Below are positions 1 to 64,000 of a stretch of DNA of 64,000 nucleotides, piece after piece. The notes beneath the pieces are model-generated. The model was given only the letters and a program-made list of their open reading frames with translations. It was not told the DNA's origin and made no database searches. Origin of the DNA: an uncultured Ignavibacteria bacterium (GTDB lineage: Bacteria; Bacteroidota; Ignavibacteria; UBA10030; UBA6906); NCBI GenBank assembly GCA_963701735.1, contig CAVPBI010000001.1, positions 7,729-71,728 of the forward strand, in the 5' to 3' direction. The translations under genes were made by a program, and so were the position numbers. Every line of letters starts with the position of its first letter. Positions within the stretch are counted from its first letter, which is position 1.

Positions 1-507
1 ATCCGTCTCCTTTCCCGCATCCCCCTGGCCCCGCTGCGAAAGCTCATCGCGAAATCGGAGCCCGCGATCGGCCGCCTCGACAGTCACGTGGGCCGGTTTG
101 CCCGGGACCACACACGACGTTTCGCTGGCTCGCTGCTGTTCGGGTTTGCAGCCTGGCTGCTTGTCGGGGTTGAGTCGTACCTGATACTAAAGCTTCTCGG
201 GGCGGATCCGACGCTGACCCAGGCGATTGCCCTTGAGGCTGTTGCGTCGATCCTGCGTATCCTCTTCTTCTTCATCCCGAGCGGCCTTGGCGCAACCGAG
301 GTGGGGTTTGTCACGCTCCTCGTCGCATTCGGCTTTCCGGATGCCATCCCGCTCGCTGCGGCGTACATTGCCGTGAAGCGCGTGAAGGAAGCCGGCTGGG
401 TGGTGCTCGGGTACTTCGTCTTCTGGTTTGTGGGGCTGAACCCGTTCCGGAGGGTGCGTCCGCTCACGTCGGAGGTACCCGCCACATCCCCTGTGACAGC
501 CCTGTAG
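1..507 (+). CDS. 5'-partial lysylphosphatidylglycerol synthase TM / flippase-like membrane protein
   Basis: Frame open from base 1; several hydrophobic helices; FFIPSGLGATE motif typical of the LPG_synthase_TM family. Confidence 0.7.
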   Translation: MRLLSRIPLAPLRKLIAKSEPAIGRLDSHVGRFARDHTRRFAGSLLFGFAAWLLVGVESYLILKLLGADPTLTQAIALEAVASILRILFFFIPSGLGATEVGFVTLLVAFGFPDAIPLAAAYIAVKRVKEAGWVVLGYFVFWFVGLNPFRRVRPLTSEVPATSPVTAL

Positions 508-800
508 TCTATCCGTCTTAGCTACAGAAAGGGCGCCGACGTCTGACGCACTACTGCCACCGGAGCCTGGGAGTGAGCGGCGCGCCCTTGCTATTTGGAG
601 GCGCCGGGAGTAACTTCTCGCCATACACCATTTGGCGTCTGACGGCTTCCGGACTGTAGCGCCGCCGCTCTGGTTCAGACCGATGGACTATGGCCAATCG
701 ACGATAGTTCATTGTCGTCTCCCCCCCCGACGACCCGCTCCCCGGCAGGCCTCATACATCAAGCTCTCTTCAGACCAGCATCAAGGGAAAGGAGCGCCCG

Positions 801-2147
801 ATGACAGGACGATCTCTGGCACTCGCATGTGCCATGCAGTTGCTTCTGCTGCCGGCCATCTGCTTTGGACAGAAGTACGGCATCTATTCGACGACACTCT
901 CCAACGGGCTGGACGTGATCGCGGTGGAAAACCGCATCGTCCCGCTCGTGACCGTCGAGCTCAACGCCAGGAACGGGAGTTACACCGAGCCGCCCGAATA
1001 CAACGGCCTCTCACATCTGTACGAACACATGTTCTTCAAGGCCAACGCATCGATTCCGAACCAGGAACGGTACCTTGAACGCGCGCGCGAACTGGGGATG
1101 AGCTGGAACGGAACGACGAGCGAGGAACGCGTCAACTACTTCTTCACGATGTCCAGGGACAGCCTGATACAGGGACTCGCCTTCATGAAGGCCGCGGCAA
1201 TGACCCCGCTCTTCCTCCCGAGCGAGCTGGAGCGCGAGCGCCCGGTGGTCATCGGAGAATACGACCGGAACGAGTCCAACCCAGGGTACCATCTTTACGT
1301 CGCGGTCAACAGGAAGCTCTGGCACACATACTACAGCCGGAAGAACGCCCTTGGCGAGCGCGAGACTATCCTGAGCGCCGACCAGAAGAAGATGCAGACG
1401 ATCAAGGACCGGTACTACGTCCCGAACAACTCCGCGCTGCTCGTGTCAGGGGATGTCGATCACGAGCAGATATTCAAGCTCGCACAGGAGTATTTCGGCG
1501 ACTGGAAGAAGGCGGAGGATCCGTTCACACTGTACCCCGTTCCGGAACACCCGCCCCTCTCCGGGAGCGAGACGGTGATCGTGGAGAAGCCCGTCAATGC
1601 CGTGACGCTCATGATCGCCTGGCACGGACCGAGCCTCTCGAAGGATGTCCAGGCCACCTATGCGGCGGACGTTCTGAGCTACATCATGACGCAGCGCAAT
1701 TCGGGGTTCCAGAAGCGCCTTGTCGAAAGCGGCCTCTGCAGCTTCGCCAATTTCAGCTACCAGACTTTGAACTATACCGGTCCAATCCGCCTGGTGGCCC
1801 AGTTGAGCGCTGCCAAGTATGCCGAGGCGGAACGGGTGATCTTCGATGAGTTGAAGAAGCTCACCAATGCAGACTATTATACCGACGAACAGCTGGTGAC
1901 GGCGAAAGACCAGCTTGAACGAAACGAGCTATACTCGCAGGAAAGGCCTTCGTCGTTCGTGCACACGGTCGGGTACTGGTGGGCGGTGGCAGGCGGGCTC
2001 GACTACTACCTCCAGTATGTGGACAATCTGCGGAAGGTCACCAGGCAGGACATCAATGCCTACGTTCAGAAGTATATCCAGTCGGCACCCTACGTGAAGG
2101 GCGTGCTGGTGTCGCCCGGCGACCGGGACAAAGTCACTGCCAAGTAA
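801..2147 (+). CDS. M16 (pitrilysin/insulinase family) zinc metallopeptidase, catalytic subunit, exported
   Basis: Inverted zinc motif HLYEH (HxxEH), NGTT...YF, ERxVVxxE; N-terminal signal peptide; RBS aaggag. Confidence 0.92.
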   Translation: MTGRSLALACAMQLLLLPAICFGQKYGIYSTTLSNGLDVIAVENRIVPLVTVELNARNGSYTEPPEYNGLSHLYEHMFFKANASIPNQERYLERARELGMSWNGTTSEERVNYFFTMSRDSLIQGLAFMKAAAMTPLFLPSELERERPVVIGEYDRNESNPGYHLYVAVNRKLWHTYYSRKNALGERETILSADQKKMQTIKDRYYVPNNSALLVSGDVDHEQIFKLAQEYFGDWKKAEDPFTLYPVPEHPPLSGSETVIVEKPVNAVTLMIAWHGPSLSKDVQATYAADVLSYIMTQRNSGFQKRLVESGLCSFANFSYQTLNYTGPIRLVAQLSAAKYAEAERVIFDELKKLTNADYYTDEQLVTAKDQLERNELYSQERPSSFVHTVGYWWAVAGGLDYYLQYVDNLRKVTRQDINAYVQKYIQSAPYVKGVLVSPGDRDKVTAK

Positions 2148-2180
2148 TCATCCTCTCCTTCAGCGCAAGGAACGTCTGCT

Positions 2181-3489
2181 ATGAAAAAGCACTGGATGCA
2201 GATCGCCGTCGTCGTGCTCGCTTGTGTGGCATGGGAGAGCAGCGCACAGGAGAAGAGCGTGGCGGTCGATGAGTTCGTCGTCAATGGGCTCAAGGTTCTC
2301 GTGAAGCCCGTGAGCGCCAACGACATCATTTCCGTTCAGCTGTATCTGCGCGGCGGATGCATGAACCTCACGGAAGCCACGCAGGGGATCGAACATCTCC
2401 TCCTTCAAAGCGCCCTCAAGGGGAGCACGAACTATCCGAAGGAGCAGCTGAACGCGGTCCTGGACAGGACAGCCTCCGCTATCACCGGCGCGAGCACCAG
2501 GAACTACAGCAAAGTCACGCTGCGGTGCCTGAAATCCGACATCGACATGCTCTGGGATGTCTTTGCGGACGTCATCATGCGGCCGGCATTCGTTCCGGAA
2601 GACGTGGAGGTGGTCCGGAACAACATCCTGCTGGGCATCCGACAGCGGAAGGACAATCCCGACAGCTATCTGGCGATGGTTTCGGATGAGGGATTCTACG
2701 CGGGACACCCCTACCGCTTTGAGCCGGAAGGTGTGGAGGGCTCCATGTCAGCCCTGACCATCGAGCAAATGAAGAAGTACCTGACTGACAACCTCGTGAC
2801 CAGCAAGCTGCTCCTGGTTGTGGTCGGGAACATGAGCAAGGAAGATGTGCGGAAGAAAGTTGAGGCGACGTTCGGAAAGCTTCCCCAGGGCCAGTACAAG
2901 CCCGTATTCCCCCCTCCCGTCGTGCACGCGACGCCGTCCATGAAGGTCATCGAGCAGCAGATGCCCGACGAACTATTTCCGGGGGACATTTGCGCTGCCC
3001 GGTCCGTCCGATCCGGACCACCATACGACCCTCGTCATGATGAGCGTGCTCGGAACGCGCGTCTGGGAAGAGGTGCGGACGAAGCGGAATCTCTCGTATG
3101 CGCCGGCTGCCCGGAGTACGAACTTCTTTGCCAACCAGGGGTTTCTGTACGTTACAACGGTCCATCCGGACAGCGCCGTGAAGGTCATGCTGGGAGAGGT
3201 GAAGCGGCTGCAGAACGAGCCCGTCCCTGCCAAAGACCTGAAGGACCGGATCACGATGTTTCTGACCGGGTACACGCTCGCCCGCGAAACGAACGAGTCG
3301 CAGGGAGATTTTCTCGCATTCTATGAGCTGTCGGGCGCCGGCTGGAAGGCGACGACCCAGCTGATGGACCGGTTGCGCGGCGTTTCTCCGGCAGATATCC
3401 AGAGAGTGGCCGGAAAGTATTTCCACGGCATGCAGACGACCGTGATCGGGGATCCGAAATCTGTGCACAAAGAGGTGTATCAGTACTAA
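2181..3489 (+). CDS. M16 peptidase partner subunit (no HxxEH, carries R/Y motif), split by a +1 frameshift near 2964-2966
   Basis: Removing one C from atgcccgacg joins ORF 2181 to ORF 3037 (...QMPTNYFRGTF...EEVRTKRNLSYA); signal peptide. Confidence 0.85.
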
Positions 3490-3600
3490 CAGAAGACAGT
3501 CAGCATTGGTGCGCCTATGAGAGAGCCTGAAGTGTCGACAGCGCAACGCGGGTCGGCATTCAGGCTCTTCCATGTGAACCGCGATGGCGATGCCGACGGG

Positions 3601-4959
3601 TTAGGCCTTCTTCATGACCTCCAGCGTCCGCGGGGTCTTCCACATTCCGCGCGTGAAGTCGGGGAAGGGGACCGGCTCCCCGCTCTTGGATATCGACTGT
3701 CCGCTTAGCTCCGATACGGCGCTGAGGACTGCGGCGTCGTAGACATCCATGTCGGGAGTCCTACCCTGCAGCAGGGCCTGTACCAGCCGGTAATCCTCGA
3801 TGAAGTCCATGCCGCCGTGACCGGCCCCTTTGCTCTTCTCCTCCAGCTCCACCCAGACCGGATGGTTGTACTCCTTCATGTAGGCGTCCACCGCTTCCCA
3901 TTCGTGCGCCGGGCTCTTCTTTTCAATGTGCACCAGCGTTTCCGGGTATTTCCGCACGATGCCCTTCGTCCCCTGCACGAGAATGTCGCGGCTGTACGGC
4001 CGGGGCGAGCTCGTGTCGTGCTTCAGGATCACCGTTTCCCCTTTGTTCGTCCGAAGGGCGGTGATGACCACATCGCTCAGGGCGAACGTCTCCTTCGCCT
4101 GAGGGCTGTCTGGCCCGAACCGATTGACGGCATAGAGATGAAGGCCGCGGGTCTTCGTACCGAACGCAGCCAGGGACTCGAAGCAATTTCCGCGGTTGAT
4201 CTCGAGGCATTGCGCGATCGGACCGAGGCCGTGCGTCGGGTACAGGTCGCCGTTCCTCTTCCACGAATGGGCCCGCCTCCAGCGGCCCTCTCCCTCCATG
4301 TCATGCTTCACCTCCCGGAGATCGTGCAGGTACCCGCATTCAGTGTGCAGGAGCTCCCCGAGGACGCCCTGCATCACCATATTCAGGATCATCATCTCGA
4401 CGCTGTCGTAGTTGCAGTTCTCCATCATGATGCAGTGCCGGCCGGTCTTCTCTGACGTCTCGATCAGGCGCCAGCAATCCGCGATCGTATACGCGGCGGG
4501 GACCTCTGTCGCGGCGTGCTTGCCGGTGTTCATCGCCTCCAGGCAGACCGGAACATGCCATTCCCACGGCGTGGCGGTGTAGACGAGGTCGAGGTCGTCG
4601 CGCTGGCACAGCCGTTTGAAGTCCTCTTCCCCGCGCGCATACCCTTCCGGACCTGGCTGCCCGGCCTTCACGCACATCTCCTGTGCCCGCTTGACACGAT
4701 CCTCCACGATGTCGCAGACGGCCACGATCTCGGCCCCTTCGATCTTCAGGAGGTTGCTGACGTGGGAAGTCCCCATGCCGCCCACCCCGACGTATCCGAT
4801 CCGCACCTTCTTCAGCGGTTCGCCGGCAGGGGCCGGGCGGGCGGGATAGTCGAGCATGGCGGGAGCTCTGGAGCTGGTGGTCGCACTCGCGAGCGCAAGC
4901 CCGACTCCGGCCATTGTCGTGTTCCGGATGAATTCCCTCCGGCTCTTTCGGACCATCAT
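3601..4959 (-). CDS. GH109-type NAD+-dependent glycosidase (alpha-N-acetylgalactosaminidase-like; Gfo/Idh/MocA fold), Tat-exported
   Basis: SRREFI twin-arginine signal, GxGxxG, YPTHGLGP and GHGGMD motifs; RBS aggagg. Confidence 0.88.
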   Translation of the reverse strand: MMVRKSRREFIRNTTMAGVGLALASATTSSRAPAMLDYPARPAPAGEPLKKVRIGYVGVGGMGTSHVSNLLKIEGAEIVAVCDIVEDRVKRAQEMCVKAGQPGPEGYARGEEDFKRLCQRDDLDLVYTATPWEWHVPVCLEAMNTGKHAATEVPAAYTIADCWRLIETSEKTGRHCIMMENCNYDSVEMMILNMVMQGVLGELLHTECGYLHDLREVKHDMEGEGRWRRAHSWKRNGDLYPTHGLGPIAQCLEINRGNCFESLAAFGTKTRGLHLYAVNRFGPDSPQAKETFALSDVVITALRTNKGETVILKHDTSSPRPYSRDILVQGTKGIVRKYPETLVHIEKKSPAHEWEAVDAYMKEYNHPVWVELEEKSKGAGHGGMDFIEDYRLVQALLQGRTPDMDVYDAAVLSAVSELSGQSISKSGEPVPFPDFTRGMWKTPRTLEVMKKA

Positions 4960-5104
4960 GTTCGCCTCCTGCGCTGTTCTGCGGTCAAAGTACGGAGGAG
5001 AATTGGGAGGAGCAAGAGAAAGCCGTCGCCGTGACGCCTCCTCGCACTGCGTCGGTGGTGCCCGACACGCCGGTCGGGTATCCGGCAGGGGGCGGGAATG
5101 TGCC

Positions 5105-5133
5105 TTGACAATTCCCTATGTTATGGCTATTCT
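5105..5133 (+). promoter_or_regulatory. sigma70-type promoter for the GH18 gene
   Basis: TTGACA-N17-TATTCT about 100 bp upstream of ATG 5231. Confidence 0.65.
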
Positions 5134-5230
5134 CAGGCCGCACAGCCCCAGATCGGCCGCAAACGTGGACGGCTCCTGGATACCGCAGGTGGATCACACG
5201 CGGCGTTCTGAACAATGACCGGACAGACCA

Positions 5231-6526
5231 ATGGAGAAGAAGGCACGCGCAGGAATCGCGATGGCTATCGTGTCGCTGCTTGTGAGCGTCGCACCAGACC
5301 TGCGGGGGGCGGACACAGGCCTTCCCCGGCCAGGGAACAACAAAGTTGCCTACTACGTCTTTGACTCCGGCGGACCCGACCGTTACCCTATGCCGACGTT
5401 CACCGATGCGGCCAACATCGTGGTGGTCTTCGAAGGGACATTGTGGGAGCTGGCCGATTCCGCGCACTATGCCACGAGCTGGATGCGGAACGTGAACTAT
5501 CACTCGCACGCCGAGGTCCTTCGCGATATCAAAGTCCTGCAGGCGCAGGGCGTCAAAGTCCTGATGAACGTCGACGATGCGGTATCGTGGAGCACATCGA
5601 CGCCGTTCACGACGCATGATGGGAAGAAGCTCACCCCTCAGGAATTTGCCGCGTTCATCAAGGCGTGTGCAATTGATTCGGTGGGTCTCGACGGCATCTC
5701 CCTCGACATAGAGCATGGCGCGACCGGGAACGCCGCCTACATTTCGCTCCTCAAGGAAATCGGGAAGTACTTCGGCCCGCTGTCCCCCGACAGCACGTCG
5801 CAAATGTATATAGCAGCCATTTATGCCGGAGGTGCGCCGGGTCCCGTCATAGGGAAGTCCCGGGATATTACGGCGCACATGAATTTCATCATGGACATGG
5901 CGTATTTCGTCTGGGACTATGCAGCCCGGTTCAAGCAATGGGCCGACTCCATCGGCGCCTCCAGGACCATGGTCGGAGTGCTGAACGACTACTACGACGT
6001 ATCGCACGCGATGAGCGCGGCGTCCTGGCAGCCCGCTTCACCTCCCAAGGCGGGCATCATGGTGTACGCCGCGAACAACCTGAAATCGTACACCGACGCA
6101 GTCTTCAATGCCCTGGTTGTGCCAACGGGGGTCGAGGCAGACCAGGATCCGCCGGATGAGATCCCGGAGGGATATGTTCTCATGCAGAACTATCCCAATC
6201 CGTTCAATCCAAGCACGACGATCGAGTTCAGGGTTGGTGGGCTGGGGCCGAGCCAGGTGAGGCTTGCGGTGTCCGACATGCTCGGCCGGGAAGTGACGGT
6301 CCTGGTCGATGAAAAGAAGGCGCCGGGGAACTATCGCGTGACGTTCGATGCCGCGAACCTGTCGAGCGGAGTCTATCTGTGCCGTCTGCACGTCCGCCCT
6401 CTGGACTTCCCGCGACTGGATTCCGACGCTGGGCGGGATTCGGAGAGCGGAACCGCCGTCGAGCCGGGCTCCTGGATTGGAGCGGAGGACTTTGTGCAGG
6501 CGATGAAGCTCGTCCTTATCCGCTGA
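5231..6526 (+). CDS. GH18 endo-beta-N-acetylglucosaminidase (Endo-F3-like) with T9SS sorting domain
   Basis: LDGISLDIEH catalytic motif, AYYV, GVKVLMNVDDAVSW and KYFG segments resembling Endo-F3; QNYPNPFNPST CTD; signal peptide. Confidence 0.85.
   Translation: MEKKARAGIAMAIVSLLVSVAPDLRGADTGLPRPGNNKVAYYVFDSGGPDRYPMPTFTDAANIVVVFEGTLWELADSAHYATSWMRNVNYHSHAEVLRDIKVLQAQGVKVLMNVDDAVSWSTSTPFTTHDGKKLTPQEFAAFIKACAIDSVGLDGISLDIEHGATGNAAYISLLKEIGKYFGPLSPDSTSQMYIAAIYAGGAPGPVIGKSRDITAHMNFIMDMAYFVWDYAARFKQWADSIGASRTMVGVLNDYYDVSHAMSAASWQPASPPKAGIMVYAANNLKSYTDAVFNALVVPTGVEADQDPPDEIPEGYVLMQNYPNPFNPSTTIEFRVGGLGPSQVRLAVSDMLGREVTVLVDEKKAPGNYRVTFDAANLSSGVYLCRLHVRPLDFPRLDSDAGRDSESGTAVEPGSWIGAEDFVQAMKLVLIR
6392..6481 (+). 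repeat. Two nested copies (2 x 45 bp) of an in-frame palindromic element inside the T9SS CTD
   Basis: 30 extra codons relative to the uninterrupted CTD ending at 35654; outer copy VRPLD|SAVEPGSWIG, inner copy about 6408-6452 (..RLDSDAGRDSESG). Confidence 0.75.
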
Positions 6527-6785
6527 CCCTTCTCAACACGCCCGCCAGGAGGGTCCAGAGCGCGCGGCGGTTCTGCAGTCAGGATGTCATGGAAAGAGCG
6601 GGAGATTGAATTGTGTGCGATCACATCGCCGGCAGGGAGCGAACTGATGTCGATGTATGGGGGAAGGATATTGAGCGCAGCCACCGAGGCAGGGCGCACC
6701 TACGATCCGGGTCGCACGCAATTGTCGCGAATGGACGATGCATGAAGACCGGGACTGAATCAGGAAAAGTGTCAGAGAGGCAAGC

Positions 6786-9700
6786 ATGAAATCGAATGTG
6801 AAAGCCGTCGCGATCGCAGGCACCCTTCTTCTGATCGGCAGTCTCTGCAGCAGGGCGGATGCGGCGATCCATCCCCAGAACCTCAAATGCGAGTATCGTG
6901 CGAACCCTGTGGGAATCGATCTTTTGACCCCCCGGCTGAGCTGGGAACTCGCAAGCAAAGAGAACGGCGAGCGGCAGACGGCCTATCGGATCATGGTCTC
7001 CAGCAGCGAAGAGCTCCTGAGCTCCGGCGTGGGAGACGTCTGGGATACACAACGGGTCGACTCCGATCAATCGGTCAATGTCTATTATAGAGGCACACCC
7101 CTGAAATCAGGGCGGAAATACCTCTGGAAGGTTCAGGCATGGGGAAACGACGGCACCCTGTCGGAGTGGAGCTCACCGTCTTTCTGGAGCATGGGGTTGT
7201 TGAGCGAAGAAGAATGGAAGGCGAAATGGATCGGGCTGGACAGACCCGTGGGGGCTGACGACACCACTGAGTTCACACGGCTCTCGGCGCGGTATGTGCG
7301 AAAGGAATTTCAGGTCGGCAAGGAGATTCAAAGCGCGACTGTGTACGTCTGCGGGCTCGGCCTGTATGAGCTGTCCATCAACGGGACAAAGGTCGGCAAC
7401 GAGGTCCTGGTCCCGGCGCAGACGCAATTCAACAAAAGGGTCCTGTACAACACCTATGACGTGACAGGCCGGGTAACCGGAGGTGCAAACGCCATTGGCG
7501 TCATCCTCGGCAACGGGCGGTATTTCACGATGCGGAAATCCAACATGGCCAACTTCGGATTTCCCAAACTGCTCCTGCACATGGAGATCGTCTACCGCGA
7601 CGGCTCGAAGGAACTTCTCGCCAGCGACCAGACATGGAAGATAACCGCTGACGGGCCGATCACCGAGAACAGCGAGTACGATGGAGAGAAGTACGACGCA
7701 AGAAAGGAGATGGAGGGCTGGGACAGGGTTGGCTTTGACGACCGGACCTGGTTGGCTGCGGAAGTGCTTACAAAGCCGACAGAGCAAATCCGGGCGCAGA
7801 TCAACGAGCCGATCAGGGTTACGGAAACCCTCAGCCCGGTCTCGGTGAAGGACATCAAGCGGGGCGTCCATATCTTCGATATGGGTCAGAACATGGTGGG
7901 CTGGGTGAGGCTCAGAGTCAAGGGTGATGCGGGAACCAGAGTACGAATGCGTTTTGCGGAATCACTCGACGCGGACTCGCTTTATCTGGCCAACATCCGG
8001 GGCGCGAAGGTCACAGACGAGTATGTCTGCAAGGGGGAAGGCGTGGAAACATGGCAGCCGCGTTTCACGTATCACGGCTTCAGGTACGTGGAAGTGACAG
8101 GGTTTCCCGGCACGCCCGATCTGACGACAATCGAGGGGAAGGTGGTTCACGACGATGTGACGAGAATCGGCACCTTTTCCTGTTCAAACGACAATATCAA
8201 CAGGATCTTCAGGAACGCCGTGTGGGGGATCCGGGGGAACTACAGGAGTTTTCCGACGGACTGCCCCCAGAGAGACGAGCGGCACGGCTGGCTCGGAGAC
8301 AGGGCGGTGGGCTCGAAAGGGGAGAGCTTTGTGTTCAATATTGCCAATCTCTACGGCAAATGGATCGGCGACATTGTCGATGCACAGAGGTACGACGGTT
8401 CCATACCGGACGTCTGCCCCGCGTACTGGAATCTCTATTCGGACAACGTGACCTGGGACGGAACGCCGATTGTGCTGCTGGAGATGCTCAGGACTCAATA
8501 TGCCGACCTGGAGATCGTCCGGCAGGCGTATCCGAACATGAAGAAGTGGCACGACTACATGACGAGGAAGTACCTCAAGGATGGATTGATGCCCCGGGAC
8601 ACGTACGGAGACTGGTGCGTCCCTCCCGATGAGCCCACGGCAATTCATACCGCGGATCCTCTCAGAATCACCCGGGGATCGTACATAGGCAGTGCGTACT
8701 TCTACTTTCTCACGCAGACGATGAAGGACTTTGCGCGGCTCCTGGGGAAGAAGGAGGATGAGCTCTCGTTCGCCCGCAAGGCGGAATCGATGAAGAGGGC
8801 GTTCAATACAACGTACTGGAATCCGAAGACGCGCACGTACAGCAACAACACGGCAACGGCAAATATCCTTGCGCTCGCATTCGGCCTGGCGGACGACAAG
8901 AACAGGAGGAGGGTCGCTGACAATCTGGTCGAAGGAATCGAGACCAGATTCAAAGGACACATACCAACCGGGCTCGTCGGGGCGCAATTCCTGATGAGGA
9001 CGCTGACGCAGATCGGCCGTCCCGACATTGCGTACCGGTTTGCCACCCAGACAGACTATCCGAGCTGGGGGTACATGATCCAGAACGACGCAACCACCAT
9101 CTGGGAGCTCTGGAACGGGAACACGGCCGACCCCGCGATGAACTCGCAAAATCACGTAATGCTCCTCGGGGATCTGATCACATGGTTCTACGAGAACCTT
9201 GCGGGTATCAAGTCGAGCACGACAGAAACAGGATTCAAGCACGTCACTGTGGAGCCGACACTCATCGCAGGGCTGGATGCAGTGGACGCGTCGCACGATT
9301 CCCCCTACGGAACGATTGCAAGCAGGTGGAACGTTGCAGGGGGAACGTTCACCTGGGACGTGTCTGTTCCGGTGAATGTGACCGCGACGCTTCATGTCCC
9401 GGCGGGGAAGCCGGCCGATGTTCTGGAGAACGGCCGGCCGCTCTCTGAATCCGGCTATTGCCGTATCGCCGGGACGACGGGCGGCAGGGTTGTCGTGGAG
9501 ATTCCCTCGGGGCGGTACAGATTCTCCTCGACCGGGTTCACCGTCGTCACACCGCCGAAGATTGTGGCCGCGCCCCGGATCGAGAACAGGATGTTGTCTG
9601 ATGAGAACCCGATTGCGATCGAGCTTACATGCGGTACCGAAGGCGCGACGATCCGCTACACGACGGACAATATGATGCCGACCGAGAAGTCGCGGCTCTA

Positions 9701-10280
9701 CGATGGCAACCTGACGATTTCAAAGAGCGCTGTCGTGAGGGCGAAAGCGTTCAAGCCGGGGTACACAGACAGCTATGAAGCCAGGGCGGAAATCGACATT
9801 CATCCCAAACGGATCCCGGTGCAGGATATCACGTTTGTAACGGGATATTCGACGAAGTACACTCCTGCGCACGGCGACAGGACGCTGATCGACCGTGAGG
9901 AGGGATCCTCGACGTTCAGCGACAGGAAATGGGTAGGCTACGAAGCGGGCGACATGGAGGTGATACTCGACATGGGGAAGCCCACGGCGATTCGCCGGAT
10001 ACTCATGAGGTTCTTGAGCAGTCCGAATTCGTGGATCTTCTTGCCCGAGGCAATCGAGGTGGGCGCCTCGAATACCATGGGGCAATTTGCCTCGGTAGCG
10101 AACATTCGGAATGGCGTCCCGAAGGATGTCTCTGCGATCCAAAAGTATGCGATACCGCTGAAGAATGTCGAAGCCCGGTATCTGAAGATAAAGGTGAAGA
10201 ACTACGGCAAGTGCCCGGACTGGCACACTGTCCCGGGTGGCGACGCGTGGATCTTTGTGGACGAGATCTTCGTTGAATAG
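6786..10280 (+). CDS. GH78 alpha-L-rhamnosidase with C-terminal FN3-associated and F5/8 type C domains
   Basis: PTDCPQRDERHGWLGD, YGDWC, ATTIWELWN, MNSQNH motifs; IRYTTD and WIFVDEI accessory-domain signatures. Confidence 0.92.
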   Translation: MKSNVKAVAIAGTLLLIGSLCSRADAAIHPQNLKCEYRANPVGIDLLTPRLSWELASKENGERQTAYRIMVSSSEELLSSGVGDVWDTQRVDSDQSVNVYYRGTPLKSGRKYLWKVQAWGNDGTLSEWSSPSFWSMGLLSEEEWKAKWIGLDRPVGADDTTEFTRLSARYVRKEFQVGKEIQSATVYVCGLGLYELSINGTKVGNEVLVPAQTQFNKRVLYNTYDVTGRVTGGANAIGVILGNGRYFTMRKSNMANFGFPKLLLHMEIVYRDGSKELLASDQTWKITADGPITENSEYDGEKYDARKEMEGWDRVGFDDRTWLAAEVLTKPTEQIRAQINEPIRVTETLSPVSVKDIKRGVHIFDMGQNMVGWVRLRVKGDAGTRVRMRFAESLDADSLYLANIRGAKVTDEYVCKGEGVETWQPRFTYHGFRYVEVTGFPGTPDLTTIEGKVVHDDVTRIGTFSCSNDNINRIFRNAVWGIRGNYRSFPTDCPQRDERHGWLGDRAVGSKGESFVFNIANLYGKWIGDIVDAQRYDGSIPDVCPAYWNLYSDNVTWDGTPIVLLEMLRTQYADLEIVRQAYPNMKKWHDYMTRKYLKDGLMPRDTYGDWCVPPDEPTAIHTADPLRITRGSYIGSAYFYFLTQTMKDFARLLGKKEDELSFARKAESMKRAFNTTYWNPKTRTYSNNTATANILALAFGLADDKNRRRVADNLVEGIETRFKGHIPTGLVGAQFLMRTLTQIGRPDIAYRFATQTDYPSWGYMIQNDATTIWELWNGNTADPAMNSQNHVMLLGDLITWFYENLAGIKSSTTETGFKHVTVEPTLIAGLDAVDASHDSPYGTIASRWNVAGGTFTWDVSVPVNVTATLHVPAGKPADVLENGRPLSESGYCRIAGTTGGRVVVEIPSGRYRFSSTGFTVVTPPKIVAAPRIENRMLSDENPIAIELTCGTEGATIRYTTDNMMPTEKSRLYDGNLTISKSAVVRAKAFKPGYTDSYEARAEIDIHPKRIPVQDITFVTGYSTKYTPAHGDRTLIDREEGSSTFSDRKWVGYEAGDMEVILDMGKPTAIRRILMRFLSSPNSWIFLPEAIEVGASNTMGQFASVANIRNGVPKDVSAIQKYAIPLKNVEARYLKIKVKNYGKCPDWHTVPGGDAWIFVDEIFVE

Positions 10281-10472
10281 CAGACTGTGACCGTAGTATC
10301 TGTGCAAGCGAGGACCAGGGGTATGTGATGGCGCTTGCGACGTGGGAGGTTCTGAAGAAGTGAACGTCAGTGTGCCCCTACGGGCACGGGGCTGGGGGAA
10401 ACAGGGCCCGGCTGGACTCGACGAGGTGTGAGGAGCGACGAGAGAAGGGTAGTTCCCTCGCGCGGCCGCGCG

Positions 10473-10652
10473 TCACGTGTGCCTGGGATTCGGCACTTCC
10501 TGGGAGTAGAGCGTGTTCCTGAGCAGCGGGTGCGAGCTCCGCTGGCGAAACGCGATGCGATTTCGGAAATCTGTGCGACGGAAGTACAGCTCGACAAAGT
10601 AGTCGACGGTCAGGATCACGAGCGACGCAATGATGATTTCCAAAGGAGTCAC
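10473..10652 (-). CDS. Small (59 aa) single-pass membrane protein
   Basis: GGAGG RBS 5 nt before GTG 10652; hydrophobic N-terminus (IIIASLVILTVDYFVELYF); sigma54 promoter upstream. Confidence 0.6.
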   Translation of the reverse strand: MTPLEIIIASLVILTVDYFVELYFRRTDFRNRIAFRQRSSHPLLRNTLYSQEVPNPRHT

Positions 10653-10749
10653 AGGGCCCTCCGTGGGCCGGGGGCGCGGATCTACCCGAGGTGCGGTTCT
10701 CGCTCTCGTGCCTGCGCTGTCGTTCCGGCTTCTTCCCTGCGACATGGAC

Positions 10750-10765
10750 TGCAAGTGGCGTGCCA
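10750..10765 (-). promoter_or_regulatory. sigma54 -24/-12 promoter
   Basis: Minus strand TGGCACGccacTTGCA, a perfect match to TGGCACG-N4-TTGCW. Confidence 0.85.
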
Positions 10766-10843
10766 GCCACCGGCAACGACGGTGGGCCGATTAGGGCGAT
10801 TCTGGACTGACCAAGGGAGCTGCCATCCGGCGGACCTGGCGCA

Positions 10844-10892
10844 TGTCGCGCCTTTGAAACATGTGCTCCGGCGCTGTTACGAATTTGAAACA
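10844..10892. promoter_or_regulatory. Two putative enhancer (UAS) sites for a sigma54 activator
   Basis: TGT-N12-ACA at 10844-10861 and 10875-10892, both ending TTTGAAACA, 31 bp apart, about 80-130 bp upstream of the sigma54 promoter. Confidence 0.65.
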
Positions 10893-12235
10893 CGGGGGAG
10901 GGTCAGACCAAACCTCACACATTTCCTCCAGAGCGTGGTCCGGCTGATGCCGAGCTCTCGTGCGGTAAGCATCCGCTTCCAGTCGTTCTTCTTCATGGTC
11001 GCCATGATGATGTCCCGCTGCGCAAGATCGAGCGGTCCCCCGGCCTCCGGACGGGTGGGGGGCGGGCTCGTGGCCAGCTCGGGGGGGAGATGGTGCAGCT
11101 GCAACTCCTCGCCTTTGGACATGACGACCGCGTGCTCGATGATGTTCTGGAGCTCCCGGACATTCCCCGGAAACTCATGCCGCATCAGTACGGCCATCAC
11201 CTCGGGGGAGGCCGCGCGGACGGACCGCATCATCTTCTGACTGAACTTCTCGATGAAGTGGTCGACCAGCAGGGGGATGTCGTCGCGTCGTTCGGCCAAC
11301 CGCGGCAATTCCAGCTTCAGCACGTTCAGCCGGAAGTAGAGATCGTTTCTGAACCTCCCTTCATCGACCAGGCAGGCCAGGTCCTCTTTTGTGGCGGCCA
11401 GGACGCGCACATTCGCCTTCGCGGCCACCGTTGCGCCGAGCGGAAAGTACTCCTTCTCTTCAAGCACCCGGAGCAATACGATCTGCGTTGCGGGGTAAAG
11501 ACTCTCAACTTCATCGAGGAAGATGGTGCCCCCCTGGGCCAGGGCGAAGCGGCCCTTCTTGTCGCGGTGCGCGTCGGTGAAGGCGCCCCGAACGTATCCG
11601 AAGAGCTCGGACTCGAGAAGCGTGTCCGGCAGCGCGCCGCAATTCACGGCGACGAAGGGCATCGCCTTGCGGTGGCTCAGATTGTGGATGGCCCGTGCCA
11701 CGAGCTCCTTCCCCGTGCCGCTCGGACCCTGGATCAGGATCGTGCTGTCGCTCTCCGCGATGCTCGGCAAGATGTCGAAGATTCCCTGCATGAGGTGGTT
11801 CTTTGACACGATGTCCTCGAAAGCATAGGAGTGCCGCAGCTCCTTCTGCAGGGCCTCGATCGCGGAAAGGTCCCGGAACGACTCGACGCCGCCGACGATC
11901 TTCCCGCTGCTGTCTCGCAGCGCCGCGGCCGTGATGCTGATGGGAAGCGACCCCCCGCCTTTTGGCTCGAGGCGGCAATGCTTGTTGACGGTCTCCTTCC
12001 CGCTTCTCATGGCGTGGCGGAGAGCGCAGTCCGTTTCACAATTGCCGCAGCGGAGGATGTCGCAGCACAACCGGCCGAGAGCTTTGTGAGGCGGGATCCC
12101 GGTGATCCGTGCCGCTGTGCGGTTGAAGTATCTGATGTGGAGGGTTCTGTCGACGGTGAAGACGCCGGCGGCAATGCTTTCGAGAATTCTCAGAGCATGG
12201 GCGTATGGCAGGACCTTGTGGGGAGCGGTTCGCAT
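10877..12235 (-). CDS. PAS-domain sigma54-dependent enhancer-binding protein (Fis-type HTH), OrpR-like Cys motif
   Basis: GPSGTGKE Walker A, ESELFGYVRGAFTDA, FLDEV, PGNVREL, C-terminal HTH; C-X8-C-X3-C in the PAS region. Confidence 0.93.
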   Translation of the reverse strand: MRTAPHKVLPYAHALRILESIAAGVFTVDRTLHIRYFNRTAARITGIPPHKALGRLCCDILRCGNCETDCALRHAMRSGKETVNKHCRLEPKGGGSLPISITAAALRDSSGKIVGGVESFRDLSAIEALQKELRHSYAFEDIVSKNHLMQGIFDILPSIAESDSTILIQGPSGTGKELVARAIHNLSHRKAMPFVAVNCGALPDTLLESELFGYVRGAFTDAHRDKKGRFALAQGGTIFLDEVESLYPATQIVLLRVLEEKEYFPLGATVAAKANVRVLAATKEDLACLVDEGRFRNDLYFRLNVLKLELPRLAERRDDIPLLVDHFIEKFSQKMMRSVRAASPEVMAVLMRHEFPGNVRELQNIIEHAVVMSKGEELQLHHLPPELATSPPPTRPEAGGPLDLAQRDIIMATMKKNDWKRMLTARELGISRTTLWRKCVRFGLTLPRVSNS

Positions 12236-12459
12236 GGGTTCCCGATTTCAAAGTATCCATTCGACCGGCGGCCCGCAAGTAAAGCGAGGACGTTCTGTTC
12301 ACTAATGTCAATGGTTCGCAATGTGGATCTTTCTGTCATGCCCGTCGGGGCGAACCCTGGTTCCCCACCAGCTATTTCATTGTACGCACAATGGGGCGCA
12401 GTGCGCGTTCCAACGTCCCCAAAGGCATTGCGCCGTTCAAGAGTCCATTTGGAACCGCG

Positions 12460-15400
12460 CTAGTTCTCCCCGACGCCGATCACGCTGAATTCTGCCACCG
12501 AGGCGAATCCCTGTCCGGCGAACCCTTCAAGGGCGGTGAGCCGAACATAGCGGGCCCGCGCCGGCGAGGGGAAAATGACCCGTTTCTCCGTCCTGTTCCT
12601 CTCGAACGTGTCGGTCCTGACCGGCGGGCTCCATTGAAGCCCGTCGTCACTCACCGAGATTGACGCCTTTGCCACCCATCCCCCCGTTATCCCGTCAGTT
12701 CGAGGCTGAAGGATATATCCCTTCATTTCGACCTCCTTCCCCAGGTCGAGCTCCAGAGAGTGCGGGTAGCCTGGAATCTCTCCCTCCCAGGGCGTGTGCC
12801 AGAACGTGGTAGGATCGCCATCAACAGCGTTCATTCCCTCAAAGCCTCGGACCTCGCTGTCGACTCGCATGAGCTTCGCTTCATCCATGGCCGTGGGTCG
12901 GCGAAACAGCCGACGGATCGCGGTCAGCTCGACTGACTGTGTGGGCTGAAATGCGGTGCCTGAGGCGTACGCAAGAACTGACCGGAGCATCTGCCGTGCG
13001 ACCGGCCTGCCATCCATACCTGTCGACAGATCCATGCTGCACACGAGCAGCCTGCCTTTCCCGACCTTCGCTTCGAAGAGGAGGCCCAGCTTCCGGTTCG
13101 TGTTCCAGTCGTCTATGACCTGCACGAGCGGACGGGCGCCTGCCGGGAGGGAGTCCAGAACCATGGATTTCGAACTGCTGACAATCTCCCACCACTGCCA
13201 GGTCGAGTGATACTCCGTCGGAAAATCCGCGAAGAGCGGATGCTTCGGGTCGCAGAGAATTCCGAGCGTATGCGGCGGCTGCTTCCCCGACCATGACGTG
13301 TTCCAGAAGATGGAGGAAAAACCTGCAGGGACAGAAGAGTTGACGAGCTTCGGATTTCCCAGCAACAGGACCTTCCTTCCATCCTGAAGGGCTTTCTCGA
13401 CGTCGGGCGTGATCTCGCGTGCCACGATGAGGTCATCGGGCCAGCGGATGGGAGATGAAGCGGGGTAGACCCAGATGTCCCAGGAATTCGAATACTCCGT
13501 CCCCTTCAGACCGAGCGTCAATGTCAGCCTCGTCGCCCTGGCGATGTCCTGAAGTGGCACGGCCAGCTGTCCGAGGGGACTGACGCTCCCCTGAGGAATA
13601 GTCCGGCGTTCGAGGAGTCCTGAGGCGAACAGGGAACCGTCCGGCCGCTTGAGGGACCACTCGGGGATCGCATCCGGGAGCTCCGCTGCCGAGTAGTTTG
13701 CGAACTCTGCCTTCGCGGCAAATTGCTCCGCACTTGTCCAGACGACTTTCGCCATGCGCATCAGGGGAACCGTTGCCGAGCAGAACCGGCGAAACTCTTC
13801 CGGTGTGACGTACCCTTTCGAACGCCAGAATGGGTTGAGCACTCCGACGAGCGCCGTTCCCTGTCCGGGGAAGTCGTGGAGCCCGAGTAGCTGAAACCCC
13901 CCGAAGCCGGGCGTCCGCAGGGCAGCCTCGATCTCCTCCTTGTATTCCAGCACCTGGAGCTTTCCTGATGCCACCAGGAAATCCTCAGCCTGATCCAGCA
14001 GCTGCTTCCGCTCCAGATCGTCCCGGACGATCTCGAAGTTCTTTGCCTTCAGGACCCCTGTGTACTGCGCCGTCTCCGCGAGGTCCGGAAACACGCACCA
14101 CTGCCCGATCTCGTGGGACACGGAGGGGACTTTGTATTTCGAGATGACACTCGTATAGTCGATCTCCGTGGTCAATGGCTGGCTGTTGAAACGGCTGCTC
14201 AACGCGGCTCCCCAGGCATGGACTCTCGGCTCGGGCGTGGAGTTGTAGTCGCTCACGGGCAGGATGGGCCACCCGGAACATGTCGTGTACAGCCGCCGGG
14301 AATCCTTCTCCTTCCAGGAGGAGACGATGGCCGTGAGGAATTCCTGCTGCTTCTCGCCCGAGGGTTCGTTCCCGACCGCGAGCATGCAGAAGGACGGATG
14401 GTTGCCATACTCCCTCAAGATCCGCTCGCTTTCTGCATAGATGAAAGCATCAACTGCGGGGTCGTCCCCGAGACGCGTCCAGACCGGCGTCTCGACCTGC
14501 AGGATGAGGCCAAGGCGGTCGGCAGCCTCGAACGCGGCTTCGGGCGGACACCACGAATGGAACCGGATATGGTTGAGTCCGTGGTCCTTCGCAGCCGTAA
14601 ACACCCTCTCCCATTCGGGCGTCTCCATGGGCGGATATCCGGTCAGCGGAAACACACAGCATTCGAGCGTGCCTCTCAGGAACGTCACTCTTCCGTTGAG
14701 CGTGAAATCCGTCCCCCGCGTCCGGAATTCGCGCATGCCAAACGTCGTGCTCTTGCGGTCGGCATACGTCCTTTTTCCATCGCGAGCTGTAAGCTCGGCG
14801 TCCAGGGCGTAGATCACCGGAGAGAACTCATCCCAGAGACGGGCATCGCTCCCCATCTCAAGGTCTGCCTCGAGGGTAGTCTGCCCCGAAGGAATGGTTC
14901 TGCGGATCGTCGTTGCCGGTACCTCATGGAGCGGGGAGCCCGTGACGGTGCGTGCTGCCAGTACGATGCTCACCTTCGTGGAGTGGCCCGCAGCATTCGT
15001 AACCGTGCATCGGATCCGGGCAATGCGTCGCTGGACGTCGGGATAGACCTGCAGGTCCGCGATCCGCACCTGATCGCAGGCCTTCAGTTCGAGCGTGCCT
15101 GTGAGCCCGTTCCAGTTGGTCTGGGTATGATCGCAGATGCTGTGGGCGTTCCGGCCCACGTCGATGTTCGGCGTGTTGTCCACCCGGACGACGAGCCTGT
15201 GGCGACCCTCGGAGAGAACGCCGAGTGCGAACTCGTGGGGAACGCAAAGGCTGTTCTGTGTCCCGGCGGGCCTGCCGTCAAGCCACACGTGACTCTCCCA
15301 GTGGGCGCGCTCCAGAACAAGATGCACGTCCTTGCCCTTCCAGCCGGCCGGGATGACGATGTCCCGTGCGTACCAGGCGGGGCCGACGTAGTACTTGTCC

Positions 15401-15768
15401 GGCGTGAGCCAGAACGGAATCTTGATGTCGCCCGGCTTCCGGTATGGCGCGTATCGCTCGTCGGTGAACCATGCACTGTCGATGATGCTGCCAGTCCACC
15501 TTGTCGCGATGGAGATTTCATCGCCGATATTGTTCTCGGTGAGTGAACCCGGGAGCTTCACGGAGTCGCTGAACGTGCTGTCCTGCCAGCGGTTGTCTGC
15601 GCCCACGTTGCCGGGGTCGAGGCGGACCCTCCATGTGCCTGCGATTGAGATCTGCGCCGACGGGGTGGCCCGATCCCTGGCTGATGCTGATGGAACAAAG
15701 AGCCCGATGACAATGGCTGCCCGGATGGTGGCACGTGCGATCCTGCGATTGCGTCTGCGGTTCTTCAT
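12460..15768 (-). CDS. GH2-family glycoside hydrolase with C-terminal F5/8 type C domain
   Basis: WYxR, LERAHW, FGMREF, NHIRFHSWCPP, GNE acid/base, SHEIGQW; discoidin domain (DGDPTTFWHT); start uncertain (15768 or 15813). Confidence 0.85.
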   Translation of the reverse strand: MKNRRRNRRIARATIRAAIVIGLFVPSASARDRATPSAQISIAGTWRVRLDPGNVGADNRWQDSTFSDSVKLPGSLTENNIGDEISIATRWTGSIIDSAWFTDERYAPYRKPGDIKIPFWLTPDKYYVGPAWYARDIVIPAGWKGKDVHLVLERAHWESHVWLDGRPAGTQNSLCVPHEFALGVLSEGRHRLVVRVDNTPNIDVGRNAHSICDHTQTNWNGLTGTLELKACDQVRIADLQVYPDVQRRIARIRCTVTNAAGHSTKVSIVLAARTVTGSPLHEVPATTIRRTIPSGQTTLEADLEMGSDARLWDEFSPVIYALDAELTARDGKRTYADRKSTTFGMREFRTRGTDFTLNGRVTFLRGTLECCVFPLTGYPPMETPEWERVFTAAKDHGLNHIRFHSWCPPEAAFEAADRLGLILQVETPVWTRLGDDPAVDAFIYAESERILREYGNHPSFCMLAVGNEPSGEKQQEFLTAIVSSWKEKDSRRLYTTCSGWPILPVSDYNSTPEPRVHAWGAALSSRFNSQPLTTEIDYTSVISKYKVPSVSHEIGQWCVFPDLAETAQYTGVLKAKNFEIVRDDLERKQLLDQAEDFLVASGKLQVLEYKEEIEAALRTPGFGGFQLLGLHDFPGQGTALVGVLNPFWRSKGYVTPEEFRRFCSATVPLMRMAKVVWTSAEQFAAKAEFANYSAAELPDAIPEWSLKRPDGSLFASGLLERRTIPQGSVSPLGQLAVPLQDIARATRLTLTLGLKGTEYSNSWDIWVYPASSPIRWPDDLIVAREITPDVEKALQDGRKVLLLGNPKLVNSSVPAGFSSIFWNTSWSGKQPPHTLGILCDPKHPLFADFPTEYHSTWQWWEIVSSSKSMVLDSLPAGARPLVQVIDDWNTNRKLGLLFEAKVGKGRLLVCSMDLSTGMDGRPVARQMLRSVLAYASGTAFQPTQSVELTAIRRLFRRPTAMDEAKLMRVDSEVRGFEGMNAVDGDPTTFWHTPWEGEIPGYPHSLELDLGKEVEMKGYILQPRTDGITGGWVAKASISVSDDGLQWSPPVRTDTFERNRTEKRVIFPSPARARYVRLTALEGFAGQGFASVAEFSVIGVGEN

Positions 15769-15862
15769 GAGATCAACCCTTCGGGGTATTGATGCTGTCT
15801 GCTGGTGCGGCATCTCTCTGCCTGGTTCCCTGCAATGATTGCGTGAGCAGCTACAATGCTTC

Positions 15863-18397
15863 CTAGCGCCTGGCCTTCACCCTGACAATAGAGAGGGAAT
15901 TCGGGGGGCAGCGATAGGTGAACGATCCGCCGAGGTCGCGGAGAGCGACCGACCTTGGGGCCACCCGTTCCGGCTGGTCCAGCGAATTCTCGTCGGTCGG
16001 GCTCCCGGAAGTCAGCACGATCGCTTCGCCGGCCGGTTCGATCGCGCCGGCGCCGTTGATCGACACCTGGCAGGTCTTCTCCTCCCCGAAGGGATTCACC
16101 ACTTTCAGGATCAGCGTGCCATCGCTCTCCCGGATTCCGGAGGTCGCGAATATTGTCGGGATGTATTTCTCGCGCAGCTGAGCGTCATGCCTGAGTTCCC
16201 CGTCGAGGAAGCAGCGGACGCGGCGGCCGCTGACTTCGATCCTGACCTCGTACCATTTCCCCGCCTCGATGCGGATCTCCCGGCGTTTACCGAGATCGAC
16301 CCTGTCCTGCATGAGAACATCGGTGGAGTTCCCCCACCCGCCGATATTCCACATACACTGACTTTCCGCGTTCTTCAGCACATAGACGATGAACCCTTCC
16401 TCGCCGCTGAGCTTTCGCGCCTTCAGCGTGAGGGTGTAGTCTGACCATCCCTGCTCGCCCGCATCGGCCATCGCTTCGACGACCGTGTTCTTGTTCCTGA
16501 GCGCCCCGTTGTTGACCTCCCAGAGGTCCTGCTGTTGCCTCCAATGGCCGGCACCCGAGGAGAAGTCGTCGAAAAAGAGCGTCTGGCCGTTCTTCTCGAC
16601 CCTCACGTCCCTGTATTCGGCGACGGTATTCCAGGCACTGAGGGCAATGCCGCCGCGGAGGTGCTCCCATCGGCGACCTGTGGTGTCCACGACGTAGTCG
16701 ACCGAGGTCGGCAGCACGCGATCGGGACGGTGCAGCGAGAACATCTTGATGGCGTGGTATGACGGGGTGCCATACGAGCGGGATCCGTCGTAGACGATCA
16801 TGTCGGGGTTCCACGCCCGGTCGTTCACGTTGACGAATGTCGGTGCATACGAGGCCATGCGGACTTTGTCGGCATTCCGTTCCATGCCGATCATGAAGGC
16901 GGACTCGCCGAGCGCGGCCAGGAGGTTGCCCTTTCCCGGACCGCCGGCCGTCACGGCGAACTCCCCGATGTAGATGCCCACCGAATCGGAGCGGTCGTAG
17001 GTGTCGTATTTCGTCGATTGCTCATAGAAGAACGCCGGCGACTGGTAGTAGTGTTCGTCGATCATTTCGAGGCTGACCCCGGGGTACGATGCTCTGTCCT
17101 GATCGGTCAGCATCACAAGTTCATTGGCGATCGTGATGATCCCGGGGTATGCCCTCTTGATGCCCGACTGGATGAACCGGTACGCCCGCTGGTAGTCGGG
17201 GCCGCCGTTCTCGTTGCCGATCTCGACATATCTGACGACAAACGGCGCTGGATGGCCGTTGGCCGCCCTCAGCGTCCCCCAGTGGCTGGTCGCGGGTCCC
17301 ATTGCATACTCCAGCGCGTCGAGCGCCTCCTGCAGGTAGTCCTTGAGCTGTTCCCGGTCGGCCACCATTCCCGCACGCCCCTGACACGACATGCCGACGT
17401 TGATCACGTACAGCGGCTCCGCGCCCAGGTCCTCGCAGAGCTGGAGGAACTCGTGAAAGCCGAGCCCGTCGGTCGCGCGATATCCCCAGAGGTTCCAGTG
17501 CCCCGGGCGGGCCGCAATATCGCCGATGGTGCGTTTCCACTGGACGCGGTTTTCGAGCGTCGCGCCTTCGACCACGCAGCCGCCGGGGAAGCGGACGAAC
17601 GAGGGATTCATGTCGGCGAGCAGGTTCGCAAGATCTTTGCGCAAGCCATTCGGACGGTTCTTCCAGGTCTCCGCGGGAAAGAGCGAGACGACATCGAACC
17701 AGATGGTCCCGGCGCTTCCGGCAGAGAGAACAAGGCGCGCACGCGGGTCGTCGCCGCTCGAGGTGAAGGTCGCGCGAAACTGCTTCCAGGTCCCGGTGAT
17801 GCCGGTGATCTGCTGTGATGCGAATGGCTGGCCCGAGGCGCTCTCCAGGGTAGCCGTGATCTTCCCCGGTGACCGTGAGTCCTTCCGTGCGTAGAACGAG
17901 AGCTCATAGGACTCTCCCCTCCTGAGCGGTATTCCCCAGTAGCCTCCGTTGGCCACGCCAGCCCGCCCCGGACCGGTCGTGAGAACCTCGAACTTCATCG
18001 ACTGGGAGTTCGAGGGGTTGATCGGATTGATCGTATCCAGCTGCATCCTGGCAGACGCACCGTCCTCCTGAATCAACGACCAGAACTGCAGGTCGGCGGG
18101 ACGGCGATACGCCCCCTTCCACCCCTTCGGGTTGATGATCGTGGAATCGTCGATCCAGTGCATATCCTCGGGGGCGCGGTTGTATTCGAAATCCCTGTTC
18201 CGGATCAGCTCCGCATACAGGCCACCATCGGCCGCATGGTTGATATCTTCGAAGAAGATGCCGTACATCGAAGGGCTCAACGCGGGACCGGGACGGGCAG
18301 CGTCGATGCTGATGCGCGCCGGGCGGGATTCCTGGGCGGACACGACCGTTGCAAACAGGAGCGGAATCAGGACAGCAACCAGAATTCGGTTCTTCAT
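15863..18397 (-). CDS. GH51 alpha-L-arabinofuranosidase
   Basis: YGIFFEDINHAADGGLYAELI, RFPGGC, EIGNEN, DEHYY, GEFA, MERNAD..MASYAP; signal peptide. Confidence 0.93.
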   Translation of the reverse strand: MKNRILVAVLIPLLFATVVSAQESRPARISIDAARPGPALSPSMYGIFFEDINHAADGGLYAELIRNRDFEYNRAPEDMHWIDDSTIINPKGWKGAYRRPADLQFWSLIQEDGASARMQLDTINPINPSNSQSMKFEVLTTGPGRAGVANGGYWGIPLRRGESYELSFYARKDSRSPGKITATLESASGQPFASQQITGITGTWKQFRATFTSSGDDPRARLVLSAGSAGTIWFDVVSLFPAETWKNRPNGLRKDLANLLADMNPSFVRFPGGCVVEGATLENRVQWKRTIGDIAARPGHWNLWGYRATDGLGFHEFLQLCEDLGAEPLYVINVGMSCQGRAGMVADREQLKDYLQEALDALEYAMGPATSHWGTLRAANGHPAPFVVRYVEIGNENGGPDYQRAYRFIQSGIKRAYPGIITIANELVMLTDQDRASYPGVSLEMIDEHYYQSPAFFYEQSTKYDTYDRSDSVGIYIGEFAVTAGGPGKGNLLAALGESAFMIGMERNADKVRMASYAPTFVNVNDRAWNPDMIVYDGSRSYGTPSYHAIKMFSLHRPDRVLPTSVDYVVDTTGRRWEHLRGGIALSAWNTVAEYRDVRVEKNGQTLFFDDFSSGAGHWRQQQDLWEVNNGALRNKNTVVEAMADAGEQGWSDYTLTLKARKLSGEEGFIVYVLKNAESQCMWNIGGWGNSTDVLMQDRVDLGKRREIRIEAGKWYEVRIEVSGRRVRCFLDGELRHDAQLREKYIPTIFATSGIRESDGTLILKVVNPFGEEKTCQVSINGAGAIEPAGEAIVLTSGSPTDENSLDQPERVAPRSVALRDLGGSFTYRCPPNSLSIVRVKARR

Positions 18398-18671
18398 GGG
18401 GGGTGACCGGGATTGTGAATGGGTTCGCTCGCGGGGCGAACGCGGTGACCGCGGCCGTGCTGCCGTCGAGGCTCACGGGACAGGTTTCTGAAAACTACTG
18501 ACCGCCGACTGCATTGTCAATCGACACGAGCGTCAATGGGGACGAGGTTCCTGCGGTTGCTTTTGGAGATGGCGAGTGCTACGTTACATTCACGTCCACC
18601 TGACGCCCGCCGGCTTGCAGGCTCACGAGAAGCCGCGCCTGGCGGTGCTCACCCGCTCTGTCTCTTCCTTC

Positions 18672-20055
18672 ATGAACAGACTCTTCATCGCCTTCGTCTG
18701 CACGGTGGCGGCCCTTGGAGGGCTGCTGTTCGGCTACGACACGGCGGTCATCTCCGGCGCCATCGGGTATATGAGCAGGCACTTCGGGATGACTCCCGCG
18801 CTGGAAGGGTGGACCTCCTCGTCCGTTTTGCTGGGATGTGCCGTGGGGGCCGGGAGTGCGGGTTTTGTGAGCGACAGGATCGGCCGGAAAAGAGCTCTTC
18901 TGGTCTCGGCTCTCTGCTTTTTCGCCAGCTCGCTGGGGACCGCGCTCGCGCCGACGCTCGGCACGTTTGTGGCCTTCAGGATTCTGGGCGGACTCGGAAT
19001 CGGCTCCGCGTCGATCATTTCTCCGATGTATATTGCCGAAATCACCCCGGCGCCCATCCGGGGCAAAATGGTGACCCTCAACCAGTTCGCCATCGTGACC
19101 GGGATGCTGCTGGTCTACTTTGTGAACTACTTCATCGCCGGGCAGGGGACGGAGGCGTGGAACCGGACAGACGGCTGGCGATGGATGTTCGGATCCGGGG
19201 CGATCCCTTCGTTCTTCCTCCTTGTTTCGCTCCTGTTCATCCCCGAAACCCCGCGATGGACTCGCACTCCATGCCCGCGATGGGGTCGAACGGGCCCGCA
19301 GGATCATGGTCCGGATCGGCGGGGAAGAGTATGCCCGCGAAGAACTGCGGGGCATCGAAATGAGCGCTGACCACTCCTCCTCTCCGCTTGCCGAACTCCT
19401 TGGCAAGCCGTTCCGTGCGGTTTTCATCCTGGGGATTGCGCTTGCCATTCTCCAGCAGGTCACGGGGATCAATGTTTTCCTCTATTATGGTCCGGAGATC
19501 TTCAAATCGATCGTGCAGGGGACGCACACTGATGCCGCCCTCCTGCAGACCATCGTTATCGGCGCCTGCAACATGATATTCACAGTCGTGGCCTTCGCGA
19601 CCGTGGACAGAGTCGGACGACGCCCGCTGATGCTCATCGGGGCGGCGGGCATGTGCCTTGCCCTCGTCTCCATGGGCGTGGCGGCGTACATGGGGCGGAC
19701 CGAGGGGTGGCTGCTGGCATTCATCCTTGTCTACATCGCCTCGTTCGCCCTGGCCGTGGGTCCGGTGACCTGGGTGATTCTCTCCGAAATCTTTCCGACC
19801 CGCATGCGCGGTACGGCCATGGCGATTGCGACCGTCTGCCTCTGGATCGCCAACTACGGAGTCTCGCAGACGTTTCCAATGCTGGACAAATCAACCCTCC
19901 TTGTCGATCTCTTCCATCACGCCTTCCCGTTCTGGGTCTATGCAGCCTTCTGTGTCGTGCTCTTCCTCCTGGTGCTGACCAGGATTCCGGAGACCCGCGG
20001 GAAGTCGCTGGAGGAGATAGAACGTATCTGGCACCATCGCGGAACACCGTCATGA
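18672..20055 (+). CDS. Sugar porter family MFS transporter (XylE-like), split by a +1 frameshift at about 19260
   Basis: GGLLFGYDTAVISG, DRIGRK, PMYIAE, PETPRW | QQVTGIN, DRVGRR, SEIFP, PETRGKSLEEIE. Confidence 0.9.
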
Positions 20056-21317
20056 CCTCTCGAGAACGCGTCATCGCCTCGTTGAATCACAGAGAGCCCG
20101 ACAGAGTCCCCTTCGATCTCGGCGGAAGTGCGGTGACCGGGATGCAGGTGAGCACGGTTTACAGGCTGAGGCAGGCCCTCGGGCTCGATCCCCCGGGCAC
20201 CCCGGTGAAGGTCGTGGAGCCCTATCAGATGCTCGGAGAGATCGCCCCGGATCTGATGGATGCGATCAGCATCGATGTGGTGTGCCTCTGGGGAAGAAAG
20301 ACGATGTTCGGATTCGAAAACAGGGAATGGAAGGAGTGGCGGTTGTTCGACGGGACTCCCGTGCTGGTGCCGGGTGCCTTCAATACCGAGCCGGAACCGA
20401 ACGGAGACATCCTGATGTATCCGGAAGGGGACAGGTCGATTGCGCCCAGCGGGAGAATGCCGAAGGACGGCTACTACTTCGATGCGATCGTCCGGCAGGG
20501 GCCGATCGACGATGAGCGCCTCCGTGTTGAGGACAACACCGAGGAATTCGCTCCCGTGTCCGAAGCCGATCTGCTCCACTTCAAGTACCACGCCGAGCGC
20601 CTCTACGCCCAGACGGACAGAGCGATACTGGCGACGTTTGGAGGCACGGCGTTTGGTGATATCGCGCTGGTCCCGGCGATGTGGCTGAGGCATCCGCGGG
20701 GCATCCGGGATATCGAGGAGTGGTATGTCAGCACCATGACCCGCAAAGAGTACGTCCGGTCGATTTTCGAGAAGCAGTGCGAGATTGCGCTGCAGAATCT
20801 GGCCAAGATCCACGAGGTCGTGGGCGAGCGTGTGGCGGCTGTCTTCACGACCGGGACGGATTTCGGGACGCAATGCGGTCCGTTCATCTCCGTTGCGGCG
20901 TACCGGGATCTCTATCAACCGTTCCACAAGGAAGTGAACGGCTGGATCCACAAGAACACGACCTGGAAATCCTTCATCCATTCATGCGGGTCCGTGTACC
21001 AGCTCATTCCCCATTTCGTCGAGAGCGGATTCGATATTCTTAATCCGGTCCAGTGCTCGGCCACCGATATGGATCCCGCCCGGCTGAAGTCGCGGTTCGG
21101 CGATGCGCTCACGTTCTGGGGGGGAAGCATCGATACGCAGATGACCCTTCCTTTCGGGACGCCGGAGCAGGTCGCGGAGGAGGTGCGTGCGCGCGTCGGG
21201 AAATTCCGCGCCGGTGGCGGCTACATCTTTAACACCATCCACAACGTCCAGGCGGGTGTCCCTATCAAGAACCTCATGGCGATGATCGAAACCTTCCACG
21301 ACTGCCGGGAATACTAA
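20052..21317 (+). CDS. URO-D / MtaA-like methyltransferase-family protein
   Basis: MTSRERV..LNHREPDRVPFD, TDFGTQ, HSCG, FWGGSIDTQ, GGYIFNTIHNVQ; ATGA overlap with the transporter stop. Confidence 0.85.
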   Translation: MTSRERVIASLNHREPDRVPFDLGGSAVTGMQVSTVYRLRQALGLDPPGTPVKVVEPYQMLGEIAPDLMDAISIDVVCLWGRKTMFGFENREWKEWRLFDGTPVLVPGAFNTEPEPNGDILMYPEGDRSIAPSGRMPKDGYYFDAIVRQGPIDDERLRVEDNTEEFAPVSEADLLHFKYHAERLYAQTDRAILATFGGTAFGDIALVPAMWLRHPRGIRDIEEWYVSTMTRKEYVRSIFEKQCEIALQNLAKIHEVVGERVAAVFTTGTDFGTQCGPFISVAAYRDLYQPFHKEVNGWIHKNTTWKSFIHSCGSVYQLIPHFVESGFDILNPVQCSATDMDPARLKSRFGDALTFWGGSIDTQMTLPFGTPEQVAEEVRARVGKFRAGGGYIFNTIHNVQAGVPIKNLMAMIETFHDCREY

Positions 21318-21650
21318 AGGGGTGCTGCGGGGGCGGATGGGGGTCTCACAGAACCCTGATGGGCATCGCATTTGCCGTTCTGGAGCCAGAGCCGAAGATT
21401 CGTCGGCGATCAGAGTAGCCGAAATATATCCCTTGACAGACCCCGTGGGCATACGGACCGATCACATGGAAGTGGATGACGCCGGGCGCTCGGGACCGGA
21501 GCGGGGCCACGCGACAGGGATACTCTGACCGATGCACAAGGCTCGGCACCCCGCGAGCCTTGCAGAGAGTACAGCAATAGAAGGGCTACTGAGAACCACA
21601 AAGGCAACAGCCGATGTTTGAGGTGTTGCCCTCACACTCCGGAGGAACAC

Positions 21651-23900
21651 ATGTTGAAGACTGTGATGATAGGAACCATGATCATCATATCCCTGACTGG
21701 CTGCTCAGATGACATTCACGTTGCGGTGACGGGTGATGATTCAAACGATGGTTCGGTGTCCAGTCCCTTGAAGACAATATCCATGGCTGCCGGGAGAGCA
21801 CAACCCGGCGATGTGATCACCGTTCACCAAGGTGTGTATCGCGAACGGATCGATCCGCCACGAGGGGGAACCTCGGATATGGACCGGATCGTGTTTCGTG
21901 CCGCTCCGGGAGAGGAAGTCATTATTAAGGGGTCAGAGGTCATCACGGGCTGGGAAAGAGTGCAGAATGACACCTGGAAAGCGACAATTCCCAATCGCTT
22001 CTTCGGGGATTTCAATCCGTATGCGGATGTGATCAAAGGAGATTGGTTCGATCCTCTGGGACGCGAACACCACACGGGCGCTGTCTACCTGAACGGTCAC
22101 TGGCTGACCGAGGCCGCGACACTGGATCACGTGTTGCAGCCTGTCGGGAACGCGGCCAGGGCCTATGATCCACGATTCACCGATCATTTGCTGGACATAA
22201 CCTGGTTTCGTCCGGTGCACGATCATGCCCAGCGGATTCCGGCTGCGAGTTTCAGCGATCAACATGGAATCGGAACGGGGCCATGCGTGGAGGGAGGAGA
22301 GTGCATTGGAAGGATCAATCAGGATGACTGGGTTAAATATGCGAAGGTGGATTTTGGTGAAGGTACCAGCACGGTCGAGTTTCGGGCAAGCTCTGGAAAC
22401 CGCCACGGGGGTACCATTCAGATTCGATTGCATGATCCGGATGGAGAGCTTCTTGGCACATGCTCAATACCCACGACGAATGGCTGGCAATTCTGGAGAT
22501 CGTTCATCGCAGAGATCAAGAACGTGAGGGGCATTCAGCCTGTCTGCCTGGTGTTCGAAGCGAACGGGAAGGTCAACGATCCCGATCTCCGTTTATGGTT
22601 CGCCACGGTTGATGACAGCGTGACGAGCATTTGGGCGCAGTTCAAGGACAGTGACCCCAATGACGATCTTGTCGAGATCAATGTCCGCCAGAGTGTCTTC
22701 TACCCGGAAAGAACCGGGATCAACTACATCACTGTTCGCGGTTTCACAATGATGCATGCCGCAACAAATTGGGCGCCGCCCACGGCTGAACAGGTCGGTT
22801 TGATCGGTACACACTGGAGCAAGGGCTGGATCATCGAGAATAATGAGATCAGCTATTCGGTGTGCACCGGTCTCACGCTTGGCAAACACGGTGATGCGTA
22901 TGACAATACGTCGCCGACCTTGGAAGGGTATGTCAAGGCGATCGAGCGTTCACTGGCACGGGGCTGGTCCAAAGCGAATATCGGTCATCATATCGTCCGC
23001 AATAACCATATATCCCATTGCGAACAAGCCGGCATCGTCGGCAGCCTGGGAGCGGTGTTTTCACAGGTTAAAGACAATACGATCCATGACATTCACGTGC
23101 GGAGGCTGTTCACCGGTGCGGAAATGGCCGGGATCAAATTTCATGGTGCGGTTGATACCGAGATCAGCGGCAACCACATTTATAACACAATTCTGGGCAT
23201 CTGGCTTGACTGGATGGCGCAGGGCACCCGGGTCTCGCGCAATATCCTGCACGATAACGGTCCATCCCATGATCTATTCGTCGAAGTCAGTCACGGGCCA
23301 GTTCTCATTGACAACAACATTCTCCTCTCGAATCCAAGCATGATGGTCAATTCGCAGGGTGGAGCGTATGTGCATAACCTGATCGCCGGTCAGGTCCATG
23401 TCCTGTACGGTGAGCAGCGTGAGACGCCCTATCTCAAAGCGCATTCAACAGAAGTGGCAGGAATGGCTCCCAATCCCAGTGGTGACGAGCGTTATTTCAA
23501 TAACATCTTCGTTACATATGGCCTGGTCGAGTATGACCGGGCCACGCTGCCGGTGTTCATGCACGGCAATGTGTTCCTCAACGGCGCCAGGCCTTCGAAG
23601 CATGAGGCAAATGCGATCGTCAATGCGGGCGCCGATCCCGGGATCCAACTCATCGAGAAGGATGACGGCATGTATCTGCACATGGTCATCGATGAATCCT
23701 GGATGAAAGGTGAACGGCAATTGGTGACGACTCAACTGCTGGGTAAAGCACACACGCCACAATTGCCCTACGAAATGCCGGATGGTTCTCCGTATATCAT
23801 AGGCGAGGATTTCCTGGGTGAAGACAGAGACGCCGCTAAGCCGGGGCCCGGGCCATTTGAATTCACGAAGGATGGTGACCGGGTATTCAAAGTACGATGA
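21651..23900 (+). CDS. GH120-like beta-xylosidase (right-handed beta-helix) with inserted CBM6-like module; probable lipoprotein
   Basis: NWAPPTAEQVGLIGTHWSKGWIIENN, AGIKFHGA, GIWLDW motifs; CBM6-like DWVKYAKVDFG...TNGWQ; LTGC lipobox; RBS ggagg. Confidence 0.8.
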   Translation: MLKTVMIGTMIIISLTGCSDDIHVAVTGDDSNDGSVSSPLKTISMAAGRAQPGDVITVHQGVYRERIDPPRGGTSDMDRIVFRAAPGEEVIIKGSEVITGWERVQNDTWKATIPNRFFGDFNPYADVIKGDWFDPLGREHHTGAVYLNGHWLTEAATLDHVLQPVGNAARAYDPRFTDHLLDITWFRPVHDHAQRIPAASFSDQHGIGTGPCVEGGECIGRINQDDWVKYAKVDFGEGTSTVEFRASSGNRHGGTIQIRLHDPDGELLGTCSIPTTNGWQFWRSFIAEIKNVRGIQPVCLVFEANGKVNDPDLRLWFATVDDSVTSIWAQFKDSDPNDDLVEINVRQSVFYPERTGINYITVRGFTMMHAATNWAPPTAEQVGLIGTHWSKGWIIENNEISYSVCTGLTLGKHGDAYDNTSPTLEGYVKAIERSLARGWSKANIGHHIVRNNHISHCEQAGIVGSLGAVFSQVKDNTIHDIHVRRLFTGAEMAGIKFHGAVDTEISGNHIYNTILGIWLDWMAQGTRVSRNILHDNGPSHDLFVEVSHGPVLIDNNILLSNPSMMVNSQGGAYVHNLIAGQVHVLYGEQRETPYLKAHSTEVAGMAPNPSGDERYFNNIFVTYGLVEYDRATLPVFMHGNVFLNGARPSKHEANAIVNAGADPGIQLIEKDDGMYLHMVIDESWMKGERQLVTTQLLGKAHTPQLPYEMPDGSPYIIGEDFLGEDRDAAKPGPGPFEFTKDGDRVFKVR

Positions 23901-24118
23901 AGAGTATTCTTCGGGGTGTTGCTGATGTGTTTGTGTCGCGCTTCAGAAGTCCAATGCACGCTGAACCACTACATGGATGCTTGAAGATGGAATCCCGTGA
24001 AGCGGGATCGGGCGGGGGTGCTGCAGGCCAGGCAAGAGGGGTGTGGTGTGAGACCCGGGGGTTCAGGTATGACGTCTGTGCGCGAGGTTAGGTTGTTTCC
24101 GCTCGTGCGACCGGAGGG

Positions 24119-27100
24119 ATGATCATGCCGCTCCGCCCGTACCTCGCTTCTGTCCTCCTGTGTGCACTCTGCCTTCCCCAAGCGCGTGTGCTCTCTGCTG
24201 ATCACCAGTTGAGAGTCCTGCTGCTGACCGGGAAGAACAACCACGATTGGCAGCAGACAACACCGGTGCTGACCAGGGTGCTCGAAGAGAGCGGCCGGTT
24301 CCAGGTGCGCGTGCTGAACGATCCCTCGCTTTGTGACGAGCGCCTGCTGGAGGAGTGCGATGTCGTTGTCAGCAACTGGACGAATTTTCCCTCCCGGGAG
24401 CGGGAATGGGGCCGGGCCGCAGAGAGCGCGATCATGGAATTCGTCAGATCCGGCAAGGGGTTTGTTGTGGTCCACGCCGCGAGCGCGACGTTCCCTGCAT
24501 GGCCCGAGTACCAGCAGCTCGTCGGCGCGACCTGGGGAGACAGCACCGGCCACGGAGCGTATCACGCGTTCAATGTCTCGGTGGCGGACACCGGGCATCC
24601 GGTGACCCGGGTCGTCGGCGATTTCACGGCGGAGGATGAACTGTGGCACCGGATGACCAGGCAGCCGGAGGCACACATCCTGTGTGCGGCCTATTCCGAC
24701 ACTGCCAAAGGCGGCAGCGGTCGCCGGGAGCCCGTCGCCTACGGCACGGCGTTCGGGAGCGGGCGTTCTTTCAATCTCGTGCTTGGCCACGATGTCCTGG
24801 CGATGCTGAACCCAAACTGGAGGATGCTGCTCCTGCGGGGGACGGAGTGGGCCGCAACCGCTGAAGCCTCGATCGACCTCCCGTACGACATTGCGCAGGC
24901 GCTGCAGAGAGCCGTTTCCGCTGCTGCCCCGGGCCGGGAAGAACTGGGGGCAGTGGGACAGCTCGTGCAATCGTCATCCCGCAACCCGGTCCTTCGACGA
25001 GCACTGGCGCAAGCCATGGCCGGGATGCTCGGAAGCGACGCGTCGACAGCCTGGAAGAAGTATTTCTGTGAACAGCTCTCTCTGATCGGGACCGCAGATG
25101 AGGTCCCTTCGCTGGCGCGACTTCTGAATGATCCAACGCTCGGCTTTCATGCCCGCTTTGCACTCGAGAGGATTCCCGGCGGCGAATCCGCTGGCGCGCT
25201 GAAAGGAGCGGCCGCGACCGCTGCAGGCCTGCCGCTCATCGGTGAGATCAATGCGCTGGGGGAGAGGAGGGACGCTCAGGCAGTCGAACTGCTGGGGCGG
25301 TATGCCGCTGGCACTCATGACGCAGCGGTGAAGGGGGCTGCCATCCATGCCCTCGGGAAGATCGGGGGCCCGGATGCCGTGCGCCTCCTGCGGGCTTTTC
25401 CCGCCGACAGTTCGCCGGGCCTGCTTGTGGGCGAGTCGCTGTTGCGGTGTGCCGGGTCGTACGAATCCGCCGGGGATCTCTCTGAGGCGGCGGAGATATA
25501 CGAATCGCTCAACAACTCCGGGCAGCTCCCACAGATCCGTGCGGCCGCCTTTGTCGGGGTCATCCGCTGCCGGGAGGATCGTGGCCAGGCCATGCTGACC
25601 GACGCCATGCAAAGCGGGGACGACGTCCTGTATGGAGCCGCTCTTCGGGTTCTGAGAGAGCCCGGCGGCAAGCACGATGGCGGCGGTCGTGGCCGCCCGC
25701 ACGTCGAAGCTGCCCGATGCACGGCGTGCGCAGATGTTCTATGCGCTGGCTGATGCGGGAGAGCGCGGAGCCCTTCCGGACATGTATGCAGCCGTCGCCC
25801 ATCGTAACCGGTCGCTCCGGACCGCCGCAGTCTTCGGGATCGGAAAGCTCGGCGACTCCTCGAGCGTCGGGCGGTTGTGCGCGGTGATCGACAAAGCCGA
25901 CGCGGAACAGCGCGCCGGGATCAGAAACAGCCTCGCCCGCCTTCACGGTCCGGGTATCGACGAACGCTTGCTTGCCATTCTCGCATCCAGATCGACGCCC
26001 GCAGTGAAGGAGCAGGTCATGTTCGCCCTGGCAGCCCGCGACTGCCGGAACGCTGTGCCCGCGCTGCTGGAAGCTGTGAATGCCGGCGGTGCCGGAGTCA
26101 GAAAGGCCGGCATCGAAGCGCTGGGATCGCTGGCTGACGGCTCAATCAGCCCCGACCTGGTCCAGATGCTCAAGTCAGACCGGTTTGCAGCCGAGCGGTC
26201 GTCCCTCGTGAAAACACTGATAAGGATCGGTCTCCGTGATCAGGCGCCCGACCGCGTGTGCAACGCGGTCCTGGCGGGACTTCCCGGTCCATCGCCCGAT
26301 GCCAGAGCATCGATGTTCCAGGTCCTCGGCAAGTTCGGCGGCGAGAAATCCTATCTGGCCGTCCGGTCCGCTCTCTCGGATCCCGATCCCGAGGTCCGGG
26401 CGGCAGCGGTCCGCGTCCTGTCCGCCTGGCCTGACAGCGCACCTCTGGAGGATCTCCTGATGCTGTCCCATACGCCCGGCGATCCGGGTCCGCGGACTCT
26501 CGCGCTGCGCGGCGGCGTAAGCCTTCTGGAGAAGTCGCCCGATCTGAAGGATGAGGAGCGCGTCAGGATCATCGAACGGGAACTGCGAAGCGCCGACTCC
26601 GATGAGGCGAAGCTGTTGTTGCTCAGCGCACTGGGGAAACAATCGTCCCTGCAGGCCCTCCGCGTTGCCGTTTCGTGCCTCGATCAGCCCGAAATCGGCG
26701 ATGAAGCTGCGCTGGCGGTTGTCGGGATAGTCCAGACGGCCGGGAGGCAATATCCGGCCGAGAGCCGCAAGGCGCTCGGGAGGGCTCTTGAATCAGTCCA
26801 GTCGCCCCCCGTTGCGAAGCAGGTGAGCTCCGAGCTCGCCCGACTGGATTTTCAGACCGGGGAGGGGAACATGAAGGTAGCTGTCGTCACCGGTGGCCAC
26901 GAATTCGACGAGCCGGCGTTTCTCCGGCTGTTCACATCTGACAAGGGGATCACATACACGCATCTGCCGCAGGCCGACGATAGCGAGGTCTTCGATGAGA
27001 TTGGCGCATGGCCGTATGATGTGATCGTCCTCTACAATTTCACCCAGAAGATCTCTGAAAAGCGGCGTGACAATTTTCTGCGCCTGCTTGATGACGGTGT

Positions 27101-27572
27101 GGGCGTGGTCTCTCTGCATCACGCGAGCGGCGCGTTTCAGGAGTGGTGCGAGTATCCGAAAATCATCGGATGCCGGTATCTCCTTTCGCCGGCGGAGCGG
27201 GACGGAGCACGCCGGGAGCCGAGCACCTATCAGCATGATGTCGATATTCCCGTCCATGTCACGGATACGACGCATGCGGTCGTCCGCGGTGTGCGCGATT
27301 TCGTCGTTCGCGATGAAACCTACAAGGGCTGTGAATTCGAGCCGGACAATCATCTTCTCCTCACGACCACTGAGAAGAGCAGCGACGAACCTCTTGGATG
27401 GACGAGGACCTGCCGGCGCTCCCGCGTCGTTCACTTCCAGCTCGGGCATGGCCCGGAGATCTTTGAGAACGAACAGTTCCGTGTGCTCGTCGCGCAGGCT
27501 GTGCAATGGTGTGCCGAAGGCAGGCGGGAACAGACTCCGAGGGAGCAGAACAGCCGGCGGAGCGGACAATGA
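24119..27572 (+). CDS. ThuA-like / HEAT-repeat / ThuA-like protein, split by a +1 frameshift near 25670
   Basis: LLTGKNNHDW...DELW...LGHD ThuA domain; HEAT repeats continue across ORFs 24119 and 25677; second ThuA domain from internal ATG 26871. Confidence 0.75.
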
Positions 27573-28873
27573 GAACCAACGGGCTGTCGAGAAGGTCGTT
27601 TCTGCGGGGGGCGACCGCATCCGCGCTGGGCACGTTCGTCCTGCCGCTCATGAGTCCCTCATGGACGATGGGGAAGGCACGTATCCCTCCCCCCGGGCGG
27701 CGGGTCAACCTCGGCCACATCGGCGTTGGGGGGCAGGGAACCGGCCTGCTGATGGGTTTCCTGGAGGTCGAGGAATGTCAGAGTGTAGCCGTCTGCGATC
27801 CTTTCAAGAACCGCCGTGAGGCAGCCGCCGAACTTGTGAACAAGAAGTACGCAACCCGAAAGAAAAGCGGTCAGTACAAAGGGTGCGTGACGTATGAAGA
27901 TTTTCGGGAGCTGCTCTCACATCCTGGCATCGATGCGGTGGTCATCGCCACTCCCGACCACTGGCACGTGCCGATTGCGCTGGCCGCGGTGCGTGCGGGC
28001 AAAGACATCTATGTCGAGAAGCCCCTCGGCCTCAGCATAGCTCAGAACAAAGCGTTGCGCTCGGCCGTCCACCGTTACGGGAGTGTCTTTCAGTACGGCA
28101 CACAGCAACGGTGCTTCAACTCGCACTGTGCCTTCGCCTGTGAACTGGTTCGGAACGGATATCTGGGGAAGATCCGGGAGATACACGTGGAGGCCCCCGC
28201 CGGAGTTTCTGGCGGGTGTCTCGATACAGCGCCGATCCCTGAGGGCTTCAACTACGACCTATGGCTCGGTCCGGCGCCGGAGAGCCCGTACACTCTGGAT
28301 CGTTGCACGAACCTGGGAACCTATCATATATATGATAATTCGCTGGGCTTCATCGCCGGATGGGGTGCCCACCCCCTGGACGTCATGCATTGGGGTTATC
28401 CGCATATCCCCATCGAATACGAAGGGACCGGCACCATTCCGCGCACGGGTTTGTACAGCACCGTGACCAACTGGGCGATTCGAGGGAGTTTTGCGGACGG
28501 AGCGCTCTTCTCGTTCAAGGACGGTCCGGACAGGACGACGTTCGTGGGGGAAGAGGGTTGGGTTGCGGCCTCACGCGCCGGCATCGAAGCCCATCCCGGC
28601 ACCCTCCTCGACGTCGTGATCAAACCGGGTGAAATCCATCTACTGCAAAGCACGAATCACTATCAGGACTTCGTCAACTGCGTCGCATCCCGCAGACTGC
28701 CATCCAGCCCGATCGACAGTGCGGTCCAGTCGGACTTCGTCAGCCACCTGAGCGATATCGCCGTTCGGACTGGGCGGAGAATCCATTGGGATCCGGTCAG
28801 GGAGGAGATTGTGGGGGATGGGATAGCCGCAGCCAGGCTGCTTCGGCCAATGCGGAGCCCGTGGTGTCTGTAG
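27569..28873 (+). CDS. Gfo/Idh/MocA family oxidoreductase, Tat-exported
   Basis: SRRSFL Tat motif, IGVGGQG, IATPDHWH, YVEKP, YDLWLGPAP; overlaps the upstream stop. Confidence 0.9.
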   Translation: MRTNGLSRRSFLRGATASALGTFVLPLMSPSWTMGKARIPPPGRRVNLGHIGVGGQGTGLLMGFLEVEECQSVAVCDPFKNRREAAAELVNKKYATRKKSGQYKGCVTYEDFRELLSHPGIDAVVIATPDHWHVPIALAAVRAGKDIYVEKPLGLSIAQNKALRSAVHRYGSVFQYGTQQRCFNSHCAFACELVRNGYLGKIREIHVEAPAGVSGGCLDTAPIPEGFNYDLWLGPAPESPYTLDRCTNLGTYHIYDNSLGFIAGWGAHPLDVMHWGYPHIPIEYEGTGTIPRTGLYSTVTNWAIRGSFADGALFSFKDGPDRTTFVGEEGWVAASRAGIEAHPGTLLDVVIKPGEIHLLQSTNHYQDFVNCVASRRLPSSPIDSAVQSDFVSHLSDIAVRTGRRIHWDPVREEIVGDGIAAARLLRPMRSPWCL

Positions 28874-29018
28874 AAGCGCACGTCCATACGACTTCCCGCC
28901 TGGTCGACGGGAACAGCCGTGGCCGGATCCTGGTCACCCTCCACAGAGTGAGGGGGAGAGCAGGTCTTCTTCTGACGCTGCAGTGTCGAACACGCCACTG
29001 GAAGAACCCGAGGAAACA

Positions 29019-30884
29019 ATGAGAACACGCTCCGTCCACCTTGCACCCGGGATACTTGCTGCCCTCCTCCTCACGGTGGCCCCGGGAGTCGCATTGTCCC
29101 AATACACGGTGCGGTCGCCCTATCTTATGGACCCGACGCTCGCGATCGGATACGTCGACAGTTGCGCCACATTCTGGGAAAAGGCCTACGATTCACTGAA
29201 CGGCGGATTCTTCACGAACATCGGCCGGTCGGGAAACGTGAAGACCCCATACGACAAGTATCTCCTGAGCCAGACGAGAAATGCCTACGGTTTCGTGCGG
29301 GCGTTCATGCTGACCGGTCAGGAGCGGTATCTCACGATGGCCCGGCGGGCGCTCGACTTCATGTACCGGCACCACTGGGACACCACACGTGGCGGCTGGA
29401 TCACGATGGTCGACCGGTTCGGTGGCCAGACAAGCGCCGGCTGGCAGAAGACGGCGTTCGACCAGCACTATGCTCTGCTGGGACCTTCTGCCTATGTCGA
29501 GGCCACCCAGGACACGCTCGACTGGGCGTGGCTGAACGATGGCTACGAAAGCAACGAGACACACCTCTGGGATTCCGGCCCGACCTCCGAGGGGTACTTT
29601 GACAACGCCAGTGCCGACTGGTCCGTCCGTACCGGGAAGAGCTTCAATGCCACAGTGGATGCCGTGACCACCCACCTGCTCACCATGTATCTGATGACGC
29701 AGGATGCGCTGTATGCGACGCGGCTGAAACAAATGGCCGATCAAATGGTCCAGCGGTTTGCGGGAACGATGGGTCAGCAACGCATCGGTTTCGTAGAGAT
29801 GTTTTCCACCGATTGGAGCTGGAGCAACACTACTGCGAACAACAACACCAGGACGATCATGGGGCATGTGCTCAAGACCGCATGGTGTCTGGGGAGGATT
29901 CATCAGCTGTTTCCTGATCCGCTGTACGTGGCGACGGCCGAATCGCTCATGAATGATGTGCTGGCAAAAGGATACGATCATCATTACGGCGGCCCGTACA
30001 AGGACTATGACCGTGTGACAGGCGAGATGTTCATGTACGGGCAGGACACCGCGAAAGCCTGGTGGCAGATGGAACAGGCGATCACGGCGGGTCTGATGCT
30101 GTACGAGATCACGAAGAAGGAATCCTATCTTGCGGCGGCCGATGCGACCGTCGATTTCTTCATGCGGTACTTCGTCGATCACGTCTATGGCGACGTGTAC
30201 TCTGACCGTTTCCGGAATGGCGCCGCCATTACGGCATGGGGGAACGACAAGGGCAATGCGTACAAGGCTGGCTATCACTCGATTGAGCTGGGGTATTATC
30301 TCTACCTGTATGGCAATCTCTTCGTCAGGGGCCTGCCGGTTACACTCTACTACCGGTTTCAGGCGCTCGACGAGGAACGCGAGATCAGGTTGAACCCCCT
30401 TGCGTACTCCTCGCCGAAGTACAGGATCCAGCACGTGCTTGCCGACGGCACGGAGTACACGGAGTTCGATGCCGCGAACCGCACCCTCCACCTGCCTCCC
30501 GGAACAGGAGGGCTATTCGCGGTGAGATACGAGCCGGTGCTGACCGGGACAGGTTCACTGGCAGATGGTGCCCCGCAGTCAATCAGGCTGCTGCAGAATT
30601 TTCCCAATCCCTTCAATCCGGCCACGACAATCCGGTATGCGCTGCCAGAAGCGGCAGTGGTGAGGCTGGCGGTATTCAACGCTGTTGGTCAGCGTGTGGC
30701 AGATCTGGTGGATGAGACACAGGCGGCAGGGTACCACGAAGTGCGGTTTGACGGGTCCTCGCTCTCGTCGGGAGTGTACTTCTACAGGTTGCAGGTCCGC
30801 CCTCTGGAGTCCGCCATCGGGCGTGACTCCAGGAGCGAAGCGGGTGATTTTGTGCAGACAAAGAGGCTTCTGCTTTTGAAATAG
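29019..30884 (+). CDS. AGE-family epimerase/isomerase-like protein (N-acylglucosamine/cellobiose 2-epimerase fold) with signal peptide and T9SS CTD
   Basis: DSLNGGFF, QTRNAYGF, GHVLKTAW, WWQMEQA, KAGYH motifs; QNFPNPFNPAT CTD. Confidence 0.8.
   Translation: MRTRSVHLAPGILAALLLTVAPGVALSQYTVRSPYLMDPTLAIGYVDSCATFWEKAYDSLNGGFFTNIGRSGNVKTPYDKYLLSQTRNAYGFVRAFMLTGQERYLTMARRALDFMYRHHWDTTRGGWITMVDRFGGQTSAGWQKTAFDQHYALLGPSAYVEATQDTLDWAWLNDGYESNETHLWDSGPTSEGYFDNASADWSVRTGKSFNATVDAVTTHLLTMYLMTQDALYATRLKQMADQMVQRFAGTMGQQRIGFVEMFSTDWSWSNTTANNNTRTIMGHVLKTAWCLGRIHQLFPDPLYVATAESLMNDVLAKGYDHHYGGPYKDYDRVTGEMFMYGQDTAKAWWQMEQAITAGLMLYEITKKESYLAAADATVDFFMRYFVDHVYGDVYSDRFRNGAAITAWGNDKGNAYKAGYHSIELGYYLYLYGNLFVRGLPVTLYYRFQALDEEREIRLNPLAYSSPKYRIQHVLADGTEYTEFDAANRTLHLPPGTGGLFAVRYEPVLTGTGSLADGAPQSIRLLQNFPNPFNPATTIRYALPEAAVVRLAVFNAVGQRVADLVDETQAAGYHEVRFDGSSLSSGVYFYRLQVRPLESAIGRDSRSEAGDFVQTKRLLLLK
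30795..30839 (+). repeat. 45-bp in-frame palindromic element in the T9SS CTD (VRPLESAIGRDSRSE)
   Basis: Absent from the closely similar CTD at 35409-35654; contains ctggagtc-cgcc-atcg-ggcg-t-gactccag. Confidence 0.85.
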
Positions 30885-30934
30885 TATCACCTGATACCAG
30901 GTGTCGGTGGGTTTATAGTTTACGATCTCGTCTC

Positions 30935-31741
30935 TCAGGAGTCAAGCGGTACCAGGTCGAGGTACTGCTTGACGACTGAGGGAGCGAGACGGATGATACG
31001 GGAGATGACCTCGGGATCATCGAATTTGGTTGATAAGAGCCTGACGGATTCGAAGTCACGGATGTAGCGCTCCACGGCTTCTCTGGAGTGGTTGGTTTTC
31101 GTGCAAATGGTTGGTGTGAGATAGCCCTTGAGGTGAAGGGCAATGATCACACGTTTGTGCGTCTGGCCGCCGCCAATAAGCTGGATGTTGCCGCGAGTAG
31201 GGAGGGATCGGTTGTACAGATTCTGGTACTCGCGGACGCAGACTCCAACGGTGACGGTGGTGCTCGCCAGGAGAACGGCGAGATCAAGCTGAGAGAGCAG
31301 CGCCCCCTGGTCGTAGGCTTGGTGTGTCCAGCGCTCGATCTTCTTCATCTTGAGTTCGTGAGCGCCTACAGGGGTTTTCAGGCCTTCAATATCGTCGTCG
31401 GTGATCATGTCGAGGACCACCGGCTTGAGTCTGGTCTGGGCCATGGATTTGCCCTTCTTGGGGTACTCGTCGACTGGGACAGCATGCCAGACGATCTGTC
31501 CCTGCTTCAGGAACGAATTGTCCTTGTAGCGGTAGTACTGCTCGATGAGGGCGAGCAAATCATCGATGATGGCGGAGGCAGTGACAGCGCCCTTATCGTA
31601 GCCGTAATGGTTCAGGAAGCGGTCTAGGACGATGTGCTTCAGAGATTTGCCCTTCATGCGCTTGTACTCACGAAAGGCGTCGGCAGCAGGCGAATGATCG
31701 CGGGTGTCCCTGGGGATGAAGCGTAAGTTCTTTGCAATCAT
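30935..31741 (-). CDS. DUF1670-like HTH protein (element ORF B)
   Basis: AYDQGALLSQLDLA, LPTRG..IGGGQTHK, HSREAVERY; ATGA overlap with ORF A. Confidence 0.85.
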   Translation of the reverse strand: MIAKNLRFIPRDTRDHSPAADAFREYKRMKGKSLKHIVLDRFLNHYGYDKGAVTASAIIDDLLALIEQYYRYKDNSFLKQGQIVWHAVPVDEYPKKGKSMAQTRLKPVVLDMITDDDIEGLKTPVGAHELKMKKIERWTHQAYDQGALLSQLDLAVLLASTTVTVGVCVREYQNLYNRSLPTRGNIQLIGGGQTHKRVIIALHLKGYLTPTICTKTNHSREAVERYIRDFESVRLLSTKFDDPEVISRIIRLAPSVVKQYLDLVPLDS

Positions 31742-32520
31742 AGCGTTCGGCGCCCCCTTTTTTTAGGGGTCTGGAGGATCCGCTTGAGCTCTCGGCTTGT
31801 TGCGTGTGCCTTGAGGAGCTTGAGGTACTCATTGATCAGGCGGACGGAGAAGCCAGTGGAAATGCGGATTTGGTGGACGGAGAAGCCCTTCTTGTGGAGT
31901 AAGGCGACACGGGCGAAGTCCTGGATGTAGCGTTTGATGGCGGTCTCGGAATGCTTTGTGCGCCGCTCGATCTCGGAGAACTGGTAGCCGGAGAGATAGA
32001 GCTCAAGGATCTGAGTCTTGTGGGTCTGTCCGCGACCCATCTCGTGACGCCAGCCTCGCGAGGGGAGGATGATCCCCTTTTTGCGCATCGAGCTCATGTC
32101 GCGCTTGATGGTGACGACACTGCACGTGAGGATGAAGGCAATATCCTCATAGGACAGGACGCCGCCTTGATCGATGGCTTCGTTGGTGATGCGGACGATC
32201 TTGTGCTGCCTGAGACCATGGAGCCCGGACTTGTTGTAGACCGGGAGGTCTTCCTCAGGGTTGTGCAGCGTTAGCTTGACGGAGACCTTCTTGCAGAGAG
32301 CAATAGGCTTGCCAGCGGGCTCGTTCTCGTCGACGGCCAGATACTGACACTGACCCGAGCCGAGCTGAACCTCGGCATGCTGGAGGAAGTAGTCGCTGAT
32401 CTGAGAGAAGTACGCTTCAGCCAGGATCGGGGTGAGGTTGAAATCTCTGGCGATGCTCGAGATGATCGACTGCCGAACAGACTTCGACTGAAGTCGAGCG
32501 GTGAGCGGTTGATCCAACAT
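31738..32520 (-). CDS. DUF1670-like HTH protein (element ORF A)
   Basis: EAIDQGGVLSYEDIA, TIKRD, LPSRG..MGRGQTHK, HSETAIKRY; RBS ggagg. Confidence 0.85.
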   Translation of the reverse strand: MLDQPLTARLQSKSVRQSIISSIARDFNLTPILAEAYFSQISDYFLQHAEVQLGSGQCQYLAVDENEPAGKPIALCKKVSVKLTLHNPEEDLPVYNKSGLHGLRQHKIVRITNEAIDQGGVLSYEDIAFILTCSVVTIKRDMSSMRKKGIILPSRGWRHEMGRGQTHKTQILELYLSGYQFSEIERRTKHSETAIKRYIQDFARVALLHKKGFSVHQIRISTGFSVRLINEYLKLLKAHATSRELKRILQTPKKRGRRTL

Positions 32521-32600
32521 ATGATACCTCCGGCAAAGAGATAGTGAAAGTAACCACTTTTTGCCTAGGTATCAGGTGATACTAACCTAAAGTAGGACCG

Positions 32601-32741
32601 ATGGAGGCGGCGAAAGGGGGTAAGGATTTCGGAGTGACGGACTTCTTTCTCTGTCCTGTGTGCGGCTATATCGAGTTCCTGAAAGCACCTGACAAATGCC
32701 CGGTGTGCGGCATCCCGGGCACCAAATTTACGAAGGGCTGA
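32601..32741 (+). pseudogene. 5'-truncated rubrerythrin remnant (C-terminal rubredoxin-like domain only)
   Basis: MEAAKGGKDFGVTDFFLCPVCGYIEFLKAPDKCPVCGIPGTKFTKG*: two CxxCG motifs; di-iron domain missing; too short for the ORF track. Confidence 0.8.
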
Positions 32742-32856
32742 CGTTCGGGTCTTCGCTGGCACTGGAAGCCACACGCTCCGGGCTTTGATCCCGGGCGAGG
32801 AGAGTTGTCTTCTGCACGCCGCGGGTCGGCTGCGGCCCCAATACGACCGGGTCATC

Positions 32857-33438
32857 ATGAACTTACCGAACAAACCGTCACGCGAATCACGTGTTTGCCC
32901 ATGGTGGGTCATTCACACCTTCGACAATCCCGTCCGTCGGCTATTCCAGAATCCGGACAAGCTCCTTCAGGGGCTCATCCAACCCGGTGACACGTGTCTT
33001 GATGTGGGATGTGGGTACGGATACTTCACAATCCCCATGGCCAGGCTTGCAGGTTCCTCCGGAGCGGTAGTCGCTGCCGACCTCCAGCCAGAGATGCTTG
33101 CCGGAGTGAAGCGGCGTGCAGAGAGTTCCGGGATGTTGGCGCGAATTCGACTCCACCAGGTAGATTCTACCGGCCTTCAATTCCAGAAGACCTTCCATTT
33201 TGTCCTGGCGTTTTGGATGGTACACGAGGTACCCGACCAGGAGGAACTGTTGAGGCAGATTCGATTGTCACTTACGCCCGCAGGTCGTTTCCTGATGGTG
33301 GAGCCGATAGGACATGTCTCGCGAGCAGCATTCACTCGAACAGTCGGCGTCGCGCTACAGGCAGGGTTCACGCGAGTTGCTGAACCGCGCATTTCGTTCA
33401 GCCGGGCCGTACTCCTGACCACCGGAGGGATTGCGTAA
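32857..33438 (+). CDS. Class I SAM-dependent methyltransferase
   Basis: LDVGCGYGYF motif I, ADLQPEML, FWMVHEVPD. Confidence 0.88.
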   Translation: MNLPNKPSRESRVCPWWVIHTFDNPVRRLFQNPDKLLQGLIQPGDTCLDVGCGYGYFTIPMARLAGSSGAVVAADLQPEMLAGVKRRAESSGMLARIRLHQVDSTGLQFQKTFHFVLAFWMVHEVPDQEELLRQIRLSLTPAGRFLMVEPIGHVSRAAFTRTVGVALQAGFTRVAEPRISFSRAVLLTTGGIA

Positions 33439-33594
33439 GCACCGACTTCTGACAGGATCACGCTTTGGCTGCTGTCAGTGGTGCGGTACAAGGGTTTTCT
33501 GGCGAAGCTTGACTCTTGCTATTGGGCACCAATATGGTCTCCATAGTGCAGCATGGTTGCGCAGCTCCCGGGTCTGTTAGATAGAGATAATGTG

Positions 33595-33777
33595 ATGGCA
33601 CCACCGGAGTACATAAAGATCCTAAAGCTCGACAAGCTCGCCATGAAGTCGAAGACAAAGCTGGAGTTCCTCGAAGCCGCAAAATCACGCCTGCAATATG
33701 CAAAAAACCTTGGGGTGGAGGAGAGCTTCGAGTTCTTTGTCGAGCAAGCCTGGCTGATCTTCGGCACCGGTAAGTGA
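33595..33777 (+). CDS. Small hypothetical protein (about 60 aa, helical, Lys/Glu-rich)
   Basis: Protein-like composition (MAPPEYIKILKLDKLAM...) in an otherwise empty interval; start uncertain. Confidence 0.5.
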   Translation: MAPPEYIKILKLDKLAMKSKTKLEFLEAAKSRLQYAKNLGVEESFEFFVEQAWLIFGTGK

Positions 33778-34136
33778 TCAACAGGCAGGAAACTGACTGG
33801 TCTCCATTTCCCCCCTTGTTTGTCCCGCCTTTCACGCCTCGCCGGATCATTTCTTCTATGTAATTGATGGTGCGACAGTCCAGCCCCCGTTCACTTCACA
33901 GTGGTTCTCCTGCAACCGGTGAGCTGAGGCACCGGTCCTTCCGCTTGAGATGGCTCCTTGCGCACATGGGTGAAGAAATTGCACAGATGGGTGATAGTCC
34001 GCGTACTGGAGTCCCCTCATATTGCCTGAAAGGGCCGAATTCTGTAGATCGGTCCGTTCCTTCGTTCTGGCAGCAGATTTGCAACAGTCTGACGCTGTCA
34101 TCCATCCGGATGATCATCACCATCAGCGAGGGCCAC

Positions 34137-35654
34137 ATGCGTCTCTGGACCATAGTTCTGTTCCTCCTGGTAGCCTCCGTGGCTTCCGGGCAGGTAGGCG
34201 TCATCAGCACAAATCCGGCTCACAACTCGACCAGCGTTCCCCTTGAGGCAACGATCAGCGTGACATTCAGCGGAGAAGTCGATACGACCCTTTCATTCGC
34301 CCAGGGTGAAAACTACTTCACCAACGTTACCACGCTCCTGGGCCAATGGTGGAGCGCCGACCGCCGGACGATTTCCTTCTCGGTCGTCCTCGAGCCTTCG
34401 ACCGTCTATTTTCTCCTGATCCACAGCGCGAAACCGGTTGCCGGCGGCGGGTTCCCCGTTCCGTACTGTTTCTACTGGACCACAGCGGCAACGTTTCCGA
34501 CGGATCTCCACTCTGTGAGCGGAACGATCTTCAGCGGAGGCAGCCCGGTGACACCCGATAATGCGATTGTCGGACTGGGAGCAACCCCGTTTTCCGGCAG
34601 CGACCCTGCCTTTGTCGGGGTGGCAGTGACCAATGCCCTGGGACAGTTCACCATCCCGTACGTTGCTGACGGGACGTGGTATCCCATTGCCGCGAAAGAC
34701 GCCGACCTGAATGGCATGATCGACCCGGGTGCGGGCGACCCGCTTGCTTTCGGCGACAGTGTGACGGTGAGCGGAGCTGACGTCACCGGATTCAACATGC
34801 AGTTCTTCACATATGAGCCGGTCCGCTTCGCCGCGGCACGCGATTCCATTTCTGCAAAGGCATCGGACCTCCTTCCTCCAAACCATGAACTCCGCCAGTT
34901 CTACGGATGGCAGGTTGATTCCACCGGCGCCGCAAAGGAGTTCGACGGGATCTACACTGTCCCTGGAAGCGAGTTCCTCACTGAGATATGGATAGAGGCG
35001 TTCGGGATGCAGTACGACACTATGCCAATCTGGAACTATGGGGCCAACTATTCACGTCCCTACACAGGCCTCGCCTCCGCAGCCCTGCTGGATTCGGTCG
35101 TTGCGCGCGCGGAACGGATGGGGGGCAAGGAGTTTCGCAGGCAGGCTCCTCCGGTTGCCGGCAGCTACTTCAACGCCTATGCCCGACTAGGCGCGCTCCA
35201 CAATTCGGAATTTCGATGGATGGTGTCAGATACGAGCCAGGACTACTGGGGACTCCAGTACACATTCCAGGTCCAGGCCACGATGGATAGCAGCTACTCC
35301 GTGGCGTGGAAGATGTTCCTGGCAAGCGCCACGACGGGGGAGATCATCAATGTGACCGGTGTTGAGGAGGAAGGTCCAGCTGCGCTCCCCACATCGTATG
35401 CGCTTGCGCAGAACTTCCCGAACCCGTTCAATCCCGCAACGACGATCCGGTACGCGCTGCCGGAAGCGGCAGTGGTGAGGCTGGTGGTTTTCAACTCCGT
35501 GGGTCAGCGCGTGGCAGATCTGGTGGATGAGGCACAACCGGCAGGGCACCATGAGGTGCGGTTCGACGGATCGACGCTCTCCTCAGGAGTGTACTTCTAC
35601 AGGCTGCAAGCGGCCGATTTTGTGCAGACAAAGAGGCTCATGCTTTTGAAGTAG
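34137..35654 (+). CDS. Secreted protein with N-terminal Ig-like (Big_5) domain and T9SS CTD
   Basis: Signal peptide MRLWTIVLFLL; VISTNPAHNSTSVP..ISVTFS; CTD without the palindromic insert. Confidence 0.8.
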   Translation: MRLWTIVLFLLVASVASGQVGVISTNPAHNSTSVPLEATISVTFSGEVDTTLSFAQGENYFTNVTTLLGQWWSADRRTISFSVVLEPSTVYFLLIHSAKPVAGGGFPVPYCFYWTTAATFPTDLHSVSGTIFSGGSPVTPDNAIVGLGATPFSGSDPAFVGVAVTNALGQFTIPYVADGTWYPIAAKDADLNGMIDPGAGDPLAFGDSVTVSGADVTGFNMQFFTYEPVRFAAARDSISAKASDLLPPNHELRQFYGWQVDSTGAAKEFDGIYTVPGSEFLTEIWIEAFGMQYDTMPIWNYGANYSRPYTGLASAALLDSVVARAERMGGKEFRRQAPPVAGSYFNAYARLGALHNSEFRWMVSDTSQDYWGLQYTFQVQATMDSSYSVAWKMFLASATTGEIINVTGVEEEGPAALPTSYALAQNFPNPFNPATTIRYALPEAAVVRLVVFNSVGQRVADLVDEAQPAGHHEVRFDGSTLSSGVYFYRLQAADFVQTKRLMLLK

Positions 35655-35669
35655 TGTCAGGTGATACCA
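35652..35669. repeat. Solo (empty) copy of the element-end palindrome
   Basis: TAGTGTCA-GG-TGATACCA overlapping the stop codon; 18/20 identical to the site rebuilt by removing the 30882-32584 element. Confidence 0.75.
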
Positions 35670-35701
35670 ACTGATGAAGACCCCTGACGGGGCGATCTCA
35701 G

Positions 35702-35732
35702 GCCCGGGCAGCGATGTCCGGGCTTTTTTTTT
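35702..35732 (+). terminator. Rho-independent terminator
   Basis: gcccgggca-gcga-tgtccgggc followed by T9. Confidence 0.85.
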
Positions 35733-35790
35733 GCTGGGGTAGCCTGTCCGGCCAGCACAATCGGAGCCGAAGGAGCAGGAGGGCCGGGCG

Positions 35791-35819
35791 TTGATTGTTC
35801 CTGCGTATCGCGGTATCTT
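35791..35819 (+). promoter_or_regulatory. sigma70-type promoter for tpl
   Basis: TTGATT-N17-TATCTT. Confidence 0.5.
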
Positions 35820-35844
35820 GTCGTATTCCTTTCTGACATAGTGA

Positions 35845-37278
<1,434 letters not shown>

Positions 37279-37301
37279 GGAGTGGAGTTGCCCGGTGTGT
37301 T

Positions 37302-37325
37302 GAGGGGGGCCGAAAGGCCCCCTTC
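37302..37325 (+). terminator. Terminator-like hairpin after tpl
   Basis: gaggggggcc-gaaa-ggcccccttc; weak U-tract. Confidence 0.6.
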
Positions 37326-37735
37326 GCGTTTCCGGACTCTCCTGCTTCTGGTCTCCCTACGGTGTATACTCCCGGCACATTCATTGATGCCCGATGGCGT
37401 TCCCCGCCTGAGGGCCCGTCGTCCCGATGCCTCGGGATGGCGTGGCCTCGTCCATCACGCCGCAGGCGTGACGAGACGGGCCGCCGCTCTGGACCATGTT
37501 CCAGTGACCTCGTCGTAGAGTCCATTCGACAACCTCTTCCGGCCGCAGCCCTCGGCCCGAAATACCCGTGAAGTGACACATGAGCTCACTGACTTGATGT
37601 AGGAGTCAGCGAGCCGCCGAGCGTTCCTGTACCATCGTCCTGCGTGGAGGCCCGCCGGCGAACCCTGCGGCGCCGCGGCAAACGGAATCGGTGGGCGGAC
37701 GATGGCCTGTGAACGAGACGTGGTAGCAACCGATG

Positions 37736-38503
37736 TCACACGTAGAGGTTGGTGGGGTCTGCCTTCGCCAGGTCGACGAGAAAACCGCTGATCGTGACGG
37801 TGACGGCCTCCAGGAAGCGCTTCCCCTTTTCGGCGGTGGCGGCGGCAGGATTTCCCACACCCGTATCGTCGGTCGTCTTTGTCCACGACCGCGGCGCCCA
37901 GACCCACTTTTCCCGGAGCCCTTTCAGCGTGAAGGACCTTGCCCTTCCCGACCCCGCTTCGCTCAAAGGGAGGACAAGATCCGGTCTGAGGGCGAGCATG
38001 ATGCTCGTTTCCATCTCCCCCGCGTGATCGTCCTGATGTTCGAAGAACTCCTTTTGTGGAAGGATCTGCCACCAGTTGATCGTGCAAATGAACATGTCGG
38101 GCTCTGTGCCTTGAAGCTCGCGGATCATCTGCTTGAAATCGTTTCCACCGTGGCTGTTCAGCATGACGAGCTTGCGAACGCCGTGGCCAAGAAGAGATGT
38201 GACAACGTCCCCGAGGACAGCGGCCTGCGTGCTCGGGTTCATGTTGATTGTCAGAGGGATGTCACGTTGGCCCGTGTTGACGCCGAATGGGATCGTTGGA
38301 AGAACAGCCACCCGTGCGCCGGCTTGCCATGCCAGCCTTGCCGACTCCGCCGCGATGTATTCGGACTCGAAGTTATCGGTGCCGAACGGGAGATGATAGT
38401 TGTGAGCTTCAGTGGCTCCCCAGGGGAGGACCGCAAGGTCGTAACGCATTTCACGAACCACTTTCCACGGCGTGGTCGACAGAACGTATGGCTGAGGGGG
38501 CAT
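37736..38503 (-). CDS. Creatininase-family amidohydrolase
   Basis: GATEAHNYHLPFGTD, NSHGGN, DHAGEMETS; RBS aaggag. Confidence 0.9.
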   Translation of the reverse strand: MPPQPYVLSTTPWKVVREMRYDLAVLPWGATEAHNYHLPFGTDNFESEYIAAESARLAWQAGARVAVLPTIPFGVNTGQRDIPLTINMNPSTQAAVLGDVVTSLLGHGVRKLVMLNSHGGNDFKQMIRELQGTEPDMFICTINWWQILPQKEFFEHQDDHAGEMETSIMLALRPDLVLPLSEAGSGRARSFTLKGLREKWVWAPRSWTKTTDDTGVGNPAAATAEKGKRFLEAVTVTISGFLVDLAKADPTNLYV

Positions 38504-38725
38504 ATCTCTCCTTGTGCGGGGCGATCAGGCATGCGAGATGCGACACGACAAGATAGAAAAATCTCAAACGACCTGAAACGGCCTTGATGGCAATCGGTCC
38601 GGTAATCCCAGCATTCCCCCTAAGGCGATGTCGGCCAGGGGGAAGTCAATATCACGGTAGCCTCAGCAGCGCAGGCCGTGACTTGACTTTACAGTTGGAT
38701 TCCATAGATTTGCTACCGGGTGACC

Positions 38726-39073
38726 ATGCAAGCAAAGACCAAGAGACGATCTCTTATCCTGATAACGGCCGCCTATCTTCTCGCCTCGCAGGCAACGGTC
38801 GTCTGTATTGTGTCTGAGTGGTACTCCACGCGTGGGGAACACGCCGTTGCATGGCAGAGCGGGCCCGCCAGAGAGCACGCGGTCCTGTCCTGGACGCCGC
38901 GGACACATCTACCGCTGAGCGAACAGGTTAACCTGTCACCGGCAGAGGCCCCCACTCTAGCATCGTACCCGTCAGAAAAACTGTCTCACATCATTCGGCG
39001 TGATCAGCCACCCCTCCCTCAATCCGAATCGTATTTCGCTCCTCTCAGCAACAAAGCCCCTCCGACCGCCTAG
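38726..39073 (+). CDS. Hypothetical exported/membrane protein ending in NKAPP (DUF2946/RAPP-like layout)
   Basis: N-terminal basic and hydrophobic segment, Pro-rich linker, C-terminal LSNKAPPTA*. Confidence 0.55.
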   Translation: MQAKTKRRSLILITAAYLLASQATVVCIVSEWYSTRGEHAVAWQSGPAREHAVLSWTPRTHLPLSEQVNLSPAEAPTLASYPSEKLSHIIRRDQPPLPQSESYFAPLSNKAPPTA

Positions 39074-39210
39074 TTCTTCACAGCGAGATAGCCAACCTGA
39101 GAGGGCAAATCTGAAGGGTTGGGCTCCGTTTTGCAGTGCGCAATATCCATTGCGCGCCCTGCCATCTTCCTGAACCGTGGACGAGTTGCAGTCATAGAGA
39201 GGATAATGCC

Positions 39211-39348
39211 GTGAAAACCCAATCAGATGTTCGTGACAAGCAGCAAGGAACTAAGCCAGAAGAGGTAGCCTGGCAGTTCTATGTTGTCATAGCCGTCATC
39301 GGCCTCGGCATTTTAGGTCTTGTGGCCAAGGCGTTGGGGCTTTTCTAG
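39211..39348 (+). CDS. Small (45 aa) tail-anchored membrane protein
   Basis: agagga RBS, GTG start, single C-terminal TM (WQFYVVIAVIGLGILGLVAKALGLF). Confidence 0.6.
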   Translation: MKTQSDVRDKQQGTKPEEVAWQFYVVIAVIGLGILGLVAKALGLF

Positions 39349-39716
39349 ACGGAACACATTGCGGGCTGTCCGTTTCACTGTGTACACACAGGGCTCGGGA
39401 TTTCTCCCGGGCCCTTCCTGTGATAGTCCTTCTCAACTCTCGGGATATCCCGACTCGGTGCTATCGGGGGAACCTGTGCCAGCGCCCACCAGCCGTAAGG
39501 GATACCGGAATCACCGATATCCCGGCGCAGCGTTGCTGTGCCCGGAACAGGACCGACGATGGTGCGAACATGTGACGGTCTCACAACCGGGTGATGCTGT
39601 GCAGGGAATCTTGCGCAGGGAATCTTGGCGAATCGCTTGCTTTTTAGCCCGGGCGAAGCGACATTGCGCCGTTGGGTGTTGCAGCAGCTGTTCTTTCCAC
39701 CGAACGAGAGAGGCTT

Positions 39717-40241
39717 ATGAACTGCAGGGCCGTCGGCGACACACCAGGGAGGTTGGCCGGCCTTGCGCTTGCGGCCGGACTCGTTCTCGCGGCACTGCAC
39801 CCCTCCTGCACCCCGTCAAGGAGTGATTCTGTGTCGTCCCGCGACTCTATCTCTACACCTGCTCTTCCTTCCCCAGTCCAGGACCTGATCCCCCCGAACA
39901 CCTGCCGGGCCCGGGCAACAATCATCGCTATCGATACGTCTTTCACACACGGGTCACCGACCGACCCCTGTTCGAAGTTCCATTGCAGGGGGACGGTGCG
40001 AATCGATGCAGTGCAGGGATACGGCTCGTCGTTTGTTCCCCCTTTGAGCGTGGGTGAAACGGTGCCGATGACCTTTGTGTATACCCTTGCCCCCACCAGA
40101 AACGTGTATCCGGAGATGAAGCCGGAACTGCCTGGTTTGTCTCTCGGTTCCTCCTTCGTGGCTGATATCGAGGCAGGGGAGATGGGTATTGGCGGCGCGC
40201 CTGTGGTGTTCACAGTCAGGACTTACACGCTCAGCAAATAA
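39717..40241 (+). CDS. Hypothetical lipoprotein-like protein
   Basis: gagagg RBS; hydrophobic leader followed by Cys; beta-rich domain with Cys pairs. Confidence 0.6.
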   Translation: MNCRAVGDTPGRLAGLALAAGLVLAALHPSCTPSRSDSVSSRDSISTPALPSPVQDLIPPNTCRARATIIAIDTSFTHGSPTDPCSKFHCRGTVRIDAVQGYGSSFVPPLSVGETVPMTFVYTLAPTRNVYPEMKPELPGLSLGSSFVADIEAGEMGIGGAPVVFTVRTYTLSK

Positions 40242-40278
40242 CATCACCAACAATTCCACAACCTGTGGGGAGAAGCGC

Positions 40279-43086
40279 ATGAGGAAGCCATTGCCAATGC
40301 TGTGGGCGGCAGCCATCCTCGTCGTTGCGGGCACGGTCTTCATCTCTGCCTTCTTGACGAGCAGGTCAGTGCAGCGCCCAGAGATTCCGGCGATGCCTGC
40401 GCTGTCAGACCAGAAGGACGATCCCGGCGCAGCCGCCCGTTTTGAATGGCTACGACTCAGGAACCCGGCGACCGGCGAAATCCCGCGGGATATCAGAAGA
40501 AAGGAACTTGAGTTCGCTTCTCGTCTCCCGTCTCGCGAGCAGCTGGCAAAGAACGGTCGCGCTGATGGTGCACTGATAGCGAGCTGGTCGCGACGAGGCC
40601 CATTCAACGTTGGCGGGCGCACACGCGCCCTTGGTGTGGATGTCGCGAACGAATCCACCATCCTTGCAGGCGGCGTGTCCGGCGGCATGTGGCGGTCAAC
40701 CAATAACGGTGGTGCGTGGGTGAAGACCTCCGCCTACCAAGACCTTCATAGTGTGACCTGCCTTGTGCAGGACACACGTGCCGGCAAGCGAAATATCTGG
40801 TACTACGGCACGGGGGAGTACCGCGGCAACTCCGCGCGTGGGACGGGGGCCTTTTTCTACGGTAATGGCATTTACAAATCTACCGACAACGGGCTTAGCT
40901 GGGCCGTCCTGCCATCCACGATTCCAGGCGCCCTGAATACTTTTGACCAGCCTTTTGACTTTGCCTGGAATCTTGCGACTGACCCTTCGAGCGGTCAGGA
41001 TGTGGTGTACGCAGCCGTGGGCGGTGGTATCCAGCGGACCACCGATGGCGGCGCGACATGGAATTACGTTCTCGGCGCATTAACCAATGACAACTCAGCG
41101 TACGCCGACGTCGCCGTCGGCGCCGGAGGAGTTGCGTACGCCGCACTCAGCGATCAGAGAATCAGCGGCACAAGCGGATCGGTGAAGCGCGGTCTCTATC
41201 GATCAACCGATGGTATCACCTGGACAAATATCACACCCTCGGCGTTTCCCACGGCGTATGCACGAATCGTGCTGGCAGTCGCACCTTCTGACCAGGCCAT
41301 CGTCTATTTCCTCGCGGCCGGCGCGAACGGCTCGGAAGGTGTCAACCAGACCAACGGTGTGCAATTCTGGAAATACACCTATATCTCCGGTGACGGCAGT
41401 GGGTCCGGCGGCACATGGGTGAGCAGGGGGGAGAATCTACCAAACGAATCCGGGTTGCCGGGCAACGGAAAATTCGACACCCAGAACAGCTACAACATGC
41501 TCTTGAGAGTCAGACCGAACGACCCGGACTTCGTCGTCGCAGGGGGAACGAATCTGTATGTCTCCAGCGACGGCTTTTCATCCGCCTCGAACTGGCGGCG
41601 TATCGGCGGATATGCAGGTCCGAGCACCTACGAGTGGTATTCAGGACATCACCCGGATCAACACGCGGGCGTGTTTCTGTCCGACAACGTCACATTCGTA
41701 TCGGGGCATGATGAGGGCGTCGCGAGGACGACAGACGTGACACAATCGTTCGTCAACTGGAGCCGGCTCAATTCTGGCTATTTTACCACGCAATTCTACA
41801 CGATTGCCATTGACCATGCCACCAGCGGGAACAACTTCATACTTGGCGGGATGCAGGACAACGGAATCTGGTCCACCTCTTCCTCCTCTGTGACATCGTC
41901 TTGGACACGGCAGGTGACTGGCGATGGTGTGGCCTGCGCGATTGCCGACGGGCGCACGTCGTTTTATGCTTCCGTTCAGAACGGTAAAACATACAGGCTG
42001 ATTCTCAGTTCATCAGGTTCGTTTCAGGACTACACGCGCGTCGACCCAACAGGAGCCTCCGGGTACCTCTTCGTCAACCCACACATTCTGGATCCAACAG
42101 ACAACAATGTCATGTATATGCCGGCCGGCTCCAGCCTGTGGATGAATTCAAACGTACCGGAGATTCCCCTCAGGTCCGCCTCTCCGTCAACGGCAGAGAG
42201 CACAAAGACGCAGAACTGGACGAATCTGACGGCGGCTGGTGTGAGCGGCGCGACCATCACGGCTCTTGCCGCTTCTGAAGCGAACCCCTACCACAGCTTA
42301 TACTATGGTACAAGCGACGGGCGGGTCTACCGCCTGGACGGCGCGAATGCGGCGACCGCAGCCACGGCGCCGACGGACGTCTGGACCGGGAAGGGATTTC
42401 CCGCCGGGGCGTTTGTGAGCGGACTGGCGGTCGATCCGACCGAAGGCAACCAGGCGTTGATCGTCTTCTCGAACTACGGCATTGAGAGCGTGTTCTTCAC
42501 AACGGATGGGGGGGACACGTGGTCCGATGTGGAGGGGAACCTCGCGGGCGATACAGGTCCGTCCTGCCGCACAGGCCGGATTGTTCCCGTTGGCGGCACC
42601 ACCACCTACTTTCTCGGGACAAGCACCGGACTGTACTCGACGACCGCACTCGATGGCGCCTCGACAGTCTGGGAGCAGGAGGGTGCTTCCACGATCGGCA
42701 ACGTCGTCGTGAATGCCCTGGACGCCCGATCGGTGGATGGGAAGGTCGTCGTCGGGACGCACGGGGCCGGAGCATTCAGCGGTGTACTCTCAACAACCGG
42801 CGTTGAATCCGATGGGTTCCCCGCCCGTACGGCGCTCCTTCAGAACTATCCCAACCCCTTCAACCCCTCAACCACGATCCGCTATACACTCCCGGAGCGC
42901 TCGGCGGTTGAGCTCACGATCCACAACACAGTAGGTGAGCGTGTGCGTGACCTCGTACGCGCTGAGGTTGAAGCCGGATACCACGAAGCAACGTTCGACG
43001 CTACCGGCCTATCAAGCGGGGTGTATTTCTGCATGCTCAAAGCTGACAATACGGTGTTGACCCGGAAGATGCTCTGCATCCGCTAG
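40279..43086 (+). CDS. T9SS cargo with BNR/Asp-box beta-propeller repeats (VPS10/sortilin-like)
   Basis: GPFNVGGRTRAL; repeated STNNGGAW/STDNGLSW/TTDGGATW Asp-boxes; HPDQH, GGMQDNG; CTD. Confidence 0.85.
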   Translation: MRKPLPMLWAAAILVVAGTVFISAFLTSRSVQRPEIPAMPALSDQKDDPGAAARFEWLRLRNPATGEIPRDIRRKELEFASRLPSREQLAKNGRADGALIASWSRRGPFNVGGRTRALGVDVANESTILAGGVSGGMWRSTNNGGAWVKTSAYQDLHSVTCLVQDTRAGKRNIWYYGTGEYRGNSARGTGAFFYGNGIYKSTDNGLSWAVLPSTIPGALNTFDQPFDFAWNLATDPSSGQDVVYAAVGGGIQRTTDGGATWNYVLGALTNDNSAYADVAVGAGGVAYAALSDQRISGTSGSVKRGLYRSTDGITWTNITPSAFPTAYARIVLAVAPSDQAIVYFLAAGANGSEGVNQTNGVQFWKYTYISGDGSGSGGTWVSRGENLPNESGLPGNGKFDTQNSYNMLLRVRPNDPDFVVAGGTNLYVSSDGFSSASNWRRIGGYAGPSTYEWYSGHHPDQHAGVFLSDNVTFVSGHDEGVARTTDVTQSFVNWSRLNSGYFTTQFYTIAIDHATSGNNFILGGMQDNGIWSTSSSSVTSSWTRQVTGDGVACAIADGRTSFYASVQNGKTYRLILSSSGSFQDYTRVDPTGASGYLFVNPHILDPTDNNVMYMPAGSSLWMNSNVPEIPLRSASPSTAESTKTQNWTNLTAAGVSGATITALAASEANPYHSLYYGTSDGRVYRLDGANAATAATAPTDVWTGKGFPAGAFVSGLAVDPTEGNQALIVFSNYGIESVFFTTDGGDTWSDVEGNLAGDTGPSCRTGRIVPVGGTTTYFLGTSTGLYSTTALDGASTVWEQEGASTIGNVVVNALDARSVDGKVVVGTHGAGAFSGVLSTTGVESDGFPARTALLQNYPNPFNPSTTIRYTLPERSAVELTIHNTVGERVRDLVRAEVEAGYHEATFDATGLSSGVYFCMLKADNTVLTRKMLCIR

Positions 43087-43112
43087 ACCTCTTGTAGTGC
43101 TCCCACAACCAT

Positions 43113-43140
43113 AAGCCCCGGCTCACCCCGGGGCTTTTTT
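43113..43140 (+). terminator. Rho-independent terminator
   Basis: aagccccgg...ccggggctt with T-run. Confidence 0.85.
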
Positions 43141-43205
43141 CTTGCCAAGACCCATCCCCACGGGGTTCTCCGGTATATGTCCACGAGGCTTCCCTCCGCA
43201 TTTCA

Positions 43206-43234
43206 TTGACTCTCGCCTTGCGCTGCCGTATCAT
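43206..43234 (+). promoter_or_regulatory. sigma70-type promoter for rsgA
   Basis: TTGACT-N17-TATCAT. Confidence 0.6.
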
Positions 43235-43279
43235 TCGGCCGAACCAATTGTCGCTCTCCATTCTGATTGAGTAGGGTAA

Positions 43280-44344
43280 ATGGAACTGTCAGAACTCGGA
43301 TTTGATCTCTGGTTTCAACAGAAGCGAGAAGAGCTGCAGAGACCTGATTGTGGTGTCGCACGAATCACCAGAGTCGACCGGGACAGGTATCTCGTCCGAA
43401 ATGAACTGGGTGAAGTGCAGGCCGAACTGACAGGGAGGATGCTGTTCAGCGCCGAGTCGAGTCAAGACCTGCCGTGCGTGGGTGATTGGGTCCTGGTGCA
43501 GTACCACAATGACGGTGCCTTCGCCATCATTCACGATCTGCTCTCGAGGAAGACGTTCCTTCGCCGGAAGTCTGCTGGCAAGGACGTTGACTTTCAGATG
43601 ATTGCGTCAAATATCGATCACGGGCTCATTGTCCAGTCCTGCGGCGACCGTTTGAATCTGCGCAGTATAGAGCGGTACCTTGTCATGGTCATTGAAGGCC
43701 ACATCGAGCCGGTCATTCTGCTCAGCAAGAGCGACCTCATCGATGCAGAAGATCTGGAGACGCGCGTTTCAGAGATCAGGCTGGCGCATAGCAGTGCCAG
43801 AGTCATCCCGTTTACCAGCATGGCCCCGGGCGGACTGGACGTGCTGCAACAGTTCCTGAAGCGGGGAAAGACGTGCTGCTTGCTGGGGCCGTCCGGTGTA
43901 GGCAAGACAACGCTTGTCAATCGTCTTCTCGGACAGGAGGTATTTGAAACACATCCTGTGCGTGAGAAGGACGGCAGGGGAAGACATACGACTGTGCGGC
44001 GGCAATTGATCATCCTTGGAAGCGGAGCGCTCCTTGTCGATACGCCCGGCTTGAGGGAGCTGGGTATGATTGGTGTCGGCGAGAGTATTGAAGAAAGCTT
44101 TGCTGACATTCACGGACTTTCAGAGGGTTGTCGCTTCAACGATTGCACGCATACCACGGAAGTTGGCTGCGCAGTATTGCAGGCGGTCGAGAACGGGGAG
44201 GTGAGCGGGCAGCGGTACCAGAGCTACATCAAACTGAAAAAGGAATCCGACTTTCATCAATTGTCGTACATCGAAAGGCGCAAGAAGGACAGGCGGTTCG
44301 GCCGAATGATCAAGACCGCGATGAAACAGATGAGAAAGAAATAG
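43280..44344 (+). CDS. rsgA: Ribosome small subunit-dependent GTPase A
   Basis: VGDWV OB fold; circularly permuted SKSD, GPSGVGKTT, GRHTT, DTPG; CRFNDCTHTTEVGC zinc finger. Confidence 0.95.
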   Translation: MELSELGFDLWFQQKREELQRPDCGVARITRVDRDRYLVRNELGEVQAELTGRMLFSAESSQDLPCVGDWVLVQYHNDGAFAIIHDLLSRKTFLRRKSAGKDVDFQMIASNIDHGLIVQSCGDRLNLRSIERYLVMVIEGHIEPVILLSKSDLIDAEDLETRVSEIRLAHSSARVIPFTSMAPGGLDVLQQFLKRGKTCCLLGPSGVGKTTLVNRLLGQEVFETHPVREKDGRGRHTTVRRQLIILGSGALLVDTPGLRELGMIGVGESIEESFADIHGLSEGCRFNDCTHTTEVGCAVLQAVENGEVSGQRYQSYIKLKKESDFHQLSYIERRKKDRRFGRMIKTAMKQMRKK

Positions 44345-44645
44345 CCTCCCTCATTCCGAACCCTCCCCGGTGCCCGCAACAGCAAGTGACGGCTCTGCAA
44401 GGCCGGTCAGCGATGTCTGGGCCTTTTCTCGGCCTTGCAGGCGCCTGAAACCCACGGTTTTCCTTCTAATCTCCCTCACGCCGGGTTGCTTTTCTGTGCG
44501 TTCTGCGGGACATTGAATCACCTGCCCGTGAGAAGCCCCTCCTTCCGGTCTTCATGGTCAGAGGGCAACTCCGCCTTGTGCCTCCTGTTGCCGCGCTAGC
44601 GTGACGAATGTAACGAAGAATATCGAGCGACAAGAATTGTCCGCG

Positions 44646-47579
44646 ATGAATGCTTTCCGAAATCCACTGTTTTTCCTCATCGTCATCTTCCTCTGCCATT
44701 CCCTGACCGCCCATGCCGAAGCGTCGGTCACAGTGAGCGGAACGATCAGGGACGCGAAGTCGGGAGAACCGCTCCCCGGGGCCAACATCGTGTTCGTCGG
44801 GACCGGGCTCGGCGCATCGGCCGACGGGAACGGTCGGTACACCATTCGCGGGATTCCCGCCGGCGAATACACGGTGAAGGTCAGTTTTGTCGGCTGCCAG
44901 ACCCACGAATCGAAGCTCACCATCGACGAGCCAGCCGCCGGCCCCATGGTCAAGGATTACCGGCTTCTTCCGGTCACCATCGAGGAGGAGACGATTATCG
45001 TCAGCGGACAGGCCAGCGGGCAAAACGCCGCGATCAGCCAACAGCTCGCGGCCTTGCCCGTCATGAACGTCGTTTCTGCAGCGAAGATCGTGGAACTCCC
45101 CGATATGACCGCGGCTGATGCCGTCGGCCGCCTCCCGGGTGTTGCCCTGATCAGGGTGGGCGGCGAGGGAACCCAGGTCATCATCCGCGGCATGGCGCCG
45201 CAGTACAACCAGGTGACCATCGAGGGGGTCGAGCTTCCGACCGACATTCCGTCGAGCAACAACATCACCAGCGTTGACGCGGCGTCAGGGACCCTTGCCC
45301 GTCTCGGCGACCGGGCGGTAGACCTGAGCATGATCTCGTCCAGCATGCTCGGCGGCATCGAAGTCGTCAAGGCGATCACGCCCGACATGGACGCGACGCT
45401 GATCGGCGGGACGATCAATTTCACGCTGCGGCGGGCCGCCCGGACCACGCCGATGGCGCCCCGCAACCTGACGTGGGTTCCCTCGGTCGAACTTCGCGCC
45501 GAAGGCGGGTATAACGGTCTGAAGTACACCCGGAATGACTACCGGCTCATCGCTTCGCTCGAGAACAGGTTTTTCGACGAATCGTTCGGGATTTTTCTGC
45601 AGGGCTCGCTCGAGCGACGCAATCTGAGCGACAATACCATGTCGGCGTCGATGACGCTGCTCAACAAGGCTCCCGACTACAGCGGCATCCCGGCGGTCAG
45701 CGGGATCGTGGTCAACGACAACTTCCGGACACGCGAACGGACAGGGGCGACCGTCGTTCTGGATTATCAGCACGGCGGCGGAGAAGTCAATCTTATCAGT
45801 TTCTATAACTCCGGACTGACCAGCACGGCGAACAGGAACATCACCGTTCCCGTGTCCAGCGGGTCAGCCGTCTTTGGTGCCGGTTATGACGAGAATTCAA
45901 TCAACGTGTTGAGCAATCTGGTCACGCTCAAACAGGATCTTCCCTGGTTCCACGTCGATGTCAAGCTTTCCCAGGGCCTCTCGGAGAACCTGTCTCCCCG
46001 GGCCTTGAACTTCTCTTTTCAGCAGCGGCGGGCACTGGCGCGTCCGGGCGACTACCTGTACGTCGATCCGAAGATCACGATGCGCGCCCTCGCTCTGGAT
46101 CCAGCGAGGGCTGGATACTCCGGACTTTCCACAACGGGGACCGTCACGCGGGAGAGGATCCTGGCAGGTTACATCGACCTCCAGCGCGAATTCTCGATCA
46201 CGACTGGGATGACCGGGTTCATCAAAATCGGCGGCATGATCCAGCGACGCGAACACAGGTACGAGTACATGACAGGGTCGGGGTCGGGAGACGTCCAGGC
46301 GCTGCTCAGGGCCCTTGCTTCGATGGGAGTCGTATCAGGGAACGTCTCCGCGAAGACCGTGTACGATCCTTCATACTCCGTGGGGGCATTTTTCGACGGC
46401 GCGTATCCTGCGCCGTACGCCATCGACGTTGATCTGCTCACGACCCTCACACCGGCAGGGGGGAGCGGGATCTCCCAGAATCCGCTGGCGTCGAAACTCA
46501 ACAACTATGACGGATTTGAAACGAAAAGCGCGGGATACACAATGGCGAGCCTGTCGCTTGGCGACAACCTCTCGATCGTGCCGGGAGTGCGATATCAAAA
46601 CCTGACCACCCATTACACCGGTTTCCGCGGGATGGAGGTGACGCGGGGGGTACAGGGCAAAGATACCACGGTCAGCGTGCCGCACGGGCTCTGGCTGCCG
46701 ATGGTTCATGTGCGGTACCAACCGACGGAGTGGCTCCAGCTGCGCGCGGCATATACGAACACCCTGGTGTATTCGGACTACAGCACCCTGTCACCCAGGT
46801 ATATGATCTCAACGACCGGAGCGATCGCGTACAACAATTTTGCGATCAAACCGGCGACGTCGGAGAATGTCGACCTGGTCGCGGCGCTTCACAGCGACGA
46901 GATCGGCCTTTTGTCGTTCAATGGCTTCCGCAAGAGGATCAGCGGGCTGGTGTTCTTCTCGACTCGTTTTCTGAGCGACCTCAAGGAGTTTCCGGACCTT
47001 CCCCAAAGCCCGGGCCCGCTCTATCAGCTCAGCACATATGTCAATAGCACAATCCCGGTCGATCTCTACGGATTCGAAACCGAATGGCAGACCAACTTCT
47101 GGTACCTTCCCGGTGTGCTCTCAGGCCTCCTCCTGAACGTGAACTACACGCACATCTTTTCTGAAGCGAAGTATCCGAAGGCGATCATGCAGTGGCAGTA
47201 TGAAGACGACGGCACCGCCACGCGCGTGGTGGCGGATACGTTTTACACAGCGCGTCTCCTCAACCAGCCGAACGACATCCTGAATCTGATCCTGGGGTAC
47301 GACTACGGGGGGTTCTCGGCGCGCATCTCGTTCCTCTTCCAGGACAATATCTTCCGCAATCCCGATTGGTGGCCCCAGCTCAGGACGATGTCGGGCCGGT
47401 ATGGCCGCTGGGACCTCTCGGTCAAGCAGGAGCTTCCCTGGGCTGGACTCCAGGTCTATGCGAACGTCAACAACCTCAACACCGAGGATGACGTGACGAA
47501 CAACACGCGCCGATCGTTTCCGGTCGCGATCGACCAGTATGGTCTGTCGGCGATGCTCGGCGTGCGCGTGCGGCTGTGA
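44646..47579 (+). CDS. TonB-dependent receptor
   Basis: N-terminal carboxypeptidase-regulatory-like domain; plug (RLPGVAL, IIRG, IEVVKAITPDMD); beta-barrel ending LGVRVRL. Confidence 0.92.
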   Translation: MNAFRNPLFFLIVIFLCHSLTAHAEASVTVSGTIRDAKSGEPLPGANIVFVGTGLGASADGNGRYTIRGIPAGEYTVKVSFVGCQTHESKLTIDEPAAGPMVKDYRLLPVTIEEETIIVSGQASGQNAAISQQLAALPVMNVVSAAKIVELPDMTAADAVGRLPGVALIRVGGEGTQVIIRGMAPQYNQVTIEGVELPTDIPSSNNITSVDAASGTLARLGDRAVDLSMISSSMLGGIEVVKAITPDMDATLIGGTINFTLRRAARTTPMAPRNLTWVPSVELRAEGGYNGLKYTRNDYRLIASLENRFFDESFGIFLQGSLERRNLSDNTMSASMTLLNKAPDYSGIPAVSGIVVNDNFRTRERTGATVVLDYQHGGGEVNLISFYNSGLTSTANRNITVPVSSGSAVFGAGYDENSINVLSNLVTLKQDLPWFHVDVKLSQGLSENLSPRALNFSFQQRRALARPGDYLYVDPKITMRALALDPARAGYSGLSTTGTVTRERILAGYIDLQREFSITTGMTGFIKIGGMIQRREHRYEYMTGSGSGDVQALLRALASMGVVSGNVSAKTVYDPSYSVGAFFDGAYPAPYAIDVDLLTTLTPAGGSGISQNPLASKLNNYDGFETKSAGYTMASLSLGDNLSIVPGVRYQNLTTHYTGFRGMEVTRGVQGKDTTVSVPHGLWLPMVHVRYQPTEWLQLRAAYTNTLVYSDYSTLSPRYMISTTGAIAYNNFAIKPATSENVDLVAALHSDEIGLLSFNGFRKRISGLVFFSTRFLSDLKEFPDLPQSPGPLYQLSTYVNSTIPVDLYGFETEWQTNFWYLPGVLSGLLLNVNYTHIFSEAKYPKAIMQWQYEDDGTATRVVADTFYTARLLNQPNDILNLILGYDYGGFSARISFLFQDNIFRNPDWWPQLRTMSGRYGRWDLSVKQELPWAGLQVYANVNNLNTEDDVTNNTRRSFPVAIDQYGLSAMLGVRVRL

Positions 47580-47661
47580 ATGATTGGCGCAAGGACACTG
47601 TGAAGATGAAGCGCGTCGTGTCATTGCCTGCGACCATCCTATGAGGATTGATCAGTGTAGC

Positions 47662-47798
47662 ATGCGGGGGAAAAGGTCGTTTCTCACTACAGGATCATCT
47701 CAAAACTCGGCGAAGGCAGCATAGCCGTCGTCTGCAAAGCCGAGGACACTCGATTCACGCGCACCGTCGCGCTCACATGCCGCGCCGGGGGGACATAA
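47662..47798 (+). pseudogene. Decayed N-terminal fragment of a Hanks-type Ser/Thr kinase
   Basis: Frame from 47676 reads VVSHYRIISKLGEGSIAVVCKAEDTRFTRTVALTC (compare [26 protein letters not shown].VALK); out of frame with ATG 47662; stops at 47798. Confidence 0.8.
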
Positions 47799-48418
47799 TG
47801 CTACGAGAGATCTGGGAACCTGACCTTTCAGTAGTGTTCGTAGGAACTGCGGTCGAAGAGCTCTCGGACACTCTTGGCTTCTACCACCTCCACCCCAGAA
47901 ATCGCTTCTGGGAACTCCTTGAGATTGGTGGTATCACTCCCACACGAATCATCACCCCTTCGGAGCGCAAAGCCCTCGCGGATGGTCACGCACGAGGAAG
48001 CCTGAGTGAACCGGTGCGTTCGATGTTCATTCAGAAGAAGACTTCTCAGTTGCTGCGACTTGGCATAGGTCTCACTGATCTGAACCGGCGCGTCATTGCC
48101 ATCGACGACAAAGACAAGGCTGCCAGACCTGGAGAAGAGGACATTCAACAATTCATCGCCAGGGTGCCGGTGCTGAATTCCAAGGTGCTGGCATTCGTGA
48201 CCAAACCCGATCTCTTTGTGGAATTGTTCACAAGTCGCCATCCCGGTGTCACTGCCACCCTCGGCTTCCAGTCATTCAGGATAGGCAATTCCGAAGTATG
48301 GCTTCTCGGTTCACCGGGCGGTCTGCTTCGCGGGGAGGCGCTCACCAGACAGGAAGATGCATTCTTTGCGCTGGGGGAACGGATCGTGGCGCTCAAGGAA
48401 GAGACTGCGAAAGGGTGA
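47798..48418 (+). CDS. MUG/TDG (uracil-DNA glycosylase family 2)-like protein with degenerate active site
   Basis: L..I..P.L.VVFVG, HPRNRFW.LL, GIGLTDL motifs; GTAVE in place of GINPG. Confidence 0.7.
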   Translation: MLREIWEPDLSVVFVGTAVEELSDTLGFYHLHPRNRFWELLEIGGITPTRIITPSERKALADGHARGSLSEPVRSMFIQKKTSQLLRLGIGLTDLNRRVIAIDDKDKAARPGEEDIQQFIARVPVLNSKVLAFVTKPDLFVELFTSRHPGVTATLGFQSFRIGNSEVWLLGSPGGLLRGEALTRQEDAFFALGERIVALKEETAKG

Positions 48419-48707
48419 ACCGCTCCTGTTTGCAGGCGTGTTACTGTGCCGCCATAACGGTAATCAGTGCATATGTCAGTCCAATATGCCGGTCTTGTCG
48501 CAAGTGACGAGGATCTGAGCCGTTTTGCAGAGACTTTCTCACAATGGGAACATCAACGTTACGGACTTCTTCCGAATTCCGGCTGGAGTTTCGTACCGGT
48601 GGGTGACGGGCGCGAATTCCCCCGCAGCAAGCGACGGTGACCTCTCGGGAGTAACTGGAATCCTGCTCCTCCGGTTCGGGTCGTTCTGACCTGCGAAAGT
48701 CACATAC

Positions 48708-48777
48708 ATAGAATTGGATCTGTTATAGAATTGGATCAGTCCGCGCCCTTGACAGTCTCGTGGGTCTGGCCTACCTT
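48708..48777 (+). promoter_or_regulatory. 13-bp direct repeat followed by a sigma70 promoter
   Basis: ATAGAATTGGATC at 48708-48720 and 48725-48737; TTGACA(48749)-N17-TACCTT. Confidence 0.6.
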
Positions 48778-48961
48778 TCCTGTACGTTCTTTCAAAAGAA
48801 GCCGGAGTTTCTCGTCATGGGAGATTCCGGCTTTTCCTTCATCGAGCCGCCACTGTCGGACCCTGGTCCAGTGCCTCCGTTGTAGGGCCCCCCTGACGAC
48901 CCGCCAGGCGCCACGCCATGTCAGCATGCTGCCGTACCGAGCCCGTACAAAGGAGGACAAG

Positions 48962-51088
48962 ATGAAAATCCCGTTCATCTCCCTGACAGTCGCCGTCATC
49001 CTGCTGTTCCCTCCTGCAAAGGCACAATGGGTGCAAACCAACGGACCGCTGGGAGGGGAAATCAATGCACTCGCGGTTTCCGAGACGAATCTCTTTGCCG
49101 GAGGCGGTGGGGGCGGCGTCTTTCTTTCCACCAACAACGGCACAAGCTGGACTGCAGTCAACACAGGCCTGACAAATGGAAATGTCGAGGATCTTGCCAT
49201 CAGCGGTGAGAACCTCTTCGCCGCGACTCACCAGGGCGTTTTCCTCTCGACCAATCGCGGCACAAGCTGGACTGAAGTCAATAACGGTTTGTCTACGCAT
49301 GAGGTATTTGCCCTCGCGTTCATGGGCGCAGATCTCTTTGCCGGAGGCTATGACGGGGTCTTCCTGAGCACCGATAACGGCATAGGGTGGACGGCGGTCA
49401 ATACCGGCTTGACACACACGTATGTCCTGTCACTCGCTGTTTTGGACACACATCTCTATGTTGGTACCAATGACGGAGGCGTCTTCCTTTCCACCGACAA
49501 CGGCGCGAACTGGACGGCAGTCAATACCGGCTTGACGCAGAGCAGAGTTCCCGCACTGGCCGTGTCAGGCACGAACCTCTTCGCCGGGACTTCTCGCGGA
49601 GTGTTTCTTACCACCGATGGCGGCACAAGTTGGACGGCGGTCAATACCGGTTTGACAAGAACTTCTGTCCTGTCACTCGCTGTGGTGGACACACATCTCT
49701 ATGCCGGCACCCTTACCGGCGGGGTCTTCCTTTCCACCGATCTCGGCACAAGCTGGGCTGCCGCCAACGCGGGCTTGACAGATCCCAGGGTTAAGTCCTT
49801 TGCTGCTTCGGACACGAACCTGTATGCCGGTACTCATGGCGGCGGAGTCTTCCTTTCCACCGACAACGGGACGAATTGGACTGCGATCAACACCGGGCTG
49901 ACAAACACTATTATCCTGTCACAAGCTTTCTCGGGTACAAGTCACTTTGTCGGAACTAGTACCAGCGGCGTGTTTCTCTCCACCAACAGCGGCACAAGTT
50001 GGACTGCAGTCAATGCCGGCTTGACGAGCATGGAGGTTCTGTCACTAGCGGTTTCGGGTACGGAACTTTTTGCCGGCACCTACAACGGAGGTGTTTTCCT
50101 TTCTACCGATAGCGGCGCAAACTGGACTCAAGTAGATAGTGGCTTGACAAATACCATCGTGGAAGCTCTTGCCGTTTCTCCCGCCAGCGGAGGGACAGGC
50201 GACGTGAATCTCTTTGCCGGGACCCACGGCGGCCTCTTTCTGTCGACCAATAGCGGCACAAGCTGGACTGCAGTCAATACCGGTTTGACGAATACCTATA
50301 TCTTTGCGCTCGTCGTTTCGGAGGGGAATGTATTTGCTGGGACTCTGGGCGGGGGCATGTTTCTTTCGACCGACAATGGCGCAAACTGGACTGCGATCAA
50401 TACCGGATTGACGAGCGATCGAATTCTGTCGCTCGCGGTCTCAGGCAAGGATCTCTTCGCCGGGACTACCAGCGGCACCTTCCTCTCCACCAACAACGGT
50501 ACGAGCTGGACCTTGGTTGGCGACGGTTTGGAAGGTCGTGCGGTCTGGTCAATCGCGGTTTCGGGGACAAATCTCTTTGCGGGGACTACCGGGGGTGGCG
50601 TCTATCATTCCACCAATCGCGGCACACGCTGGGAAGCAGTCAATGCCGGCCTGCTATACAATGACATCTATTCACTGTCCGCTACCGGGACGGATGTCTT
50701 TGCCGGGACTGAAGGGGGGGTTTGGAGGTGCCCAATATCTGAACTGACCTCGGTGAGGCAGCCCTCAAACGAGATGCTTCTGCACTTTGCACTGGCACAG
50801 AATTTTCCGAATCCGTTCAATCCCTCAACCGCGATTGGGTACGGTCTCCCCAGCCGCTCGCATGTGACTCTGACGGTCTTCAACACGCTCGGCCAGCAGG
50901 TCGCGACGCTTGTGGAAGGGGAGATGGAGGCAGGGTATCACGAAGTCCAGTTCGATGCATCGGGACTGGCCAGCGGGGTGTATATGTATAGGCTGCGGGT
51001 CCGCGGTTCGGACTCCGCCTCACCGCGGGACTCCAAGAGCGGAGCAGGGGAATTCGTCCAGACGCGAAAGCTTGTCCTTCTGCATTGA
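48962..51088 (+). CDS. T9SS cargo built from tandem ~41-aa BNR/Asp-box repeats (beta-propellers)
   Basis: About 14 copies of LFAGT.GGVFLST.NG.SWTAVN.GLT; signal peptide; CTD; RBS aggagg. Confidence 0.88.
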   Translation: MKIPFISLTVAVILLFPPAKAQWVQTNGPLGGEINALAVSETNLFAGGGGGGVFLSTNNGTSWTAVNTGLTNGNVEDLAISGENLFAATHQGVFLSTNRGTSWTEVNNGLSTHEVFALAFMGADLFAGGYDGVFLSTDNGIGWTAVNTGLTHTYVLSLAVLDTHLYVGTNDGGVFLSTDNGANWTAVNTGLTQSRVPALAVSGTNLFAGTSRGVFLTTDGGTSWTAVNTGLTRTSVLSLAVVDTHLYAGTLTGGVFLSTDLGTSWAAANAGLTDPRVKSFAASDTNLYAGTHGGGVFLSTDNGTNWTAINTGLTNTIILSQAFSGTSHFVGTSTSGVFLSTNSGTSWTAVNAGLTSMEVLSLAVSGTELFAGTYNGGVFLSTDSGANWTQVDSGLTNTIVEALAVSPASGGTGDVNLFAGTHGGLFLSTNSGTSWTAVNTGLTNTYIFALVVSEGNVFAGTLGGGMFLSTDNGANWTAINTGLTSDRILSLAVSGKDLFAGTTSGTFLSTNNGTSWTLVGDGLEGRAVWSIAVSGTNLFAGTTGGGVYHSTNRGTRWEAVNAGLLYNDIYSLSATGTDVFAGTEGGVWRCPISELTSVRQPSNEMLLHFALAQNFPNPFNPSTAIGYGLPSRSHVTLTVFNTLGQQVATLVEGEMEAGYHEVQFDASGLASGVYMYRLRVRGSDSASPRDSKSGAGEFVQTRKLVLLH
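50999..51043 (+). repeat. 45-bp in-frame palindromic element in the T9SS CTD (VRGSDSASPRDSKSG)
   Basis: Same position and length as 30795-30839; stem ccgcggt...accgcgg; ends tccgc/gcgga. Confidence 0.85.
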
Positions 51089-51498
51089 CCGTTAAGCCGG
51101 ACATTGAAAGATCCCTCGATCTCGTTGGAGATGAGGGCTCTTCTGTACGTTGACCCAGTGCCCGGAACCCGCACTTGGAATCACTCACACACACTCAGGT
51201 GCCTTACCCTGACATTTCTACTGAGACATCGCTGTTTGTCCATGAACTCCCCGCGTGAAAGCTATTAAAGGAAGGGAAGCCGCTGGTCTTTTCAAAATAC
51301 TACTGCAGGGGACACAGCCGCCTCGGATGGTGCTGAGAAGAGGGCTGGCGGTTGCAGGCGGGTCACCGCCGCTTGCGGCAGGCCCCCTTCTGAGGATGGA
51401 AGGCGGGCAAGACGGACAAATCGACTCTTTCGTTCTCTCCTCAGACGACCTTTGCTGCCTCCCGGGGATGTGCTGCCTCCCGGACATGCCGAATCAAG

Positions 51499-51527
51499 TT
51501 GATAAATCCAAAGACCTTCTCTACATT
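51499..51527 (+). promoter_or_regulatory. sigma70-type promoter for the Lol-like operon
   Basis: TTGATA-N17-TACATT, preceded by an 18-bp-period direct repeat. Confidence 0.55.
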
Positions 51528-51629
51528 CGAAGTGCATTCCTTCCAACGCCGGGTCGGCCTTTGGTCCATTTCCCGGCGTCACGGTGAGTAGGTTGTCCTG
51601 AGCTTCCTGTTCACTTCATCCCCCCCCCT

Positions 51630-52784
51630 ATGAAGGCCCTTCTGCCCGCGGTCTTGCTGTTGTCAAGACTCCTGTTTGTGCCGCCGGACCTGGCATCTCA
51701 GGAAATCGATGTCCGGGGGCAGGCATCAGCGTCGCTTGGCGGGAATGACGCCCCGGAACTCACCGCGCGAGCCGGGCTCCGGTATATCCCCTCGGCTTTT
51801 CTCGAGGCCGCCGTCGGAGAGACCTCGACGCTGGATGGAGAACTCGCGCTGAATCTCTTCGGGACAGCGAGCGTGGCGAGCGAACAGCGGGTGGTAACAG
51901 ACACCGACCTGGAGCTCTACCGGGGATGGGTCCGGTATGCAACGCCGCATCTCGAGCTGCGGGCAGGATTACAGAAGATCAGCTTCGGCTCCGCGACACT
52001 CTTCCGTCCCCTGATGTGGTTCGACTCGATCGATCCGCGTGATCCTCTCCAGATAACGAAGGGAGTCTACGGAGTGCTCGGTCGGGCGTACTTCCTGGGC
52101 ACGGCGAACCTGTGGATGTGGGGCATACTCGGGAGGGACGAACTCAAAGGGTGGGAGGTCATCCCCACGAAGAAAGGGTCCCCGGAGTTTGGAGGGCGTC
52201 TCCAGATGCCGCTCTTCTCGGGGGAGGCGGCCGTCTCCTATCACCACCGGACCGTGCAGTTCACGGCCACACTCCCCGCCTTCCCCGCCCCCGTCCAGGA
52301 AACGGTCTCCTTCCCGGAGGATCGGGTCGGTGTGGACGGGAAATGGGACATCGGTCCCGGGATCTGGCTCGAGGGGGCAGCGGTTCGCCAGAACACCGAG
52401 TCCCTGCCGTATCGATGGCAGCAGGCTGGTACGATCGGGATGGACTACACCTTCTCTCTCGGCACCGGCCTCACCGTGATGGGGGAATTCTTCATCCAGA
52501 GCTACACAGAGGAGATGCTCGGGGCCGGGTCCACGGCCCGAATGGCGGGTCTGATGGCAACCTATCCGCTGAATATCGTGGACAACATCTCCGGCATCTT
52601 CTACTACGACATCGGGAACAGCGACTCCTACGCCTATATCGACTGGCGAAGGACCTACGATAACTGGACGTTCGATCTGATCCTGTTCGCCAATCCCGAG
52701 CAGTCGGGCTTCGTGGCCGGGCTGCAGCAGGGTCTGTCGCTCGCGGGGAAAGGGATCGTTCTCCTGGTAGCGTTCAACCACTGA
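51630..52784 (+). CDS. Probable outer-membrane beta-barrel protein
   Basis: Signal peptide; alternating aromatic beta-strands; LRAGLQKISFGSA..F.P motif; first gene of the Lol-like operon. Confidence 0.65.
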   Translation: MKALLPAVLLLSRLLFVPPDLASQEIDVRGQASASLGGNDAPELTARAGLRYIPSAFLEAAVGETSTLDGELALNLFGTASVASEQRVVTDTDLELYRGWVRYATPHLELRAGLQKISFGSATLFRPLMWFDSIDPRDPLQITKGVYGVLGRAYFLGTANLWMWGILGRDELKGWEVIPTKKGSPEFGGRLQMPLFSGEAAVSYHHRTVQFTATLPAFPAPVQETVSFPEDRVGVDGKWDIGPGIWLEGAAVRQNTESLPYRWQQAGTIGMDYTFSLGTGLTVMGEFFIQSYTEEMLGAGSTARMAGLMATYPLNIVDNISGIFYYDIGNSDSYAYIDWRRTYDNWTFDLILFANPEQSGFVAGLQQGLSLAGKGIVLLVAFNH

Positions 52785-52836
52785 CGGCGGGAGCGCCTGC
52801 CGCCGCACACGACGACTGGAGGGTTCAGGCTTTCGC

Positions 52837-53550
52837 ATGCACGACTCAACGCTGATACGAACCGATGGTCTCATGAAGTCGTATCCGATGGGGGATTCCT
52901 CCATCGTCGCCCTCCGCGATGTCACGCTTCTGTTCCAGCAGGGGGAGTTTTCCGGCCTCGTAGGGCCGAGCGGTTCTGGCAAGACGACGCTCCTGAACAT
53001 CGTGGGGACGCTGGATGCGCCCACCGGGGGGTCGGCGACTGTCCTCGGTGAATCCGTCGGGGCTCTCTCCCACGAGCGCGCGGCGGATATGCGCAACCGG
53101 CACATCGGCTTCATCTTTCAGACGTTCAACCTGCTCCCGGTCTACACGGTCTACGAGAACGTGGAATTCCCTCTGATCCTCCTGCGCATCCCCTCCGCGA
53201 AGAGGAGGGTGATGGTGATGGAGTCGCTGGAGCTTGTGGGCCTGGCGGATCGGGCAAGGTCCCGTCCGCACCAGCTCTCCGGAGGTCAAAGCCAGCGGGT
53301 CGCCATCTGCAGGGCTATCGTCAAGCGCCCGGAGATTGTGCTGGCGGACGAGCCCACGGCCAACCTGGACGCGGCGAACTCCCACGCCATCCTCCAGACG
53401 ATGGAGAAGCTGAACAGGGAGCTGGGAACAACGTTCCTTTTCTCCACCCACGACGACAAAGTGATCCGGTACCTGCGGCGGAAGATCAGCCTGGTGGACG
53501 GCGGCGTGGCAAGCGACGTCCTTCAGAGCGGGAAGGGGGACGGCGTATGA
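52837..53550 (+). CDS. ABC transporter ATP-binding protein (LolD/MacB-like)
   Basis: GPSGSGKTT, IGFIFQTFNL, LSGGQSQRV, LADEPTANLD, STHD. Confidence 0.95.
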   Translation: MHDSTLIRTDGLMKSYPMGDSSIVALRDVTLLFQQGEFSGLVGPSGSGKTTLLNIVGTLDAPTGGSATVLGESVGALSHERAADMRNRHIGFIFQTFNLLPVYTVYENVEFPLILLRIPSAKRRVMVMESLELVGLADRARSRPHQLSGGQSQRVAICRAIVKRPEIVLADEPTANLDAANSHAILQTMEKLNRELGTTFLFSTHDDKVIRYLRRKISLVDGGVASDVLQSGKGDGV

Positions 53551-54722
53551 TGGCCATCCCGCACCTGGCATTGAAGAACCTGCTCGGCGCAGGCATCCGG
53601 ACATGGCTCAATGTCGTCGTTCTCTCGTTTTCTTTCGTCGCGATCATCGCGACGCAGGGCCTGCTCGAGGGAATGAACGACCAGGTGGCCCAGGCGATGA
53701 TCGATACGGAGTACGGCGCCGGTCAGTTCCGGTACGGGTCGTACGATCCGTACGACCCGCTCACGCTGAAGGACGGACACAGCGTGGTCCCGCCGGCGAT
53801 CGACGCGGCGATTGAGAAGGGAGAGGCGACCGCCGTCCTGATCGTGCAGGGATCGCTGTACGTGCAGGGCCGCGTGCGGCCCGTGCTGATCAAGGGGATC
53901 GACCCCGGGCAGACCGTCGTGCGGCTGCCCTCTTCCCGGCTTCTCCCGGTCCCCGGCGAAATCCCGGCGCTCGCCGGGGCGCGGATGGCGAAGAGCAGCG
54001 GCATGGGCGTGGGCGACTACGTCACGCTTCAGTGGCGCGACGCCAGGGGTACATTCGACGCGCAGGATGCCCGGATCGCCGAGGTTTTCTCGACCTCCGT
54101 GCAGTCGGTGGATCTGAACCAGATCTGGATCCCGCTCGACACGCTTCGGCGCGTCGCCAGGATGGAGAACGAGGCGACGCTGGTGATTGCCAGGCCGGGG
54201 TTCGTCCCCCCGCCCGCACCTGACGGCTGGCACTTCACAAGCCAGGATGAGCTTCTGGCCGACATCCGCGAGGTGGTGCGTTCGAAAGCCGTCGGATCGT
54301 CCGTCGTATATGTCATTCTCCTTCTGCTCGCCCTCCTCGCCATATTCGACACGCAGGTGCTTTCGGTCTGGCGGAGGCGAAAGGAGATCGGGACGCTGAT
54401 GGCGCTGGGGATGACCAGGCTCAAGATCATTCAGCTCTTCACGCTTGAGGGGGCGGCGCATGGCGTCCTGGCGGCCCTTGTGGCGGCCCTCTACGGGATC
54501 CCGTTACTGGGCAGCCTCGCCCGCGACGGGTGGGAGCTCCCCGCAGGGGTGGAATCCTACGGGTTCGCCATCGGGGAGCGGCTCTTCCCGGTCTTCAGCG
54601 TCGGCCTCGTTCTGGGGACGACACTCCTTGTGCTGGCGACCACGACCGTCGTGAGTTTCCTGCCCGTGCGGCGCATCGCTGATCTGAAACCCACCGACGC
54701 TCTGAGGGGAAAGTTCACATGA
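53547..54722 (+). CDS. FtsX/LolC-E-like ABC permease
   Basis: One TM, large periplasmic domain, three TMs; RRKEIGTLMALGM. Confidence 0.9.
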   Translation: MMAIPHLALKNLLGAGIRTWLNVVVLSFSFVAIIATQGLLEGMNDQVAQAMIDTEYGAGQFRYGSYDPYDPLTLKDGHSVVPPAIDAAIEKGEATAVLIVQGSLYVQGRVRPVLIKGIDPGQTVVRLPSSRLLPVPGEIPALAGARMAKSSGMGVGDYVTLQWRDARGTFDAQDARIAEVFSTSVQSVDLNQIWIPLDTLRRVARMENEATLVIARPGFVPPPAPDGWHFTSQDELLADIREVVRSKAVGSSVVYVILLLLALLAIFDTQVLSVWRRRKEIGTLMALGMTRLKIIQLFTLEGAAHGVLAALVAALYGIPLLGSLARDGWELPAGVESYGFAIGERLFPVFSVGLVLGTTLLVLATTTVVSFLPVRRIADLKPTDALRGKFT

Positions 54723-55993
54723 TCCTCTTTCTCCTCAAAGGTCTCCTTCGCGACCCGTCCAGAAGCGTCTTCCCCGTCATCACGGTGACCGTCGGCGTGA
54801 TGCTTACGGTCGTGCTTCAGAGTTGGATCAGCGGGCTGCAGGGCGAGCTCGTGAAGTCGAGCGCGAGATTCTCCACGGGCCATGTCAAGGTGACGACCCG
54901 CGCCTACGCACTGGAGGAGGACCAGCTGCCGAACGACCTCGCTCTGCTCGGCGTCGATTCCCTCCTGCGGACACTCAGGGAGCGCTTCCCCGGCCTCCTC
55001 TGGAGTCCGCGGATCAGGTTCGGCGGGTTGCTCGACATTCCGGACTCCAGCGGGGAGACGCGGGCCCAGGGGCCCGTGGCGGGTTTCGCGGTGGACCTGA
55101 TGAGTCCCGACTCCCCTGATCTGCGCATGCTGAACCTCGATCGGGCGGTGGCACGGGGCGCCCTTCCTGCGCGGAGGGGGGAGGCGCTCCTCAGCGACGA
55201 GCTCGCGCGACGATTGGGGGTGGGGATCGGGGAGACGGCAACGCTCATCGGCGCCACACGACACGGGAGCCTTACGACCGCGAACTTCACGGTGAGCGGG
55301 ACGGTCCGGTTCGGCCTCACGGTGCTGGACCGGGGAACCATCATCGCCGATCTCTCCGACGTGCAGGTTGCCCTCGACATGGACGACGCGGCGGGAGAGG
55401 TCTTTGGCTTCTTCGCCGACGAGCTGTACCGGGACGACGTCGCAACCAGGACGGCGGAGGCATTCAACTCGCTCGTGCCGGAGAACGGCGACGAGTTTGC
55501 GCCGGTGATGGCCACGATGCGGAATCAGGCCGGCCTCGGGCAGATTCTCGACGTGTGGGAATACCTGACGGGAGTCCTGGTGACCATCTTCATCATGGTG
55601 ATGTCGATCGTCCTCTGGAACGCGGGATTGATGGCCAGCCTGCGGCGGTATGGCGAGATCGGGATGCGGCTTGCTCTCGGGGAAGCGAGGGGGCGGATCT
55701 ACCGTGCGATGCTGGCCGAATCCCTCATGATCGGCATCATGGGTTCTGCGCTGGGAACCGCCGCCGGCATCGGCGTCGCGTACTATCTCCAGGAAACCGG
55801 TATCGAGATCGGCTCGATGATGAAGAATGCATCGATCATGCTCGCCAATGTCATGCGTGCCCGCGTGACGGCGGTTTCCTATGTGATCGGCTTTGTCCCC
55901 GGCCTCTGCGCGACACTGCTTGGAACGTCGATTGCCGGGATAGGGATCTACCGGAGGCAAACCGCCCAACTGGCAAAGGAACTGCAATCATGA
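54719..55993 (+). CDS. FtsX/LolC-E-like ABC permease
   Basis: Same topology; RRYGEIGMRLALG; ATGA overlap. Confidence 0.9.
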   Translation: MILFLLKGLLRDPSRSVFPVITVTVGVMLTVVLQSWISGLQGELVKSSARFSTGHVKVTTRAYALEEDQLPNDLALLGVDSLLRTLRERFPGLLWSPRIRFGGLLDIPDSSGETRAQGPVAGFAVDLMSPDSPDLRMLNLDRAVARGALPARRGEALLSDELARRLGVGIGETATLIGATRHGSLTTANFTVSGTVRFGLTVLDRGTIIADLSDVQVALDMDDAAGEVFGFFADELYRDDVATRTAEAFNSLVPENGDEFAPVMATMRNQAGLGQILDVWEYLTGVLVTIFIMVMSIVLWNAGLMASLRRYGEIGMRLALGEARGRIYRAMLAESLMIGIMGSALGTAAGIGVAYYLQETGIEIGSMMKNASIMLANVMRARVTAVSYVIGFVPGLCATLLGTSIAGIGIYRRQTAQLAKELQS

Positions 55994-56721
55994 GAATTCT
56001 CGTTGCCGTCGTGTGCACCGCTTCCCTCGGGCTCGCCCAGACTCCCTCGGGCGAAGCCATCCTGACACGTGTGGACAAGAACATGGGCTCGGACACAAAG
56101 GTCTCTGTCGGGCAGATGCGCGTGAAGGAGAGGCGCGAGGTGCGGACCATCCGGATGAAGTCCTGGCTGAAGGGGATGACGAGCTCCTTCACGGAGTTCC
56201 TGGACCCTCCGCGCGAGAAGGGGACCAAGATGCTGAAGCTGGACGATCAGCTCTGGACGTACACGCCATCAACGGACAGGACGATCCTGATCTCGGGACA
56301 CATGCTGCGCCAGTCGGTCATGGGCTCCGACCTCTCATACCAGGATCTCCTGGAAGACCCGAAACTCCTTCCGGCCTATGAGCCGGCTGTCGTCGGCGAG
56401 GAGGTCGTCCTGGAGCGGCCCTGCTGGGTCCTCTCGCTCACCTCCAGGGGGGGCGATGTCGCCTATCACTCCCGGAAGATCTGGGTCGACAAGGAGCGTT
56501 TTCTGGTGATGAAAGAGGACCGGTTTGCCCGCTCGGGCAGGCTCCTGAAGACCACGCTTGTGAACAGGGTGGCTCTCGTCAACGGGAAGTGGGTCTCTTC
56601 GGAGATCGAGGTGAAGGACGCGCTGAAGACCGGGGGAGGGACGGAGTTCGTCGTCGAAGAGGTGCAATTCGACGTCGATATTCCCGACCACTTCTTCACG
56701 AAGGCCGCGCTCCGCAGGTAA
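55990..56721 (+). CDS. LolA-like outer-membrane lipoprotein-sorting protein
   Basis: Signal peptide; EFLDPPREKGTKML, LWTYTP, MGSDLSYQD, KIWVDKE. Confidence 0.88.
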   Translation: MRILVAVVCTASLGLAQTPSGEAILTRVDKNMGSDTKVSVGQMRVKERREVRTIRMKSWLKGMTSSFTEFLDPPREKGTKMLKLDDQLWTYTPSTDRTILISGHMLRQSVMGSDLSYQDLLEDPKLLPAYEPAVVGEEVVLERPCWVLSLTSRGGDVAYHSRKIWVDKERFLVMKEDRFARSGRLLKTTLVNRVALVNGKWVSSEIEVKDALKTGGGTEFVVEEVQFDVDIPDHFFTKAALRR

Positions 56722-56746
56722 CGCCGCAGACCAGGGGGGAATCCTC

Positions 56747-59101
56747 GTGCAAACCCGATATCTGATCGACATCCGCCAGGCCCGCGGGCGCCAGGGAATG
56801 GGGACCAAGGCCGAAATGCTCGGCCTCCTGTATCGGTACGGATTCCCGGTTCCACCCGCGCTCTGTTGCTCCATGGAGGCATGGCAGCGTTACCAGCTCA
56901 AGGACCCGGAGCTTCTCCCCGCTCTCCGATCCGAGCTCAGCCGCCTCTGCGACCCCGGCGTTTCCTACGCCGTCCGCTCCTCGGCCAACGTCGAAGACCA
57001 CCTCGAAAGCTCGTTCGCCGGCCAGTTCGCCAGCGTCCTTGATGTTCTCGGGATCGACAACCTCCTGAACGCCATCGTCTCTGTCTGGGACTCCGCCTCC
57101 TCGGGCGAGGCCCGGGAGTACGCCCGGAAGCTTCGCGGGACGGGCGACGGCATCTGGATGGGAGTGATCGTCCAGCAGATGGTCCACGCGACGGTCTCCG
57201 GAGTCGCCTTCAGCCGAAATCCGATGACGGGCCTGGACGAGGTGGTCGTGGAAGCGGTACAGGGTCGTGGTGACGAGCTTGTACAGCGCGGGGTCACTCC
57301 CGATCGCTGGGTAAACAAATGGGGGGGGTGGACCGCGCGGCCCGAGCGGTCTTCCATACCGGAACCGCTCATCCGCGAAGTGGTGAAGGGCGCCCGGCTG
57401 ATCGAACGCCGCTACGGACGCCCCGTCGATCTGGAATGGGCATATGACGGGAAATCACTGAGCTGGCTCCAGATGCGCGAGATCACGTTGGTCCGGAATC
57501 TCAATGTCTATTCCGAGAAGATGTCAAGGGAGATGCTGCCGGGCCTCATCAAGCCGCTCATCTGGTCGGTCAACATCCCCCTGGTCAACGGGGCATGGGT
57601 GAAGATCCTCACGGAACTGATCGGAAAGAACGACCTGGACCCGCGCTCGCTGGCCCGGCAGTTTTACTACCGCGCGTATTTCAACATGGGAGCGTTCGGG
57701 GAGATCTTCGCGCTCCTGGGGATGCCCCGCGACAGCCTGGAACTGCTGATGGGGATCGAGGTCGAGGGGGGAGAGAAGCCGCGCTTCAAGCCCACGCTGC
57801 GGACCATGCGGCACCTCGCGCGAATGGCCCGCTTCGCCCGGGAGAAATGGACCATCAGCCGCGATCTCGAGCGCTTCATCGCCGGAGCCGGCCGGGAGTA
57901 CACGCCATTTATCGAGGAGGCGGTCGAGAGCCTTTCCCCCGACGAGATCCTCGCGGCGATCGACCGGCTCTTCGTGCTGAACCAGCGGACGGCCTACTAC
58001 AATATCATCGTCCCGCTCCTGATGCAGATGTACAACCGCTCCTTCACGGGAATCCTGCGCAGGCTCGGCGTGGACTACGAGCAGTTTGACATGGCCTGTG
58101 CGAGTGATGAGACGGTTGACCCCAACGTGGCGCTGGCCGCTCTGCACGCAAAGTACGAACGTCTGCCCGAATCGCTCCGCTCCCGAATCCTGAGTTCCAC
58201 GTACGAAGGATTCCTCCGGATGGAAGGGATCGCGGAGTTCCAGGCGGCCCTCGAGGAGTTCCTCCGGCGCTTCGGGCACCTGAGCAACGTGGGGGTGGAC
58301 TTTTCGGCGGTTCCGTGGCGCGAGACCCCTGATCTGGTGCTGCGCATGGTGACGGCATTTTCCGCGCCGCAAATCACCGGCAGCAAGATCGGGTTTGAGC
58401 AGCTCAAGGTCAGGGGGCTTCGCAGGGCCCAGGCAAGGTTGATGTACGGGCGCGCCAGGCAATTCCTCGTCCTCCGCACGCGTGTCGGGGCACTCTATAC
58501 GCTTGGATACGGACTCTTCAGGAAGTACTTCCTTGCGCTCGCCGACGAATGCGTCCGCCGCGGCGTGTTCTCAGAACGGGATCATATCTTCTATCTGTCG
58601 CACGAAGAGATCCGATCGCTCTTCCGCGACGGCGATTCACCGGCGGAATTCCGGGAGAAGATCTCACAACGGCGCCAGGAGATGGAGGAGCTCAGGGACG
58701 TCACCGTTCCCACGACGATCTATGGCGACGATCCCCCGCCGCTGCGGAAGGAGGGGGCCGGAGATCTGAGGGGGATTCCCACATCGCGCGGTTACTACCG
58801 CGGCCCCGTCCGCGTCATCCGCGGCATACAGGAATACGACAGGCTGAAGGAGGGGGATGTGCTGGTGATTCCCTTCTCCGACGTCGGACTGACCCCGCTC
58901 TTTGTCCGTGCCGGGGCGGTGATCGCGGAATCGGGCGGAATGCTGTCGCACAGCTCGATCATCGCGAGGGAGTACGGGATCCCGGCCGTGGTCTCGGTGC
59001 CCGGCGCCTGTCGGCTGGCGGACGACACCATTGTGGGGGTTGATGGGTACACAGGCGACGTAGTGCAATTCAACCTTGAGAAAGGAGAGCCACAGACGTG
59101 A
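56747..59101 (+). CDS. PEP-synthase-like dikinase (ATP-grasp, substrate domain, C-terminal swivelling phosphohistidine domain; Rph/PigC-like order)
   Basis: AVRSSANVED...SFAGQF, SGVAFS.NP, DLEWA, LQMREIT; GGMLSHSSIIAREYGIPAVV. Confidence 0.9.
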   Translation: MQTRYLIDIRQARGRQGMGTKAEMLGLLYRYGFPVPPALCCSMEAWQRYQLKDPELLPALRSELSRLCDPGVSYAVRSSANVEDHLESSFAGQFASVLDVLGIDNLLNAIVSVWDSASSGEAREYARKLRGTGDGIWMGVIVQQMVHATVSGVAFSRNPMTGLDEVVVEAVQGRGDELVQRGVTPDRWVNKWGGWTARPERSSIPEPLIREVVKGARLIERRYGRPVDLEWAYDGKSLSWLQMREITLVRNLNVYSEKMSREMLPGLIKPLIWSVNIPLVNGAWVKILTELIGKNDLDPRSLARQFYYRAYFNMGAFGEIFALLGMPRDSLELLMGIEVEGGEKPRFKPTLRTMRHLARMARFAREKWTISRDLERFIAGAGREYTPFIEEAVESLSPDEILAAIDRLFVLNQRTAYYNIIVPLLMQMYNRSFTGILRRLGVDYEQFDMACASDETVDPNVALAALHAKYERLPESLRSRILSSTYEGFLRMEGIAEFQAALEEFLRRFGHLSNVGVDFSAVPWRETPDLVLRMVTAFSAPQITGSKIGFEQLKVRGLRRAQARLMYGRARQFLVLRTRVGALYTLGYGLFRKYFLALADECVRRGVFSERDHIFYLSHEEIRSLFRDGDSPAEFREKISQRRQEMEELRDVTVPTTIYGDDPPPLRKEGAGDLRGIPTSRGYYRGPVRVIRGIQEYDRLKEGDVLVIPFSDVGLTPLFVRAGAVIAESGGMLSHSSIIAREYGIPAVVSVPGACRLADDTIVGVDGYTGDVVQFNLEKGEPQT

Positions 59102-60324
59102 TCATCCGGTGGTTACTGATAGCCGTTCTCGCCTTCGGGATGGGCATGCTGCTTGTGCGGTATCTGACCGTCCACCCGCTCGATATGAGTCTGTACCTCT
59201 TCCTGACGCTTGCGGCAACCGTGGCGGTCATCCTCGTCCTGGCGGCCCTGTTCCATGCTCCAGCTCGTTGGATCGCAGTGATGCTTGCCGTCGTCGGCTT
59301 CCTCGCAGGCTACTGGCTCATGACCGCCCGTTTCCTTTCCAGGGAGGACACGCGCGAGCTTCCGCACCTCACCCGGGTGCCGGGAGATCCGGGCCGGGGG
59401 ACGGTGGCGGTCGTCTATATGACGCACGGCGAACCGCCGACCTACGATCCGATCGGGTGGATCAATCAGTTCCGGGAGTTCGACGAGCAGGGGATCGCAT
59501 TCGTTCCCTACCTTGTCCGGCCGTTCTTCGCGTTTGCCCTCAGGCAGAAGTACCTGAAGGTCGGACGGAGCGACCATCGCAGCATGCACGAGCGGATGCT
59601 CCGCAGCCTTGAACGTGCCTGCCGCGCCGACGGTGACTCCACGACGAGATTCTATCTCTCGTTCCTGGACGACGATCCCCGCCCCGACGCGGCCGTCATA
59701 CGCGCCCTGAATGACGGCGCCAGCCGGGTGGTGGTCAGCGAAGTCTTTCTGACCATCTCGAACCACACCGCGGAAGGTGAGGAGCTGATCAGGAATCTCA
59801 AGATCCAGGAGCGGTTCGGAATTCCCCTCTCGTTCACAGGTCCGCTCTGGGACTCCGAACCGCTGAAGCAGATGTTTGTGCGCCGGGCCGACGAGAATCT
59901 CGGCGGCATAGAGAAGTCCCGGGTGGGCGTCCTGCTTGTCGGACATGGGCAGCCTCAGGAGTGGGACGCGGAGTGGCCCACGGAGACGTCTCAGGAGATC
60001 GGGTTCCGCACGGACGTTCTGGCGCGGCTCGTGGCGGACGGCTTCAGACGCGACTTCGTGGGCCTTGCCTGGATGGAATTCCGCGAGCCGAAGGTCGTCC
60101 CGGCGGTCGAGGAACTTGGCAGGAAGGGCATCGAGCGGCTGCTCTATTTCTCCGCGGCGATCAGCGCCGATGCCATTCACAGCCAGTACGATACGCCTGA
60201 TCTGGTCGCCGGTGCATACCTCCCCGCGGCGGTGGCGAGGGTCAATCTGGGCGCGTGGAACGACGACCCCCTCGTCATTCAGGCCATTAAGGAAAAGATT
60301 GATATCGCCATGAGGCAACCATGA
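59098..60324 (+). CDS. Membrane-anchored ferrochelatase/CbiX-like (class II chelatase fold) protein
   Basis: Three N-terminal TMs; VYMTHGEP, LLVGHGQP, AWMEF.EP, ADAIHSQYD. Confidence 0.65.
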   Translation: MIIRWLLIAVLAFGMGMLLVRYLTVHPLDMSLYLFLTLAATVAVILVLAALFHAPARWIAVMLAVVGFLAGYWLMTARFLSREDTRELPHLTRVPGDPGRGTVAVVYMTHGEPPTYDPIGWINQFREFDEQGIAFVPYLVRPFFAFALRQKYLKVGRSDHRSMHERMLRSLERACRADGDSTTRFYLSFLDDDPRPDAAVIRALNDGASRVVVSEVFLTISNHTAEGEELIRNLKIQERFGIPLSFTGPLWDSEPLKQMFVRRADENLGGIEKSRVGVLLVGHGQPQEWDAEWPTETSQEIGFRTDVLARLVADGFRRDFVGLAWMEFREPKVVPAVEELGRKGIERLLYFSAAISADAIHSQYDTPDLVAGAYLPAAVARVNLGAWNDDPLVIQAIKEKIDIAMRQP

Positions 60325-61052
60325 TCGATCCCCTGATTGCGGCGGGCACGGCGCTTCTGGGATACCTCCTCGGGTCGTTCTCGTTCGCGAAGATCATCGG
60401 GAGGATTGTCGCACCCGGCAAGGACATTTCGAAGGTGCACTACCAGGTCCCGGGGCGTGACATTACCATCGATATGAATGTCGCGAGCGCCACAAGCGCC
60501 AGGTATCATCTCGGCCCCCGTTACGGATGTCTCATCTCCCTGCTGGACATGGTGAAGGTCGCCGTGCCCACGCTGCTGGTGCGGCTCTGGCAGCCGGACA
60601 TCCCCTATCACCTGATCACCGCGACGACGGGGATCGTCGGGCATAACTGGCCGCTCTATCACGGGTTTCGCGGGGGAGGCGGCGAGTCGGCCATCATCGG
60701 GGGGCTCTTTGTCATCGACTGGCTGGCGATCGTCGTGACGAACGCGATCGGGTTCGTTGTGGGCATCGCGGCGGGGAGTCTCCTCGTGCTCCGGTGGACC
60801 GGGTTCTTCCTTCTCGTCCCCTGGTTCTGGCTTGTCCGCGGGGACTGGCCGCACATCCTCTATGCCGTAGGGACGAACGTCCTGTACGTTCTCGCGATAT
60901 GGAAGGAAGTGCTCCCGTACCTGGAGTCGAAGAAGACCGGGAAGGCCCCCACGCAGGAAGAGATCGGCGAGTTCCTCGGGATGGGCAAAAGGTTCGGGAG
61001 GATGATGGATCAGCACAACATCCTCACCGTGTTCAGGAAGTTGCGTCGCTAG
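60321..61052 (+). CDS. PlsY-like acyltransferase (divergent)
   Basis: GYLLGS, LDMVK, GHNWPLYHGFRGGGG; motif 1 (GSGNxGxTN) replaced by DMNVASATS. Confidence 0.8.
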   Translation: MIDPLIAAGTALLGYLLGSFSFAKIIGRIVAPGKDISKVHYQVPGRDITIDMNVASATSARYHLGPRYGCLISLLDMVKVAVPTLLVRLWQPDIPYHLITATTGIVGHNWPLYHGFRGGGGESAIIGGLFVIDWLAIVVTNAIGFVVGIAAGSLLVLRWTGFFLLVPWFWLVRGDWPHILYAVGTNVLYVLAIWKEVLPYLESKKTGKAPTQEEIGEFLGMGKRFGRMMDQHNILTVFRKLRR

Positions 61053-61148
61053 GATCGACCCGGGGGCTCCTCTCCGGCGTAGAATCGCTGTGGAGAGCCG
61101 CCTGAGGTTCCGCAGTATCGATGCCCTCACGTTCCAGTGGAGGTTGTC

Positions 61149-63839
61149 ATGGCACCATCGCTGCGTCTGAGGAATATCGTCTCCCCCCTGTGCTGTGCAC
61201 TCCTCTGCCTGACGCTTTCCACCGGCCGCTCTCAGGAAACGGCCGGCGCGCTTGACGGTAGAGCGGTCGACAGCCTCGGCGCTCCCTTGCCTGGAGTCAT
61301 TGTCGCCGTTACATCCCCGAGCTTGCAGGGAGGGCGGGGGACCGTCGCGAACAGCGAAGGGTTCTTCAGGTTGCCGGCGCTCCCGATCGGAGAATATGCG
61401 GTCCGGGTCTCTCACGTTGGCTACCAGGAGGTGACGATCCGGGGTGTCAGAATCCGGCTGGGTGCGACGACCAGCATTGGAACAGTCCGGCTGCAATCGG
61501 AGACGGTGTCCATTCCGGAGGTCACCGTCGTCGCGGCGCCTCCGATGATCGATCCAGTCTCCACCGCCGCGGGCGGGAGTCTACTCCCGGCGGAGTTCGA
61601 ATCGCTCCCCGTGCAGCGCACGTACGACAAGATCATCGCGCTTCTGCCCCAGGCCAACGAGAGCTACCTGGGCGACGGTGTCAACGTTGCCGGCGCCACG
61701 GGAATGGAGAACAAGTACTTCGTCGACGGGGTGGATGTCTCCGACCCGTACCGGGGATTGACCGGGGCCAGTCTGCCTTACAACATCATCCGGGAGATCG
61801 AGGTCCGCACGGGGGCGTACGAAGCGGAATACCGGAGCACGCTGGGGGGGATCGTGAACCTCGTGACCTATTCCGGGGGGAACGAATTCTCGGGTAAAGT
61901 CTACGGCTACTTCACCAACCACGACCTGTCCGGGACCCCCCGGGGGGCGACGCTGGAACCGGCCAGCGGGGATTTCTCCCAGTATGATGTCGGAGTCTCG
62001 CTCGGCGGGCCGATACTGAGGGACCGCCTCTGGTTCTTTCTCGCCTACAGCCCCGTTTTCACCTCCGAAGACGTGGACATCCCGGGGCTCGGCTACTACC
62101 CGGATCGCGCGACCAGCCACGTCGTTGCCGGGAAGCTGACCTGGAGAGTGGCTGAGGATCATTCGCTCATGCTCTCGCTCTCCGGGGACCCGACGGTGCG
62201 GGAGGCGGTCGGGCAGTCGTTCGGTGAGTTCGGCACGCCGGCGAAGTTTCTCAATCCCGATCCCTACCTCGGACGGGCGACGCTGGGAGGCCTCGGCGTG
62301 CGGCTGAAGGGGACGCACATCATGAGCGACGCGACGCTGCTGGAATTCACGCTCTCCTGGATGGGGAGGAACGACCGCTACATGCCTCAGACGGCCGTCG
62401 GGGAGAGCGAGCCGCTCTTCATCGACATGGCGACGGGCACGTGGTCCGGCGGCTACCCGATGAGGGTGGACAACCATAGCTCGGTTGTAGGAGGGGGCGT
62501 GCGAGGGACGCTTCAGGTGCGGGACCATTTGCTGAAGGGGGGAGTGGAATACTACGACACAAAGCTGGATGCGTACTTCTCCGTGTCGCTGATCCAGCGC
62601 TTCAGCCCGTTCGCGTATACGACGATCAACTATGCGAGCGATGGAGTGCTTCACAACAGGGTGCCGTCGGTATTCGTGCAGGACAGCTGGGATGCCGCCT
62701 CCTGGCTCACGCTGAACGCCGGCATCCGGTGGGATGGTCAGTTCATCGTCGGATCGGACGGCAATGTGGCCCAGCGCATACTCGGCCAGTGGCAGCCGCG
62801 GCTGGGAGCTGTGATCAGGCCGGAGCACGGAGCTGCCGACAAGATCACGGCGTCCTACGGCCGGTTTTACCAGGATCTCCTGATGTACGCATCAACGCTG
62901 TACCACATCGCCGGGGCGACGCAGCAGGTGATCGGCTACAACCATGATCCGCGGACGGATCCGACCGGCGGCAGGCCGGTCGTGAATGTCGTTTCGACCA
63001 TCCAGCCGGAGATCGAGGGGATGCGCGGTCAGGCGTACGACGAGTTCACGCTCGGCTACGAGAGGGAAATCGTGCCCGGGTTGGTGGGCGGTGTGAGGGG
63101 AGTATACCGGACGCTCCTCGACGCCATCGAGGATGCGGAAGCCCCCACGGGCTCCAAGGAGCTGATCCTCGGGAATCCCGGGAGGACTCCGCTCTCCTCT
63201 TATCCCCGGCCCGAGCGGACCTATGCCGGACTCGAGTTCACAGTCAGGCGAGCGCCGGAGGCGAATCCCTGGTTCCTTTTCTCCTACGTCCTCTCGCGGG
63301 CCGCGGGCAACTATCCCGGGCTGTTCAACTCCGACTTCGACGTACGCCTGCCGAACGCGAACAAGTCGTTCGACTATGTCGAGAACCTTGTAAACGCGAG
63401 CGGGAGGCTTCCGAACGACAGGACGCACGTTGTAAAGCTGTCCGCCTCCTACCGCTTCGACTTCGACGTCACAGCGGGGGTGTTCGTTCTCTGGGAGTCG
63501 GGGACCCCGCTGAGCGAGTTCGGTGGCTCCACGGCGGGGGGGTTCAACTACAACTTCCTCCGCGAGCGAGGGACCAACGGACGGGCGCCCTCGCTGTGGG
63601 ATGTGAACATCCGTCTGACGTACGACCTTCCGTCCACACTTACGTCCGCGTTTCGCGTGCGGCTGATCGCGGACGCGGTTCACGTGGGCAGCAGCCGGAC
63701 CCCGGTGGCTTACGATCAGATCCACTACTTCAACGTCGATGCCAGCGGGAACCAGATCAACCCGAACCCCTTCTATATGGAGGCGATCAAGTTCCAGCCC
63801 CCCATGTCATTCCGCCTGGGGCTCGAGGTCATGTTCTGA
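61149..63839 (+). CDS. TonB-dependent receptor (Oar-like)
   Basis: Carboxypeptidase-regulatory-like N-terminus; ENKYFVDGVD, AEY...GGIVN, LGGPILRDRLWFF, FVQDSW; terminal Phe. Confidence 0.9.
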   Translation: MAPSLRLRNIVSPLCCALLCLTLSTGRSQETAGALDGRAVDSLGAPLPGVIVAVTSPSLQGGRGTVANSEGFFRLPALPIGEYAVRVSHVGYQEVTIRGVRIRLGATTSIGTVRLQSETVSIPEVTVVAAPPMIDPVSTAAGGSLLPAEFESLPVQRTYDKIIALLPQANESYLGDGVNVAGATGMENKYFVDGVDVSDPYRGLTGASLPYNIIREIEVRTGAYEAEYRSTLGGIVNLVTYSGGNEFSGKVYGYFTNHDLSGTPRGATLEPASGDFSQYDVGVSLGGPILRDRLWFFLAYSPVFTSEDVDIPGLGYYPDRATSHVVAGKLTWRVAEDHSLMLSLSGDPTVREAVGQSFGEFGTPAKFLNPDPYLGRATLGGLGVRLKGTHIMSDATLLEFTLSWMGRNDRYMPQTAVGESEPLFIDMATGTWSGGYPMRVDNHSSVVGGGVRGTLQVRDHLLKGGVEYYDTKLDAYFSVSLIQRFSPFAYTTINYASDGVLHNRVPSVFVQDSWDAASWLTLNAGIRWDGQFIVGSDGNVAQRILGQWQPRLGAVIRPEHGAADKITASYGRFYQDLLMYASTLYHIAGATQQVIGYNHDPRTDPTGGRPVVNVVSTIQPEIEGMRGQAYDEFTLGYEREIVPGLVGGVRGVYRTLLDAIEDAEAPTGSKELILGNPGRTPLSSYPRPERTYAGLEFTVRRAPEANPWFLFSYVLSRAAGNYPGLFNSDFDVRLPNANKSFDYVENLVNASGRLPNDRTHVVKLSASYRFDFDVTAGVFVLWESGTPLSEFGGSTAGGFNYNFLRERGTNGRAPSLWDVNIRLTYDLPSTLTSAFRVRLIADAVHVGSSRTPVAYDQIHYFNVDASGNQINPNPFYMEAIKFQPPMSFRLGLEVMF

Positions 63840-64000
63840 TCGGCGTCCGGCTCCGAAGGCTGTTGAGTCAACCCGCCGGCGTGCCCGGAATCCTGCCTGC
63901 ACAGCAGGCGGGGCTTCGCCCTGCAACGTGGGGCTCAGCTAGGACGGATGAAGTTATGAACCACTCCTCTATGCCGGTCTTGTCGCAAAACTTCTTTACA

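Follow-up and report, generated by a model that had tools for sequence, protein, structure and literature searches.

Organization of the locus

The window, i.e. the whole stretch of 64,000 nucleotides that was analysed, contains at 28983..30884 on the plus strand a gene encoding a GlcNAc-2-epimerase-like protein (PF07221) with a T9SS C-terminal sorting domain (Por_Secre_tail, PF18962), which ends in ...KRLLLLK*. The stop codon of this gene consists of the TA of a 17-nt inverted-repeat arm (30882..30898) and the following G. This arm is matched perfectly by a second one at 32568..32584, and each carries a palindrome of the form GTATCA-NN-TGATAC (GTATCA-CC-TGATAC at 30884-30897 and GTATCA-GG-TGATAC at 32569-32582, respectively). 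With at most one mismatch, this 14-mer occurs three times in the window, compared to 0.03 occurrences expected from shuffled sequences.

Inside the arms there are only two ORFs, both on the minus strand: orfA (31738..32520, 260 aa) and orfB (30935..31741, 268 aa). The stop of orfA and the start of orfB share an ATGA overlap, and the non-coding sequence within the arms amounts to 36 nt (30899-30934) and 47 nt (32521-32567). The ribosome binding site and start region of orfA, GGAGGTATCATATG, includes a GGTATCA half-site. OrfA and OrfB are paralogues (31% identity) of the DUF1670 family (PF07900, E 5.4e-60 and 2.6e-57; 202.9 and 194.2 bits at a gathering score of 25 bits). The original prediction had described the repeats with their internal palindromes, the two overlapping paralogues with nothing else between the arms and the TAG provided by the left end, and had recognised DUF1670; all of this was borne out.

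Boundaries and mobility of the element

An empty allele, in which position 30878 is joined to 32590, was found in one assembled contig each of the metagenome runs X1 and X4 (two studies). It skips 1711 nt, with two letters fitting either side; this direct empty allele stems from one locus, and the short side of the contigs measures 28 and 44 nt. Its sequence, ...TTG AAG TAG GACC..., contains no palindrome, and the comparison reveals no target duplication. The inserted segment comprises 1711 bp at 30881..32591 on the minus strand (bounds ±2); 30879-32589 fits equally, the ambiguity being the two bases AA common to both sides. It reaches 7 nt further than 32584, where the original prediction had placed the end, and the inverted repeats are sub-terminal instead of terminal.

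At the left junction the T9SS gene receives a third codon base (A) and a new TAG stop from the element (30881..30884, plus strand), the empty allele reading AAG TAG and the occupied one AAA TAG. Past the right palindrome lies a 9-nt tail, TAAC-CTA-AA (32583..32591, plus strand), which is owned by the element, imitates the Leu-Lys end of the target gene and has the shared crossover bases as its last two. Next come the displaced bases of the T9SS gene, its former third base (G) and stop (TAG) at 32592..32595 (plus strand), which in the empty allele are contiguous with ...TTGAA.

Three copies are present in this genome at 99-100% identity. The C32 copy (4 substitutions over 1713 nt) and the C4 copy (3 substitutions and 4 small deletions) match across the exact inserted span. 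The three genomic copies, the relatives from other phyla and the empty allele show that the element is genuinely mobile, as had been predicted. In the comparisons made for a second empty allele (C32 and C4 loci with genome G001, G010 loci with G031), the regions were rearranged or unmatched. The G001 orthologue of the window locus has no element, but is not a clean empty site because about 520 bp on the right side differ and a solo end of another subfamily is present. Two hypothetical empty-site patterns derived from the original prediction gave no meaningful match in the genome. In its last 90 nt, the C32 gene is closer to the C1 gene (81%) than to its own G001 orthologue; judged by this likeness, at least one copy may have spread together with flanking DNA through recombination.

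A junction of tail and left end, indicative of a circle or tandem, was searched for in 146 loci. The sole match (L088) is a truncated remnant, and no circle junction was seen in these loci. Many homologues lie on contigs near the size of the element (e.g. 1714, 1716, 1718 and 1720 bp). A contig of the RNA library X19 spans 32243-32460 with one difference; as this library may hold DNA, the contig is not taken as evidence of transcription.

Distribution of related elements

Related elements with 54-94% protein identity were detected at 21 genome loci and 80 metagenome loci, with source names including Ignavibacteria, Zixibacteria, Acidobacteriota, Calditrichia, Theionarchaea and Actinomycetota. 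A protein-level search of a plasmid collection gave no match. Exactly two intact ORFs of at least 200 aa are present in 59 two-ended elements. Fused proteins with two repeats (about 500-550 aa) or three repeats (about 930-950 aa) consist of DUF1670 repeats only. The whole DUF1670 family forms 1310 clusters at 50% identity. Palindromic ends had been expected at other DUF1670 pairs, too. This applies to four more subfamilies (L043, L046, L047 and L145), whose ends are palindromic with a spacer of 2 nt and which adjoin a T9SS gene end of the type ...K*/R*; in L035, L142, L144 and L146, on contigs that may be cut, inverted-repeat ends were not found.

Insertion within the last codon of T9SS genes

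Por_Secre_tail was matched by 40 of 43 scanned left-flank peptides (E <= 0.01), the other three not being T9SS tails. The information in the target is confined to the coding part and shows 3-nt periodicity, with none downstream of the stop. This genome contains 132 Por_Secre_tail matches.

Within the last sense codon, the crossover falls between codon positions 2 and 3. The incoming element brings a third base and TAG, and the original third base and stop (TAA, TAG or TGA) are moved to the far end; the encoded protein is therefore unaltered. All 69 parsed left ends show the junction xxA-TAG. The tail is conserved behind the right palindrome in 87 right ends, with AA (76), CG (10) or TG (1) at positions 8-9. 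In 52 deduplicated reconstructed sites the following base is A (34) or G (18), and in 50 of these sites a stop codon comes next. The triplet at the 87 right ends is TAA in 40, TAG in 22, TGA in 21 and another one in 4, so that four right ends have no stop behind the tail; the counts of 87, 69 and 62 (see below) include a few duplicate records, and counts over loci are phylogenetically non-independent.

Tail and target codon correspond to each other. Among 62 two-ended elements, codon positions 1-2 and tail positions 8-9 are AA/AA (52), CG/CG (3), AG/CG (3), GA/AA (2), CA/AA (1) and AA/TG (1). Thus, the final base of the tail equals the second base of the target codon in 61 of the 62. All six elements with a CG tail are located at Arg codons, at six different sites. 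At two loci (L102, L111) the tail of one element serves as target for another. The core dinucleotides of the palindromes vary freely between the ends (CC/GG, GG/TT, AA/TT, GA/CC, CC/TT, AA/CC), and the cores at the two ends are not complementary.

The DUF1670 proteins

In the protein models (AlphaFold pLDDT 90.8 for OrfA), a small N-terminal domain of helix and beta-hairpin is followed by three helix-turn-helix (HTH) units. HTH2, with the P-T/S-R-G arm in front of it, is similar to the DNA-binding domain of Hin/resolvase (HTH_7, E 0.0035), and in structure it matches Tn3 resolvase (Z 5.6) as well as Sin (Z 5.4). For residues 97-253 VIA-align returned winged-helix and HTH matches only (Z <= 6.4). 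The best VIA-align row for the N-terminal domain was IHF, a weak match (Z 4.8, rmsd 2.1, 38 residues aligned); modelled alone, the domain had no match at Z >= 5, and its many HU/IHF rows in Foldseek all had E >= 0.13. A conserved EPAGKP loop sits between two strands of this domain; in the IHF/HU fold, a helical body carries a beta-ribbon arm tipped by a proline. Going by the models, OrfA and OrfB look like DNA-binding modules of the architectural type. The predicted OrfA-OrfB complex reached a score of 0.14 against a mark of 0.32, which counts neither way.

The original prediction had reported no DDE, HUH or serine-recombinase motif; likewise, our profile and fold searches detected none of these domains in OrfA and OrfB, nor a tyrosine recombinase, and no catalytic fold or nucleophile-bearing domain emerged from profile, fold and hhalign searches. 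Pfam and NCBIfam profiles gave DUF1670 and weak HTH matches only, their transposase profiles (E <= 1) HTH fragments only, and there was no RNase H-like fold among the fold-search rows. Neither Y1_Tnp nor PF00589, the catalytic domain of tyrosine recombinases with its residues R-K-H-R-H/W-Y, was matched; no conserved His-hydrophobic-His occurs among the near-invariant DUF1670 residues, and hhalign of the DUF1670 profile against three tyrosine recombinases of the genome yielded a probability of 0.5% (E 0.13). PHROGs returned HTH-type matches, the ESM Atlas archaeal HTH_23 clusters (<= 0.81) only, and Foldseek against the PDB nothing at E <= 0.001. By eye, H-S-x5-R-Y with a preceding H-K resembles box II of tyrosine recombinases; this motif lies within an ordinary HTH and the idea was rejected by hhalign. 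The best PDB sequence-profile match (8vd6) is a de novo designed HTH repeat (PMC12339374) and irrelevant here.

Proposed mechanism and alternatives

Insertion into the last codon by an element whose proteins are unlike known DNA-cutting enzymes suggests a mode of DNA mobility not described so far. We consider it rather probable that the element belongs to an undescribed site-specific insertion-sequence family moving as follows. A dimer of DUF1670 proteins, probably A with B, would bind the sub-terminal palindromes and bring the element ends together, and there would be a joined-ends (circular) intermediate. Here tail and left terminus A-TAG would be joined to CTA-AA|A-TAG, a mimic of a Leu-Lys-stop gene end. 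Strand exchange with a real T9SS gene end, NTN-AA|R-TRR, would occur between the second and third base of the last sense codon. Insertion takes place in a fixed orientation and duplicates nothing; the old third base and stop stay at the far end of the element, and the protein is kept by the supplied base and TAG.

It seems slightly more probable than not that the DUF1670 pair also cuts and joins the DNA. Its self-sufficiency is suggested by the lack of room for other genes and by the fused forms, which add only DUF1670. More tentatively, and with a little less than even confidence, we propose that the pair is a new class of site-specific recombinase built from HTH and IHF-like modules, with a conservative, homology-checked exchange within the codon and a target that could be reprogrammed by two tail bases; a switch from AA (Lys) to CG (Arg), as it occurs in nature, suggests such retargeting.

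Alternatively, the role of the DUF1670 proteins might be limited to target choice and to binding, bending and pairing of the DNA, with an enzyme of the host or a recombinase of another element cutting and joining; the junctions would be the same. OrfA and OrfB look like DNA binders of the architectural type, so the chemistry could be left to a host enzyme. The models with their HTH/winged-helix units and the small, weakly IHF/HU-like domain, the failure to detect a nucleophile-bearing catalytic fold and the four tyrosine-recombinase matches in the genome, recruitable in principle, are in line with this. Nevertheless, we regard it as rather unlikely: the family occurs in distant lineages, so that the recruited partner would need to be universal, the fused forms bring no other domain, and the crossover site resembles no host recombination site known to us. 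Far less probable still is a single-strand "peel and paste" as in IS200/IS605, in which the palindromes would be hairpins, ..NTNAA the left target and ..CTAAA the right cleavage site. It would agree with the missing duplication, the conserved left flank, the target-like right end, the sub-terminal palindromes, which are placed unequally far from the two cleavage points, and their unconserved, loop-like 2-nt centre. A loop of 2 nt is too short, however, the left end has no room for a guide sequence, and no HUH/Y1 domain was found with Pfam and NCBIfam. Furthermore, a one-position difference between outer and inner half-site of L047 is uncompensated, as is GTATCT at several ends, which fits reading of the duplex by a protein better than a hairpin.

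Both ways of insertion considered in the original prediction have practically no probability left. Exchange in the 2-bp palindrome core, with TAGTATCA-GG-TGATACTA as rebuilt palindromic target, has in its favour a solo palindrome in the window: TAG TGTCA-GG-TGATAC CA (35651..35672, plus strand) sits right at the stop of another, paralogous T9SS gene. The empty allele lacks the palindrome, though, the crossover is outside the palindromes and the core dinucleotides differ freely between the ends. The inner flank CCA is kept at the solo site, which indicates a left-end remnant and not a rebuilt target; from its sequence, this site is probably the leftover of an older insertion. Similarly, both palindromes of this copy are flanked by TA, as would suit a cut-and-paste transposon (IS630/Tc1-like DDE) that has terminal inverted repeats of 15 bp and duplicates a TA target. 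This conflicts with the skipped segment of 1711 nt, not 1699 plus 2, the empty allele without duplicated bases, the tail as conserved element sequence with TGA behind it in 21 of 87 right ends, and the DDE domain not found with Pfam and NCBIfam.

Comparison with known systems

IS110/IS1111 elements insert site- and orientation-specifically without target duplication, have sub-terminal asymmetric inverted repeats and a core common to donor junction and target, and use multicopy conserved sequences as targets. Our element, too, is orientation-specific and duplication-free, with asymmetrically placed sub-terminal repeats, a short shared core and multicopy conserved target sequences. In contrast, no DEDD/RuvC-like transposase was found here (Pfam, NCBIfam), the two ORFs leave no non-coding room in which a guide (bridge) RNA could lie (Rfam search of the element: none), and insertion is into the end of a coding gene. 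IS607 and the serine integrases share with it the conservative, duplication-free insertion and a 2-nt crossover step matching between donor and target, and HTH2 resembles the Hin/resolvase DNA-binding domain. The two shared bases at the joint are a likeness in behaviour, not membership: no serine-recombinase catalytic domain was found (no PF00239 match), and three CG-tail elements are located at AG targets, so a match is needed at only one of the two bases.

The lack of duplication, the fixed left-flank sequence, the target-like right end and the sub-terminal palindromes are reminiscent of IS200/IS605, which have one small TnpA, whereas this element has two large HTH proteins and palindromes behaving as duplex half-sites. 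Phages and ICEs integrating at tRNA genes by tyrosine recombinases replace the displaced 3' end and thereby preserve the gene. As in attP x attB recombination, the donor core of our element mimics a conserved host sequence and insertion at the gene 3' end keeps the gene intact, but only 4 nt are replaced, and the target is a family of paralogous gene ends, with over 100 members in a genome, instead of one locus. The REP-targeting IS1397 and ISKpn1 as well as Tn7 at attTn7 also use abundant or conserved harmless sites; they possess DDE transposases and generate target duplications, whereas the site described here is inside the last codon of a coding sequence. The ORF sizes of IS892 presumably do not fit this element.

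Novelty and implications

Full-text literature searches found nothing on DUF1670 or PF07900 (supplementary files, which might mention the family, lie outside such searches), on insertion sequences targeting the T9SS C-terminal domain or on ISNCY in Ignavibacteria. A search combining insertion sequence, type IX secretion and stop codon gave nothing relevant by title or beginning of the abstract. Within the scope of these literature searches and the profile searches, the best reading is a new family of site-specific insertion sequences. To our knowledge, the insertion sequences described so far move by DDE, HUH, DEDD, serine or tyrosine enzymes; if the DUF1670 pair does the chemistry, it would constitute a recombinase class unrelated to them. 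Even with a recruited host enzyme, the insertion within the last codon of a gene, the repair of codon and stop by the element terminus and the use of a sorting-signal coding sequence, which occurs over 100 times in a genome, as safe landing site would be unusual. The covariation of tail and target codon suggests a simple retargeting rule. For annotators, DUF1670 pairs are to be regarded as mobile DNA, and the element explains stray palindromes and small remnants behind T9SS genes in these bacteria.

Boundaries of the element and its empty allele

As originally predicted, a perfect 17-nt inverted repeat (30882-30898 / 32568-32584) encloses a pair of translationally coupled paralogues. These genes, orfA (32520..31738, minus strand, 260 aa) and orfB (31741..30935, minus strand, 268 aa), are the sole ORFs between the arms, overlap at ATGA and encode proteins with 31% identity. 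The PF07900 profile check confirmed both as DUF1670 (Pfam E 5e-60 and 3e-57, respectively), and an NCBIfam search returned no transposase model above noise for either. Each arm contains the palindrome GTATCA-NN-TGATAC, which at no more than one mismatch occurs three times in the window (0.03 expected). The upstream gene (28983..30884, plus strand) encodes a GlcNAc-2-epimerase domain and a T9SS C-terminal sorting domain (Por_Secre_tail). Its stop codon consists of TA and the first G of the palindrome, and is hence provided by the left end, as had been proposed. The sequence GGAGGTATCATATG (32521-32534), which comprises the ribosome-binding site and start of orfA, is conserved across the family and includes a GGTATCA half-site, suggesting possible autoregulation.

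Public contigs were aligned onto window positions 30400-33100. One contig each from the sequencing runs X1 and X4, belonging to two studies, joined base 30878 to 32590, leaving out 1711 nt; two letters (AA) can be assigned to either side. The empty allele, whose existence had been left to be checked, reads ...CTG CTT TTG AAG TAG GACC..., and the occupied allele ...TTG AAA TAG-TATCA... on the left and ...TGATAC TAAC CTA AAG TAG GACC... on the right. Therefore no target bases are duplicated, the element provides a new TAG together with the third base of the final Lys codon, and the third base and stop that the gene originally had sit past the 9-nt tail that the element carries beyond its right palindrome. 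The crossover falls beyond the palindromes, by 3 nt on the left and by 9 nt on the right; since the element extends past both, the inverted repeats are sub-terminal. Neither junction model of the original prediction survives this comparison: exchange within the 2-bp palindrome core conflicts with the position of the crossover, and 15-bp terminal repeats with a TA duplication conflict with the lack of duplicated bases. A circle junction was not seen.

Next to the element (32601-32741) a rubrerythrin gene is reduced to its C-terminal rubredoxin-like domain (PF21349). In the same-genus genome G001 this gene is full, with about 520 bp extra between the T9SS stop and the part corresponding to the remnant. 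As the flank of the empty allele is truncated in the same way, the deletion and the insertion are independent events.

Copies and related elements

The DUF1670 pair is part of a mobile DNA element, as had been suspected: besides the empty allele there are three copies in the source genome (G000) and related elements at 21 loci in named genome bins and 80 further loci on metagenome contigs. The bins are mostly labelled Ignavibacteria or Bacteroidota, the others Zixibacteria, Acidobacteriota, Calditrichia and Chloroflexota. Many homologues lie on contigs of about element length, which is typical of the assembly of repeats. Over 1713 nt, the copy on contig C32 has 4 substitutions relative to the window copy. 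The copy on contig C4 (17539-19232) shows 3 substitutions and 4 small deletions (1, 1, 2 and 5 nt), which fuse and frameshift its ORFs; as it is located at a contig end, it is either a decaying copy or an assembly error.

Junctions and targets across the family

From 103 parsed sources, made up of the 3 copies in the source genome, 20 loci from other genomes and 80 from metagenomes and including a few duplicate records, 87 right and 69 left ends were recovered. At the right ends the palindrome is followed by the tail [T/A]A[A/T]C-NNN-NN, its final two bases being AA (76), CG (10) or TG (1). The tail is followed by A at 52 right ends, by G at 34 and by T at one, and then by the triplet TAA (40), TAG (22), TGA (21) or another (4). 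This post-tail base is the exact position at which copies within one genome differ, as would be predicted were it derived from the target. Every left junction has the form xxA-TAG, with the last codon AAA (59), CGA (3), AGA (3), GAA (2) or CAA (1), plus one misparsed locus. After deduplication, 50 of 52 reconstructed target sites contain a stop codon; across all 52, the third codon base is A (34 sites) or G (18). T9SS tails in the GC-rich source genome end more often in AAG (57) than in AAA (22); nevertheless the left codon of occupied sites is always AAA.

Left-flank peptides matched Por_Secre_tail (E ≤ 0.01) in 40 of 43 cases, the scan omitting 21 loci with too short a flank and 6 with fewer than 30 open codons; by eye, three of these six resemble decayed tails, and two others are tails of elements. 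Target information in the reconstructed sites follows a codon periodicity and stops at the stop codon, with none in the positions downstream of it. The minimal core T-N-A-A|R-T-R-R is far too common to account for the preference for T9SS genes, so recognition must, judging from the sites, extend further into the sequence that codes for the tail. By eye, several non-T9SS targets have an AAR-AAR block at -20 to -15 as well. With 132 Por_Secre_tail matches, the source genome offers the element a large pool of harmless sites. The last ~30 codons of the T9SS gene adjoining the C32 copy (C32:140387-140480) are unlike its G001 orthologue and share 81% identity with the window gene in the final 90 nt, compared to 50-67% further upstream; this flanking stretch of tail was possibly carried along by the element, or changed by conversion.

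For 62 elements with both ends, positions 1-2 of the target codon and the last two bases of the tail were AA/AA (52), CG/CG (3), AG/CG (3), GA/AA (2), CA/AA (1) and AA/TG (1), the second base being the same in 61. Elements with a CG tail occupy six different sites, all six Arg-ending and never Lys, and none of the 55 AA-tail elements is at Arg (6/1 vs 0/55; Fisher probability ~1e-7 by our own arithmetic, the CG-tail elements possibly being one clade). As they may form one clade, they are best read as one lineage in which tail and target changed together, followed by repeated insertion. At the loci L102 and L111 the element sits in the tail of a resident element from another subfamily. Such insertion confirms that the tail imitates a target. 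Both loci are arrays at one T9SS gene end, a GGACA-subfamily element with a GTATCA element in its tail; in L102 a fragment resembling the left end of a third subfamily comes next.

DUF1670 proteins and possible mechanism

DUF1670 comprises 1310 clusters (50% identity, E ≤ 0.001), including fused two-repeat and three-repeat proteins without further Pfam domains. In the AlphaFold model of orfA (pLDDT 90.8) the N-terminal part is built of three helices, a beta hairpin and a helix of 30 residues; the model further shows a winged helix (residues 97-161), a conserved linker P-T/S-R-G...G-x-G-x-S/T-H-K and two more HTH units. Foldseek gave no match at E ≤ 0.001 for this model, and VIA-align returned HTH and winged-helix proteins only (Z ≤ 6.4), including the DNA-binding domains of Tn3 resolvase and Sin. 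Modelled separately (pLDDT 93.7), the N-terminal domain had a Z of 4.8 with IHF, and numerous HU/IHF entries came up at E ≥ 0.13. This likeness is a lead, short of a match. The loop between its strands carries a conserved EPAGKP, and G70, D91, R110, A115, Q118, D126, T137, R155, G156, G162, H167, H190, Y198, F202 and Y232 are near-invariant. A likeness to tyrosine-recombinase box II noted by eye was rejected, the profile comparison giving a probability of 0.5%. In their sources the proteins are called "hypothetical" or "DUF1670 domain-containing", with "transposase" for one among 120 listed, and a full-text literature search found no mention of DUF1670 or PF07900 in the papers covered.

Insertion is orientation-specific and proceeds without duplication, the element tail matches the target over 1-2 nt, and the interrupted codon and stop are repaired by the element's left terminus. 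We propose that the two paralogues would occupy the two half-sites of each palindrome, outer and inner, and bring the ends together, so that tail and left terminus could form a target-like core, CTA-AA|A-TAG, whose strands would be exchanged with the target. IS110/IS1111, IS607 and integrases behave similarly, but none of their enzymes was detected in the element. We lean slightly towards DUF1670 itself as the catalyst of insertion. That the DUF1670 proteins instead recruit a host or other enzyme for the chemistry is an appreciably less probable explanation.

Other DUF1670 subfamilies and solo ends

The expectation that DUF1670 pairs elsewhere have palindromic ends held in part: such ends were present at L043, L046, L047 and L145, and none were found at L035, L142, L144 and L146. 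The former are different palindromes with a 2-nt spacer, e.g. GGACA-NN-TGTCC, or GTGTCA-NN-TGACCC paired with GGGTCA-NN-TGACAC. All four loci adjoin a T9SS gene ending in Lys or Arg before the stop; in L043, L047 and L145 a purine comes after a short tail, with a stop next in L043 and L047. The T9SS gene and the ORFs point the same way in L043, L046 and L047 but converge in L145 and the window's family. Therefore the orientation of the gene cassette relative to the polar ends (A-TAG side and tail side) is opposite between subfamilies, as would be the case were the stretch enclosed by the inverted repeats able to invert.

Solo palindromes that resemble element ends stand immediately after the stops of T9SS genes at window 35651-35672, at C26:361175 and C11:8370 of the source genome and in the G001 orthologue of the window locus. 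The first (TAG TGTCA-GG-TGATAC CA), at the stop of a paralogous T9SS gene (33864..35654), appears to be what is left of an older copy, because it retains the inner flank of a left end. The palindromes at C26, C11 and in G001 (L012) are solo GGACA-NN-TGTCC-CCCC sequences after Arg- or Lys-ending T9SS genes and match the ends of the L043/L046 subfamily.

Follow-up and report, generated by a model that had tools for sequence, protein, structure and literature searches.

We identified, in a stretch of DNA of 64,000 nucleotides (the window), in-frame inserts of 45, 45, and 90 nt in three out of five T9SS sorting domains (CTDs), and these inserts are best read as copies of a lineage-restricted, patchily distributed, CTD-confined palindromic coding cassette. 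The specific reading that we favor, at a probability of about 0.45, is that of a discrete 45-nt coding cassette with dyad symmetry, which would be restricted to the loop joining the last two strands of T9SS type A CTDs and to one family, a group of sediment bacteria, in the class Ignavibacteria.

All three window inserts lie between the last two CTD strands and at the same position, namely between the motifs YxxRL(Q/R/H) and A(G/E)(D/E)FVQ (Table 1). Their positions and lengths, read from the translations, are as given in the original prediction, and the CTDs ending at 35654 and 43086 do lack an insert, as it had said. The near-consensus copy at 30795 has a predicted RNA fold of -27.5 kcal/mol (z -4.48), which was equaled by none of 200 shuffles. 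In the 50999 copy, the stem proposed earlier (positions 1-9 with 24-33) is retained through CC>GG and GG>CC changes, and the bases quoted for the stems of both 45-nt copies had been read correctly; the fold of this copy is not better than those of its shuffles (z -0.81; 38/200 equal). A degraded duplicate of the 50999 copy is present elsewhere in the same genome, outside the window (G000:C1:77252-77296). The fold of the 90-nt copy is also no better than shuffles (z +0.24), and the same-genus ortholog of the gene ending at 6526 contains a 15-residue form where the window has 30 residues. For a possible origin of the element from the adjacent Ala-Gly-Asp codons, duplicated in inverted form, inspection by eye gave only a partial match.

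Table 1. Insert copies and sorting domains in the window.
Feature	Positions	Strand	Details
Palindromic coding insert, near-consensus, 45 nt	30795..30839	+	Peptide VRPLESAIGRDSRSE; nhmmer E 4.1e-13
45-nt insert, RG..PR variant	50999..51043	+	Peptide VRGSDSASPRDSKSG
Expanded copy, 90 nt, 30 residues	6392..6481	+	45-nt element plus internal additions; nhmmer E 0.17
T9SS type A sorting domain, hosts the 30795 insert	30594..30884	+	Gene 28983-30884; Pfam PF18962, 26.8 bits
CTD hosting the RG..PR variant	50798..51088	+	Gene 48731-51088; Pfam PF18962, 27.1 bits
CTD hosting the 90-nt copy	6185..6526	+	Gene 5231-6526; Pfam PF18962, 29.7 bits
Insert-less CTD	35403..35654	+	Gene 33864-35654; empty site between 35609 and 35610
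Insert-less CTD	42835..43086	+	Gene 40189-43086; empty site between 43041 and 43042

All five window tails end at the stop codon and match Por_Secre_tail (PF18962) at 26.8-34.7 bits, one of them lying 0.2 bit below the 27-bit cut-off. The Pfam alignments of the three insert-bearing tails end at profile position 62-63 of 75, whereas those of the two tails without an insert reach position 73; the former break off early because the insert interrupts them. For the CTD at 30594-30884, whose family fold is a seven-stranded beta-sandwich, an AF2 model (mean pLDDT 82.7) has six strands of at least three residues and a short first one, and the insert is modeled as a loop between strands 60-70 and 86-94, with a pLDDT below 50 at residues 74-82. 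The insert peptide is therefore predicted to sit in a low-confidence surface loop, in keeping with the tolerated location in the last beta-hairpin that the original prediction had named. In the genome of the window, which encodes 159 C-terminal CTD ORFs, a profile search located SprA_N (PF14349) at G000:C17:31258-32490 (175.8 bits); PorP_SprF (PF11751) and GldM (TIGR03517) gave no match, but the control profiles were equally silent in every genome. The proteins hosting the insert are functionally diverse. Removal of the CTD after export is established for other Bacteroidota.

The insert is conserved as DNA, not merely as a peptide, and its borders are sharp. Given the same residue, codons are identical in 529/617 cases (86%) within the insert versus 1202/2672 (45%) in the flanks. 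In 43 copies, a sample biased toward the consensus peptide, third positions have an entropy of 0-0.81 bit in 14 codons, against 1.99 bit for base 30; all four bases occur at base 30, whereas every other third codon position is nearly fixed. At four-fold sites in the flanks, the entropy is about 1.2-2.0 bit as far as the insert border on either side. An independent metagenome set of 28 copies, retrieved with a degenerate peptide pattern that covered just the 3' half, gave 1.87 bit at base 30 and at most 0.49 bit at the other third positions, with flank means of 1.41-1.49 bit. Further, the Pro codon in the insert is CCT in 34/37 copies, against a genome usage of 13%. Paired and unpaired third positions did not differ significantly (Mann-Whitney p 0.15, 15 sites). 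Base 30 differs in two of three canonical ortholog pairs between the genome of the window (G000) and a same-genus genome (G001), and it is shared in 36% of cases within a genome versus 22% between genomes (13/2000 permutations as high); it could be hypermutable rather than simply free. The consensus folds as one long imperfect hairpin with base 30 as its predicted bulge, and the minimum-free-energy structures of most copies are likewise one long hairpin. The consensus reaches -22.8 kcal/mol against -13.7+-3.2 kcal/mol for synonymous recodings, 11/3000 of which are as low. With synonymous sites fixed inside and free outside, the earlier proposal of a discrete nucleic-acid-level unit with dyad symmetry, and not only a peptide loop, is borne out.

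An nhmmer search of the window's genome with the 45-mer returned 21 hits at E<=10. Sixteen of these, at E<1 and thus well above chance, all reside in CTD tails, in one frame and in one orientation relative to the gene, so that about a tenth of the CTD genes (16/159) are filled; the other five (E 2.4-9.3) are short and at chance level, leaving no non-CTD or intergenic copy in the genome. All 41 confirmed metagenome loci are CTD tails as well, and the search for copies outside CTDs that the original prediction had suggested thus found none in either set. Class-wide, a match was present in 11/401 genomes, mostly from one family. Within the window's family, 6/14 other genomes contain a match and most genera have none, the copies per genome ranging from 0 to at least 19. 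Two different CTD subfamilies share the same 45-mer DNA. Our search of the main texts of openly available papers, also by peptide words, found no description of the element.

Orthologs and close paralogs can differ by the presence of the insert as an exact unit, and the filled CTD lineages do not form one clade. An alignment of the two neighboring window CTDs with ends at 30884 and 35654 contains a single gap, of exactly 45 nt. Moreover, the insert-less CTD ending at 35654 has a filled ortholog in G001, and the DNA of the two orthologs is about 93% identical with a single exact 45-nt gap. No target-site duplication was found in either of these filled versus empty comparisons. Logan contigs break at CTD repeats; one spans 28900-30880 gap-free, and none bridges the empty site 35609/35610. 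On a flank-only tree, the ten canonical insert rows need ten changes, as do 223/300 label shuffles, and an AU test rejected a single clade (p 0.017; p 0.005 with 12 rows). The original prediction had held that it would fall if covariation were not significant across more copies and all insert-bearing CTDs formed one clade; as to the clade, the AU test and the exact 45-nt differences between orthologs point the other way. Insert distance also does not track flank distance (Mantel r 0.04; 740/2000 permutations as high). In the G000-G001 orthologs, which provide five pairs only and hence an underpowered rate test, changes amount to 15/204 in the insert, 69/1020 in the upstream flank, and 33/210 in the downstream flank, and third-position changes to 9/68 in the insert versus 46/340 in the flanks. 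An insert rate close to the flank rate fits copy turnover, and in-place selection remains compatible with so small a test.

We propose that the cassette would pass between CTD paralogs by a homology-dependent route, such as recombination or gene conversion, that its loss may reflect precise hairpin-mediated excision, and that its growth may proceed through nested small palindromes and internal duplication. The consensus would be kept because copies without the palindrome cease to propagate or to be tolerated, and the cassette might in that sense behave as a selfish or neutral passenger. By analogy with other Bacteroidota, it would survive because the CTD loop tolerates the insert and the CTD is removed after export. 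No dedicated enzyme was found for the cassette, and no movement mechanism was seen. One observation is not expected under such a transfer: recombination between CTDs that differ by 30-40% should be inefficient and should leave indistinct borders, whereas those observed are sharp. The original idea of a structured selfish repeat tolerated in a loop thus survives as regards the DNA unit, the loop, and the non-clade distribution, but not as regards covariation, a transposase, or copies outside CTDs. A wider formulation, which we offer tentatively and regard as doubtful, takes the cassette either as a domain-homing coding palindrome, its own transposase undetected, that is addressed by its hairpin and the CTD flanks, or as a tag acting in cis, through which a shifting subset of secreted-protein genes would come under common control at the DNA or RNA level; in both cases, the nucleotide sequence of the peptide-coding loop would be under selection across genera.

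It is unlikely, although several results speak for it, that the hairpin is a nucleic-acid signal used by the host, be it in mRNA or in single-stranded or cruciform DNA, which tags a subset of T9SS cargo genes as, for example, a processing, stability, or pausing site or a protein-binding palindrome. Such a signal would be under purifying selection in every copy, and presence or absence would reflect recruitment to, or loss from, its control. Over at least seven genomes and numerous metagenome samples, the synonymous sites are near-fixed, whereas base 30 is saturated; selection on the other bases is the simplest explanation of this. The free base 30 is the predicted bulge of the hairpin, and codon choice favors the fold (11/3000 recodings as stable). 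Other lineages, too, carry different palindromes at the same CTD site, such as a 24-nt stem-loop in L063 that is in tandem in a neighboring gene (recoding fractions 0.02 and 0.0). Many inserts at this site, however, are not palindromic, and the generalization that all of them are was rejected, as several insert families fold no better than synonymous recodings. A host signal is also hard to reconcile with (i) the small filled share of CTD genes and the absence of the insert from most genera of the family, (ii) its gain or loss between orthologs, (iii) an ortholog substitution rate that, in a small sample, is not below that of the flanks, and (iv) the functional diversity of the host proteins. 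As for a role in mRNA, wobble counts (41 G-U vs 47 A-C) do not single out the mRNA strand, folding is more stable for the antisense strand in 37/48 distinct copies, and Rfam 15 gave, for window positions 30500-31000 at E<=1, only a chance mir-244 match outside the insert. An RNA signal, which was half of the original inference, is not favored over a DNA palindrome because the wobble pairs lack strand asymmetry.

Covariation is weak and comes from one variant lineage, that of the 50999 copy, which folds like its shuffles. Among 35 distinct 45-mers, the earlier stem has two cells in which both pairing partners are changed, each contributed by the 50999 copy (16/500 shuffles match), and the long hairpin has six such cells (71/500 shuffles reach six); its often-broken pairs include 6-41 (11/35 copies) and 8-39 (13/35), and there is too little variation among the copies for these tests to decide. 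Hence, the compensatory changes originally described are correct for the quoted stem bases but do not amount to significant covariation across copies. This weakness would suit an account in which the insert is a protein loop variant only, derived from recent duplication of one filled CTD with concerted evolution, the hairpin being a by-product of complementary Gly, Pro, Arg, Asp, and Val codons. The peptide is indeed well conserved (55 of the 120 best database relatives have the 15-residue form), its recodings already fold to about -13.7 kcal/mol, and two of the three window copies fold no better than shuffles. We nevertheless consider this account improbable, as it is already strained by the flank entropy, the metagenome set, and the AU test. 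Synonymous sites are near saturation in the flanks, as far as the borders, but fixed in the insert; base 30 is saturated, and the copies are therefore not all recent; the filled CTDs are not a clade, and two CTD subfamilies have the same 45-mer; and the rare Pro codon CCT is fixed. In addition, the loop is modeled with low confidence, and a structural role is therefore not visible.

The genome contains one PF01797 gene, encoding a Y1 transposase of the REP-associated type, and its flanking 36-nt palindromes, which occupy ~41 loci of their own, gave no nhmmer match to the insert. A RAYT link was accordingly rejected, and the REP-associated transposase flanked by the same repeat that the original prediction had suggested looking for did not emerge. 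No RVT_1 (PF00078) match to a reverse transcriptase was detected in the 97% complete genome; with no non-CTD copy of the insert either, a diversity-generating retroelement target was rejected. An nhmmer search of the genome found no larger element with the same ends as the insert, and a MITE assignment fails for lack of a target-site duplication and of a related autonomous IS with the same ends. A classical transposable palindrome (REP/RAYT, MITE, or a relative of the Rickettsia palindromic elements) with a transposase acting in trans and copies persisting only where harmless is very improbable. In its favor are the palindromic form of the element, its occurrence in multiple copies, its patchy distribution, and its polymorphic presence, together with the active-looking REP/RAYT system of this genome and a 1.7-kb mobile unit that sits at the ends of CTD genes. 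Against it, the copies are confined to CTDs in a single orientation relative to the gene, are unrelated to the palindrome of the RAYT-type gene, and show neither a target-site duplication nor terminal inverted repeats beyond the hairpin itself; the 5' flank also differs among filled sites (CAG, CGG, GAG, CAT, TGG), which leaves no constant target word.

Rickettsia is the main setting in which in-frame palindromic repeats are known, and there they occur in many unrelated genes; the Rickettsia palindromic elements (RPEs) are reportedly the subject of Ogata et al. 2000. The palindrome described here is, in contrast, much smaller and lies in a single loop of a single secretion-signal domain, where synonymous-site conservation across genera coexists with gain or loss between orthologs. 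If the cassette is mobile, it would spread without a transposase, its niche being a family of protein domains; a signal, in turn, would amount to a nucleic-acid code inside the T9SS sorting tag. In addition, it marks a CTD loop that tolerates 9 to about 46 extra residues.

Comparison with known systems places the insert near several of them. According to a review of MITEs, RPEs are about 150 bp long, comprise ten families, and reside in unrelated genes, with 44 insertions in R. conorii (PMC10969869). The CTD insert resembles these elements in being an in-frame palindromic repeat in coding genes that has a tolerated peptide, many copies per genome, and a lineage-restricted occurrence, and it is set apart from them by its 45-nt length and its one codon position in one domain family. 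The parallel with RPEs that the original prediction drew thus does not extend to dispersal into many genes or intergenic DNA. REP elements are described as GC-rich imperfect palindromes of 20-40 nt that are extragenic, present in many copies, and flank RAYT genes (PMC3733652). Like these elements (REPtrons), the CTD insert is short, palindromic, multi-copy, and conserved as DNA; unlike them, it is intragenic only and begins without the GTAG or CGTC tags (PMC3733652). Like PARCELs, it is dyad-symmetric coding DNA of punctate occurrence, for which shuffling within the genome has been suggested and which is associated with surface or exported proteins. PARCELs, however, are 25-residue units in long tandem arrays that form an amphipathic structure, and the CTD insert is a 15-residue hydrophilic loop that is usually single and lies in a defined domain. 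Duplication of the CTD insert is only occasional. Finally, relative to the T9SS type A CTD family (PF18962/TIGR04183), the 45-nt insert lies outside the family profile, while the window hosts are regular members in their Pfam match and their C-terminal location, with the SprA translocon encoded in the genome and a model that suggests a beta-sandwich.

A T9SS type A C-terminal sorting domain (CTD; Pfam Por_Secre_tail, 26.8-34.7 bits) ends five genes in the window, and three of the five tails carry additional residues between the strand ending in YxxRL(Q/R/H) and the last strand, which starts with A(G/E)(D/E)FVQ. The insert coordinates and stem bases quoted in the original prediction proved correct when the sequence was re-read. 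Alignment of the adjacent CTDs that end at 30884 and 35654 extends over the whole domain and contains a single, exact 45-nt gap. In an AF2 model of the former (mean pLDDT 82.7), the insert is located between strands 60-70 and 86-94, with pLDDT <50 for residues 74-82. The genome of the window (G000) encodes a SprA translocon domain, and CTDs of other Bacteroidota are reported to be cleaved after export. An EndoS-like TIM-barrel domain is encoded by the gene that carries the 90-nt insert.

Inserts and insert-less tails among the window CTDs, and pairing in the predicted hairpin (bases 1-45 of the element)
Feature	Position	Context
Insert, 15 residues	30795-30839	Window CTD ending 30884
Insert, 15 residues	50999-51043	Window CTD tail
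Insert, 30 residues (90 nt)	6392-6481	Window CTD of gene 5231-6526
Insert-less CTD	Tail ends 35654	Gene 33864-35654
Insert-less CTD	Tail ends 43086	Window
Predicted hairpin, outer stem	Bases 2-6/41-45	
Predicted hairpin, middle stems	Bases 8-9/38-39 and 11-14/34-37	
Predicted hairpin, inner stem	Bases 16-21/26-32	Base 30 bulged; loop of four bases

In the 4.27-Mb G000 assembly (62% G+C), in which the window occupies C1:7729-71728, a search with a profile of all five window CTDs matched 176 ORFs, with the domain C-terminal in 159; the plain 15-residue tail is present in 93 of these 159, and some insert at the same site in ∼20. A genome search with nhmmer, for which eleven 45-nt copies served as the query, gave 21 matches at the reporting limit of E<=10, namely (i) 13 with E<1e-5, (ii) three length variants (E 0.03-0.17), and (iii) five short, chance-level matches (E 2.4-9.3). 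Because all 16 matches with E<1 are inside CTD tails, in identical frame and orientation, the element is not a general genomic repeat, and copies beyond CTDs, for which the original prediction had proposed a search, were absent from these 16. One of them, a duplicate of the RG..PR variant of 50999-51043, is in a frameshifted CTD fragment just beyond the window (G000:C1:77252-77296).

The insert is a DNA unit, more than a conserved peptide. Among 11 full G000 copies compared pairwise, codons were identical, given a shared residue, in 86% of cases (529/617), versus 45% (1202/2672) in the rest of the CTD and 43% (765/1779) in the best conserved flank columns. A degenerate pattern admitting every possible codon for the peptide RPLDSAIGRDS matched 10 times, in three of 21 related genomes (reversed control, 0), and its use on 185,579 species genomes gave 19 matching stretches, every one from a MAG record with Ignavibacteria, Ignavibacteriae, Ignavibacteriota or Bacteroidetes in the title; the 23 distinct copies found by pattern are nearly identical in DNA. 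At third codon positions, entropy over 43 copies that differ in gene context is 0-0.81 bit for 14 codons, that of base 30 is 1.99 bit (A13, C10, T10, G9; 42 copies), and that of flanking four-fold sites is ∼1.2-2.0 bit right up to the insert borders. Of 37 copies, 34 use CCT for Pro; this codon makes up 13% of Pro codons in long G000 ORFs. A separate metagenome scan, with a pattern fixing only the 3'-half peptide (RDS[RK][SG]GAG[EDT][FS]), matched 167 stretches, of which 41 were confirmed as relatives, yielding 28 fifteen-codon copies with a similar profile; here base 30 has 1.87 bit, all other third positions <=0.49, and the flanks means of 1.41-1.49.

G001, another genome of the same genus, shares 92-93% DNA identity with G000 across the compared genes. 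Its ortholog of the insert-less gene 33864-35654 contains the insert, and its ortholog of gene 5231-6526 has a 15-residue, off-consensus insert versus 30 residues in the window; insert length has therefore changed within the genus. Tail-profile matches number 18 in G001 and 17 in G000, with a same-locus G000 ortholog for eight of the 18. A CTD tree was built from flanks only, keeping 102 of the 159 CTDs (plain 15-residue tail, or 30-residue tail, with a recognizable start motif), and was rerun after removal of two doubtful 30-residue rows (from 12 to 10 insert rows). On this tree, the 10 canonical insert rows required 10 changes; shuffled labels required 10 in 223 of 300 cases, nine in 68, and eight in nine. 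A single insert clade, which the original prediction had named, together with a lack of significant covariation, as contrary to it, was rejected in an AU test on a short alignment and a quick tree (p 0.017 with 10 rows, 0.005 with all 12). Two clearly distinct CTD subfamilies host identical inserts, and insert distances are unrelated to flank distances (Mantel r 0.04; 740/2000 permutations as high), with ungapped flanks inflating some distances. In five G000/G001 ortholog pairs, differing bases amount to 15/204 in the insert, 69/1020 upstream, and 33/210 downstream, and third positions differ at 9/68 versus 46/340 in the flanks; on this small five-pair sample, in-place change of the insert is not slowed relative to the flanks. 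Base 30 is identical in 36% of within-genome pairs versus 22% between genomes (13/2000 permutations as high).

Most copies are predicted to fold as a single long, imperfect hairpin over all 45 nt. The consensus copy (L036:820-864) folds at -22.8 kcal/mol (z -2.64; 5/200 shuffles equal or better), an energy reached by 11 of 3000 synonymous recodings of its peptide under G000 codon usage (mean -13.7±3.2). Among the window copies, that at 30795 folds best (-27.5, z -4.48), and neither the 50999 variant (z -0.81) nor the 90-nt copy (z +0.24) can be told apart from shuffles. In an ungapped alignment of 35 distinct 45-mers, 87.6% of long-hairpin cells are paired, with pair 6-41 broken in 11 sequences and 8-39 in 13; both sides changed in only six cells (71/500 shuffles reach six). 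The compensatory base changes of the original prediction were recovered as two double changes in its stem (1-8 with 25-33; 92.1% of cells paired), but both are due to the 50999 copy alone. Variability did not differ significantly between paired and unpaired third positions (p 0.15, 15 sites). Wobble pairs are equally frequent on both strands (41 G-U versus 47 A-C), and the antisense strand is the better folder in 37 of 48 distinct copies. On such sequence comparisons, the evidence supports a conserved palindromic sequence without proving one specific RNA structure.

We favor, at a probability of about 0.45, the reading that the consensus is kept since only palindrome-competent copies propagate, which would make the element a selfish or neutral passenger. 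The observations as a whole are consistent with a palindromic coding cassette that occupies only a single tolerant loop in a single domain family, transfers between CTD paralogs and is lost from them as an exact unit, and has its consensus maintained. That the host makes use of the hairpin, and hence maintains this consensus, seems to us rather unlikely. A plain protein-loop variant of the CTD is more doubtful still, as it leaves unexplained why a block of fixed synonymous sites borders so sharply on saturated flanks.

A classical transposon is highly improbable, leaving the absence of non-CTD copies unexplained. No target duplication was seen in comparisons of filled versus empty sites, no reverse transcriptase was found in G000, and no Rfam family matched the insert. 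G000 has a single Y1 transposase gene, which is RAYT-like (G000:C26:228791-229120), with a perfect 36-nt palindrome on each side (1250-1285 and 1944-1979 of locus L043); this palindrome is present at ∼41 G000 loci (82 blastn rows, both strands counted per palindrome). Gene and palindrome form a true REP/RAYT system that shares no sequence similarity with the CTD insert; the transposase flanked by the insert's own repeat, suggested earlier as a check, was not found, and a REP/RAYT link for the insert is rejected.

Separately, a 1.7-kb unit of two tandem DUF1670 (PF07900) genes (window 30879-32589), with a small palindrome in its left end, begins at the stop codon of an insert-bearing CTD gene. 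A near-identical copy lies behind another such gene (G000:C32:140484), and a third at the end of contig C4. In two public runs, contigs connect 30878 straight to 32590, so some strains are without the unit, which looks like a mobile element targeting CTD gene ends.

Within the class, a 37-residue tail profile (E<=1e-6) had matches in 11 of the 401 genomes. These comprise G000, six of the 14 other family members, and four genomes from elsewhere with one weak match each; the number of matches per matching genome ranges from one to at least 19. Among the best 120 CTD relatives in the protein database, 55 have the 30-residue tail, 32 are plain, and the remainder have other lengths. Both genomes of the genus hold a 27-nt derivative (G000:C10:558418-558443 and L097), in which the 18 nt of the element that separate two direct repeats of GACTCC are missing, and expanded forms reach about 46 residues. 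Three metagenome loci (L133, L134, L137) have a 21-nt palindrome (peptide PASPAGR) embedded in the apex of the 45-nt hairpin, and at L105 a similar small palindrome lies in another CTD loop, which together suggest a second mini-palindrome family inserting into coding loops. Some other lineages have palindromes of their own at the CTD site of the 45-nt element. At L063 (G325:C3), it is occupied by a perfect stem-loop of 24 nt (peptide ARPTDGGQ), which is single in one gene, tandem in its neighbor, and missing from a third CTD of the locus (recoding fractions 0.02 and 0.0); the 5' arms of this stem-loop and the 45-nt element are similar. A further palindrome family occurs at this site in L058/L059 (recoding fractions 0.03 and 0.0), and several other insert families there are non-palindromic. 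In one CTD tail at L083 (G010:C10), a partial element copy has directly upstream of it a 23-nt hairpin, made of a perfect 10-bp stem and a 3-nt loop.

No prior description of the 45-nt CTD element was found in a literature search, with supplements and subscription journals outside its scope. Its closest known counterparts are Rickettsia palindromic elements (PMC10969869), REP/RAYT repeats (PMC3733652), and PARCELs (PMC2996958), from each of which the CTD element differs in size, niche or organization.

What the first reader, a model, noticed from the sequence alone, without database searches (positions are those of the whole stretch)
30935..32520. Both element proteins end in a tyrosine-recombinase-like catalytic signature
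Seen: both paralogues keep (T/S)RG...G.GQTHK-x9-G-x11-HS-x5-RY (THKTQILELYLSGYQFSEIERRTKHSETAIKRY; THKRVIIALHLKGYLTPTICTKTNHSREAVERY). Established: box II of tyrosine recombinases is RH-x9-G-x10-GH-x8-Y, with Tyr as the nucleophile, and XerC/XerD act as a paralogue pair on palindromic half-sites. Inference: a divergent, heteromeric Tyr-recombinase-like enzyme. The 2-bp core is atypical for tyrosine recombinases (usually 6-8 bp), so the chemistry may differ.
Basis: inference. Interest (0 to 1): 0.8.

Follow-up and report, generated by a model that had tools for sequence, protein, structure and literature searches.

The report
Mobile element run by HTH proteins
The supposed recombinase signature is a conserved helix-turn-helix DNA-binding motif, but it sits in the only two proteins of an undescribed jumping element that slips silently into the last codon of secreted-protein genes, so these proteins may be a new kind of DNA recombinase.

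Summary
The motif is real. Both ORFs (A 31738-32520, B 30935-31741, minus strand) are DUF1670 proteins. In 87 diverse members the H, K, H and Y of THK...HS...RY are 99-100% conserved.

It is not tyrosine-recombinase box II. AlphaFold models (pLDDT 89-91) show an N-terminal module followed by three helix-turn-helix units. The motif covers the linker and the second HTH, which resembles LuxR/sigma region 4. Profile comparison with this genome's own integrases gave 3% probability.

A and B are the only genes of a 1,711-bp element (about 30881-32591). It has three copies here and relatives in about 100 fetched loci. It inserts in one orientation after the second base of the last sense codon of type IX secretion cargo genes. 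Its first bases (A+TAG) restore the codon and supply a stop. A stop codon follows the far end in 62 of 64 loci. Empty alleles were found. Any duplication is at most 1-2 bp.

The palindromes' central 2 bp vary freely and are not a crossover core. The element's last base matches the target in 69 of 70 loci.

Best reading (about 0.5, inferred): A and B, sometimes fused, are a new kind of recombinase. The main rival is that they recruit a host enzyme.

The parts
30881..32591 (-). Whole DUF1670 element, 1,711 bp. The boundaries can slide by up to 2 nt because of the shared AA. Both genes lie on the minus strand, convergent with the target gene.
   Evidence: Three copies in this genome. Contigs from two studies join 30878 to 32590, skipping 1,711 bp. 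A same-genus genome lacks the element at the orthologous site. Boundary statistics come from 67 distinct related elements.
30881..30898 (+). Left end (LE): A+TAG, then the 6-2-6 palindrome GTATCA-CC-TGATAC (30884-30897). It completes the host gene's last codon and supplies the new stop TAG (30882-30884).
   Evidence: The base before TA is A in 67 of 67 loci, and the last codon is AAA in 57 of 67.
30935..31741 (-). Gene B, DUF1670 paralogue, 268 aa.
31738..32520 (-). Gene A, DUF1670 paralogue, 260 aa, overlapping B by ATGA.
32568..32591 (+). Right end (RE): palindrome GTATCA-GG-TGATAC (32569-32582) plus a 9-nt tail TAACCTAAA, whose last bases match the target.
32592..32595 (+). Displaced remainder of the target: the third base of the original last codon (G) and the original stop codon TAG.
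   Evidence: The empty allele reads TTG AAG TAG GACC. The triplet at this position is TAA, TAG or TGA in 62 of 64 related loci.
28983..30884 (+). Target gene: a GlcNAc-2-epimerase-like protein with a type IX secretion C-terminal sorting domain. Its stop codon is now supplied by the element.
   Evidence: PF07221 E 5e-28; Por_Secre_tail E 6e-6, 26.8 bits, just under the 27-bit cut-off.

Best explanation
A and B are paralogous DUF1670 proteins. Each has an N-terminal helical module with one beta-hairpin, followed by three helix-turn-helix units. It is not a tyrosine-recombinase catalytic domain by descent or by fold.

The two proteins are the sole coding content of a 1.7-kb site-specific insertion element. 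In a fixed orientation it integrates after the second base of the last sense codon of type IX secretion cargo genes. It carries its own 'A TAG', so the host protein is unchanged. It makes at most a 1-2-bp duplication. Its right-end terminal bases match the target bases next to the joint.

Most likely mechanism (inferred): A and B, as a hetero-oligomer, bind the 6-2-6 palindromes near each end and carry out breakage and joining themselves. The two sites joined would be an RE-LE junction (...CTAAA|ATAG...) and the look-alike target (...NNAA|R-TRR). The chemistry would use the invariant His/Lys/His/Tyr (plus Arg/Asp) residues expected to lie on the DNA-facing side of HTH2. That would make DUF1670 a recombinase/transposase class not yet described.

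Shown: the conservation, the fold class, the element boundaries, the target, the copy number and the empty alleles. Inferred: the binding sites, the heteromer, and catalysis by A/B.
For: Conservation of the motif in 87 diverse members. The DNA sites differ between subfamilies (GTATCA, AGGACA, GTGTCA arms). Invariant polar residues are therefore unlikely to be base-reading residues.

Confident models: pLDDT 88.5 and 90.8. They match only single HTH or winged-HTH domains.

The element has three copies that are 99.8% identical (C1 vs C32: 4 differences in 1,711 bp). Both genes fill 1,586 of its 1,711 bp. No Rfam RNA was found in it.

Distribution is patchy: 9 of 301 genomes of the phylum. There are 895 cluster representatives at E<=0.001.

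The same-genus genome G001 lacks the element. Empty-allele contigs occur in two studies.

Of 103 loci examined, 70 show both palindromes and 67 are distinct. A stop codon follows the RE in 62 of 64. The last host codon is AAA in 57 of 67.

The flanking ORF is Por_Secre_tail in 9 of 10 tested.

The RE last base equals target base -1 in 69 of 70 loci. The six elements with an RE ending in CG form one clade, and all six sit at ...[C/A]G targets.

A-B fusions: 527-aa ORFs in L022 and L025; double and triple fusions of 500-950 aa.

No NCBIfam transposase model fits the proteins.
Against: No known catalytic fold or domain was found, and none is fused to DUF1670 in the 18 long forms scanned.

Y198 and Y232 occupy the position in the recognition helix where many HTH families keep an aromatic or His residue (recalled, not from a call). 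They may therefore be structural or phosphate-contacting only.

B-type paralogues lack the H159/D160 pair; they have QL, QD or LD.

I could not obtain coordinates, so clustering of the invariant residues rests on general HTH geometry.

The covariation of RE end and target rests on one evolutionary event.

A 1-2-bp target duplication cannot be excluded.
Confidence: 0.5

Rival explanations
1. A and B are only sequence-specific DNA-binding and synapsis factors. They mark the ends and the target and recruit a near-universal host enzyme, for example an Xer-type tyrosine recombinase, which does the chemistry. This would resemble the way IMEX elements exploit XerCD.
For: The proteins consist of HTH units with no recognisable catalytic fold. 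The genome encodes four tyrosine recombinases. Insertion is precise and nearly duplication-free, as in conservative recombination. Recalled precedent: the small HTH protein XafT of the TLC phage activates XerD.
Against: No dif-like site (two 11-bp arms around a 6-8-bp centre) is visible at the ends or the targets. The targets are more than a hundred dispersed gene ends, not one chromosomal site. The family spans many bacterial and archaeal phyla, so the helper enzyme would have to be universal. Near-100% conservation of His, Lys, His and Tyr across subfamilies with different DNA sites is more than binding would need.
Confidence: 0.3
2. One reading: A and B are a very divergent XerC/XerD-like pair of true tyrosine recombinases. 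THK...HS...RY would be box II and Y198 the nucleophile, exchanging strands at the 2-bp centre of the palindromes.
For: The spacing pattern resembles box II as seen in this genome's own integrases (RH-x9-G-x10-GH-x8-Y). His, Lys, Arg and Tyr are conserved. The element is nearly free of target duplication.
Against: hhalign probability is 3.3%, and its best register pairs the integrase Tyr with Y232, not Y198. There is no Pfam or NCBIfam integrase hit. The region is a 50-residue three-helix HTH. R155 to Y198 is 43 residues against 131 in the integrases. There is no beta-hairpin between them. The central dinucleotides of the two palindromes are non-complementary in 21 of 59 elements. The junctions lie 3 nt and 9 nt outside the palindromes.
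Confidence: 0.03
3. The element moves as single-stranded DNA in the manner of IS200/IS605. The palindromes would act as subterminal hairpins, cleavage would occur 3' of a short target motif, and DUF1670 would stand in for the HUH enzyme.
For: The ends are asymmetric: the palindrome is 3 nt from the LE tip and 9 nt from the RE tip. The orientation is fixed. Insertion is 3' of a conserved short target, with little or no duplication. The loop positions vary freely.
Against: The hairpins would have only a 5-6-bp AT-rich stem. The RE folds at -3.0 kcal/mol with z -0.45. The LE's best fold uses a different stem that depends on the core dinucleotide. The proteins have no HUH/Y1 fold or motif. A perfect palindrome with an uncontacted centre is what a dimer on duplex DNA predicts.
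Confidence: 0.1

Closest known systems
Tyrosine recombinases (XerC/XerD, phage integrases; Pfam PF00589)
   Same: Precise, nearly duplication-free, orientation-specific integration. A paralogue pair. Conserved Arg, His, Lys and Tyr. A superficially similar spacing pattern.
   Different: No sequence-profile similarity (3.3%). The motif region is a small HTH, not the roughly 170-residue catalytic domain. There are no 6-8-bp overlap sites. The joints lie outside the palindromes.
LuxR/GerE and sigma-70 region 4 HTH domains; resolvase/Hin C-terminal HTH (Pfam HTH_7)
   Same: The motif region superposes on DesR, sigma-28 region 4 and SigE region 4 at 1.7-2.8 A over 48-51 residues, Z 5.2-5.8. There is a weak HTH_7 hit (E 0.0035).
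   Different: Those domains only bind DNA. They do not carry an invariant H-K at the start of helix 1 or an invariant His in the turn (their usual residues are recalled, not tested here).
IS200/IS605, IS110/IS1111 and IS607 (site-specific insertion sequences without classical duplications)
   Same: A small element with a fixed orientation, a short conserved target, little or no duplication, subterminal repeats, and a junction that mimics the target.
   Different: It encodes no HUH, DEDD or serine-recombinase protein. It has only about 70 nt of non-coding sequence at either end, so there is little room for a guide RNA. No Rfam hit was found.
IS630/Tc1-mariner
   Same: Terminal inverted repeats, tandem HTH DNA-binding units (weak HTH_Tnp_Tc3_1 hit, E 0.042), and a possible 2-bp duplication.
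   Different: There is no DDE/RNase H domain. The ends are asymmetric. The target is a codon-exact gene end rather than any TA.
IMEX elements with an HTH activator (TLC phage XafT) - recalled
   Same: A small HTH protein that could direct a host recombinase to the element.
   Different: There is no dif-like site, and the targets are many dispersed gene ends.

Membership tests
DUF1670 (Pfam PF07900) | Match to the family profile above the 25-bit gathering score | tested here: met
   A 202.9 bits, B 194.2 bits.
Tyrosine recombinase (PF00589) | Sequence-profile match to the catalytic domain | tested here: not met
   No PF00589 hit at E<=1. hhalign against three integrases of this genome gave probability 3.3%.
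Tyrosine recombinase (PF00589) | Catalytic residues spread over about 130 or more residues, from box I Arg through the beta-hairpin Lys and HxxR to Tyr | tested here: not met
   R155 to Y198 is 43 residues, all helix and loop in the model. Two integrases of this genome span 131 residues.
Tyrosine recombinase (PF00589) | Integrase-type catalytic fold | tested here: inconclusive
   No integrase, topoisomerase IB or protelomerase appears among the Foldseek hits (none at E<=0.001) or the 50 rows shown by VIA-wide for A and for B. Absence from these lists does not exclude the fold. The motif region does match HTH domains.
Tyrosine recombinase (PF00589) | Recombination sites with inverted arms around a 6-8-bp overlap where exchange occurs | tested here: not met
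   The palindromes have a 2-bp centre that varies freely. The joints lie 3 nt and 9 nt outside them.
LuxR / sigma region 4 type HTH (fold level) | Three-helix HTH superposable on solved members | tested here: met
   A residues 165-213 against DesR: Z 5.4, 1.7 A, 49 residues. B residues 193-241 against DesR: Z 5.8, 1.7 A. B against sigma-28: Z 5.4, 1.7 A. The Z scores are modest, as usual for 50-residue domains.
DDE transposase insertion sequences | RNase H-fold DDE domain and a target duplication of 2 bp or more | tested here: not met
   No DDE family appears in Pfam or NCBIfam. The model has only one beta-hairpin. The flanking dinucleotides disagree at position -2 in 7 of 70 loci.
IS200/IS605 | HUH Y1 transposase | tested here: not met
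   No Y1_Tnp hit. The end architecture is similar, but the hairpins are weak.
Serine recombinase / IS607 | Resolvase catalytic domain, and an identical 2-bp crossover dinucleotide in both sites | tested here: not met
   Only the HTH part of resolvases matches. There is no PF00239 hit. The palindrome centres differ between the two ends in 21 of 59 elements.

The most novel reading that the evidence does not exclude
DUF1670 is a new class of DNA recombinase/transposase. Its active site is built on a helix-turn-helix rather than on an RNase H, HUH, serine- or tyrosine-recombinase fold. The candidate residues are His167, Lys168, His190 and Tyr198, helped by Arg155 and Asp160. It works as a paralogue pair and chooses its target partly by matching the last bases of its own right end to the target. 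That would make the target re-programmable by changing those bases.
Probability: 0.4. Interest if true: 0.92.

Novelty: categorically new. Interest (0 to 1): 0.8.

Why it matters
Every prokaryotic insertion-sequence family I know of (recalled) uses one of a handful of catalytic folds: DDE, DEDD, HUH, serine or tyrosine. Here a widespread family carries nothing but two tandem-HTH proteins, yet it inserts with single-nucleotide precision. It gave 895 cluster representatives and occurs in many bacterial and archaeal phyla.

If the proteins are catalytic, this adds a new enzyme class for cutting and joining DNA. If they are not, it is a new way for a minimal element to hijack host recombination.

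The target choice is also unusual. The element sits inside the last codon of type IX secretion cargo genes and restores both the codon and the stop. The host protein is untouched, and more than a hundred safe landing sites exist per genome. Successive elements stack at the same site.

One clade changed both its right-end terminal bases and its targets. That makes target recognition directly testable.

Tried and rejected
(1) Tyrosine-recombinase homology was rejected on the evidence.

(2) Fold searches. Foldseek against PDB found nothing at E<=0.001 for A or B. VIA-wide gave a best Z of 6.5 (A) and 6.0 (B). All 50 rows shown for each were single HTH or winged-HTH domains or similar small helical pieces. 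No integrase, topoisomerase IB, protelomerase, HUH or RNase H-fold chain was listed.

(3) I could not test whether the conserved residues converge on one pocket. Model coordinates are not exposed to the script box.

(4) The A+B complex prediction met a full queue five times and then the tool became unavailable. Nothing was folded.

(5) The palindrome centre as a crossover core was rejected.

(6) A simple TA or stop-codon duplication was considered from the first flanks. It was rejected once 67 junction pairs and the empty allele were seen.

(7) The palindrome as an attB-type target was rejected. The solo palindromes (G001, and window 35654-35667) look like left-end remnants of other DUF1670 subfamilies.

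(8) No circle-junction ('goes back') joint was listed among contigs of four runs. Contigs drop rare forms, so this says nothing either way.

(9) Rfam found no match in 30700-32750 at E<=1.

(10) tblastn against the plasmid collection found no match.

(11) A PDB sequence-profile search gave only a CAP-repeat design at E 0.0014.

(12) Papers. 'DUF1670' and 'PF07900' each returned 0 papers. Four keyword searches were read only as listings and abstract starts, and showed nothing on such an element. ISfinder itself could not be searched. Supplementary files were not consulted.

(13) The search for related loci with the family alignment failed because no stretch was conserved enough. A single protein was used instead, so the junction statistics cover only the GTATCA subfamily.

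Full report
**The observation.** Window 30935-32520 holds two minus-strand ORFs that overlap by ATGA. A is 31738-32520 (260 aa) and B is 30935-31741 (268 aa). Both are Pfam DUF1670 (PF07900; E 5.4e-60 and 2.6e-57). They are 31% identical to each other over 207 residues (E 1e-25). A carries them at residues 154-198 and B at 182-226.

I aligned 87 diverse family members, with a mean column identity of 28%. They were drawn from 895 cluster representatives at E<=0.001 and 438 closer hits. In that alignment H167 and H190 are invariant. K168 and Y198 are 99%, G162 98%, P153 97%, G156 94%, D160 91%, R155 89% and R197 84%. Outside the motif, R110, Q118, D126 and Y232 are 90-98% conserved. The N-terminal 95 residues hold no comparable polar invariants. 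The signature is therefore real and is the most conserved part of the family. It does not lie at the C-terminus, because another helix-turn-helix follows it.

**What the motif is structurally.** AlphaFold2 models built from these alignments are confident: B has pLDDT 88.5 and A has 90.8. In A the order is:
- N-terminal helices and one beta-hairpin (57-64, 78-84).
- A long helix running into a winged HTH (about 97-162).
- A loop at 148-166 that carries PxRGxxH(D/E)xG.
- A three-helix HTH (167-176, 181-188, 192-210).
- A third HTH (215-222, 226-238).

In this layout THK starts helix 1 of the second HTH, HS is the turn, and RY sits in the recognition helix.

Foldseek against the PDB found nothing at E<=0.001 for either model. 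An exhaustive VIA-align search of 48,161 chains gave a best Z of 6.5 (A) and 6.0 (B), always to single HTH or winged-HTH domains. Residues 97-162 matched NiaR, Z-alpha, LexA and the Topo VI-A CAP domain. A 165-213 and B 193-241 matched DesR, sigma-28, SigE region 4 and SigA region 4 at 1.7-3.5 A over 48-53 residues. The last part matched TrpR, DeoR and resolvase HTHs. Pfam also gives weak HTH_7, HTH_28 and Tc3 HTH hits over A 166-212. No solved structure belongs to the family.

**Test of the tyrosine-recombinase idea.**
- Neither Pfam nor NCBIfam gives an integrase hit at E<=1.
- This genome has four PF00589 genes. I aligned the three intact ones and compared them with the DUF1670 profile by hhalign. 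The probability was 3.3%, and the best register paired the integrase tyrosine with Y232 of the third HTH, not with Y198.
In two of them, however, box I Arg and the Tyr are 131 residues apart, while R155 and Y198 are 43 apart with no beta-hairpin between them.

Homology to tyrosine recombinases is therefore not supported.

From memory, not from a call: the position of Y198 (seven residues after the Ser that opens the recognition helix) is one where LuxR/GerE, Hin/resolvase and transposase HTHs usually keep His, Tyr or Trp. Y232 is the same position in the third HTH. Both tyrosines may therefore be ordinary HTH residues.

The invariant H-K at the start of helix 1 and the invariant His in the turn are not ordinary. 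By general HTH geometry (inference), the start of helix 1, the turn and the preceding arm lie together on the DNA-facing side.

**What the proteins belong to.** A perfect 17-bp inverted repeat (30882-30898 and 32568-32584) brackets the two genes. Each arm contains a 6-2-6 palindrome, GTATCA-NN-TGATAC. The genome holds three copies, on contigs C1 (the window), C32 and C4. C1 and C32 differ at 4 of 1,711 positions. C4 carries a 5-nt deletion and four 1-2-nt deletions.

The family is patchy. It was found in 9 of 301 genomes sampled from the phylum, and many homologues sit on contigs of 1-3 kb. Both patterns are usual for repeats.

I fetched 21 related loci from genomes and 80 from metagenomes. 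I analysed 103 loci: 20 of the 21 genome loci (L038, the most distant at 31% identity, was left out), the 80 metagenome loci and the three own copies. Five showed no such palindrome. Seventy showed two palindromes 1,450-1,850 bp apart, and 67 of those were distinct.

**Exact boundaries and target.** The same-genus genome G001 has the orthologous gene ending ...TTGAAATAA with no element. Contigs from two independent studies join window 30878 to 32590. They skip 1,711 bp, with two ambiguous bases, and give the empty allele ...TTG AAG TAG GACC.... The element is therefore about 30881-32591.

It begins A-TAG-TATCA... and ends ...TGATAC-TAACCTAAA. The G at 32592 and the TAG at 32593-32595 are the third base of the original last codon and the original stop.

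Across the related elements:
- The triplet at that position is TAA (27), TAG (18), TGA (17) or other (2), n = 64.
- The base before it is A (42) or G (22).
- On the other side, the host codon completed by the element's first A is AAA in 57 of 67 loci. In the other 10 it is AGA, GAA, CGA or CAA.

The insertion therefore falls after the second base of the last sense codon. Because the third base is a purine both before and after insertion, the amino acid is kept, and the element supplies a new stop.

The flanking ORFs end in ...KKMxLLK. That is 49 of 63 by a strict pattern, on a set pre-filtered by flank sequence. Nine of 10 tested carry the type IX secretion sorting domain Por_Secre_tail. The genome has 132 matches to that domain.

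Orientation is always the same in this subfamily, with the B side next to the host gene. Two other subfamilies have arms AGGACA/TGTCCT and GTGTCA/TGACAC. Their palindromes also sit directly after ...AAATA of type IX secretion genes.

**What the ends say about mechanism.**
- The central dinucleotides of the two palindromes are unconstrained. The pairs are AA/TT 16, CC/GG 13, GG/CC 6, CC/CC 5, AA/CC 5, AA/GG 4, TA/TA 3 and seven others. Twenty-one of 59 are not complementary. They look like an uncontacted spacer of a dimer site, not a crossover core.
- The arms covary between subfamilies, while CA..TG stays fixed.
- The joints are asymmetric: 3 nt outside the left palindrome and 9 nt outside the right one.
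- The last two bases of the right end equal the two target bases before the joint in most loci. The counts are AA/AA 60, CG/CG 3, CG/AG 3, AA/GA 2 and AA/CA 1, plus one stacked case. Position -1 agrees in 69 of 70 loci and position -2 in 63 of 70.
- The six elements ending in CG form one clade, and all six sit in Arg-ending genes (...CG|R or ...AG|R). The right-end tip is therefore heritable, and the target changed with it. This is a single evolutionary event.
- A 1-bp duplication, less likely 2-bp, cannot be told apart from microhomology.
- The putative junction of a circular form (...CTAAA|ATAG...) mimics the target (...NNAA|R-TRR).
- As single strands the palindromes fold weakly. The RE gives -3.0 kcal/mol with z -0.45. 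The LE's best fold uses another stem. This speaks against an IS200/IS605-type hairpin mechanism.
- No Rfam RNA lies in the element. Only about 50-70 nt at each end is non-coding.

**Interpretation.** The two genes fill 1,586 of the 1,711 bp. They have been kept as a pair, or fused, across great divergence: 527-aa A-B ORFs in L022 and L025, and double and triple fusions of 500-950 aa with no other catalytic domain in the 18 long forms scanned. The element's propagation therefore depends on them.

Either they are the recombinase or they recruit one that every host has. Near-total conservation of His, Lys, His, Tyr, Arg and Asp persists across subfamilies that read different DNA sequences. No dif-like or other known recombinase site is visible. 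The second reading (about 0.3) has a precedent in Xer-exploiting elements (recalled).

Catalytic tyrosines carried on HTH or winged-helix modules are known in topoisomerases (5Y-CAP domains and topoisomerase V; recalled). An HTH-borne active site is therefore not absurd, but nothing here shows it.

B-type paralogues lack the H159/D160 pair. If that pair matters, only A would be fully equipped.

**Novelty.** 'DUF1670' and 'PF07900' occur in no paper of the searchable library. Four keyword searches gave nothing relevant in their listings. NCBIfam's transposase models do not fit the proteins. One source labels one homologue 'transposase', and the other named ones are 'hypothetical' or 'DUF1670'. 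ISfinder could not be consulted. On this evidence the element is an undescribed type of insertion element. If its proteins are catalytic, they are a new enzyme class.

**Verdict.** The tyrosine-recombinase reading is not supported as homology or fold. The broader intuition, a paralogue pair doing recombination by unusual chemistry, remains the leading but unproven explanation.

Noticed in passing
window 35650-35671: The second type IX secretion gene (33864-35654) ends ...TTG AAG TAG. It is followed directly by a solo palindrome, GTGTCA-GG-TGATAC (35654-35667), that looks like an element left end with no genes behind it. It is probably a remnant of another DUF1670 element at the same kind of site.
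   Followed up: partly
window 32599-32741 (+): Only the last 46-48 codons of a rubrerythrin gene remain (...MEAAKGGKDFGVTDFFLCPVCG...KG*). The same-genus genome G001 has the full 165-aa gene (PF02915, E 7e-25) and about 520 bp more. The empty-allele contigs already carry this deletion, so it predates this element's insertion.
   Followed up: yes
L009 (G001), just after the orthologous gene's stop: The 'empty' site in G001 reads ...GAAATA-AGGACATGTGTCCT-CCCACTTTT. This is homologous to the left end of the AGGACA-type DUF1670 elements in L049 and L051, so it is a solo end remnant. Several GTATCA-type elements (L033, L065, L089, L109, L134) have another type's palindrome directly after their right end. 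Elements therefore stack at the same codon, with the newest next to the gene.
   Followed up: partly
window 30796-30842: The target gene's sorting domain carries about 47-48 extra nucleotides (VRPLESAIGRDSRSEAGD). These are missing from a metagenome variant of the same locus (joint 30795 to 30843 in run X5) and from the paralogue at 33864-35654. This probably explains why its Por_Secre_tail score is just under the cut-off.
   Followed up: no
G000 contig C4 17531-19232: The third copy has a 5-nt deletion in the A-run at the A/B junction, which puts A and B in one 549-aa open frame. It also has four small deletions in B. It lies at a contig end. This could be a decaying copy or homopolymer assembly errors.
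   Followed up: partly
proteins P0123, P0127, P0131, P0133: Proteins of 930-950 aa carry three DUF1670 stretches in one chain. One 400-aa member (P0218) carries a DnaG-type CHC2 zinc finger after the DUF1670 part.
   Followed up: no
window 30888-30905: At the left end, the CC centre plus the inner flank forms a second inverted repeat, CACCTG-ATAC-CAGGTG, which overlaps the palindrome (ssDNA fold -5.7 kcal/mol). It depends on the centre dinucleotide and is absent from relatives with AA/TT centres.
   Followed up: partly

Follow-up and report, generated by a model that had tools for sequence, protein, structure and literature searches.

A solo palindrome on the stop codon of a T9SS cargo gene, probably the relic of an insertion-sequence-like DUF1670 element

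The window under study, a stretch of 64,000 nucleotides from an uncultured Ignavibacteria bacterium, carries five T9SS genes with a C-terminal sorting domain (CTD). One of them, P0004, bears a palindrome on its TAG stop codon, as the first-pass annotation had reported. The end of the gene at 35654 and the sequence were confirmed, and the assignment of P0004 to T9SS is borne out by a type A sorting domain (Table 1). The open reading frame (ORF) ends ...ttg AAG TAG and is followed by TGTCAGGTGATACCAAC. The 14-mer GTGTCAGGTGATAC at 35654-35667, hereafter the third site, has its first G in common with the stop codon. It is a single palindrome with no second one nearby, and lies between the stop codon and the terminator-like hairpin. 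The true start of P0004 is probably internal (MRLWTIVLFLL...), judging from a signal-peptide-like stretch. P0003 and P0004 match TIGR04183/PF18962 at their extreme C-termini. Apart from these two, the CTD genes of the window (three) have no such palindrome after their stops, as had been stated before.

Table 1. Features of the first locus and of the third site (positions in the window)
Feature	Position	Strand	Remarks
T9SS cargo gene P0003 (first)	28983..30884	+	GlcNAc 2-epimerase-like domain and CTD
IS-like element, 1711 bp	30879..32589	-	boundaries set within 2 nt by the empty allele
Left-end palindrome GTATCA-CC-TGATAC	30884..30897	no strand	core of an inverted repeat of ~17-20 bp
DUF1670 gene 2, P0001, 268 aa	30935..31741	-	
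DUF1670 gene 1, P0002, 260 aa	31738..32520	-	31% identity to P0001
Right-end palindrome GTATCA-GG-TGATAC and 7-nt tail TAACCTA	32569..32589	no strand	tail ends the element
AAGTAG	32590..32595	+	displaced original last codon and stop of P0003
T9SS cargo gene P0004	33864..35654	+	Big_5 Ig-like domain and type A C-terminal sorting domain
Last sense codon AAG (Lys) and stop TAG of P0004	35649..35654	+	TAG at 35652-35654
Solo palindrome GTGTCA-GG-TGATAC (third site)	35654..35667	no strand	1 mismatch from element-end consensus GTATCA-NN-TGATAC
Proposed old-insertion relic, AAGTAG + TGTCAGGTGATAC + CAACTGA	35649..35674	+	sister-genome ortholog diverged
Intrinsic-terminator-like hairpin and T run of P0004	35700..35735	+	

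The two other palindromes of the window belong to the ends of an element resembling an insertion sequence (IS), which is located at the end of P0003, the first locus. Two tandem DUF1670 ORFs are its only gene content. A 17 bp inverted repeat, TAGTATCACCTGATACC, is present at 30882-30898 and 32568-32584. The last codon and stop of P0003, AAATAG (30879-30884), are partly or wholly supplied by the element. Three copies are found in the genome, approximately 99% identical, with a common stretch from AAATAGTATCACC... to ...GATACTAACCTA. Terminal inverted repeats, near-identical copies at unrelated loci and the existence of occupied and empty alleles are traits that the element has in common with generic insertion sequences. 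An Rfam search of positions 30000-36500 gave no match at E<=0.1, and no known RNA, guide RNA included, was recognised in or near the element.

The motif GTRTCASSTGAYAC occurs three times in the window (30884, 32569, 35654) and in none of 100 dinucleotide-preserving shuffles. A scan of the whole genome (4.27 Mb), which the first-pass annotation had proposed as a check, revealed 8 palindrome sites as compared to 0 for the reversed-pattern control; the third site goes far beyond what chance would give. Six of these are the ends of the three element copies and one is the third site. The last, GTGTCAGGTGACAC at C10:585530, lies inside an ORF. Like this site, the palindromes with one mismatch at C9:12136, C19:242737, C19:282419, C26:96864 and C26:576995 are away from CTD stops and at chance level, and were discarded. 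A hybrid made up of the left half of the site at 30884 and the right half of that at 32569 reads TAGTATCAGGTGATACTAAC, and the earlier observation that the third site is identical to this hybrid at 18/20 positions was reproduced.

This likeness, together with the same placement relative to the stop, speaks for the third site as an unoccupied attachment site, that is, for the palindrome as a natural attB-like target at whose centre the element recombines. Removal of the element from the first locus had been expected to leave ttgaaaTAGTATCAGGTGATACTAAC. The real empty locus, found in metagenome contigs (one each in two runs from two studies), reads cttttgAAGTAGgacc and has no palindrome. These contigs join 30878 to 32590, skipping 1711 bases (cttttg|AAGTAGgacc), with 28 and 44 letters on the two sides; occupied and unoccupied forms of the locus thus coexist. 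In the sister genome G001 the ortholog of the first locus is unoccupied and reads TTGAAATAAGGAC. The element copy on C4 has an empty counterpart on a variant contig of the same genome (C10:187845), which reads CTCAAATAGTATGGA. For the copy on C32 an occupied/empty pair was sought, and the G001 matches to its two flanks were not collinear. As the palindrome is absent from all three unoccupied forms, both palindromes are the element's own inverted repeats. Moreover, many relatives have unrelated central dinucleotides at their two ends (e.g. GG/TT, GA/CC, CC/TT), which makes the centre a spacer and no crossover core, and recombination at the palindrome centre was rejected. In addition, the element carries its 7-nt tail and both palindromes with it into different genera and targets. 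An attachment site is therefore very improbable, and of the two possibilities offered by the first-pass annotation, unoccupied target or excision scar, the scar is the better one.

Relatives of the element from other genomes define the target. GTATCA-NN-TGATAC is present at both ends in all 19 complete relatives, NN being variable. Members of the family are ~1.71 kb long, with a tandem pair of DUF1670 genes as their only gene content; full-length relatives measure 1708-1774 bp, and the right-end tail of the family consists of 7 nt, (T/A)AAC(C)TA(A/T). Their insertion point is the last codon of T9SS CTD ORFs, and of the 18 ORF tails scanned in left flanks, 16 reach the TIGR04183 cut-off. At the left junction a sense codon and TAG are rebuilt in every case (stop TAG in 19/19; last codon and stop AAATAG in 17/19 intact elements). 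The right junction keeps the original codon and stop in 18/19, as a sense codon followed by TAA (12), TAG (4) or TGA (2). From these junctions the target ATG NTN NTN NTN | AAR TRR was reconstructed. Target duplication amounts to 2 bp at most; the dinucleotide that is duplicated or ambiguous is AA in 17/19 and CG in 1/19. A target-site duplication of 4-5 bp was rejected, since the four-base strings of the two junctions are unlike in 7/19 elements (right junction AAGT in all seven; left AAAT in six and GAAT in one). Duplication of TA is ruled out by the empty allele of the first locus. More distant DUF1670 subfamilies have other palindromes (GGACA-AA-TGTCC, TCAnATGA) at the same insertion place. 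Of the 401 genomes of the class that were sampled, 33 contain the family, a tally which includes the unpublished genome G395; it also occurs in metagenomes of sediment and freshwater that come from 11 studies. The CTD family that serves as target has approximately 144 copies per genome.

Insertion thus takes place into the last sense codon of a type A T9SS CTD ORF, where ATAG, with which the left end begins, completes a Lys or Arg codon and provides a new TAG. Since the left end supplies A and TAG, the C-terminus of the cargo protein stays exactly the same. The view of the first-pass annotation, that T9SS cargo genes are targeted at their 3' ends and not disrupted, is supported by the ORF tails and by the rebuilt left junctions.

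Solo palindromes at CTD stops are common. Within the family of the host, RTAGTNTCANNTGATAC gave 37 matches in 22 of 61 genomes as compared to a single control match. We examined 26 solo loci and scanned 25 of them; the tail of the upstream ORF matches PF18962 at E<=0.001 in 23/25 and reaches its cut-off of 27 bits in 19/25. A match by chance, or mere paralogy of the 3' flanks without any link to the element, was considered, as the DNA of P0003 and P0004 shows them to be closely related paralogs (86% identical over ~200 nt). The recurrence of the same geometry in these 22 genomes and the empty shuffles and genome control argue against it, and the empty first locus, having no palindrome, shows that the similarity of the third site is not inherited flank. 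The probability of this explanation is negligible.

Some of the solos disclose how they may have arisen. Eight are clean fusions in which the left outer flank is followed by a single palindrome, the right-end tail and the original codon and stop. In two others, the left end is followed by CAGG or CATG and one half of the right end. The joints of both scar types coincide exactly with short direct repeats common to the two ends, TAG(G)TATCA and CAGGTG. Relics fall into size classes: solos of 24-35 nt, a two-ended mini-element of 87 nt (G018:C42) and derivatives of roughly 0.5-0.75 kb. One solo of G001 (C4:25420) is an insertion of ~28-31 nt relative to its ortholog in the genome of the window (G000), which reads gtgaaaTAGcagcac. 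G001 has solos, but a search of this genome for DUF1670 genes at E<=0.001 came back empty; G017 has one solo and no DUF1670 match at E<=1e-10.

The third site behaves likewise. It is a single gene-less end in the target position of the family, and over the 26 positions of 35649-35674 it is identical at 21-22 to clean scars in other genomes, in which left end and right end are fused. In G001 its ortholog reads GTATCAGGCGATAC and begins 16 nt after the stop, as compared to GTGTCAGGTGATAC directly at the stop in G000. Both differ from GTATCAGGTGATAC, at different bases. The 60 nt around the site are far more diverged between the two genomes than the flanks (93-96% identical), and a 17-nt indel adjoins the palindrome. 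In the outgroups G004 and G012 only the downstream gene is shared, the upstream gene being different, and neither an occupied nor a fully empty allele of the third site was seen. Given that solos are common at CTD stops, that clean end fusions exist and that the ortholog has mutated independently, we consider the third site a decaying relic, most likely the solo end of an earlier insertion of the IS-like family now present at the first locus. It may be a left/right fusion or else a bare left end: to the right of the palindrome, CAACTGATGAAG has no clean reading as right-end tail, original codon and stop, a point against the relic.

Preservation for a function was weighed against decay. The solo might be kept as an operator or 3'-UTR element by which a resident DUF1670 protein, or an RNA hairpin, regulates the cargo gene. 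It lies in the transcribed stretch between stop and terminator, is one mismatch away from the probable binding site of proteins encoded 3 kb apart, and its orthologous copy persists in G001. Such a domesticated cis-element is nevertheless quite improbable: the orthologs are mutated at different palindrome bases next to the indel, G001 has no detectable DUF1670 gene, and as RNA the region folds only slightly better than shuffles do (z = -2.05), into a structure dominated by the terminator.

For the relic, we propose that an old copy subsequently lost its interior, most likely by deletion between the short direct repeats TAG(G)TATCA shared by the ends. This would leave one palindrome on the stop codon, which would have been drifting since. 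Alternatively, the solos could be footprints of enzymatic excision, a protein-mediated reaction between the palindromic ends that leaves one palindrome and records reversible insertion. The same clean fusion in eight solos from different genomes and the same second structure in two others are reproducible enough to reflect a defined reaction, and the coexistence of both forms of the first locus would fit as well. Joints at TAG(G)TATCA and CAGGTG are, however, what spontaneous microhomology deletion is expected to produce, and the empty first-locus allele is without any footprint, so that excision, if it gave rise to this allele, was precise. Neither a circle junction (right end ...TAACCTA joined to left end AAATAGTATCA...) nor any excision joint other than the clean 30878 to 32590 was seen among the contigs, the only material searched. 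Enzyme-made footprints are thus unlikely, and deletion of the interior is the preferred origin of the relic.

Concerning the proteins of the element, Pfam assigned only DUF1670 and weak helix-turn-helix (HTH) families to P0001 and P0002. P0002 has an HTH_7 match below threshold (17.9 bits; cut-off 23.8). A PDB profile search with a DUF1670 protein found a designed HTH repeat only, Foldseek gave no match at E<=0.001, PHROGs yielded weak HTH matches only, and the ESM Atlas search with P0002 returned only HTH_23-type clusters (best score 0.81, below a meaningful level). Aligned as a whole with VIA-align, the protein matched winged-helix and HTH folds only, at a best Z of 6.2; the N-terminal domain by itself reached 4.3. 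The top structural match was the winged-helix domain of topoisomerase VI-A (Z 6.2; rmsd 2.2 over 62 residues). Values of this order are expected for common folds, and the match was dismissed. No tyrosine or serine recombinase, Y1_Tnp, DDE or DEDD domain was detected by sequence in the element proteins; resolvase gave no match at E<=0.01, and resolvase chains align over the HTH only. Altogether, sequence, profile and structure searches recognised no catalytic domain or fold in DUF1670 proteins. The predicted P0001-P0002 heterodimer scored 0.08 against a mark of 0.32, a value that carries no weight either way on binding. H195, H218 and Y226 are invariant and R137, D188 and K196 nearly so (P0001 numbering). 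The conserved R/H/K/H/Y look tyrosine-recombinase-like, which is a thought only, and are placed within the HTH region.

DUF1670 proteins may consist of three HTH modules and an N-terminal domain, bind the palindromes as dimers and pair the ends, and may perform or direct insertion. Tentatively, we raise the possibility that the tandem DUF1670 proteins are a new site-specific transposase or recombinase, built from HTH modules without a known catalytic fold, which would read the DNA encoding the last five CTD residues and insert in the final codon while the element repairs codon and stop; the solos would then be excision footprints and insertion would be reversible. Full-text searches brought up no relevant paper on DUF1670, on PF07900 or on an insertion sequence in combination with T9SS or target-site terms, and the element family seems to be undescribed.

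Several known systems resemble parts of this picture. Solo LTRs, IS remnants and MITEs are single terminal repeats or gene-less ends which stay at a former insertion site and decay, as do the ends described here; the present relics differ in lying on the stop codon of a defined gene class with codon and stop rebuilt, and are protein-silent. Tn7 uses TnsD and five Tns proteins in total to insert downstream of one essential single-copy gene, glmS, at attTn7. Both systems read a conserved coding 3' end and insert harmlessly for the gene product. The DUF1670 element, in contrast, uses a domain family of ~144 copies, inserts inside the last codon, replaces codon and stop, and has two DUF1670 genes only. 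TnsA/B/C and a TnsD-type selector are absent from its two ORFs, and the likeness to Tn7 is confined to targeting logic. Phage and island integrases acting at the 3' ends of tRNA and tmRNA genes carry a replacement 3' end. Here, too, the inserted DNA restores the gene end, and the displaced original end is found at the far junction, but only 1-6 nt are rebuilt here, in a protein-coding gene and by an element of IS size, and no tyrosine or serine recombinase domain is detected.

Repeated host sequences are the targets of the REP/BIME-specific IS1397 and ISKpn1 and of IS110-family elements. A sequence-specific, safe multi-copy target and little or no duplication are common to them and to the DUF1670 element, whose target is a secretion-signal coding sequence instead of an intergenic repeat and which has clear inverted repeats and, by sequence, no DDE/DEDD domain. 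IS630/Tc1-mariner elements are similar in short length, terminal inverted repeats, 2-bp duplication and HTH modules, whereas here AA or CG is duplicated and not TA, the two genes are paralogous and DDE is not matched. IS200/IS605 elements lack terminal inverted repeats and have subterminal hairpins and an HUH Y1 transposase; the element has clear inverted repeats and no Y1_Tnp match in Pfam. Serine-recombinase elements (IS607-like) have a resolvase catalytic domain, to which there is no match here.

Taken alone, the third palindrome is an ordinary, decayed transposon end. If the DUF1670 proteins were the enzyme, a Pfam family of unknown function would acquire a function, and there would be a new example of safe-site targeting in which coding sequence is read. 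For annotation, the element family accounts for the short palindromic sequences and additional AAR-stop motifs that follow CTD genes in genomes of the Ignavibacteria type. In the genus, three solos were seen that have a GG centre and are preceded by Lys: the third site together with its ortholog in G001, and C4:443878 and C4:25420 of G001. Two of the three share CAAC..ATGAA after the palindrome, which hints at a common origin or at a sub-family not found intact. All three read AAGTAG, as compared to AAATAG in 17/19 intact elements, a difference that counts against the relic and for which synonymous drift to the preferred Lys codon is the only explanation offered.

An IS-like element with two DUF1670 genes lies at the end of the T9SS gene P0003, and a solo palindrome resembling its ends, the third site, sits on the stop codon of a second T9SS cargo gene, P0004 (see the table). 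Both upstream proteins, encoded by the genes ending at 30884 and 35654, carry a T9SS type A C-terminal sorting domain (CTD). The degenerate pattern GTRTCASSTGAYAC has three matches within the window (30884, 32569 and 35654) and none across 100 shuffles of it; across the full assembly of 4.27 Mb there are eight matches, versus none for a reversed-pattern control. The palindrome on the stop codon of a CTD gene, pointed out in the first-pass annotation, is thus borne out, and the 18 of 20 identical positions counted there between the third site and a hybrid of the two element ends are correct. The eight genomic matches are the six ends of three element copies, the third site and C10:585530. The last of these, GTGTCAGGTGACAC at C10:585530-585543 of the genome under study (G000), falls within the ORF of another gene with a CTD, at a distance of 1.4 kb from the stop of that gene, and is probably a chance match.

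Features of the window at the element and the third site
Feature	Position	Strand	Description
P0001	30935-31741	minus	full-length DUF1670 (PF07900), E 2.6e-57
P0002	31738-32520	minus	full-length DUF1670 (PF07900), E 5.4e-60
P0004 ORF	33864-35654		3' end ...CTC ATG CTT TTG AAG TAG
14-mer GTGTCAGGTGATAC	35654-35667		first base is the G of the TAG stop codon of P0004
Terminator-like hairpin	35700-35725		third site lies between it and the stop codon

P0001 and P0002, 31% identical to each other, are the two ORFs found between the first two palindromes. The assembly contains three copies of the element, one each on C1 (the window), C32 and C4. Over the stretch running from AAATAGTATCACC... through ...GGTGATACTAACCTA their identity is about 99%, and their flanks are unrelated or far more diverged; the frames of the C4 copy are broken by small indels. 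Close homologues of P0002 lie mostly on contigs of 1.7-2.3 kb, as expected of a repeat that breaks assemblies. Words of the element are present in freshwater and sediment metagenomes, in 20 sequencing runs that belong to 11 studies. Of 401 genomes sampled from the class, 33 contain DUF1670 family matches. Most often two matches lie next to each other, and some are single or fragmentary; this tally counts the unpublished genome G395, of which all other claims are independent. One region of C10 (C10:171423-187848) has 94-96% variants on C4 and C12, which points to heterogeneous strains or to a duplication that collapsed in assembly; the element is in the C4 version only.

In an empty-allele search, public metagenome contigs were aligned to window positions 30300-33200. 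In two runs, which come from different studies, a single contig each connects 30878 straight with 32590, leaving out 1711 bases; the two sides measure 28 and 44 letters, and 2 letters are ambiguous. Being contigs, and short on one side, these are evidence of presence only. The empty form of the first locus in these contigs reads cttttg followed by AAGTAGgaccgatgg. The orthologous gene end in the same-genus sister genome G001, TTGAAATAAGGAC, has neither element nor palindrome, and the empty counterpart of the C4 copy, in C10, is CTCAAATAGTATGGAAG. GTATCA-NN-TGATAC was not found in any of these three empty sites, so the palindromes are the element's own ends, and the first-pass reconstruction of the target as a palindrome was wrong. 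The element spans window positions 30879-32589, within 2 nt. Behind it, at 32596-32742, a rubrerythrin gene that is whole in G001 retains just its 3' part; G000 lacks about 505 bp, beginning 4-5 nt past the original stop codon. Since the flank is truncated in the same way on the metagenome contig with the empty allele, this deletion is independent of the presence of the element.

We tabulated 19 elements with both junctions, relatives from other genomes, 16 of them full-length and three internally deleted (598, 746 and 1544 bp). GTATCA-NN-TGATAC stands at both ends of all 19, with a single mismatch in one, and all share the right-end 7-nt tail (T/A)AAC(C)TA(A/T). The central NN varies, and the dinucleotides of the two ends are often unrelated (CC/GG, AA/TT, GG/TT, GA/CC and others); it resembles a spacer within a dimer-binding site rather than a crossover core. 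The left junction is invariably a sense codon plus TAG (AAATAG 17, CGATAG 1, GAATAG 1), and the right junction is a sense codon plus stop in 18 of 19 (TAA 12, TAG 4, TGA 2). In the junction tetranucleotides, bases 1-2 agree in 18 of 19 and base 3 differs in seven (left A, right G). These junctions and the empty metagenome allele show that the element enters inside or just 5' of the last sense codon and duplicates at most 2 bp; A+TAG is supplied by the element, and the original codon and stop are displaced to its right end. As reconstructed, the target reads ATG NTN NTN NT(G/T) followed by AA(A/G) T(A/G)(A/G), with no downstream conservation, and is thus the DNA encoding the final five sorting-domain residues. 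In more distant DUF1670 subfamilies the ends are different palindromes (GGACA-AA-TGTCC; TCAnATGA), but the position is the same and the codon and stop are displaced likewise. The proposal that the element targets the 3' ends of T9SS genes held, since 16 of 18 scanned left-flank ORF tails reach the TIGR04183 cut-off; the two that fall short are L083, whose ORF has no CTD and ends ...PPLK, and L096, with an ORF of 27 codons that ends ...KMLLLE, and L036 and L098, whose contigs end after 17 and 19 codons, were left out of the scan. With high confidence we regard it as a mobile element targeting CTD ends, for which the 144 CTD gene ends in G000 provide plentiful potential targets.

Palindromes abutting TAG (RTAGTNTCANNTGATAC) have 37 matches in 22 of the 61 genomes of the family, versus one control match. 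Among 26 loci examined, 25 have a scannable upstream ORF (L109, without one, was left out); this ORF matches PF18962 at E<=0.001 in 23, the misses being L121 and L128, and lies at or above the 27-bit cut-off in 19. Eight of the 26 are clean fusions of AAATAG, TATCA-GG-TGATAC, the right-end tail and the original AAR plus stop (two in G004, the others in G430, G446, G017, G451, G440 and, with a CC centre, G447). Two (G001 C1:1260184 and G449 C1) consist of the left end, CAGG/CATG, TGATAC and the tail. Another two are miniatures that keep both ends, their palindromes separated by 53 and 459 nt. Several loci represent the left end of an intact or truncated element, and in nine, including the third site, the right side is unreadable. 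Both scar types are joined at short direct repeats common to the two ends (TAG(G)TATCA; CAGGTG), the pattern expected of spontaneous deletion. Gene-less or truncated derivatives with both ends kept lie at CTD stops at L117 (G018:C42), L103 (G401:C12), L060 and L100; they comprise a mini-element of 87 nt, which contains a hairpin, and forms close to 0.5, 0.6 and 0.75 kb in length, and could be mobilisable in trans.

The third site had been read as an unoccupied target or an excision scar. The former does not hold, the empty sites having no palindrome, and the scar reading does: the site is rather likely the decaying solo end of an old insertion. G001 has four solo palindromes of this kind, one of which amounts to 28-31 nt inserted when compared with its G000 ortholog, and a search for DUF1670 genes in G001 found none. 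The third site matches clean scars at 21-22 of 26 positions and precedes the terminator-like hairpin. Its G001 ortholog, GTATCAGGCGATAC, lies 16 nt past the stop; GTATCAGGTGATAC is mutated at a different base in each genome, and the surrounding 60 nt are far more diverged than the flanks (93-96% identical). Against this fit, the bases 3' of the palindrome do not parse as tail, codon and stop, and solos of this genus read AAGTAG, whereas intact elements read AAATAG. The P0004 CTD (35600-35650, compared with L029, G001) lacks a 21-residue stretch, VRPL.SA.GRDS.S.AG, kept in the G001 ortholog, P0003 and the C32 gene, so the P0004 3' end has been remodelled. The terminator-like motif GGCCCGGGCAGCGATGTCCGGGC with its T run (35700-35735) also lies 3' of CTD genes at G000 C10:558487 and C26:619181 and G001 C4:25420; CTD 3' ends and terminators may spread as a module.

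Because the DUF1670 pair is the sole cargo of a mobile, target-specific, IS-sized element, we infer with moderate confidence that it is the enzyme moving it. In a 76-member family alignment H195, H218 and Y226 are invariant and R137, D188 and K196 nearly so, within the conserved motif LPxRGxxHDxGxxxTHK. The AlphaFold model of P0001 (mean pLDDT 89, pTM 0.70) has a helical N-terminal part with a beta-hairpin, a winged-helix domain (~124-190) and two HTH units (~193-268). Foldseek gave no match to it at E<=0.001, and the matches from VIA-align were confined to winged-helix folds and HTH of the sigma-4/LuxR/resolvase type (best Z 6.2). Modelled by itself, the N-terminal domain reached pLDDT 73 and a best VIA-align Z of 4.3. 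Longer members join two to four DUF1670 units in a single polypeptide without an added catalytic domain; among them are P0127, P0131, P0135 and P0137 (930-952 aa), P0226, P0242 and P0267 (504-523 aa) and P0222, which has an extra DnaG-type CHC2 zinc finger.

Taken by itself, the third site is an ordinary relic. Among known systems, the logic of the element probably comes closest to that of Tn7/TnsD at glmS, of integrases restoring a tRNA gene's 3' end and of IS elements targeting repeated host sequences. The element lacks, or does not clearly show, the features that define IS630, IS200/IS605, serine-recombinase elements and Tn7. In the literature reached by a full-text search, no paper on DUF1670 or on elements targeting T9SS genes was found, and against that literature the family looks like a variant of the site-specific IS-like elements that has not yet been described. 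Close relatives L081, L093, L097 and L100 come from MAGs labelled Chloroflexota, Zixiibacteriota, Acidobacteriota and Calditrichia, reflecting either inter-phylum transfer or binning errors; T9SS CTD flanks were confirmed for L081, L097 and L100.
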